Origin: Betaproteobacteria bacterium
GTDB taxonomy: Bacteria; Pseudomonadota; Gammaproteobacteria; Burkholderiales; SG8-41
Direction of reading: 5' to 3'
DNA length: 37,716 bases
NCBI GenBank assembly: GCA_025360445.1
Contig: JANYCE010000026.1
Location: forward strand, 1 to 37,716
Under the pieces are notes generated by a model that saw only the letters and a program-made list of their open reading frames with translations, was not told where the DNA came from and searched no databases. Shown piece after piece: positions 1 through 37,716 of this stretch. A program made the position numbers and the translations under genes. Within the stretch, counting starts at the first letter, position 1, and every line of letters starts with the position of its first letter.

Positions 1-1
1 G

Positions 2-565
2 CCGGGCAGCCGGCAGAGCGAGCTCCAATACATGGCGGATCTCTTCATACGAACCGCCAAGCTGCTGCACGCACGCTTACCCAATGTTGTGTTTCTCGCG
101 CCATTGACCACGCGTGAAACCCGCGTAATGTTTCAAACCGCGCTGTATCACAACAATGCCGAAGACCTGCCGCTAACCATTCTGTTCGGCCATGCGCAGA
201 GTGCGATGGCAGCGGCCGATGTCGTGCTCGTGGCTTCAGGAACGGCGACGTTGGAGGCCGCGCTTCTCCATAAACCGATGGTAATCACATACAAGATGCC
301 ACCGGCAACGTATTGGCTGCTGCAAGGCAAAGGCTACCTGCCGTATTACGGATTGCCGAACATTCTTGCGCGCGAGTTTATCGTGCCTGAATTCATACAG
401 GACGACGCCACGCCCGAAAATCTCAACCAGGCGCTGATCAATATGCTTGCGGACGTTGCGACTCGCGATCGAATCGCGAGCAAATTCGCCGCGATGAGCA
501 CAAGCCTAAACCGCGGCGCGGCCCGGCAGGCGGCACTCGCAGTGTTACCGGTGCTGCAGGGTTAG
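2..565 (+). CDS. lpxB: Lipid-A-disaccharide synthase, 5'-truncated by the window edge
   Basis: The frame is open from position 2 (PGSRQSE motif). It contains [15 protein letters not shown] and LPNILA..IVPEFIQ, and lies directly upstream of rnhB as in the conserved lpxB-rnhB order. Confidence 0.95.
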
Positions 566-566
566 T

Positions 567-1151
567 ATGCGCTGCGGCGTTGACGAGGCAGGGCGCGGGC
601 CGCTCGCCGGGCCGGTGTTTGCCGCGGCAGTGATCCTGGGCGTGAGGCATGGCATCACGGGCTTGGCGGATTCCAAAACACTCAGCGCAGCGCGGCGAGA
701 TGCACTGGAGCCGAAAATTAAAAAGTACGCGATAGCATGGGCCATAGCGAGCGCGTCGGTCGAAGAAATTGACGCGCTAAACATACTGCAGGCAACGCTG
801 CTCGCGATGCGCCGCGCCGTAGAGGCGCTCGACAAGTTGCCGTCTGAAGTCTTGGTCGACGGACTTTTCTGCCCTGAGATTGCCATCCCTTCGCGTGCGA
901 TTGTCCGCGGCGACTCGCTGATCCCCGAGATATCCGCGGCGTCTATTTTGGCGAAGACCGCACGGGATGCGCTCATGGTGTCTCTGCATTCGCAATATCC
1001 CGGCTATGGGTTCGACCGGCATAAGGGCTATGGCACCGCCCGGCATCTGGAGGCATTGCGCCTGCACGGGGCCTGTGAGGTGCATCGGCGTACTTTCGCG
1101 CCCGTTAGAATCTTGCTTGGCGAGACCTGCCGCTCGACTGCTATTGTGTGA
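567..1151 (+). CDS. rnhB: Ribonuclease HII
   Basis: [28 protein letters not shown] and HKGYGT motifs. Confidence 0.97.
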
Positions 1152-2091
1152 ACTCGCGGATCAGTTTTTGTATCGCGGCTTTTTCACGAGCAGGCCAGGT
1201 CAAGCCGCAACGTGCAGCGCATTGACGTTTTAACTCGGCATAAAACTTTTCATCCGACTCGGCGCGCCACACTAAGCGAGCCAGGGCCCGTTCATTGCCC
1301 AGCGGAAAATATCCCGCGTAATCCTGCCCCAACATACCGACGTTTCCCGCGACCCGCGACGCGATGACCGGCACACCTGCGGCGAGCGCTTCAGTAACCA
1401 CATTGGCGCCGCCTTCCACGCGTGAACTGATGATCAAAAGCCGCGCACGCGCGAGGCGTCGCACTGCTGCGCCATGCGGCAATTCACCGATCCAGCGATA
1501 ACGTGGCTCGCGGCGCATCCACTGCTTTGCTTCCCGTTCCATAGTTTTTTTTATCGCACCGCCGATCTGGACTGCCCGCACCCGGCTGGCGGGTGGCAGG
1601 TGCGTCAACGCGGCCGCGAGGCGGAACGGGTCTTTAACCTCGCGTAGATGACCGCTGATGCAAATTTCAAATCGAGACTTAAGCGGTGAAGGTTTTTTCA
1701 TGGGTTTGGTCGACTGATAGATCACCCGCGTTTTTTGGAGCAGATGCGGCGGTAGCTCTTTAACTCCTTCGCTTTGCAAAACGATCAGGCGAGTCGCAAG
1801 ATTAAGCGAGAGTTGGGCATCGGCATCCACCCGTATGTCGCCGTAAAGATCGGTACCCGTCAGCATCAGCACGAGCGGTCGATCGGGAAATGCAGCGGCG
1901 AAGCGCGCGATCGAATCGTGACTGCGCCGGGCGTGCAGCGCAATCATGACATCGGCGTTGGCGCCGTCCCACGCCGTTTGCACACGAATCCGATGACCGA
2001 GCTCGCGCAGCAGCATGGACCAGCGTAATGCCGTATTGCGATTACCGGAGTGCGCAACGGGCCGCGCCGGCGTGATGAGTGCGATTTTCAT
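1141..2091 (-). CDS. senB: Selenosugar synthase SenB-type glycosyltransferase (GT-B fold)
   Basis: N-terminal MKIALITP...[34 protein letters not shown] and SRVEGGANV motifs characteristic of the SenB (TIGR04348-type) family, next to a SenA-like gene. Start set at the ATG at 2091 rather than the ORF-track start at 2133, which would overlap senA. Confidence 0.88.
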
Positions 2092-2106
2092 GCGTTGCCG
2101 TTGAGC

Positions 2107-2112
2107 TAAAAT
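2107..2112 (+). promoter_or_regulatory. Putative sigma70 -10 element (TAAAAT) for senA, 6 nt before the ATG
   Basis: TAAAAT-gtcacc-ATG, with no Shine-Dalgarno and no clear -35. Confidence 0.4.
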
Positions 2113-2118
2113 GTCACC

Positions 2119-3459
2119 ATGGATGCAGGGCAAACTATAGCAGAGGTCGAATCACGCAGATTGATCGCGGCTACGCCTGCGTCGGTGTTGGCCAGCCGCC
2201 TGCGCGCGGCACGTGAGCGCACATTGTTGCTTTCATGCGACCTCACTGGCGAGCAATTGCTGGGGCCCAGGCTGGCGACAGTAAATCCGCCGCTGTGGGA
2301 GATAGCCCACCTCGCGTGGTTTCAGGAGTATTGGTGCCTGCGATATCGCGATAAAAATCTGTGCGCCCCCTCGCTCATTGCGACTGCAGACTCGCTTTAC
2401 GACTCGGCGCGGGTACCGCATGCCACGCGCTGGAATCTGTCGCTGCTGCCGTTGGATACAGTACTGCACTTTCTCGATGATGTGCTCACGCGCGTGCTCG
2501 AGCGGATCGAGCTTGAGCCTGACAATGAAAGTCTGCGTTACTTCGTCGAACTTGCAGCCGCGCATGAGGAGATGCATGACGAAGCCTTTACGTATACCCG
2601 CCAGACTCACGGCTACGCCGCGCCGCGACAGAAAGACATGACGAGTCCGCAGGCAAGCGCATCCGCGGGTGATGCGGCAGTGGCGGGCGGGATCTACCTG
2701 TTGGGCGCAAAACCAGGAACCCAATTTGTTTTCGACAATGAAAAGTGGGAACACCCGGTTGTTTTAAAGCCATTTGAGATCGCGCGTGCGGCGGTGACCA
2801 ATGGCGAATTCGCGGAGTTCGTCGACGATGGCGGTTACGCAAGGGCTGAATGCTGGTGTGAAGCCGGGCGGCAATGGCGTCAAGAGGCCGCCGCACTCGC
2901 ACCGGTTTACTGGGTTAAGCAAGGCGGTGAGTGGTATCACCGCGTCTATGACAACGTCGTTGCTTTGCCATCTGAGACAGCAGTCATCCACATAAACTGG
3001 TATGAAGCCGACGCGTGGTGCCGGTGGGCTGGTCGCCGGCTGCCGTCCGAGGCCGAGTGGGAGCAAGCAGCGGCGACAACTGCAATAGATGCCGAAGGTA
3101 CTGTAGCCAAGCGCGTATATCCGTGGGGACATCAGCCTTCGGATTTCTTACGTGCAAATCTCTATGGTGTGGCGGGCTCGGTCGCGCCGGTAGGCGCGTT
3201 TCAAACCGGCGACAGCGCATGGGGTTGCCGCCAGATGCTCGGCAACGTGTGGGAGTGGACCGCCGACTGGTTTAATCCATATCCGGGTTTCGTCCGCGAC
3301 CCGTATAAGGAATATTCGGAGCCATGGTTTGGCAGTCATAAAGTTCTGCGCGGCGGCTGCTTTGCAACGACCGCTGCGCTGTTGCGCAACACCTGGCGAA
3401 ATTTTTATATGCCGGACAGGCGCGACGTGTTCGCCGGCTTTCGCACGTGCGCGCGATGA
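2119..3459 (+). CDS. senA: Selenoneine synthase SenA (EgtB/OvoA-family non-heme iron enzyme; DinB-like plus FGE-sulfatase domains)
   Basis: NPPLWEIAHLAWFQEYW, iron-binding HEEMHDE (HxxxHxE), FVFDNEKWEH, RLPSEAEWE, GNVWEW, PYPGF..DPYKEYSEPWFG and RNFY.PDRRDVFAGFRTC; adjacent to senB. Confidence 0.85.
   Translation: MDAGQTIAEVESRRLIAATPASVLASRLRAARERTLLLSCDLTGEQLLGPRLATVNPPLWEIAHLAWFQEYWCLRYRDKNLCAPSLIATADSLYDSARVPHATRWNLSLLPLDTVLHFLDDVLTRVLERIELEPDNESLRYFVELAAAHEEMHDEAFTYTRQTHGYAAPRQKDMTSPQASASAGDAAVAGGIYLLGAKPGTQFVFDNEKWEHPVVLKPFEIARAAVTNGEFAEFVDDGGYARAECWCEAGRQWRQEAAALAPVYWVKQGGEWYHRVYDNVVALPSETAVIHINWYEADAWCRWAGRRLPSEAEWEQAAATTAIDAEGTVAKRVYPWGHQPSDFLRANLYGVAGSVAPVGAFQTGDSAWGCRQMLGNVWEWTADWFNPYPGFVRDPYKEYSEPWFGSHKVLRGGCFATTAALLRNTWRNFYMPDRRDVFAGFRTCAR
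2134..2142 (-). promoter_or_regulatory. Putative extended -10 promoter (TGCTATAGT) for senB, inside the start of senA
   Basis: The reverse complement reads TG-C-TATAGT, about 42 nt upstream of the senB ATG. Confidence 0.35.
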
Positions 3460-4250
3460 AGAGGATAGTGTCCGCCGATAACCCGCGATTCAAGGCTTTG
3501 CTTAAACTTGCGGAGTCGTCGCGCGAGCGCAAGAAGCACGGTTTTTCACTGCTCGACGGCTCTCATCTTGTCGCGGCCTACAGCGAGCACATCGGTCTGC
3601 CGGAAGAGTTGGTCGTCAGTGATAGGGGAGCGGAGGACCCTGAAGTCAAGGCTCTCATTGAAGCACTGGCGCCCGTCGCGCCTTTGCTGCTCTCGGCTCA
3701 ACTTTTTCATCAGCTCTCGACCGTCGCCACGCCGACGGGCATTTTGGCGGTAGTCAAAACACCACGGCCACCGGCCATGCCGGCACAAATAGAAGCGTGC
3801 GTGCTGCTCGAGGATATTCAGGATCCCGGCAATCTGGGTTCGCTGTTGCGTTCGGCGGCAGCCGCTGGCATGAGGCACATTTTTCTTTCCAAGTCGTCGG
3901 TGCAGGCTTGGTCGCCGCGCGTACTGCGGGCCGGCATGGGGGCGCACTTCATGCTGAAAATCCACGAGCAATGCGATTTAATCAAGCTGATTCCGACACT
4001 GCAGGCGCGCGTGATCGCAACCAGTCATCGCGCGCAGACGTCAGTGTTCGAGACTAATCTAACGGGGCCGGTCGCATTGATGTATGGCAATGAAGGCACC
4101 GGGCTGTCGACGGAGCTGATGGCGACGGCGCATGAAATCGTTTCGATACCGATGGCGGGCGGGACTGAGTCGCTGAACATTGCCGCCGCTGCGGCGATAT
4201 GTTTGTTTGAGCGCGTCCGCCAGCAGCAGGTGGCGCGCCGGACTCAGTAG
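3456..4250 (+). CDS. TrmH/SpoU-family RNA 2'-O-methyltransferase
   Basis: IQDPGNLGSLLRSA, GNEGTGL and IPM...ESLNIAAAAAICLFE SPOUT motifs. The ATG overlaps the senA stop (ATGA, 3456-3459). Confidence 0.92.
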   Translation: MKRIVSADNPRFKALLKLAESSRERKKHGFSLLDGSHLVAAYSEHIGLPEELVVSDRGAEDPEVKALIEALAPVAPLLLSAQLFHQLSTVATPTGILAVVKTPRPPAMPAQIEACVLLEDIQDPGNLGSLLRSAAAAGMRHIFLSKSSVQAWSPRVLRAGMGAHFMLKIHEQCDLIKLIPTLQARVIATSHRAQTSVFETNLTGPVALMYGNEGTGLSTELMATAHEIVSIPMAGGTESLNIAAAAAICLFERVRQQQVARRTQ

Positions 4251-5068
4251 ACGCGGCGTACGAGATTGGCCTGCTGCAGGATCGTTGTCGCAAGTTCCTC
4301 GACGGATTTGCTCGTGACGTCCAGGTAAGGAATTCCTTCCTGGCGCATCAGCGCTTCAGCTTCGCGTACTTCGAATTCGCAGTTGGTGCGCGTGGCATAA
4401 GTGCTGTTAGGGCGCCGCTCGGTGCGAATTTTTTCCAGCCGGTCGGGTTTAATCGTAAGGCCGAACAAACGCTTGCGCAGTGACTTGACCTGGCCCGGCA
4501 ACTGCATACTCGCGAAATCTTCGGGCACCAACGGATAGTTGGCGGCGCGAATGCCGAATTGCATTGCAAGGTACAGGCACGTAGGTGTTTTCCCACAACG
4601 CGACACGCCGACCAGAATAACGTCGGCGTCAGCCAGGTCGCGCGTAGATACGCCGTCGTCATGGCTTAGTGAATAATTTACCGCTTCCATTCGATAATGA
4701 TAATTGGCGACATCGGTTGCGCTGTGAGAACGACCCACCGCATGCGAGGCGAGTTCGCCGAGTTCTTTCTCCAGCGGAAGAATAAATATGTCAAAGCAAT
4801 CAAGGAATAGAGCGCTGGCAGTCGCCACGACGCTTGACACTTCCTGATTGACCAGTGTGCTGAATATGAGTGGACGAGTGCCATCTTTCGCGCCCTGGTC
4901 ATTTATTTGCTTGAGCGCAGCTCGCGCCTTTTCGATGGAATCAACGAAGGGCAAGGTCACTTCATTAAATGACACCATTTCAAACTGCGTGAGCAAACTG
5001 TGCCCGAGCATCTCGGCTGTAATTCCGGTGCGGTCGGAGATGAAAAAGGCAGAACGCTTTTGCGGCAT
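4244..5068 (-). CDS. ppsR: PEP synthase regulatory protein (kinase/pyrophosphorylase)
   Basis: FFISDRTGITAE, HDDG, GVSRCGKTPTCLYLA and ANYPL motifs; divergent from ppsA. Confidence 0.95.
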   Translation of the reverse strand: MPQKRSAFFISDRTGITAEMLGHSLLTQFEMVSFNEVTLPFVDSIEKARAALKQINDQGAKDGTRPLIFSTLVNQEVSSVVATASALFLDCFDIFILPLEKELGELASHAVGRSHSATDVANYHYRMEAVNYSLSHDDGVSTRDLADADVILVGVSRCGKTPTCLYLAMQFGIRAANYPLVPEDFASMQLPGQVKSLRKRLFGLTIKPDRLEKIRTERRPNSTYATRTNCEFEVREAEALMRQEGIPYLDVTSKSVEELATTILQQANLVRRVY

Positions 5069-5142
5069 CGCGATAGTCAATCAAAATAGAACCGGTAAAA
5101 TAGCTTTTTTTGATGCTTTGCACAAATTTTATAGGCTGCCCA

Positions 5143-7539
5143 ATGAGTAACAATCCATATGTCATCCCATTCGAAAACCTTCGCATGCAAGACGTCGGGC
5201 GCGTCGGCGGCAAAAATGCCTCATTAGGGGAGATGATCGGTCAGCTGGCGGGCGCCGGCGTTCGCGTGCCAGGCGGTTTCGCGACAACGGCCGATGCCTA
5301 TCGCGAATTTCTTGCTCATGAGGGTCTCGACAAGCGCATAGAGCAAAAGCTTCTCAAATTAAACGTAGAGGATGTCAATGCGCTCGCGGCGGCAGGCCAA
5401 GAAATCCGCGCCTGGATCACAGCGCAACCTTTTCCTGGGCAGCTCGAGCAAGACGTCGCTGCGGCCTATCAGTCGTTGCAGCACGGTGCGAATGATGACT
5501 TATCAGTGGCAGTACGCTCATCGGCAACTGCGGAAGATCTACCGGACGCGTCGTTTGCCGGCCAGCAGGAAACCTTTCTGAATATCCACGGGCTCTCCAG
5601 TGTGCTTGATGCGGTCAAGCACGTGTTTGCATCGCTCTACAACGATCGCGCAATTTCATACCGCGTGCACAAAAATTTCATACACGCAGATGTCGCATTG
5701 TCCGCCGGCATTCAACGCATGGTGCGCAGCGATCTCGCAGCGAGCGGGGTTATGTTCACGCTGGATACGGAATCGGGATTCGACCAGGTCGTGTTCATTA
5801 CGTCCGCCTACGGCTTGGGGGAAACGGTGGTGCAGGGGCAGGTTAATCCGGACGAGTTTTACGTATACAAACCGGCGCTCATGCACGGCAGAAAGGCAAT
5901 CATCCGGCGCAACCTTGGCTCCAAGGCGTTGCGCATGACATTTACGGATTCGCGCGTCGCCGGTAGATCGGTGCGCACGGACGAAGTGCCCGAACAGGAA
6001 CGGCGCCGCTTTTCGATTAGCGATGCGGACGTCGAGGAGTTGGCGCGCTTCGGGCTCATCATCGAGCAGCACTACAAGCGCGCGATGGACATTGAATGGG
6101 GCCGCGACGGGATAGACGGGAAACTCTATATCTTGCAGGCCCGCCCGGAGACCGTGAAAGCCAGCGAGAAAGTCGATACCTTGCGCCGCTACCGGCTGAA
6201 GCAGCGGTCTGACGTCCTGGCATCCGGACGCGCAATCGGCCAACGAGTGGGGTCGGGACCGGTGAAGCTGGTGCAAAGCGCGGCCGAAATGGATCGCGTG
6301 CATCCAGGCGACGTGCTGGTGACGGATATGACTGATCCCGACTGGGAGCCGGTCATGAAGCGCGCGTCGGCAATTGTCACGAACCGCGGCGGGCGCACCT
6401 GTCATGCCGCAATTATTGCGCGCGAACTTGGCATTCCGGCAGTGGTCGGTTGCGGCGACGCCACCCGGGTGTTGAAAGAAGGGCGATCAGTGACGGTATC
6501 CTGCGCGGAAGGCGATACCGGCTATGTCTATCGCGGCATTCTTGAAGTAGAAATTATCGACCTATCGCTAGAAGCGATGCCGAAAGCGCCTCTCAAAATA
6601 ACGATGAACGTCGGCAACCCGGAACTCGCGTTTGAGTTTCAGCGCCTGCCCAACGACGGGGTGGGCCTGGCCCGACTTGAGTTCATTATTGCGCGCATGA
6701 TAGGCGTACACCCCAAGGCAATACTTGCGTATCCCGACTTGCCAGGTGATCTCAAAATTGCGGTCGAGCAGCACGCAGCAGGTTATGCGAATCCAGTCGA
6801 GTTTTACGTCGAGAAATTGTGCGAAGGCGTGGCCACGCTCGGCGCGGCGTTCTGGCCGAAGCCCGTAATCGTGCGTCTGTCGGATTTTAAATCCAACGAA
6901 TATTCGAGTTTGACCGGCGGCTCCAAATACGAGCCGCACGAAGAAAATCCCATGCTGGGTTTTCGCGGCGCGTCGCGCTATATCGCAGCGGCATTTCGCG
7001 ATTGTTTCGAACTCGAATGCCGCGCAATGAAAAAAGTGCGCGACGAAATGGGTCTAACTAACGTAGAGCTCATGGTGCCGTTTGTGCGCACGGTCGGGGA
7101 AGCCAGGCAGGTTATCGAGTTGCTGGCCCACAACGGCTTGCGGCGCGGTGAAAACGGGTTGCGCATTATCATGATGTGCGAGATACCGTCGAACGCGATT
7201 CTCGCCGACCAGTTTCTCGAACACTTCGACGGCTTCTCGATAGGATCCAACGACATGACGCAGATGACGCTCGCACTCGACCGCGACTCAGGCATCATCG
7301 CGGAAGGCTTCGACGAGCGTGATCCCGCGGTCAAGCACATGCTGCATCTTGCAATCCAGGCCTGCCGCAAAGCGGGCAAATATGTTGGCATCTGCGGGCA
7401 GGGTCCATCAGACCATCCGGACCTCGCAAAATGGTTGATGGAAGAGGGGATCGGCAGCTTGTCACTTAATCCCGACACGGTGGTTGAAACCTGGCTCTAT
7501 CTTGCGAATGAAGCCAAGAAGTCGGCGGCTCCGACATGA
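5143..7539 (+). CDS. ppsA: Phosphoenolpyruvate synthase
   Basis: [46 protein letters not shown] (phospho-His) and GFSIGSND. Start taken at the ATG at 5143. Confidence 0.97.
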
Positions 7540-7558
7540 TGTGTGCAGGCGAATTGCA

Positions 7559-7587
7559 TTGAGTGGAAGATTTGATTGCGTTAGAAT
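7559..7587 (+). promoter_or_regulatory. Putative sigma70 promoter of pyrG-kdsA-eno-ftsB
   Basis: TTGAGT-N17-TAGAAT, ending 25 nt before the pyrG ATG. Confidence 0.55.
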
Positions 7588-7606
7588 ATGAAAACGGCTC
7601 GCATGA

Positions 7607-9298
<1,692 letters not shown>

Positions 9299-9304
9299 CG
9301 CGTT

Positions 9305-11439
<2,135 letters not shown>

Positions 11440-11457
11440 CGCGTTGACAGGCACGGC

Positions 11458-11757
11458 GTGAAACTTGTCACCCTCGCGCTGCTTGCCCTGATCGTTCTGC
11501 TTCAACATCCACTATGGCTCGGCAAAGGCAGTTGGTTGCGGGTATGGGACATCGATCAGCAGGTGCGCGCGCAACGCGAGGCCAACCAAAAACTCGTGGT
11601 GCGTAACGCTGGGCTTGACGCCGAAGTCCGCGATTTAAAACAAGGGCTCGATGCGATTGAAGAACGCGCGCGCAGCGAACTGGGAATGATCAAGCGCGAC
11701 GAAATTTTTTTCCAGATTCTGGAGGAGCGCCAACCTCCCAAGGCCCCGCAACCCTGA
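11458..11757 (+). CDS. ftsB: Cell division protein FtsB
   Basis: TM helix, LWLGKG, coiled coil and [18 protein letters not shown]; follows eno. Confidence 0.95.
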
Positions 11758-11767
11758 GCAGAATGCG

Positions 11768-12643
11768 TTATTGCGCCGGGTAAGGCACTTCAATGCCCAA
11801 ACTGCGTTCAGCCGCAGTTACAGTATTTGCAAGCAGCATCGCCACTGTCATGCGCCCGACGCCACCCGGTACCGGCGTGATGCGCGAAGCAACCTGACTG
11901 GCAGATGCGAAATCGACATCTCCCGCTAATTTTCCGTCCGGCATACGGTTGATACCAATGTCGATCACTACTGCGCCAGGCTTGATCATGGAACCGTCGA
12001 TGAGTCCCGGGCGCCCCACCGCTACCGCAAGAATATCGGCGATCGACGTGTATTGCCGAAGGTCGGTAGTTTTGGAATTGCACACGCTGACGGTTGCGCC
12101 ACGCGCAATCAACATGAGTGCCAGCGGCTTGCCTACCAGTGCGCTGCGTCCAATCACTACCGCGTTGCGGCCTTCGATCGGACTCCGCGCATAATCAAGC
12201 ATCGTCATCACACCCAGCGGCGTGCACGGCGCGAGCAGTGTGTGTCCGGCGACCATCGCACCCAGATTTACCCAGTTGAACCCATCGACATCCTTGGCGG
12301 GCGTAATCGCCTGCAGAATGCGCTCGGACCTCAGGTGCGCAGGCAGCGGTAGTTGAACGAGAATGCCGTGAATGCGCGAGTCCGCGTTTAACGCTTGCAG
12401 TTTCGAGAATATCTCGTGCTCGCTACAGTCCGCCGGAAACTCGAACATCTCCGAATGCACTCCGACCCTCGCGCACGCCCGCGCTTTGTTCTTCAAATAA
12501 ATCCGCGATGCGGAATTCTCCCCAATCAGAATCGCAGCGAGACCGGGTTGAATGCCGCGGACGTGCAGGCGTTGAATGCGCTCATGTAGCTGCGCATATA
12601 CATCTTGGGCGATGGCGGCCCCGTCGAGCAGTATGGCAGCCAC
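11768..12643 (-). CDS. folD: Bifunctional methylene-THF dehydrogenase/cyclohydrolase
   Basis: HGILVQLPLP, KDVDG, PCTP, GRS.LVGKP, VIDIGIN and ITPVPGGVG. Confidence 0.95.
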   Translation of the reverse strand: MAAILLDGAAIAQDVYAQLHERIQRLHVRGIQPGLAAILIGENSASRIYLKNKARACARVGVHSEMFEFPADCSEHEIFSKLQALNADSRIHGILVQLPLPAHLRSERILQAITPAKDVDGFNWVNLGAMVAGHTLLAPCTPLGVMTMLDYARSPIEGRNAVVIGRSALVGKPLALMLIARGATVSVCNSKTTDLRQYTSIADILAVAVGRPGLIDGSMIKPGAVVIDIGINRMPDGKLAGDVDFASASQVASRITPVPGGVGRMTVAMLLANTVTAAERSLGIEVPYPAQ

Positions 12644-12870
12644 GGTTAGTTTACTTCCGCCAAAACCTGCGCATTGATCGCAAGATGGGGAGGTACGGGG
12701 AGGGAGCCGTGCGGGCGGCGAAGCTCAACTGGTGAATCGGCTGACTGCAACTGAGTGGGCATTTCTTGATATGTTCGACGACGGCGGCAAGTATTGCATA
12801 TCCGGCGGCGGCATTGTTATCTGAGCAGCGCCGCTAGTGCGGTTTTAAATGGTGAACACCGAATGCGCAT

Positions 12871-13005
12871 TCAGCATGAAAAAATATTCGCGTAGCCGAT
12901 CAAAAAAGCGGGGTTCAGATACGCCGTAAAACTTAAATACACCAAATAAGCGAGCAGCGCCCCGAGCAGAATCCACCCCACCGGCCGGTGCGCTTGCATA
13001 ATCAT
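12871..13005 (-). CDS. Small (44 aa) single-pass membrane protein of unknown function
   Basis: MIMQAHRPVGWILLGALLAYLVYLSFTAYLNPAFLIGYANIFSC, with a GAAAGG RBS just upstream of the ATG at 13005. Confidence 0.65.
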   Translation of the reverse strand: MIMQAHRPVGWILLGALLAYLVYLSFTAYLNPAFLIGYANIFSC

Positions 13006-13264
13006 CGTAGACCTTTCACTCTTCAACGAGCCGCAATTGATATGACCGCGATCACAGGCGTCGAACATACCATGTGCCTGGAAATATTCCAATATGAAGT
13101 CGGCGATAGCGCGTCGATTGATCGAAGTGAAGCACAATGTTTAACCCAATACGTTTTGAATGCTCCCGACGTGTGCGAACGTTAAAAACTTTATTAAGAA
13201 TGCAGTTGAGGCGATTCGCCCTGTATGTCCGACGGTATCCTACTGATGAATTTGGTGTCTTCGT

Positions 13265-13515
13265 ATGAAAAGCCATTCAGAATTTGCGGAACGTCTGCCG
13301 CCATCTTCGCAATCGCGAGGACTAGGACTATTTCGAGAAGATACGCGCAGTCCTCCGGCGGCAGTGGAACAAGCGGAACCAGTAGAGGCGGTTCGGGGGC
13401 TTCCGGAGGTTCTCCACCTCGAGCGGGGGGGGGCAGTGGAAGCGGTGGCATGGGAGGGAAGTCAGGCGACTTGACGACCTTCGTGCTCCGGCAATCGCGG
13501 TTCACGGTAAAATAA
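13265..13515 (+). pseudogene. Possible frameshifted, decayed secreted Gly/Ser-rich small protein
   Basis: ATG at 13265 followed by A4. One extra A gives MKKPFRICGTSAAIFAIA...YAQ-SSGGSGTSGTSRGGSGASGG, a signal-peptide-like start followed by a low-complexity tail. Confidence 0.35.
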
Positions 13516-13571
13516 ATTTAGACAACACACGAACGGCATATCTGAAGTTCTATATCTTACGATGTAGACGC

Positions 13572-14038
13572 ATGCGACACTGGCAGGCCACGATCCAAGG
13601 CGCGGCCAGTGTTGCGGCAACCTTTGTCCTGTTAGCGGGGTGCGACCCCGGCCCGGCCAATCGTGCCGACGTGAATCCCGTTGTTAACGGCATACGGTCC
13701 GCTCAACAAACTCAGTCACAATCTGAAACTTCCGAAGTTACGGTTGATAAAATCGCCCGGGATATCGTGGGTAAGGTCGTGCGCGTCTCACAGTCGTCCG
13801 GGATGGGGGGCTCGACCATGACGAATTTCGCCGCATCGTGATTCTTGAGTCAAAAAACGCGCTCAGCGGAAAAATATTAGTCATATATCTCACTACGCAA
13901 AACAATCCTGCCGCCAATGAAGAGCACGTGCAGGTTTCGGGAAAGCTCAATCTAATTTATGCCCGGCAAGCCGGCAATTGGGTTTTAACCGGCGTTGAAA
14001 ACTTGAGCTTTCTCTATACGGTGGGCGTCAGTACATAG
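13572..14038 (+). pseudogene. Lipoprotein gene split by a frameshift (ORFs 13572-13841 and 13811/13838-14038)
   Basis: Signal peptide with LAGC lipobox. The downstream frame reads LDHDEFRRIVILE...WVLTGVENLSF. One extra G in the G6 tract (13805-13810) fuses both into a 155-aa ORF. Confidence 0.6.
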
Positions 14039-14275
14039 TTTGCAAGGACGCCGGCCGGCACATATGCGGCGCGACAGTTAGCGTGTCTGGTAATTCAGGT
14101 GCGTATTCAATCGTCATAATGGGCAACGGTTAACGGCTGGATCTATGCGCGTCGCCGGGCTACTTGCCTTGCGCTCCCGATCGTGCCAAAACTCAGGTTA
14201 ATTTTGTTTGGCCCAAAAGCGGTTGAGCCAACAACAGTGCAGGGCGTATCGGAGCCACCGAAGCACTGGCACCGT

Positions 14276-14302
14276 GAACTCCCATCTGACTTTGATGTCA
14301 AA
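14276..14302 (+). promoter_or_regulatory. Putative ECF sigmaE-type promoter
   Basis: GAACTC-N16-TCAAA (GTCAAA), 90 nt upstream of the ATG at 14393. Confidence 0.45.
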
Positions 14303-14392
14303 ACTGTGCTCTGCACGTTTATATTCTGTGAAATAAAACGGAGGCGTCACGCTGGAAGCTTAGATGTCGGCACACGGCGGGCGATAAAAACT

Positions 14393-14845
14393 ATGATGCG
14401 AGAAATTGTGGGCGTAGTTCAAGGAGAGCCTGTAACACGTCGCCGGTGGTTCCATGACGAATATTTCGATTTGTTCGTATGGCAAAACAGCGCCAGTGAG
14501 ATCGAGTCATTTCAATTATGTTACGGCATCGATTCAAGTGAACGTGCGCTCGAGTGGCGCAAGAATCGCGGTTTTTTTCATGACGGCGCCAAAGTAGGAA
14601 CACCGGTCCCGGGCGGCATACTAGATGGGCGGGAGGCGGGCGCTGTGGATAAAACGGCTCAGACGATCAGTTCGAGGTTCGATTTTGCTGCCCGTGCCTT
14701 GCCGGACGAAGTTCGCACCGCGGTAGCTGCTCGAATCCGGGAGTATGCAGAAAAAATGCCATCGGTTCCCATGCGTCGCCGCCAAGTACGCCGGGCTGCA
14801 TGGCAAAAACAAGGTACAGAAACCGGCGGGCGAGAGCCGCATTGA
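14393..14845 (+). CDS. Hypothetical protein (150 aa)
   Basis: Protein-like sequence MMREIVGVVQGEPVTRRRWFHDEYFDLFVWQ...FQLCYG...ERALEW. The upstream extension in the ORF track (from 14183) looks non-coding. Confidence 0.7.
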   Translation: MMREIVGVVQGEPVTRRRWFHDEYFDLFVWQNSASEIESFQLCYGIDSSERALEWRKNRGFFHDGAKVGTPVPGGILDGREAGAVDKTAQTISSRFDFAARALPDEVRTAVAARIREYAEKMPSVPMRRRQVRRAAWQKQGTETGGREPH

Positions 14846-14881
14846 GGGCGGCGCGGCACTAGTGCCTCACTCGGGAGGCGC

Positions 14882-15184
14882 TTAACTTTTGTCGACGGTC
14901 TTCGCAGCGTCGACGGTCTTCTCAGGGTCGATCGTCGGCAGGCTTTCGGGTTCGACTGAAAAATAGCCTTCTATTACGCCGTCATTGCGTGTGGCGCGCA
15001 ATTTTCTCGTTTGCCACCACAGTCGGCCGAACATTATCGTGGCCATTAGCGCGCCAACGACTAATGCGAAGACGAGAAAAAACATTCCTAGTACCACGAC
15101 AACCGCAATGACGAGCAATGCGAATAAGCGACGTAGCCATGTCGATGAGAGAATGACTTGTATAAAACGGCTTTGAAAATGCAT
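14882..15184 (-). CDS. Small membrane protein (100 aa, hydrophobic hairpin followed by VIEGYF.V motif)
   Basis: About 35-residue hydrophobic stretch, then RLWW, then a DGVIEGYFSVE tail. Confidence 0.7.
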   Translation of the reverse strand: MHFQSRFIQVILSSTWLRRLFALLVIAVVVVLGMFFLVFALVVGALMATIMFGRLWWQTRKLRATRNDGVIEGYFSVEPESLPTIDPEKTVDAAKTVDKS

Positions 15185-15192
15185 TGAGGACT

Positions 15193-15219
15193 TTGGATCA
15201 ATGCTGAAGCACGAAGTTC
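15193..15219 (-). promoter_or_regulatory. Putative ECF sigmaE/AlgU-type promoter
   Basis: The reverse complement reads GAACTT-N16-TCCAA, ending 8 nt before the ATG at 15184. Confidence 0.5.
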
Positions 15220-15396
15220 ATTTAGACAGTTCTGCAGCCCAGAACTTCAGGGGCATCGACGGCGCAACTACAGCGACGTTGGTAGAGGCCGGGTAGCAAC
15301 AGTTAAGCTGACGCATTTAGCGACCAAGTTTTTCCGCTTGATTGCCGTCATCGAGTGCTGTGCTTCGCTGAACGCTAATTAAGCCTCGATGGGCGG

Positions 15397-15426
15397 AAAA
15401 ATGCCGGGAAATTTCCCGGCATTTTT
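15397..15426 (-). terminator. Rho-independent terminator of rne (bidirectional type)
   Basis: Perfect 30-bp palindrome AAAAATGCCGGGAAA/TTTCCCGGCATTTTT, 3 nt after the rne stop. Confidence 0.85.
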
Positions 15427-15429
15427 AAG

Positions 15430-18078
15430 TTACTTCCTTGTTTCCACCTGTTCAAGCGGGAAATCGTTAACTGACAGGGGCGGTGGCCGTACGCGCGCGA
15501 CTCGAGACTCAGGCGCAGCATCGACCTTGATTGCTGCGACGCGTACTTTTTCGGCGTTAGTCTCAATCTGTTCGAGGTCGGACGACAGCATTACGGACGC
15601 TTGCGGGGGGGGCATGGCAGGCGCCATCACCGGGACCTCAGCATCGACGTGCCCGGCGACGGGTTCGGTTACTACCGGTGGCTGCGAATTGTGTCGCGAC
15701 AGAGCTTCTGTATCTGCGGTCGCCTGCTGCATCTCGTATGGAGCAGGTGGCGTCAGCACTTCCGCCACGTTCGGCTGATGAGTTAACGAAGACTCGGTTT
15801 CTAGCAGCGGAGCGACGTCTGCAGAATTCACTTGATCAGCACCATTGTTGCCTGCGGCAGTAATTGGCTGCGCGCCCTCAGCATTTGTTGACGACTCGTG
15901 CCGTTCGGCCCGATCACGACCGCCACGGCCGCCCCGACGGCGGCGACGCCCGCCTTCACGACCCTCGCGCGCTTCGCCTTCAATACGAGGTGTCTGTTCG
16001 CGCGCGGAGACGGGTTCGTCACCCGCTTCCGAAGGCACTTGCTCAAGGCGTTCAGGGCGCGGCTGACGTGGTGGCTGACCTTCGCGTCGCGATTGCTGCT
16101 CTTGACCATCTCGCGGCGGTCGCGGCTCGCGCGGTTCACGCGGCGGACGCGGCTCGCCGGTGCGGCCGCGCTGCGGTTGACGCTGAGCGCCTTCTGGACT
16201 CGCTTCACCACGTGCTGTTTGTGTTGGACGCTCGCCACGCGGTTCGTCGCGTTTTTGATCACGACGCTGACCGTTTGGGCGTCCCCGGCGTTGACCGCGT
16301 TCACCGCGGTCTGTGCGCTCACGCGTGACAGCCGGCGCTTTTACCTCCGCTACTTCAGCAACCGGTCGCTTGAACCACCCGAAAATTTTGCTGATTATGG
16401 AAACTTCCGCTTGGGGGGCGGCGATCACCGGCGTGGCTTTGGGCGTATGGTCGACGATAGGCGCAGGTTGCGACGGCGTTATACCTTTCACTGCCGCTTC
16501 CGGGCGCGGCGGCGCAGTTTCAGTCTGGGCGGATGGCAACGTCCCATCGTTCTTCTCAGGCACAGCCACCATCTCATAGCTTGGCGGCGGCAAGTCAGCC
16601 TGATTAAGTTCTTCATGCTTGAGGCGCGTGACCGTATAGTTTGGCGTCTCGAGATGAATGTTTGGAATCAGCACAACGTTAACTTTTAAGCGCTGCTCGA
16701 TTGAGTGAAACTCGGCGCGTTTTTCGTTCAACAGGTAAGTTGCGACATCAACCGGCACCTGCGCGTGTACCGCACCGGTGTTTTCCTTCATCGCTTCTTC
16801 CTGCAGGATGCGCAGTATGTGCAGGGCGGTGGATTCGATGCCCCGTATATGGCCAGTGCCGTGGCAACGCGGGCACGGGATATGGCTGCTCTCGGCCAAC
16901 GCCGGGCGCAGGCGCTGACGCGAAAGTTCGAGCAAGCCGAAGCGCGAAATTTTGCCGGTCTGAACACGCGCGCGGTCAACGTGCAAAGCATCGCGGAGGC
17001 GATTTTCCACTTCGCGCTGATTGCGCCCGCTTTCCATGTCAATGAAGTCGATGACGATCAATCCGCCGAGGTCGCGTAAACGCAACTGTCGCGCGAGTTC
17101 GTCCGCGGCTTCAAGGTTGGTGCGAAATGCAGTCTCCTCAATATCCGCACCGCGCGTCGAGCGCGCGGAGTTGACGTCGATGGACACCAGCGCTTCAGTA
17201 TGGTCGATGACGATCGCGCCGCCGGAGGGTAGCGTGACCTGGCGCGAAAACGCAGTTTCGATCTGATGCTCGATTTGAAAACGCGAAAAGAGCGGCACGT
17301 CGTCTTTGTATAGTTTGACGCGATTCACATTCGCCGGCATCACGTGGCCCATGAAGGCGCGAGCCTGCTCGTAGATGTCTTCGGTATCGATAAGGATCTC
17401 GCCGATGTCCTGGGAGAAATGATCGCGGATCGCGCGGATGACCAGGCTTGATTCCTGGTAAATCAGGAATGCGCCATTCTGACCGGTCGAAGCGTTTTCG
17501 ATTTCGCGCCACAGCTGGAGCAGGTAGTTCAAATCCCAGCCGAGTTCCTCGGCGTTACGGCCGATGCCTGCGGTACGCGCGATTACGCTCATGCCGGCAG
17601 GCACTTCCAATTGGTCTATTGTTTCGCGCAGCTCCGCGCGCTCCTCGCCTTCAATACGGCGCGATACACCGCCGCCGCGTGGATTGTTCGGCATTAAAAC
17701 CAAATAACGGCCGGCCAGGCTGATAAAGGTAGTAAGCGCGGCGCCTTTGGTGCCGCGTTCGTCCTTATCGACTTGGACGATGAGCTCCTGGCCTTCATGC
17801 AGCGCGTCCTGAATGCGCGCCCGGGCCGCGTCCACGCCGGCCTTGAAATAGGTTCGGGCGACTTCTTTGAAGGGGAGGAAGCCGTGGCGTTCGCTGCCAT
17901 AATCGACAAAGGCCGCTTCGAGGCTGGGCTCGACGCGTGTAATCACGCCTTTGTAAATGTTGCTTTTCCGCTGCTCTTTGCCGGCAGACTCGATATCCAG
18001 ATCCAGCAGTTTTTGACCATCTACTATCGCGACGCGAAGTTCTTCAGACTGCGTCGCATTAAACAACATGCGTTTCAT
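15430..18078 (-). CDS. rne: Ribonuclease E
   Basis: [18 protein letters not shown]1 domain, IDVNS, DFIDM, CPRC Zn-link, membrane-targeting helix ([10 protein letters not shown]) and an Arg-rich disordered C-terminal half. Confidence 0.98.
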
Positions 18079-18552
18079 TTTTTTCTTCTCCCGCGCTCAG
18101 TGTCACGGGATGGGCAAACTCACGCGCGGAATCAAATCGCGCCGCGCGCTAATGCTTAATCATTCAGTCACGAAAAATATTCATATGTGTGGGTGACTAG
18201 GTAAAAATGACTTTGCTGTTTGCCGTCAAAATTCGTCAGTGAGCAGCGGGAAACTTCGGCGTTCGGTGCATCGCGCCGAGATCGCCATTCGCTGCGTCAA
18301 CAAAGGTTTTCGTGTGCTGTGAGCGCGTAATTCGACTACCATCGCTGCTTTATTTGGTGAGCGACATTAACCATTGGGTTTCGATACTGTTTATCTCACC
18401 AACGGGCAACATCTCCCGAGCCTCGATTCACCGTACCTGGCCAGAGACTACATGGCGCTGGGCCATCTACCCGGCGTCACCTGCGGCAACCGCCGCGGTG
18501 GACTGCCTGAGTTGGGGACAACGCTGTCCTTAAAGTCTTCTAACCGTCGAAT

Positions 18553-18581
18553 AGTATAAGCACAATGAAGGATTTGGGCAA
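18553..18581 (-). promoter_or_regulatory. Putative sigma70 promoter of rne, implying a 5' leader of about 470 nt
   Basis: The reverse complement reads TTGCCC-N17-TATACT and overlaps the rluC start. Confidence 0.55.
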
Positions 18582-19518
18582 AAATACGGTGTCTCGTCAC
18601 TTGGTCGGAGAAGAAACCGGCGGACAACGCGTCGATAATTACCTCGTAAAGCTGCTCAAGGGCGTGCCGAAGAGCCATATTTACCGCATCCTGCGCAGCG
18701 GTGAAGTGCGGGTAAACGGGGGCCGCGCTAAACCCGACTACCGCATTAAAACCGGCGATGAATTACGAATCCCTCCAGTGCGAGTAGCCGCGGCCAGTGT
18801 CCGGGCCGCGCCGCCAGTCAGCGCCGAACTCGAGCGAGCGGTGTTATTCGAGGACGAGCACTTCCTGGCGCTTAATAAGCCGTCAGGGCTGGCGGTGCAT
18901 GGCGGCAGCGGTTTAAGCTTTGGTGTGATCGAGCAATTGCGGGGACAGCGGCCACAAGCGCGATACTTTGAACTCGTGCACCGGCTCGATCGCGACACGT
19001 CGGGCGTGCTGTTGATCGCCAAAAAACGCAGCGCCTTGACCGCCATGCACGCTGAGTTGCGTGAGGGGAACATCAAAAAGTTCTACTTGACGCTTGTCAA
19101 GGGTGTCTGGCGCAACAAAAAGCAGGCCGTCAAACTTAATCTGCATAAGTATTTGTTGGCGTCAGGCGAGCGGCGAGTGGCGGTGCACGACGACGGGCAG
19201 GAATCCCACACTGTGTTCGAGCTGAATCAGACGTGGGGCGCCTATAGTTTATTGCGCGCCGAGTTGAAAACCGGGCGCACACACCAGATCCGCGTGCATC
19301 TGGCGCACTTGGGATTTCCCATCGCAGGCGATGACAAATATGGCGACTTCGAGCTCAATAAACAACTTGGGCGAAACGGATTAAAGCGCATGTTCTTGCA
19401 TGCTGCGAGTGTGGGCTTCAGGCATCCGGCCAGCGGCGCCAAATTGGTCATAGAGGCGCCGTTGCCTGCCGAATTGCAATATTTTGTTGAAAAACTTAAC
19501 TCGGAAAAGTCGGAATAA
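18565..19518 (+). CDS. rluC: 23S rRNA pseudouridine synthase (RluC)
   Basis: S4 domain, NKPSGLAVHGGSG, HRLDRDTSG, TGRTHQIRVH and GDDKYG; divergent from rne. Confidence 0.95.
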   Translation: MKDLGKNTVSRHLVGEETGGQRVDNYLVKLLKGVPKSHIYRILRSGEVRVNGGRAKPDYRIKTGDELRIPPVRVAAASVRAAPPVSAELERAVLFEDEHFLALNKPSGLAVHGGSGLSFGVIEQLRGQRPQARYFELVHRLDRDTSGVLLIAKKRSALTAMHAELREGNIKKFYLTLVKGVWRNKKQAVKLNLHKYLLASGERRVAVHDDGQESHTVFELNQTWGAYSLLRAELKTGRTHQIRVHLAHLGFPIAGDDKYGDFELNKQLGRNGLKRMFLHAASVGFRHPASGAKLVIEAPLPAELQYFVEKLNSEKSE

Positions 19519-19522
19519 TCGA

Positions 19523-20179
19523 GTGGGTAAACGCTTTAACCTGATCGTGTTCGACTGGGACGGCACTTTAATGAACTCGACCGCAGTCATCGTCGCCGCG
19601 CTCCAGGCATCGTGTGCGGACGTTGGCCTGCCAGTTCCGGCTGACGAGCGTGCCCGGCACATCATCGGCCTTGGACTTCACGACGCGCTGGCCTATGTTC
19701 TGCCCGGCGTCAATCCAGCCGTGTATCCGCAGGTCGTAGAACGCTATGGCCACCATTTCCGCTTGCGCGAACCGCAAACGCCGCTGTTTACGGGTGCTGA
19801 AGCGTTGTTGCAGGATCTGCATGCCGCTGGTCATCGACTCGCGATTGCCACGGGTAAGAGCCGACGAGGTCTCGATAGAGCTCTCGAGAAAACGGGTCTC
19901 GCGTCGTACTTTCACGCGACGCGATGTGGTGAGGAGTCGGCAAACAAGCCAGCGCCACAGATGTTGCTCGATCTGACGAGCATGCTTGGCGTGGCAGGTG
20001 GCGAAACTGTGATGATAGGCGACACTACGCACGATTTGCAGATGGCGGCTAATGCTGGAATTGAAAGTGTCGCGGTCACTTACGGTGCACACCCGCGCAG
20101 CCAGCTTCTAAATTTCAAACCGATCGCCTGCCTGGATCAACCACGGGAATTATGGCAATGGCTTCGCAGCAACGCTTGA
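19523..20179 (+). CDS. HAD-IA family hydrolase (phosphoglycolate phosphatase-like)
   Basis: FDWDGTL, ATGKS, KP.P and MIGDTTHD; GTG start at 19523. Confidence 0.9.
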   Translation: MGKRFNLIVFDWDGTLMNSTAVIVAALQASCADVGLPVPADERARHIIGLGLHDALAYVLPGVNPAVYPQVVERYGHHFRLREPQTPLFTGAEALLQDLHAAGHRLAIATGKSRRGLDRALEKTGLASYFHATRCGEESANKPAPQMLLDLTSMLGVAGGETVMIGDTTHDLQMAANAGIESVAVTYGAHPRSQLLNFKPIACLDQPRELWQWLRSNA

Positions 20180-20514
20180 TTTGCGCGAGCGCCGGGTTAA
20201 CTGACGGCGGTCCCGGTGTGCGATTCATAATGCAAAAGAACGGCCGGGATGCCCCCGCATTTGCAATTCGCTATGACGGCCGAGTTTATGGCTACCTCAA
20301 TAGTTGCGCGCATATACCAGTAGAACTCGACTGGATGGAGGGCGAGTTCTTCGATAAAGCTGGGTTATACTTAATTTGCGCAACGCATGGCGCAACTTAC
20401 GAGCCCGATACCGGTCACTGCATTATGGGGCCGTGCAAAGGTGAACGACTTATAGCGGCGCCCGTAGAAGAACGCGATGGCAGCGTTTTTCTGGTGGAGC
20501 GCCACATATCGTGA
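20158..20514 (+). CDS. Rieske [2Fe-2S] ferredoxin-like protein
   Basis: CAH...CATH Rieske ligands and GPC.G. Confidence 0.9.
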   Translation: MASQQRLICASAGLTDGGPGVRFIMQKNGRDAPAFAIRYDGRVYGYLNSCAHIPVELDWMEGEFFDKAGLYLICATHGATYEPDTGHCIMGPCKGERLIAAPVEERDGSVFLVERHIS

Positions 20515-20589
20515 TGCAACACTTTTGCGCGATTTAGAAAACCTCTCTCACAATTTTATCACCCGCATTCAATAAGAAAGAAACTCGCA

Positions 20590-21552
20590 ATGGCTGATTT
20601 GGATCCGCGCAATACCGGGGACGGCTGGGAGCGCAGTGTCCTTGAAAAAGTTGCGCTCGCGGCCGTCGCAGAACAGCGCACTGCGCGACGCTGGGGCATG
20701 GCGTTCAAGATGCTGGTACTGATTTACTTGTTTGTCGTGCTGTTTTTGGGCATGGGATGGCTAAAAAAAGCCGGCGAAAAATCTTCCGGCAAGCACACTG
20801 CGATGGTCGAGCTCCGCGGCGTCATTGCGTCCCAGGGGCAGGCCAGCGCTGACAATGTCATGGCCGGCTTGCAGGCTGCGTTCAAAGACAGCAATACGCA
20901 GGGCGTCATCCTGCGCATCAACAGCCCGGGCGGCAGTCCGGTGCAAGCGGGCTATATCAATGACGAAATTAAGCGCCTCCGCGGCTTGTATCCCAACATT
21001 CCGGTTTATGCGGTCGTGGAGGACATTTGCGCCTCCGGCGGCTACTACGTGGCGGCGGCCACCGACAAAATTTACGTCGACAAGGCGAGCATCGTTGGCT
21101 CGATCGGCGTGGTCATGGACAGTTTCGGCTTCACCGGTACGATGGAAAAACTGGGCGTCGAGCGACGTGCAATTACCGCGGGGGAGAACAAAAAATTTCT
21201 GGATCCATTTTCACCGGTGAATCCCGCCCACAAGGCGTTTGCGGAAAAAATGCTTTCTGAAATTCATGAACAATTCATCGCCGTCGTGCGCGAGGGGCGT
21301 GGCAAGCGCCTCAAAGAAACGCCGGAACTTTTTAGCGGGCTGGTATGGGTTGGGCCGAAAAGTATCGAGCTCGGATTGGCCGACGCCCTCGGCAGCGTCG
21401 ACTCGGTAGCGCGCGATGTGATCAAGGCGGAAGATGTCGTCGACTTCACACCGCACGAGAACATTGCTGAAAGAGTCGCGCGACGATTTGGTGCGGCGAT
21501 GGCCGAGGCGCTCGTAAAAGTAACGGCGTCGAGCGGCGCGCAGTTGCGCTGA
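20590..21552 (+). CDS. S49 family peptidase (SppA-like)
   Basis: N-terminal TM, RINSPGGSP, CASGGYY and SIVGSIGV. Confidence 0.92.
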   Translation: MADLDPRNTGDGWERSVLEKVALAAVAEQRTARRWGMAFKMLVLIYLFVVLFLGMGWLKKAGEKSSGKHTAMVELRGVIASQGQASADNVMAGLQAAFKDSNTQGVILRINSPGGSPVQAGYINDEIKRLRGLYPNIPVYAVVEDICASGGYYVAAATDKIYVDKASIVGSIGVVMDSFGFTGTMEKLGVERRAITAGENKKFLDPFSPVNPAHKAFAEKMLSEIHEQFIAVVREGRGKRLKETPELFSGLVWVGPKSIELGLADALGSVDSVARDVIKAEDVVDFTPHENIAERVARRFGAAMAEALVKVTASSGAQLR

Positions 21553-22281
21553 TCACCGCGCGTAGAGCAGGAAAACGCTGGGCCGCCTGCCGATTTCTCC
21601 CACGTTAGCTTTCCATTCGTTAATAGTTGCGCTACGCACAGATTCGGTCGCAAGCGTTAAGTCGCTCGCGATACACAGCCGGGAGGCTCCCGCACACACG
21701 GCAAGAAAAATCTGCAGCAACTGATCGTTGCGATAAGGCGTTTCTATAAATATCTGCGTCATGTTCTGTGCACGTGATTCGTTTTCCAGCAGGGCTATGG
21801 CGCGGCGGCACTCATCTTTCGGCACCGGCAGATAGCCGTGAAATGCAAATCGCTGGCCGTTAAATCCCGACGCCATTAACGCGAGCATCATTGCGGAAGG
21901 GCCGATATGCGGCACCACGCGAATACGCAATCGATGCGCGGCGGCTACCAGCAATGCACCCGGATCTGCGATAGCCGGACAGCCAGCCTCAGACAAGACC
22001 CCGGCACTGCGTCCGGTGGAAAGCGAGTGCAATAGCTCGGTGGCGCGTTCAGGACTGCTATCTTTGTCGAACAATTCTATTTTCAGATCTCTTAAAGCTT
22101 TTGGATGCCCGATGCTTTTTAAAAATCCTCGTGCGGTCTTGGCGTTTTCTGCCAGAAAATAATCGAGTGCGCATGCCGCGTGCAAGGCGGAAGGCGGCAA
22201 CGACATATGCGGGTCGGTGTCGCCCAGGGTGACCGGTATTAAATGCAATGCGCCGTGCGCCGTGCCCGCGTCCATAGCCAT
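21553..22281 (-). CDS. SAM-dependent methyltransferase, tetrapyrrole-methylase/RsmI-like
   Basis: LHLIPVTLG, ENAKTAR, SEAGCPAIADPG, GPS, FAFHGYLP and FIETPYRN. The start codon is uncertain. Confidence 0.88.
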   Translation of the reverse strand: MAMDAGTAHGALHLIPVTLGDTDPHMSLPPSALHAACALDYFLAENAKTARGFLKSIGHPKALRDLKIELFDKDSSPERATELLHSLSTGRSAGVLSEAGCPAIADPGALLVAAAHRLRIRVVPHIGPSAMMLALMASGFNGQRFAFHGYLPVPKDECRRAIALLENESRAQNMTQIFIETPYRNDQLLQIFLAVCAGASRLCIASDLTLATESVRSATINEWKANVGEIGRRPSVFLLYAR

Positions 22282-22285
22282 GAAG

Positions 22286-22879
22286 TTAAGGCAGCTCAAA
22301 GCCTTCGTTGCGCAACATTTTGCACAACGCGATAAGCGGCAGGCCGATCAGCGCAGTGGGATCGTCGCCTTCCAACTTTTCCACCATCGCAATACCGAGG
22401 CCCTCGATGCGTGCGCTGCCGGCGCAGTCGAAGGGCGTATCGCTAAGAACGTAGCGCTCTATCTGCTCGTCCGAATACTCGCGCATATGAACGATGATCG
22501 TGACTAGCGCCGTCTGCTGAAGCGCGCTACGTGAATTTAGCAAGCACACTGCCGTATGAAATCGAACCCGCTCGCCGCGCATGCGCTTTAGCTGGCTGGC
22601 GGCATTGGTAAAATCGCCCGGCTTACCGATGATGGTGTTCCCGACGACTGCGACCTGGTCACTGCCGATGATCAACGCGTCGGGCCACGCGTGCCGGACG
22701 GCCTCAGCCTTACGGCACGCAAGGCGTAACGCGAGGGCCGGCGGCTTTTCACCCACCAGAGGAGCTTCATCAACCTCAGGCGCGGCGATTTTAAACGGAA
22801 TTTTCAGGCGCTCCAGAAGTTCGCGGCGATACGGCGAAGTCGAGGCCAGAACAAGTTCAGCGGGGGCAGGGTAATCCAT
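22286..22879 (-). CDS. yceF: Maf-family nucleotide pyrophosphatase (YceF type)
   Basis: LVLASTSPYRRELL, IIGSDQV, GKP, CAGS and LIGLPL; divergent from yceD. Confidence 0.88.
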   Translation of the reverse strand: MDYPAPAELVLASTSPYRRELLERLKIPFKIAAPEVDEAPLVGEKPPALALRLACRKAEAVRHAWPDALIIGSDQVAVVGNTIIGKPGDFTNAASQLKRMRGERVRFHTAVCLLNSRSALQQTALVTIIVHMREYSDEQIERYVLSDTPFDCAGSARIEGLGIAMVEKLEGDDPTALIGLPLIALCKMLRNEGFELP

Positions 22880-22929
22880 GGGTGAGCTTGCTAAGTCCCT
22901 GCGTTAAAGGGTTTTTCTGTTATCTTGTT

Positions 22930-22958
22930 TTGACAGACTAGAGCGAAAATATTATCAT
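22930..22958 (+). promoter_or_regulatory. sigma70 promoter of yceD-rpmF(-plsX-fab)
   Basis: TTGACA-N17-TATCAT. Confidence 0.75.
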
Positions 22959-22967
22959 GCGCGGTTT

Positions 22968-23471
22968 ATGTCTGCACGACCTCTAATTGATAGCCTTGAA
23001 TTTGCGAGCGCTGGCGAGCAGTTAACCGGCAGCGTGCCGGTCAGCGAATTTGCGAGGCTAAGCGACAGCTTGCATGACGCGGATGGTGGATTGCAATTCG
23101 AGATTAGGGGCGGTCGTGATTCCCGGCAACGGTTGCGATTGCATATGACGGTCACGGGCAGCATCGATTTACTCTGCCAACGCTGTCTCGGCAAACTGAT
23201 TTACCCGCTGGCGGTCAAGACAAACTTGCTGCTTTTGACTAATGGCGCAGAAGCCGACGCAGGCGGGATTGATGATCTCGACGGCGTGCCGGCCACCGCG
23301 CAGACGGATGTGTGGTCGCTGGTGGAAGATGAAGTTTTGTTGGCAATTCCGCTTGCGCCGCGACATGCCGAGGGTCAATGCAGTCCGGCGGTCAAGGGAT
23401 CAGGCGACTCTGCGGCATCGCCATTTGCGGCGCTGGCTAAGCTGGCGCACGAACGTAGTATTAAGAATTGA
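22968..23471 (+). CDS. yceD: DUF177/YceD family protein
   Basis: CQRCL, LVEDEVLLAIP..P.H and SPFAAL; located upstream of rpmF. Confidence 0.92.
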   Translation: MSARPLIDSLEFASAGEQLTGSVPVSEFARLSDSLHDADGGLQFEIRGGRDSRQRLRLHMTVTGSIDLLCQRCLGKLIYPLAVKTNLLLLTNGAEADAGGIDDLDGVPATAQTDVWSLVEDEVLLAIPLAPRHAEGQCSPAVKGSGDSAASPFAALAKLAHERSIKN

Positions 23472-23489
23472 ACGTAAAGGAGTTTCAAA

Positions 23490-23669
23490 ATGGCAGTTCA
23501 GCAAAACAAAAAGTCCCCTTCGAAACGCGGCATGCACCGCTCACACGATTTTCTTGTTGCGCCGTCGCTCGCTGTTGAGCCAACCACCGGCGAAATGCAT
23601 TTGCGCCACCACATCAGCCCCACCGGCTACTACCGCGGGAAAAAAGTCGTCAAAACCAAAGACGAGTAA
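23490..23669 (+). CDS. rpmF: 50S ribosomal protein L32 (59 aa; missing from the ORF track)
   Basis: Hand translation gives [59 protein letters not shown]; AAGGAG RBS. Confidence 0.98.
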
Positions 23670-23745
23670 GGTCGGCGAGGTTCGTGTCGAATCTTGTGGC
23701 TTTAAGCGCGCCAGCCAGTCCGGTGCGCGCCGGCGGGGACGGTAA

Positions 23746-24762
23746 ATGGACGTAACGGTGGCGGTCGATTGTATGGGCGGCGATCACGGCCCGCACGTAA
23801 CTGTCCCCGCTGCGCTCGACTTTCTACAGCGTTGCGAAGCGGTGAACGTCATCCTCGTCGGCCTGCAGGACGAAATTAAAGTCGAATTGCGCAAAGCAAG
23901 GCGCGAGTTGGCCGCGCGGACCGCGATACAGCATGCGAGTGAAACGGTCGGCATGGACGAGGCGCCCGCTAGCGCCTTGCGCGGAAAAAAAGACTCCTCC
24001 ATGCGCGTGGCGGTCAACCTGGTCAAAGACGGCGCCGCTCACGCCTGCGTTAGCGCCGGCAATACCGGCGCCTTGATGGCGATATCGCGTTTCGTGCTGA
24101 AAACCCTGCCTGACATCGAGCGTCCGGCCATCTGTTCGGTTCTACCGACGGTAAGTGGCCGGACTTACATGCTCGATTTAGGCGCCAATGTCGATTGCAC
24201 TGCCGAGCAACTTTTGCAATTCGGCGTAATGGGCGCAATGCTGGTCAGCGCGGTGGAAAACAAGGAGCGGCCGAGCGTCGGCCTCCTGAATATCGGCGAG
24301 GAAGAAATTAAAGGCAGCGAAGTCGTCAAGCACGCCGCAGAGTTATTACGTGCGAGCGGGCTCAACTTTTATGGCAATGTCGAGGGTGACGATATCTATA
24401 AGGGTACCACCGACGTTGTGGTATGCGATGGATTCGTCGGCAATGTCACTCTCAAAGCCTCCGAAGGGATCGCGCGGATGCTTGGCACTTATTTACGCGA
24501 AGAGTTTAACCGTAACTTATTGACGCGCGCAGCGAGTCTGGCAGCGCTGCCGGTGCTGAATGCATTTAAGCGACGCTTCGATCCGCGCAACTACAACGGC
24601 GCGACCCTGTTGGGACTGCGCGGCATCGTGGTTAAAAGCCATGGATCTGCCGATCGCACGTCGTTTCGGATTGCCATCGGCCGCGCGGCCGACGAAGCAC
24701 GCAGCGGTGTCCTCGCCAAGATTACGGATCGCATGCTGGTCATACAGGAAAATGCGGCGTGA
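23746..24762 (+). CDS. plsX: Phosphate acyltransferase PlsX
   Basis: [29 protein letters not shown] and VKSHGSAD. Confidence 0.97.
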
Positions 24763-25718
24763 TTTATTCGCGCATTGTGGGTACCGGCAGTTATCTGCCA
24801 GCCAATGTCGTCAGCAACGACGAACTTGCGAACCGGATCGACACCTCCGACGAATGGATACGCACGCGCACGGGAATCCACCAGCGTCATCTCGCAGAGG
24901 CGGGGCAGATGTCGAGCGACCTTGCGCATCAGGCGGCGCTTCAGGCATTGAAGGCGGCGGGAATGGCGGCGTCAGATCTCGACTTAATCATAGTTGCAAC
25001 CTCAACCCCGGATTTTATTTTCCCGAGTACCGCATGCGTGCTGCAGGCCAAACTCGGCGCTGTACGCTGCCCGGCGTTTGACGTTCAGGCTGTGTGTTCG
25101 GGCTTCGTTTATGCGCTCGACATCGCGGATAAATTTATCCGCAGCGGGGCGTACAAACGCGCGCTGGTGGTCGGCACTGAAGTATTTTCCCGGATTCTCG
25201 ACTGGACCGACCGCGGCACGTGCGTATTGTTTGGCGACGGCGCCGGGGCGGTAGTCCTCGCGGCAGCTGACACGCCCGGCCTGCGCGCGAGTGTGTTACA
25301 TGCGGACGGTTCGCACTTGGGCATATTGTCGACGCCAGGTCAATTGTGCGGCGGCAAGGTTACCGGCGATCCGTTTTTACGAATGGATGGAAAGGCAGTG
25401 TTTAAACTGGCCGTGCGCGTGCTCGATGAAGTGGCGCGCGAGACACTCGCGTTGTGCGAAATGCAGCCCGCCGACGTCGACTGGTTGATTCCGCATCAGG
25501 CCAATGTACGCATTTTGGATGCGACCGCAAAAAAACTGGGCATCTCTACCGCTAAAACCATCGTGACCGTCGACCGTCACGCCAATACCTCCGCCGCCTC
25601 TATACCGTTGGCGCTCGACGTGGCGGTGCGTGACGGGCGCATTAAAGCCGGCCACAAAGTTTTGCTCGCAGGCGTCGGGGGTGGTTTTACGTGGGGCGCT
25701 GTGTTGGTTGAGATGTAG
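24759..25718 (+). CDS. fabH: Beta-ketoacyl-ACP synthase III
   Basis: [26 protein letters not shown] and GGGFTWG. Confidence 0.97.
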
Positions 25719-25726
25719 GAGTCGAG

Positions 25727-26665
25727 ATGAAGCTTGCATTGGTTTTCCCGGGTCAAGGATCACAGACGGTAGGCATGCTGCAGAGTTTTGCCGATAGCAA
25801 ACCTGTGCGCGATACGTTTGCCGAAGCCGCCGACGTGCTGGGACAAAATTTGTGGCAGCTTGCGGCTGACGGTCCGGCGGAAGACCTTAACTCGACGGTC
25901 AATACTCAGCCGCTCATGCTGACGGCCGGCTACGCGATTTATCGCGCGTGGCTGGATGCCGGCGGGAGACAGCCTGCAATCGTCGCCGGGCATAGCCTCG
26001 GTGAATACACCGCGCTGGTGGTAGCGGGCGTGGTGAGTTTTCGCGATGCGCTGCCACTCGTGCGGTTGCGCGCTCAGGCAATGCAGGAGGCAGTGCCCGC
26101 AGGCACTGGCGCGATGGCCGCGATACTTGGTCTCGACGATGACGCGGTGCGTGTCGCGTGTGCGGAGGCTGCGCAAGGTGAAATTGTCGAAGCAGTCAAC
26201 TTTAACGCGCCAAGCCAAGTCGTCATCGCCGGTCACAAGGCCGCGGTTGAGCGCGCCGCTGACATTGCCAAAGCGAAAGGCGCCAAGCGTGCCGTGATGT
26301 TGCCGGTCAGCGCTCCGTTTCATGCTTCTTTGCTGAAGCCTGCCGCCGAACGTCTCGAGCAAGCGCTTGCAGGCGTCACCTTCAATGCACCGCAAATACC
26401 GATCATTAATAACGTAGACGTCGCCGTTGTAACAGATCCCGCGCAAATACAAGACGCGCTTGCACGTCAGGCGTGCAATCCCGTGCGGTGGGTCGAAGTC
26501 ATTCAGCACATGGCGCGTAGCGGCGTAACGCATGTAGGCGAATGCGGTCCCGGCAAAGTGCTGGCCGGCATGACAAAGCGCATCGACAATAGTTTGCAGG
26601 GGTTTGCCATCGCGGATGCGGCGTCGCTCCTGAAGTCGCTACAGATATTTTCACAGGCGGCGTGA
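25727..26665 (+). CDS. fabD: Malonyl-CoA:ACP transacylase
   Basis: FPGQGSQ, GHSLGEY, VSAPFH and GPGKVL. Confidence 0.97.
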   Translation: MKLALVFPGQGSQTVGMLQSFADSKPVRDTFAEAADVLGQNLWQLAADGPAEDLNSTVNTQPLMLTAGYAIYRAWLDAGGRQPAIVAGHSLGEYTALVVAGVVSFRDALPLVRLRAQAMQEAVPAGTGAMAAILGLDDDAVRVACAEAAQGEIVEAVNFNAPSQVVIAGHKAAVERAADIAKAKGAKRAVMLPVSAPFHASLLKPAAERLEQALAGVTFNAPQIPIINNVDVAVVTDPAQIQDALARQACNPVRWVEVIQHMARSGVTHVGECGPGKVLAGMTKRIDNSLQGFAIADAASLLKSLQIFSQAA

Positions 26666-27405
26666 TGCTCAACGGACAAGTCGCATTAGTCACCGGCGCA
26701 ACACGCGGCATCGGCCAGGCGATTGCACTCGCGCTCGGTAAGCAGGGCGCCGTGGTGGCCGGAACTGCCACCACTGAAGCGGGCGCACAGACAATCAACG
26801 CCTACCTCTTTGCCGCCCAAATAAAAGGCGCGGGTTTTGCGATGAACGTCAACGATGCGACGCAGGTTGCGGCGACGCTCGTTGCCGTGCAGAAGGCGTG
26901 CGGCGATATTGCGATCCTGGTCAACAACGCCGGAATCACGCGCGACAACTTGTTACTGCGCATGAAAGATGATGAGTGGGATGACATCTTGTCGACCAAC
27001 CTGAAGTCGGTGTACCGGCTCTCCAAGCTGGTGCTACGTCCGATGATGAAAGCGCGCCACGGCCGCATCATTAACATTACGTCGGTGGTTGGCGTGATGG
27101 GCAATGCCGGACAGACAAATTACGCCGCGGCGAAGGCCGGCATGATCGGATTCAGCAAATCCCTCGCGCGCGAAATAGGCAGCCGCAATATTACTGTAAA
27201 TTGCGTGGCGCCCGGGTTCATCGATACTGATATGACGCGCGAACTCGATGCAAACCAGCGTGCGTCGCTCATCGGGCAGATTCCGCTGGCGCGCCTCGGC
27301 ACGGTCGATGAAGTAGCCGGTGCGGTGGCGTTTCTGGCAGGGCCGGCCGCGGGTTACATCACAGGCGCAACCTTGCATGTCAACGGCGGAATGTTGATGG
27401 ATTAG
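26665..27405 (+). CDS. fabG: 3-oxoacyl-ACP reductase
   Basis: TGATRGIG, NNAGITRD and YAAAK. The start is either GTG 26662 or ATG 26665. Confidence 0.96.
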   Translation: MLNGQVALVTGATRGIGQAIALALGKQGAVVAGTATTEAGAQTINAYLFAAQIKGAGFAMNVNDATQVAATLVAVQKACGDIAILVNNAGITRDNLLLRMKDDEWDDILSTNLKSVYRLSKLVLRPMMKARHGRIINITSVVGVMGNAGQTNYAAAKAGMIGFSKSLAREIGSRNITVNCVAPGFIDTDMTRELDANQRASLIGQIPLARLGTVDEVAGAVAFLAGPAAGYITGATLHVNGGMLMD

Positions 27406-27443
27406 CGGATGAATTGCACTGGTTAGGTGCCACGCGCCGTATT

Positions 27444-27452
27444 TGGTAAAAT
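27444..27452 (+). promoter_or_regulatory. Putative extended -10 promoter for acpP
   Basis: TGGTAAAAT in the fabG-acpP gap. Confidence 0.4.
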
Positions 27453-27494
27453 ACTTTCCGCATAAAACCGGATCACTCCTTAAGGGAACTCTAG

Positions 27495-27731
27495 ATGGAA
27501 AATATAGAACAGCGCGTCAAGAAGATTGTTGCCGAGCAACTCGGCGTCAGCGAAGCCGATGTCAAGAATGACTCGTCATTCGTCAACGACCTTGGCGCCG
27601 ACTCGCTCGATACAGTCGAACTGGTGATGGCGCTCGAAGAAGAATTCGAGTGCGAGATTCCGGACGAAGAAGCGGAAAAAATTACCACCGTTCAACAGGC
27701 CACCGATTACGTCAAGTCCCACCTCAAGTAG
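27495..27731 (+). CDS. acpP: Acyl carrier protein
   Basis: [20 protein letters not shown]. Confidence 0.98.
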
Positions 27732-27761
27732 TCCTGATCAGGCTCGAACCGCGGAACTCCA

Positions 27762-29000
27762 TTGGCACGTCGCAGAGTAGTTGTCACCGGCCTGGGCATT
27801 ATTTCTCCGGTCGGCATCGGCATTCCAGAAGCGTGGGGAAACATCGTCGCGGGAAATTCCGGCATCACGCGCATTTCGCGTTTCGATACAACTACTTTTC
27901 CGACCCAGATCGCGGGCGAGGTCAAGGGGTTTGAGGTAGGAAAATGGCTTTCCCCCAAGGAAGCACGGCGCTTCGACACTTTTATTCACTATGGTCTTGC
28001 CGCGGCCATCGATGCGCTGCAAGACTCCGGACTCGATCTCGATCAGGAAGATCGTAACCAGATAGGCGTGTGCATAGGGTCCGGCATTGGCGGGTTGCCG
28101 TTAATCGAAACCACCCATGATGCAATGCTCGCCGGCGGCGTGCGAAAAATTTCTCCATTTTTTGTGCCCGGCACGATCATAAATATGATTTCGGGCCAGC
28201 TCTCAATTATGTACGGCCTCAAAGGCCCGAACATTGCGGTGGTGAGCGCATGCACAACGGCGAATCACTCCATTGGCGAAGCCGGCCGCTTCATCGAGTA
28301 TGGCGATGCCGATGTGATGATCGCCGGCGGCGCCGAATCCACGGTTTCACCGCTTGGCGTGGGTGGTTTCTGTGCGGCGCGCGCGCTTTCCACACGCAAT
28401 GATGCGCCTGAACTTGCGAGCCGCCCGTGGGACAAAGATCGCGACGGCTTCGTGCTTGGTGAGGGCGCCGGTGTACTCGTGCTTGAAGAGTATGAGCGCG
28501 CAAAAAAACGCGGCGCGCGAATTTACTGCGAGCTCTCGGGGTATGGGCTAAGTGCGGACGCCCATCACATCACTGCACCGTGCGAAGACGGGGAGGGGGC
28601 CGCGCGTTGCATGGTCAACGCACTGCGCAATGGCAGCGTCAACCCCGAGCAGGTCGATTACATCAATGCGCACGGCACCTCAACGCCGCTTGGCGACATC
28701 GCGGAAACCATCGCGGTAAAACGCTGCTTCGGCGACCATGCAAAAAAACTTGCGGTCAGTTCAACCAAGTCGATGACCGGTCATCTGCTCGGCGCCGCCG
28801 GCGGGATCGAAGCCGTATTTACCGCCCTCGCGCTGCACGAGCAAATTGCACCCCCGACGATCAATCTCGTTAATCAAGATCCGCAATGCGATCTGGATTA
28901 CGTGCCGAACGAGGCGCGCAGAATGCCGATCAAAGTCGCGGTATCGAATTCGTTTGGCTTCGGCGGGACTAACGGCACTCTCGTATTCCGCGCCGTCTGA
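27762..29000 (+). CDS. fabF: Beta-ketoacyl-ACP synthase II
   Basis: SAC, HGTST, KSMTGHLLGAAG and NSFGFGG; TTG start. Confidence 0.97.
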   Translation: MARRRVVVTGLGIISPVGIGIPEAWGNIVAGNSGITRISRFDTTTFPTQIAGEVKGFEVGKWLSPKEARRFDTFIHYGLAAAIDALQDSGLDLDQEDRNQIGVCIGSGIGGLPLIETTHDAMLAGGVRKISPFFVPGTIINMISGQLSIMYGLKGPNIAVVSACTTANHSIGEAGRFIEYGDADVMIAGGAESTVSPLGVGGFCAARALSTRNDAPELASRPWDKDRDGFVLGEGAGVLVLEEYERAKKRGARIYCELSGYGLSADAHHITAPCEDGEGAARCMVNALRNGSVNPEQVDYINAHGTSTPLGDIAETIAVKRCFGDHAKKLAVSSTKSMTGHLLGAAGGIEAVFTALALHEQIAPPTINLVNQDPQCDLDYVPNEARRMPIKVAVSNSFGFGGTNGTLVFRAV

Positions 29001-29049
29001 GGTCGCCGCTGCGCCGGTCGTCTGCGCGAATCTCTGCACCCACACTCGA

Positions 29050-29859
29050 ATGAATTTTATCAATGGCGTCGCCGGCGAAACGCTCAGCGTGCGTGACCGC
29101 GGCCTGGCTTATGGAGATGGCGTCTTTCGCACTTTCCCGGTCGTCGCCGGCAGGCCCGTGCTGTGGCAACGTCAATACGCCAAGCTCGCACACGACTGCG
29201 ATGCGCTCCAGATCGACTGCCCTTTGCGTGAGGTGCTTGAGCGTGACATTGCATTGCTCGATCCCGCCGGCTGCATAGTCAAGATTGTCGTCACGCGTGG
29301 TAACGGCCCCCGTGGATACGCACCGCCGCCTGGTGCGGTACCGACCCGTGTGATCATTACCGGCCCGCTGCCCGAATTTCCGGCCCGTTTCCCGGACGTT
29401 GGCATACGTGTCCAGGCATGCCGAATACGACTTGCTTCGCAGCCGCGCCTCGCTGGCATCAAACATTTGAACCGGCTCGAAAATGTACTCGCCCGAATGG
29501 AATGGAATGATCCGGCGATAGCCGAAGGGTTGCTATGCGACGCAGCCGACAACATTATCGGCGGCACGATGAGTAACTTGTTCATCGTCGAGGCAGGCCA
29601 GCTCGTGACGCCCGAATTGACTGGTTGCGGCGTGGCTGGCGTGATGCGCGGCCTCGTTATCGATCTTGCAAAGGCACATGGAATCGGCATGGAAATCGGG
29701 GCGGTTAGTCTCGCCAGGCTGCGCGCAGCCGAGGCTGTGTTTGTGGTCAATAGCGTCGTCGGCTTGTGGCCAGTGATTGCGCTCGAGCGCCAGGCCTGGC
29801 AAAAAGGCGCGCTCACGGCGCAGATACAGCATTGGATTGCAGATGCTCAACGTGCTTAA
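29050..29859 (+). CDS. pabC: Aminodeoxychorismate lyase
   Basis: DRGLAYGDGVF, GIKHLNRLENVL and GVAGVMR; position between fabF and mltG. Confidence 0.93.
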   Translation: MNFINGVAGETLSVRDRGLAYGDGVFRTFPVVAGRPVLWQRQYAKLAHDCDALQIDCPLREVLERDIALLDPAGCIVKIVVTRGNGPRGYAPPPGAVPTRVIITGPLPEFPARFPDVGIRVQACRIRLASQPRLAGIKHLNRLENVLARMEWNDPAIAEGLLCDAADNIIGGTMSNLFIVEAGQLVTPELTGCGVAGVMRGLVIDLAKAHGIGMEIGAVSLARLRAAEAVFVVNSVVGLWPVIALERQAWQKGALTAQIQHWIADAQRA

Positions 29860-30853
29860 ACGCGGGCTAAAAATAATCGCATGGTTTAGCGTCGCGCTGG
29901 CGGCCGCATTTGCCGGGTGGCTGATTGTTTACGGTTGGCTGGCCACCGCGTCATCGGCGCCACAACAATTTAGCCTAAAGCAAGGCAGCAGCCTGCGCAG
30001 CGCTGCGCGCCAGATGAGCGAGGGCGGGGTGATCTCGACGCCATGGCAATTCGAAGCGCTTGGCCGCTTGAGCGGGCACTCGACGCATATTCAGGCAGGC
30101 AACTACGAGGTGCGCGGCGCAGTGAGCGCGTTCCAGCTATTGACGATGATAACTTCAGGCGTGCGCGGTCAGGACAAGCTGACGGTTGTCGAAGGCTGGT
30201 CGTTCAGCCAGTTGCGGGCAGCACTCGACGCGCATCCGGCGCTAAAACACGAAACGAGCGGCGTTGCGGAAACTGAACTCGCTACGCGCCTGGGCATTGC
30301 GCAATCGTCAGTGGAAGGGTGGTTTTTTCCTGATACTTATTACTTTCCGAACGGTGCGACTGACACCGCCTTGCTCCAACGCGCTCACCGCGCGATGCGT
30401 GCGCAACTCGACTCGGTGTGGGCGACGCGCGCCGATGGGCTGCCGCTCGCGAGCCCGTATGAAGCGCTGATCCTCGCTTCGATTGTCGAAAAGGAAACCG
30501 GTCAGCCGGCCGAGCGATCAATGATTGCCTCGGTTTTTATAAACCGTCTCAAGATCGGCATGAGATTGCAGACCGATCCAACCGTCATTTACGGTATGGG
30601 GGTGGAGTTCGACGGTAATCTGCGCAAAAAAGATCTGCTGGCCGACGGGCCGTACAACACTTATGTACGAACGGGTTTGCCACCCACGCCAATCGCATTG
30701 CCGGGCCTGGCATCACTTTCCGCAACCCTTAATCCGGCGGTCGGCAAAATGCTCTATTTTGTCGCGCGCGGCGACGGTTCATCGCAGTTTTCGAATAACC
30801 TCGCGGAGCATGAGCGCGCCGTGACAAAATACCAGCGGCGCGGCGCACAGTAA
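29843..30853 (+). CDS. mltG: Endolytic transglycosylase MltG
   Basis: N-terminal [30 protein letters not shown] and YNTY...GLPPTPI. Confidence 0.96.
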
Positions 30854-30858
30854 AAATC

Positions 30859-31476
30859 ATGCACGGAAAATTCATCACTCTCGAAGGCATCGACGGCGCC
30901 GGCAAAACCACACACTTGGCGTGGCTTGCCGCATTCATCAAAGAGCGCGGAATTGAAGCTGTCGTTACGCGTGAGCCCGGCGGGACGGCCATCGGCGAAA
31001 AACTTCGCGCGTTGCTACTCGACAAAAACGAGGCAATGCATCTCGAGACCGAAGCCTTGCTTATGTTTGCAGCGCGCCGTGAGCACCTCGATAAAGTCAT
31101 AACGCCGGCCCTCGCAAGAGGCGACTGGGTGCTATGCGATCGTTTTACCGATGCAACGTTCGCTTATCAGGGCACCGGACGCGGCGTCGACTGGGCGCGA
31201 CTGCGCATCCTCGAGCAGTGGGTGCAGGCAGGTTTGCAGCCTGATCTCACTTTGCTATTCGATGTCGCGCCGGAAATCGGACGCCAGCGCACCGGCAGCA
31301 TCAAAACGCCGGATCGTTTCGAACTGGAACGCGACGATTTCTTCAAGCGAGTCCGGGAAGGTTATTTACGCCGCGCCCGCGAGTCGGCAACTCGCATGCG
31401 CGTGATCGACGCCACCACGCCGGTCGAAACCATTCAACGCGAGCTGCAGAAAATCGTGGAACCACTATGCCGATAG
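30859..31476 (+). CDS. tmk: Thymidylate kinase
   Basis: [16 protein letters not shown] and DRF.DAT.AYQG. Confidence 0.97.
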
Positions 31477-32498
31477 AGGTGTATCCATGGCATCAGGCGC
31501 AGTGGCGAGAACTCCTGCAACGTCGTGAGACGTTGCCGCATGCTTTGTTGTTTCGCGGCCGGGAGGGGATCGGCAAGCTCGATTTTGTGCGCAAGCTCGC
31601 GCAATCACTTGCCTGCACGACCCCGGTTGAAAACGCTGCGTGTGGCGGGTGCCAGAGCTGCCGGTGGTTTGCGGCGGCGGCCCATCCTGATTATCGCGAA
31701 TTGTTGCCGGAAGTGATGCGACCATCGGGATCGGAGGAAGCGGCAGCCCAGGGTCGTACTAAGCCCAGGGAAGAAATCGTCGTAAATGAAGTGCGGAGCT
31801 TAGAAAGCTTTGTTCATTTAACGGCGCATCAGACCGGCGCCAAAACTATCGTGCTGTATCCGGCAGAAACTCTGAATGTCAACGCAGCCAATGCGTTATT
31901 AAAAAGTCTCGAGGAACCGCCGCCGAACACGCGCTTCATGCTGATTTCCCACCGGCCCAGTTACCTGCCCGCGACCATCATCAGCCGCTGCCAGCAAATC
32001 GTGCTGCCGACGCCGCCGGTCGCGGTGGCCGAGCAATGGCTGCGTGACCAGGGGGTCGCCGAACCTGCGCTAAGTCTCGCGCAAACAGGCAATGCGCCGC
32101 TGGCCGCGCAAGCGCTCGATGACGGAGCCTTTTGGCAGCAGCGCAAAACGTTATTCGGAGGCCTGGCCGCGCCGACTGTCGACGCGTTCATGTTGGCCGA
32201 ACACGTGCGTGAATTTCCAATACCCCGGTTGTTAGGCTGGCTGCAGCGCTGGAGCTATGACTTGCTGAGCGTTAAATCGATAGGCCTGATTCGCTACAAT
32301 CACGATTACTCAAAAGCGCTTGCCCAGATAGCCAGTGGCTTGCGCGCCGTCGATATTGCCCGCTTTCACCGCACATTGGTTCGTCAGCAACGCAGCGTTC
32401 ACCATCCGCTGAACGCACGTCTTTATATCGAACAATTATTATTTTCGTATACCGCACTTTTACGCGGCGAAGACCTGACCGCCAGCTATGCTCGTTGA
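31467..32498 (+). CDS. holB: DNA polymerase III delta' subunit
   Basis: [31 protein letters not shown] and TIISRC. Confidence 0.95.
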
Positions 32499-33258
32499 TT
32501 CGCATTGCCATCTTGATTTTCCGGAGGTCGCCGAACAACTTGATTCCGTGTTCGCGCTAATGCGGGAAAACAAGGTCGAACATGCGCTGTGTGTGTCTGT
32601 AACGCTCGAAGATTTTCCGCGCGTGCGCCAACTCGCCGAGACCTATGCGCATGTCCACGGTTCGGTGGGCGTTCATCCGGACTACGAAGCGGTCGATGTG
32701 GTATCGGTGCCGGAACTTCTCGCGCTTGCCGACAATCCCAGAATAATCGCCATCGGTGAAACGGGGCTCGACTATTTTCGGTTGAAGGGCGATCTGGAAT
32801 GGCAGCGCGAGCGTTTTCGCACGCACATTCGGGCCGCGCGCGAGTGCGGAAAACCGCTGATCGTTCACACCCGCGCGGCAGCCGAAGACACTTTGCGGAT
32901 CATGCGCGAGGAGCGAGCGGAGCTGGCCGGAGGGGTTATGCATTGCTTCACCGAGTCAGCGGACGTTGCAAAGGCGGCGATGGATTTGGGGTTTTATATA
33001 TCGTTTTCGGGGATAGTCACGTTTAAGAACGCAAAAGGCATCAAGGCTGTTGCAACCGAGGTTCCGATGGAAAGCATGCTGGTTGAGACGGATTCGCCGT
33101 ATTTGGCGCCGGTCCCATATCGGGGACGCACCAATCAACCTGGCTATGTTAAGCACGTAGCTGAGGAAATAGGGCGCTTGAAAGGGTTGCCGTTTGAACA
33201 GGTGTGCGCTGTTACAACAACAAATTTCTTCAATCTATTCAAATCAATAAATAGTTAA
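32488..33258 (+). CDS. TatD family hydrolase (YcfH-like)
   Basis: DSHCH, GVHP, GETGLDY, HTR, HCF and ETDSPYL. Confidence 0.95.
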   Translation: MLVDSHCHLDFPEVAEQLDSVFALMRENKVEHALCVSVTLEDFPRVRQLAETYAHVHGSVGVHPDYEAVDVVSVPELLALADNPRIIAIGETGLDYFRLKGDLEWQRERFRTHIRAARECGKPLIVHTRAAAEDTLRIMREERAELAGGVMHCFTESADVAKAAMDLGFYISFSGIVTFKNAKGIKAVATEVPMESMLVETDSPYLAPVPYRGRTNQPGYVKHVAEEIGRLKGLPFEQVCAVTTTNFFNLFKSINS

Positions 33259-33262
33259 TCTC

Positions 33263-33898
33263 ATGTTAACTACCAAGATTATCAGCGTGCTGACACTGGT
33301 GTTGGCAAGCCAATTCGCAGCCGCCGCCAGTAGTTTTGAACAGATGATGGACGCCGTAAAAACGGACAATGTCGAGGTGGTGAGTTCTCTGCTTAAGCGA
33401 GGCTTCGATCCAAATACGAGCGACCGTGAGGGCAATACGCTGCTCATGATGGCTGCTAAAGAAGGCAGCAATGGGGTCGTCAGGCAGCTTTTGGCAGCGC
33501 AGGCCAAGGTTCAGCCTGCCAATGAGTTCGGGGAGACGGCGCTCATGATGGCCGCGATTGGCGGGCATGTCGATGTCGCTCGCAGCTTACTCGAGCGCGG
33601 CGCGGTATTAAATCGACCGGGCTGGTCTCCACTCATGTATGCCGCCGTGATGGGGCATGTGAACATGGCGCGTCTTTTGATTGCTTATGGCGCACAAGTT
33701 AACGGTCCTGCTGACAACGGTGTCACTTCTCTGATGCTGGCCGCGCGCGAGGGTCACACTCAGATGGTCAGTTTTCTTTTAGCTAATGGCGCCGACCCAA
33801 ATCTTAAGTCAGACGCCGGAGCGACCGCGGCCGGCATAGCCCGTGAGAAAAATCATTCAGGTGTTGTCGAGATATTGGCCAAAGGCGCGAAAGAATAA
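33263..33898 (+). CDS. Exported ankyrin-repeat protein
   Basis: Signal peptide (AAA-S) followed by repeated G.T.LM.AA..GH units. Confidence 0.9.
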   Translation: MLTTKIISVLTLVLASQFAAAASSFEQMMDAVKTDNVEVVSSLLKRGFDPNTSDREGNTLLMMAAKEGSNGVVRQLLAAQAKVQPANEFGETALMMAAIGGHVDVARSLLERGAVLNRPGWSPLMYAAVMGHVNMARLLIAYGAQVNGPADNGVTSLMLAAREGHTQMVSFLLANGADPNLKSDAGATAAGIAREKNHSGVVEILAKGAKE

Positions 33899-33938
33899 AA
33901 GCGCAGGCGGCATCGCCGGAATATTTCCTCAATATACC

Positions 33939-33966
33939 ACTTCGTATAATGTATATTATGTAAAAT
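33939..33966 (+). other. dif: dif site (XerC/XerD chromosome dimer resolution site)
   Basis: ACTTCGTATAA-TGTATA-TTATGTAAAAT matches the 11-6-11 proteobacterial dif layout (E. coli GGTGCGCATAA-TGTATA-TTATGTTAAAT). It is intergenic, AT-rich and lies between convergent gene blocks. Confidence 0.9.
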
Positions 33967-34166
33967 TTAATGCGTAAAGCCAGCAAAGCTTATGGACCGT
34001 TTCATAACACGATATCCGCAGCGCCATAGTGCGGGCGCCCCGCCTTTTTATTTTGAAATACTTACCGGCGAGGCGCCTGCGCTATGGGCGGCCACCCAAC
34101 GCGACAATTTAGAAACCATCGATTTGACGCGTCACACCGGCACATCGCTGCAACGATGAGAGAGCG

Positions 34167-35327
34167 CTAGACGTTCGCGGTTATCCAATCCGCAATGTAA
34201 TCGACGCCGACTTGGCGGTTATCGGCCTGAGCGTGATAGGTGCCGCCATCCTCAGGCGTCAGTATCTTCAACGTTTTGCGTTTGGAACCCACCGCAGCAT
34301 AAAGTTTATGTGCGGAGTCCACCGGCACGACTCTGTCCTCGGATCCATGCACTATCAGAAATGGGCGGTCGATCTGTCCCGCGACCTCAGCCAGCGAAAA
34401 CTTCCGCGCTTTTTCGATCGCCGCATCGCCGTCATCAATGTGCCCCATGATCCAGCGAAAATGAAACGCCGACTGTGCGGTGTTCTTCGGATCGATTTCA
34501 AGTTTGCGTTTAATTTCGCGCTGCCATCCGGCGAGATCCCAATGCAGCGCAGCAAACGCGACACCGGCCGCATAGCGTTTTTCGAATGCAGCGACACGTG
34601 AAGAGTAATACCCGCCGAAGCTGTAACCCATGACCGTCACTTTTTTCGCGTCGACGTCGGGTCGACGCGAAACGTAATCGTAAGCCGCGCTGCCTGCTAC
34701 TTCGTAGTCATGGCGAGCATAAAGACCGCGCAAACGCAGAGATTCCCCTTGTCCGGGTCCATCAATGGCAAGCGTATGCCAGCCGCGCGCCGCAAATTCG
34801 AGTCCGTTGAACAGAATGCTCATTTCTTTGCAGTTGTCCATGCCATCGAATACAACGACCGTGGGTGCGGGCCCGGTTACACCGGGTGCTTTCAAAAATA
34901 TCGCGGGCAACGTCGTGTTCTCATACGGGACTTCAACGAATTCCATGTTCGGATAACGGCGTTCGAGTCCCGCGCGCTGGCACTCCAGCGACTTGCGGCC
35001 AACCTCGAGCTTGGCCGGTCCCGGATATATGAAGCGTTCACCAGTAAAGTAATACATGCCGGCACGCAGATAATAATTTCCGGCGGTATGCTGGCGCCCT
35101 TCTGCTGCTGCTTTTGCGGCGACTGATTCGAGCCGCTGCGCCATTGCGCACCATTCCTCCTGCCACGCATCGGGTTCAGTTTGCCGCGTCTTCAGGCGCT
35201 CGCACACCTCGTCAATTTCACCCAATGCGACCGCCCCGTAGGGCGCCATGCCTTTGGTCACCAGCGCGGCATTCGACCACGTCATGTTGCCGGGAAACTG
35301 TTCAATCCATGTACTACTCGCTGCCAT
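34167..35327 (-). CDS. Alpha/beta hydrolase (2,6-dihydroxypseudooxynicotine hydrolase/FrsA-like)
   Basis: DGMDNCKE, DGPGQGES, nucleophile GYSFGG, HGSED and C-terminal HAQADN. Confidence 0.85.
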   Translation of the reverse strand: MAASSTWIEQFPGNMTWSNAALVTKGMAPYGAVALGEIDEVCERLKTRQTEPDAWQEEWCAMAQRLESVAAKAAAEGRQHTAGNYYLRAGMYYFTGERFIYPGPAKLEVGRKSLECQRAGLERRYPNMEFVEVPYENTTLPAIFLKAPGVTGPAPTVVVFDGMDNCKEMSILFNGLEFAARGWHTLAIDGPGQGESLRLRGLYARHDYEVAGSAAYDYVSRRPDVDAKKVTVMGYSFGGYYSSRVAAFEKRYAAGVAFAALHWDLAGWQREIKRKLEIDPKNTAQSAFHFRWIMGHIDDGDAAIEKARKFSLAEVAGQIDRPFLIVHGSEDRVVPVDSAHKLYAAVGSKRKTLKILTPEDGGTYHAQADNRQVGVDYIADWITANV

Positions 35328-35360
35328 TACCCTGTCCTTGTCGTAAGCGAAAATGTTGCC

Positions 35361-36332
35361 TCACTCAATCGTGATCCCGACTTCCTTGATGACCCTGGAC
35401 CACGTCGCGATTTCTTTCTTAATGAATGCGCCGAACTCTTCTGGCGAACTACCGACCGGGTCGGCGCCCAGCGCAAGAATGCGTTCTTTGACCTCCGGAA
35501 TTCCCAGCGCCTTGTTGATGGCCTGGTGCAGGCGCGAGACGACCGCGGGTGGTGTGCCCGCCGGTGCCATAACGCCATTCCACTCAATTGCCTCATAGCC
35601 GGCAACACCGGTCTCGGCAATGCTCGGAATATCCGGCAGCGCGGCATTTCGTTTCGGACTGGTCACCCCAAGTGGAATCAACCGGCCGCTTTGAAAGTGC
35701 TGGATCGACGACGGTATGGTCGCCATCAAGATCGCAGTTTCACCACTGACGATAGAGATGACCGCAGGCCCGCCGCCTTTATATGGAATGTGGACCATCT
35801 TGATGCCGGTCATGTAACTAAAGCGCTCGGTGGCGAGGTGGTTGGCGCTGACGTTTCCTGCGGAGCCGTAATTGAGGCTGCCGGGTTTGCTTTTCGCAAG
35901 CGCGATTAACTGCTTCACCGAGCGCGCCGGCACGGAAGGATGCACGGTGAGCACCAGCGTCACGATGGACACAAGGCTGACCGGCAGCAAATCTTTTTCG
36001 CTGTCGAAAGGCATTTTCTTGAACAGGCTCGGATTGGCGCCGAACGAGATATTCGCAACACCAAGCGTATAACCGTCGGGCGGTGATTTGGCGGCGACAT
36101 CGAGACCGATCGTGGAAGAGCCACCGGGCCGGTTTTCAACAACCACTTGCTGGCCGAGCGATTCAGACATACGCGGGGCGACGATACGCATGACAACGTC
36201 CGTCGAGCCGCCGGGTGCGTACGGCACGATGACGCGTATCGGCTTGACCGGATAGGTCTGCGCCGCGACCGGCCCTGCAACAGTAAACGATGCGGACACG
36301 AGACACGCGAGTACCTTACGCTGTGAGATCAT
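35361..36332 (-). CDS. Tripartite tricarboxylate transporter substrate-binding protein (Bug/TctC)
   Basis: Signal peptide, YP.KPIRVIVPYAPGGSTD, VENRPG, PDGYTL and HIPYKGGGP. Confidence 0.95.
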   Translation of the reverse strand: MISQRKVLACLVSASFTVAGPVAAQTYPVKPIRVIVPYAPGGSTDVVMRIVAPRMSESLGQQVVVENRPGGSSTIGLDVAAKSPPDGYTLGVANISFGANPSLFKKMPFDSEKDLLPVSLVSIVTLVLTVHPSVPARSVKQLIALAKSKPGSLNYGSAGNVSANHLATERFSYMTGIKMVHIPYKGGGPAVISIVSGETAILMATIPSSIQHFQSGRLIPLGVTSPKRNAALPDIPSIAETGVAGYEAIEWNGVMAPAGTPPAVVSRLHQAINKALGIPEVKERILALGADPVGSSPEEFGAFIKKEIATWSRVIKEVGITIE

Positions 36333-36356
36333 CCGGTTTTTCCCCTGTGGTACTAA

Positions 36357-37556
36357 CTAGTTAAAAGCCGATATGCCGGTTTGGGCCCGGCCAAGCACGA
36401 GCGCGTGAATGTCGCTCGTGCCTTCGAGCGTGTTGACCGTTTCCAGATTCATCACATGACGGATGACGTGAAACTCATCCGAGATGCCGTTGCCGCCATG
36501 CATGTCCCGCGCAACCCGCGCGATGTCGAGCGCCTTGCCGGTTGAATTGCGTTTCATCAGAGACACCATTTCAGGCGTTGCCCTGCCCTGTTCGCGCAGT
36601 CGGCTCACATGCAGGCACGCGAGCAGGCCGATCGCAATTTCGCTTTGCATGTCGGCCAGCTTTTTTTGAATCAGCTGATTCGCCGCCAGCGGACGTCCGA
36701 ACTGCTTGCGGTCGAGCGAGTACTGGCGCGCCGCATGCCAGCAGAACTCCGCCGCGCCGAGCGCCCCCCAGCAAATACTGAAGCGCGCGTTATTAAGACA
36801 ACCGAACGGACCTTTGAGTCCCGTCACATTGGGCAGCAGGTTTTCTTCCGGCACAAATACCTGGTCCATCGCGATCTCGCCGGTCGGCGATGCGCGCACC
36901 GAAAACTTTCCTTCGATTTTTCGCGTCGTCAAACCTTGCATGCCGCGCTCGAGTATGAAGCCGCGGATGACGCCGCCGTCATCTTTCGCCCACACCACCA
37001 TGATGTCTGCTATCGGCGCGTGCGTGATCCAGAGTTTGGTACCGGTCAACGTATAACCGCCGTCGACCTTGCGCGCGCGCGACGTCATGCTGCCGGGATC
37101 GGAACCGTGATCGGGCTCAGTCAAACCGAAGCAACCGAGCAATTCGCCCGTCGCCATCTTCGGCAAATATTTTTCGCGCTGGGCTTCGCTGCCGTAAGCG
37201 TATATCGGCGTCATCGCGAGCCCGCTTTGTACCGAGCACGCCGACCGGTAGGCGGTATCGACGCGCTCGAGTTCACGCATGATAAGCCCGTAGGCGACAT
37301 ATCCGATGCCTGAACAGCCATAGCCTTCGAGCGTCGAACCGAGAAATCCAAGCGCCCCCATCTCGCGCATGATCTCGACGTCGAAGGTTTCATTGCGGTT
37401 CGCCATCACGATGCGAGGCATCAGCTTGTCCTGCGCATAAGCGCGCGCGGTGTCGCGAATCATGCGCTCTTCGTCGGTCAGTTCCTGCTCGATCAACAGC
37501 GGATCCTGCCAATCGAAGCGGCCGCCAGTCAGCGTTACGGAGGAAGTCTCTGCCAT
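36357..37556 (-). CDS. gcdH: Glutaryl-CoA dehydrogenase-type acyl-CoA dehydrogenase
   Basis: [40 protein letters not shown] and [17 protein letters not shown]. Confidence 0.85.
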
Positions 37557-37580
37557 GATGGGTGGTCCAATCCGGAAAAT

Positions 37581-37612
37581 AAAAAGGCCGGCAGCGATTG
37601 CGCCACCGGCCT
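37581..37612 (-). terminator. Probable Rho-independent terminator after the thiolase gene
   Basis: The minus strand reads AGGCCGGTGGCGCAATCGCTGCCGGCC-TTTTT. Confidence 0.65.
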
Positions 37613-37631
37613 GCGATAGATCGTCAGCCGA

Positions 37632-37716
37632 TCAAACTCTTTCGATGATCGCGGCCATGCCCTGCCCGCCGCCGATGCACAGACTGACGAGCGCATATCG
37701 TCCGCCCGTGCGCTGC
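37632..37716 (-). CDS. Acetyl-CoA acyltransferase (thiolase), C-terminal end only
   Basis: Hand translation gives QRTGGRYALVSLCIGGGQGMAAIIERV*, which contains the thiolase CxGGG motif. Confidence 0.9.
   Translation of the reverse strand, partial: QRTGGRYALVSLCIGGGQGMAAIIERV

Follow-up and report, generated by a model that had tools for sequence, protein, structure and literature searches.

The window analyzed here, a 37,716-nucleotide stretch of DNA from an uncultured soil/sediment bacterium, contains two genes arranged back to back inside a row of housekeeping genes, which very probably act as a functional senB/senA pair that makes selenoneine without a dedicated senC. The identity of the genes, their active-site residues, their synteny, and the presence of SelD and EgtD in the same genome are all directly observed. 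The genes are real, but relatives often carry the same pair in the same layout.

Gene layout of the window

The sen pair and its neighbors occupy the following positions:

2..565, plus strand: 3' part of lpxB, flank of the housekeeping row (PF02684 LpxB, 115.7 bits; TIGR00215, 139 bits, partial protein)
567..1151, plus strand: rnhB (RNase HII), left border (NF000596, 268.2 bits, cut-off 251; stop TGA at 1149-1151)
1141..2133, minus strand: senB, selenosugar synthase with GT4 fold (TIGR04348, 416.3 bits, cut-off 300; 330 aa from TTG)
2085..2144, no strand assigned: putative shared control region, with promoter-like elements in both directions
2119..3459, plus strand: senA, predicted non-heme iron selenoneine (selenoxide) synthase, long form (NF041186, 487.7 bits, cut-off 420; 446 aa from ATG)
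3456..4250, plus strand: SpoU-family RNA 2'-O-methyltransferase (TrmH/RlmB-like), right border (PF00588, 124.6 bits, and PF22435)
4244..5080, minus strand: ppsR, flank (NF049928, 401 bits, cut-off 350)
5110..7539, plus strand: ppsA, flank (NF005057, 1244 bits)

The original prediction, made from the sequence, had placed senB and senA head to head between rnhB and the methyltransferase gene with an overlap at each outer end, and the open reading frames agree with its coordinates. Both overlaps can be read in the sequence: the 3' ends of rnhB and senB converge and share 11 bp (senB stop at 1141-1143, minus strand), and the senA stop codon (3457-3459) overlaps the methyltransferase ATG (3456-3458) to give ATGA, with an alternative methyltransferase start at GTG 3447. 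The methyltransferase, whose top NCBIfam match (RlmB, 110 bits) lies below the cut-off of 160 and which is placed to family only, may be co-translated with senA.

SenB and its start codon

The predicted SenB identity was confirmed by an HMM search, in which the TIGR04348 score was well above the cut-off. The top solved-structure matches are the Variovorax paradoxus SenB chains 8k5u, 8fbx, and 8jjn (232-233 bits). Counted in the alignment to solved SenB, 12 of the 14 ligand-contact positions (PMC11237966) are identical, including all five proposed selenophosphate contacts (equivalents of Asn20, His58, Thr83, Gly84, and Arg155); the two differences are Thr214 replaced by Ala and His235, a main-chain contact, replaced by Asn. 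Since homology to solved SenB starts at residue 14 of the TTG-started product, and CAT at 2089-2091 is invariant in 9/9 aligned relatives, ATG at 2091 is more likely to be the start codon than the listed TTG at 2133; this would leave a 27-bp gap between the senB and senA start codons in place of a 15-bp overlap.

Characterized SenB uses UDP-GlcNAc as the sugar donor, and several UDP-sugars are reportedly accepted (PMC10891094). Such breadth lends something to a reading in which the pair is intact but makes another or an additional seleno-metabolite (selenosugars only, or a product of a non-hercynine acceptor) or is silent in this organism, as does the lack of any assay of a long-form SenA from the trmH context in the sen/ovs literature examined. 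We consider this improbable, given that the hercynine-binding residues are conserved, that EgtD accompanies SenA in every sampled carrier, and that the open reading frames are intact across 46 public loci. Selenoneine synthesis is the preferred reading.

Assignment of the iron enzyme

The senA product combines a DinB domain (PF12867) with an FGE-type domain (PF03781) and contains the HxxxHxE motif (H149, H153). In V. paradoxus SenA, the iron triad and catalytic tyrosine are His71, His167, His171, and Tyr363 (PMC11237966), and H64, H149, H153, and Y396 of the window protein align with them. The SenA identity proposed in the original prediction is supported by the NF041186 score, by active-site residues, and by the tree. 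A protein with the OvsA motif (L149) also exceeds the NF041186 cut-off (427.1 bits) and is placed elsewhere in the tree; the model alone cannot separate SenA from OvsA, and published active-site residues were therefore used, so that the assignment rests on a few residues and the tree. On these grounds, the senA product is best assigned to SenA and not to OvsA or EgtB.

That the protein could instead be an OvsA-type selenoxide synthase, placing selenium on C5 of free histidine to yield 5-selenohistidine or ovoselenol, is suggested by its top solved-structure matches, which are the engineered OvsA-YNF chain (305.1 bits) and wild-type OvsA (295.4 bits), ahead of V. paradoxus SenA (272 bits), by an alignment to OvsA that forms a single full-length stretch, and by the failure of the SenA model to divide the two families. 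A 54-residue segment (321-374), retained in the long form of the senA product and missing from V. paradoxus SenA, accounts for the higher score against OvsA. The hercynine-binding residues of SenA are Tyr366, Asn395, and Phe396, and replacing Met-Gln-Ala with Tyr-Asn-Phe at three positions switches OvsA from histidine/C5 to hercynine/C2 (PMC11030361). Tyr399, Asn428, and Phe429 of the window protein align with these OvsA residues, so the hercynine motif and not Met-Gln-Ala is present. In addition, the genome encodes EgtD, while most ovs organisms reportedly do not; no OvoA-type N-methyltransferase (TIGR04345) over the cut-off was found in the genome; and the tree separates the only OvsA-motif row from the window protein. 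Taken together, these data make the OvsA reading very unlikely, and assignment to SenA is preferred.

SenA proteins reportedly have His and Phe/Tyr replacing EgtB Arg87 and Asp416 (10.1101/2022.04.13.486033). In the alignment to chain 4x8b, whose index equals the published EgtB numbering plus 1 by count, His101 and Tyr430 of the senA product occupy these positions. The motif made up of the nine site residues (H64, H101, H149, H153, Y396, Y399, N428, F429, and Y430 in the window protein) is found in 52/52 trmH-context proteins, and in the tree the window SenA falls inside a clade with a support of 97, comprising trmH-context rows exclusively, while 13 EgtB-type rows separate at an SH-aLRT of 100. 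The possibility that the enzyme is an EgtB-type sulfoxide synthase making ergothioneine from cysteine or gamma-Glu-Cys, next to an unrelated glycosyltransferase, can hardly be entertained: the EgtB model (TIGR03440) still scores 335.8 bits and a replacement might be expected where the canonical egtB is deleted, but that score is below the cut-off of 360, the thiol-binding Arg/Asp pair is His/Tyr, Arg is retained in the genuine EgtB paralogs found in relatives, which form a clade of their own, and the neighbor is a SenB equivalog retaining every proposed selenophosphate contact. Grouping with Cys- or gamma-Glu-Cys-using EgtB is contradicted by the clade split and the replacement of both residues, in favor of the selenoneine enzyme originally proposed.

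Putative control region between senB and senA

Both genes may be transcribed from a compact, back-to-back putative promoter region. A sigma-70-like element, TTTTCA-16-TAAAAT, at 2085-2112 ends 6 nt upstream of the senA ATG; the promoter scan returned one match against 1.0 +/- 1.0 expected, which is not significant alone, and the match was retained because the -10 hexamer TAnAAT is invariant in 9/9 relatives. On the senB strand, an invariant 11-nt block at 2134-2144, TGCTATAGT, resembles an extended -10 element; when 10 sequences are aligned over the 2.3 kb of senB-senA, no invariant stretch is longer, although it shares this length with at least one other.

Genome context and proposed pathway

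The source genome is a metagenome-assembled genome (431 contigs, 84% complete, 3% contamination), and genes on separate contigs are joined into one pathway through its binning. It encodes a single SelD of the selenocysteine type (420 bits), whose gene adjoins mnmH and contains one in-frame TGA, within a GGUGCK loop; selA and selB are also present. EgtD is intact (395.6 bits) and encoded on a contig other than those of the sen pair and SelD. No senC lies next to senB, and all SelD-family matches are on other contigs (C54, C261, C147), so the locus is not a three-gene cluster; senB-linked loci without senC are already implied by published surveys. No FGE-domain gene besides senA was found in the genome, and the canonical egtB is an internal-deletion remnant, which suggests that selenoneine may be the sole histidine-derived antioxidant of this genome. 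SelD and EgtD are both present in 27/27 sampled genomes with SenA over the cut-off.

By analogy with the V. paradoxus enzymes, from which the chemistry is carried over by homology, selenophosphate would be made by the SelD encoded beside mnmH on another contig, and SenB would transfer the sugar of a UDP-sugar to selenophosphate, giving a 1-seleno-sugar. EgtD, encoded on a third contig, would trimethylate histidine to hercynine. SenA, with iron and O2, would then couple the selenosugar to hercynine at C2 of its imidazole ring, and the resulting selenoxide would eliminate the sugar to give selenoneine.

We also propose, tentatively and at somewhat less than even chances, that selenoneine has become, in this lineage, a core-genome trait independent of the ergothioneine pathway, with the pair in a housekeeping row, one SelD serving three routes, egtB deleted, and egtD feeding SenA only. 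If so, a housekeeping RNA methyltransferase gene would be translationally coupled to senA, one selenocysteine-containing SelD would supply selenoproteins, 2-selenouridine, and selenoneine, and the organism would be a natural selenoneine-only producer with the conserved compact back-to-back promoter as a control point.

Distribution in relatives

The sen pair is kept in the lpxB-rnhB / trmH-ppsR-ppsA row across many uncultured Burkholderiales and Pelomicrobium. Contiguity of the lpxB-rnhB-trmH-ppsR-ppsA row without the pair, assumed in the original prediction, was found in nine genomes of the same genus, in which rnhB or lpxB directly adjoins trmH; these support the reading of the pair as a two-gene insertion. 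The rnhB-trmH adjacency without the pair also occurs in two genomes of other families. The pair stands in the rnhB-senB/senA-trmH context, with intact senA open reading frames, at 46 of 80 public loci, in agreement with the proposed long-settled, stably inherited arrangement. The divergent layout, described as unusual in the original prediction, proved to be common: senB and senA are divergent in 82/98 related loci. Where selD lies in the fetched flank, all loci (15/15) are divergent, selD and senB sharing a strand (as selD-senB) and senA lying opposite; no selD was found in the fetched flank of the 51 other trmH-context loci.

The order of filled and empty sites was examined in a TrmH tree, from which 2 of 30 loci were dropped owing to fragmented matches. 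This tree of 28 rows is poorly resolved, with 6 of 25 branches starred, and the starred branches force at least two state changes; the empty sites in the genus may be either ancestral or secondary losses. Apparent senA pseudogenes in two genomes (G017, G019) were rejected, as trmH, ppsR, and ppsA are also frame-broken at these loci, which indicates indel errors in the assemblies.

Significance

These results leave the known chemistry unchanged. They add to the known range of the selenoneine pathway a large group of Burkholderiales from soil, sediment, and groundwater, most of them uncultured. In this group a core locus holds the genes as a fixed feature, and the selD-based search that first uncovered the pathway would overlook these genes. 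Since the curated model for SenA fails to tell it apart from OvsA, the three-residue motif is needed for annotation. The loss of egtB with retention of egtD provides a natural test case of whether selenoneine can replace ergothioneine, and bench work could begin with Pelomicrobium, a genus that is in culture and carries the same locus.

Comparison with known systems

The closest functional counterpart is the V. paradoxus senABC cluster (SenA: 8K5I, 8K5J, 8K5K, 8RYZ; SenB: 8K5U, 8FBX, 8JJN). Both window proteins belong to the same curated HMM families as its enzymes; SenA shares the iron triad, the catalytic tyrosine, the Tyr-Asn-Phe hercynine motif, and the His/aromatic pair in place of the EgtB thiol-binding residues, and SenB keeps the selenophosphate contacts. 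Among short-form relatives with selD, senA is divergent from senB in 4/4. In contrast to senABC, senB has no adjacent senC here and the sole SelD is encoded elsewhere, beside mnmH; SenA contains the extra segment 321-374; and the locus lies in a housekeeping row, with the end of senA running into the start codon of the RNA methyltransferase gene.

Halomonas utahensis OvsA (8U41, 8U42; YNF variant 8UX5), from the ovoselenol pathway, gives the top overall score and a full-length alignment, has the same long-form FGE-type domain and, like SenA, uses a SenB-made selenosugar. It differs in having Met401, Gln430, and Ala431 and acting at histidine C5, whereas the window protein has Tyr, Asn, and Phe, as in SenA and OvsA-YNF. 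The genome has EgtD, which is usually missing from OvsA systems, and no OvsM-type methyltransferase (TIGR04345) over the cut-off was found, so its features do not match those of an OvsA system. EgtB (M. thermoresistibile 4X8B and the type II paralogs of relatives) shares the fold, the iron triad, and the hercynine acceptor, whereas the window SenA has neither the thiol-binding Arg nor Asp, scores below the EgtB cut-off, and belongs to a separate clade.

Identity of the senB and senA products

The two genes occupy the interval between rnhB and a SpoU-type methyltransferase gene (trmH), in the following row:

2-565, plus strand: lpxB
567-1151, plus strand: rnhB
1141-2133, minus strand: GT4 glycosyltransferase (SenB; TIGR04348)
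2119-3459, plus strand: iron enzyme with DinB and FGE domains (SenA; NF041186)
3447 or 3456-4250, plus strand: SpoU-family RNA methyltransferase
4244-5080, minus strand: ppsR
5110-7539, plus strand: ppsA

Both genes are already named by curated models. The glycosyltransferase scored 416.3 bits on TIGR04348 (cut-off 300), and its only solved-structure matches were Variovorax paradoxus SenB chains (232-233 bits), which upholds its assignment as SenB-type. Counted in the alignment, 12 of the 14 contact positions listed in PMC11237966 are identical, including all five proposed selenophosphate contacts (Asn20, His58, Thr83, Gly84, and Arg155); the differences are Thr214 to Ala and His235, a main-chain contact, to Asn.

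The iron enzyme scored 487.7 bits on the SenA model NF041186 (cut-off 420) and 335.8 bits on the EgtB model TIGR03440, below its cut-off of 360. The best solved matches were OvsA chains (305.1 and 295.4 bits), compared with 272 bits in two stretches for V. paradoxus SenA and 234.5 bits for Mycolicibacterium thermoresistibile EgtB. OvsA outscores V. paradoxus SenA because of a 54-residue segment (SenA residues 321-374, window 3079-3240) shared by the window protein, OvsA, and EgtB but absent from V. paradoxus SenA; short forms accounted for 6 of the 113 collected homologs.

The SenA model does not separate SenA from OvsA: an NHISS protein carrying the OvsA Met-Gln-Ala motif (locus L149, G028:C6:41494-42771) nevertheless reached 427.1 bits against the cut-off of 420, so the model would name OvsA enzymes SenA. 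The genome of this protein, the related G028, also holds a short-form SenA with egtD, senB, and selD (L148). We therefore applied the residue criteria published by the discoverers of these enzymes (10.1101/2022.04.13.486033; PMC11030361; PMC11237966). The window protein has the three-histidine triad (H64, H149, and H153) and the catalytic tyrosine (Y396). The thiol-binding Arg87 and Asp416 of EgtB are replaced by His101 and Tyr430 which, with the model scores, bears out the prediction of SenA rather than EgtB, and OvsA Met401-Gln430-Ala431 corresponds to Tyr399-Asn428-Phe429. Changing these three OvsA positions turned OvsA into an enzyme acting on hercynine at C2 (PMC11030361); the engineered OvsA-YNF chain (8ux5) outscores wild-type OvsA against the window protein, in agreement with the Tyr-Asn-Phe positions setting hercynine/C2 specificity.

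The SenA tree comprised 74 rows (the window protein, 14 randomly chosen of the 51 other trmH-context proteins, and all other collected homologs of at least 370 residues); it came from a fast IQ-TREE search and has SH-aLRT as its sole support measure. Thirteen Arg87-bearing EgtB paralogs split off at support 100, placing the window protein outside the EgtB group. It fell within an 11-row clade (support 97) drawn entirely from the rnhB/trmH context, itself part of a 16-row clade (support 83) uniting all 15 context rows with one row whose contig gave no trmH hit. The lone OvsA-motif row was placed elsewhere on a long branch, which makes its placement unsure.

Predicted selenium and hercynine supply

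The window's genome is a 3.19-Mb MAG of 431 contigs (84% complete, 3% contamination). It encodes a single true SelD (420 bits, contig C54). The selD gene and mnmH, encoding tRNA 2-selenouridine synthase, are head-to-head neighbors (L001:1399-2463, minus strand, and L001:2171-3562, plus strand, together the SelD/mnmH locus), and selD has one in-frame TGA which, read as selenocysteine, falls in the GGUGCK loop. With selA and selB on C359, this one SelD would serve selenoproteins, selenouridine, and selenoneine alike. C195 carries an intact egtD (product 395.6 bits, cut-off 290.9), next to an MFS transporter gene; no OvoA-type methyltransferase above cut-off was found in this genome. Among 41 sampled genomes, which are kin to each other, SelD and EgtD occurred in all 27 with SenA above cut-off; of the other 14, nine had SelD and nine EgtD.

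In the closest relative, G018, an intact EgtB (581.2 bits on TIGR03440) is encoded between carbonic anhydrase and MFS transporter genes (L132:2383-3699). The corresponding egtB on C148 of the window's genome (L153:1363-1761) is an internal-deletion remnant retaining only EgtB residues 1-75 and 423-435; relative to G018, about 1,040 bp are missing between flanks that are both ~89% identical. SenA is the only FGE-domain gene product found in the assembly. The deletion junction is spanned by independent contigs from sequencing runs X3 and X4, which come from one study and may be one data set; over L153 positions 961-1952 these contigs show 15 differences and 5 small indels. Identical contigs from runs X1 and X2 end at 1690 and resume at 1719, leaving loose ends at the junction, from which we infer co-occurring strains with full egtB. 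In this 84% complete MAG, EgtD seems to be retained just to supply SenA. The egtD-side and egtB-side transporters (L004:203-1345; L153:2478-3215 and L132:4319-5461) are 380-aa paralogs, 39% identical; these proteins, assigned to no family beyond generic MFS, are candidate movers of ergothioneine, selenoneine, or hercynine.

Insertion between rnhB and trmH

Sequence reading at the borders confirmed two predicted overlaps, the 11-bp convergent one between rnhB and the glycosyltransferase gene and the ATGA joining the iron-enzyme stop to the methyltransferase ATG. No GC step marks the pair over window positions 1-8000 (GC 0.57-0.61). Elsewhere, the 37.7-kb window carries core housekeeping genes (pyrG, kdsA, eno, folD, rne, rluC, plsX-fabHDGF, tmk, holB, and tatD). 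In this otherwise housekeeping row, a 211-aa protein consisting almost entirely of ankyrin repeats follows tatD (33263-33898, plus strand), and two ORFs lack any Pfam match at E <= 1e-5 (14183-14845, plus strand, 220 aa; 21553-22299, minus strand, 248 aa).

Across the window's genome and 24 others of the genus, senB/senA lies intact between rnhB and trmH in 13 and at the same site with frame breaks in two more (G017 and G019); one genome, with trmH at a contig start, was not scored. In the latter two (L049 and L024; both assemblies of ~20 contigs), senA is split over several frames. Decay of senA was rejected because trmH, ppsR, and ppsA are equally broken, and the breaks are read as assembly indels. 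The remaining nine have an empty site, on the TrmH tree either the ancestral state or a secondary loss: in eight, trmH follows lpxB-rnhB within ~10 bp, and in G021 it directly follows lpxB. Eight of the nine carry a sister-clade senB/senA pair elsewhere, about 55% identical. Two genomes of other families also have rnhB directly before trmH. The nine empty sites within the genus support the predicted insertion into this row.

Among public loci found with the window SenA, senA is directly followed by trmH in 46 of 80. Both rnhB and senB lie within the fetched stretch in 41 of 51 trmH-context loci, most others ending at a contig end; by title, most of the records are Betaproteobacteria or Burkholderiales MAGs, and two are Pelomicrobium sp. 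Coordinates projected from tblastn gave an ATGA-type senA/trmH overlap in 25 of 48 evaluable loci and a gap of 2-36 bp in 21 more. Since context and overlap are kept across loci, the arrangement is old and conserved, as the predicted long domestication implied. One Burkholderiales MAG with the same context has rnhB, ~400 bp, and then senA (L082:7651-8064); senB was not detected and may have been lost. The main reading, in which senB and senA form a selenoneine module that entered this conserved core row long ago, is sound.

Putative control region

For the glycosyltransferase, ATG at 2091 is a more likely start than TTG at 2133: residue 14 is where similarity to solved SenB sets in, and CAT at 2089-2091 is invariant in 9/9 aligned relatives. 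The two divergent start codons would then be 27 bp apart. The sole sigma-70-like hit in 900-3700 (TTTTCA-16-TAAAAT, 2085-2112), one hit being the chance expectation, has a -10 hexamer stopping 6 nt ahead of the senA ATG, so that senA would be leaderless; TAnAAT is invariant in 9/9 relatives (61-86% identical in SenA). Positions 2134-2144 (senA codons 6-9) form an 11-nt invariant block, the joint longest such run when 10 sequences are aligned over 2.3 kb. Read on the senB strand as TGCTATAGT, it resembles an extended -10 site. This pattern suggests putative overlapping back-to-back promoters.

Comparison with known sen loci

The divergent layout, originally predicted to be unusual, proved to be the common one. 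In 98 related loci (window excluded, EgtB and OvsA-motif rows left out), senB is divergent from senA in 82, co-directional downstream of it in seven, and absent from view in nine, several of these at contig ends. At least 15 loci have selD within the fetched flank, all divergent, with selD-senB on one strand and senA on the other; none of the 51 trmH-context loci does. As flanks varied by set (1.5, 3, or up to 8 kb), these selD counts are lower bounds.

In the main texts covered by our literature search, no account of the rnhB-trmH context for sen genes was found. Published surveys count 827 three-gene clusters among 2,353 TIGR04348 genes (10.1101/2022.04.13.486033) and report that SenB adjoins 8.1% and SenC 6.3% of NHISS genes (Table 1 of PMC13674229), figures in which senC-less loci are already implicit. 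Against this background, what is worth keeping is the senC-less, core-locus form common to many uncultured Burkholderiales, together with the long-form SenA, the egtB deletion, and a SenA model that does not exclude OvsA.
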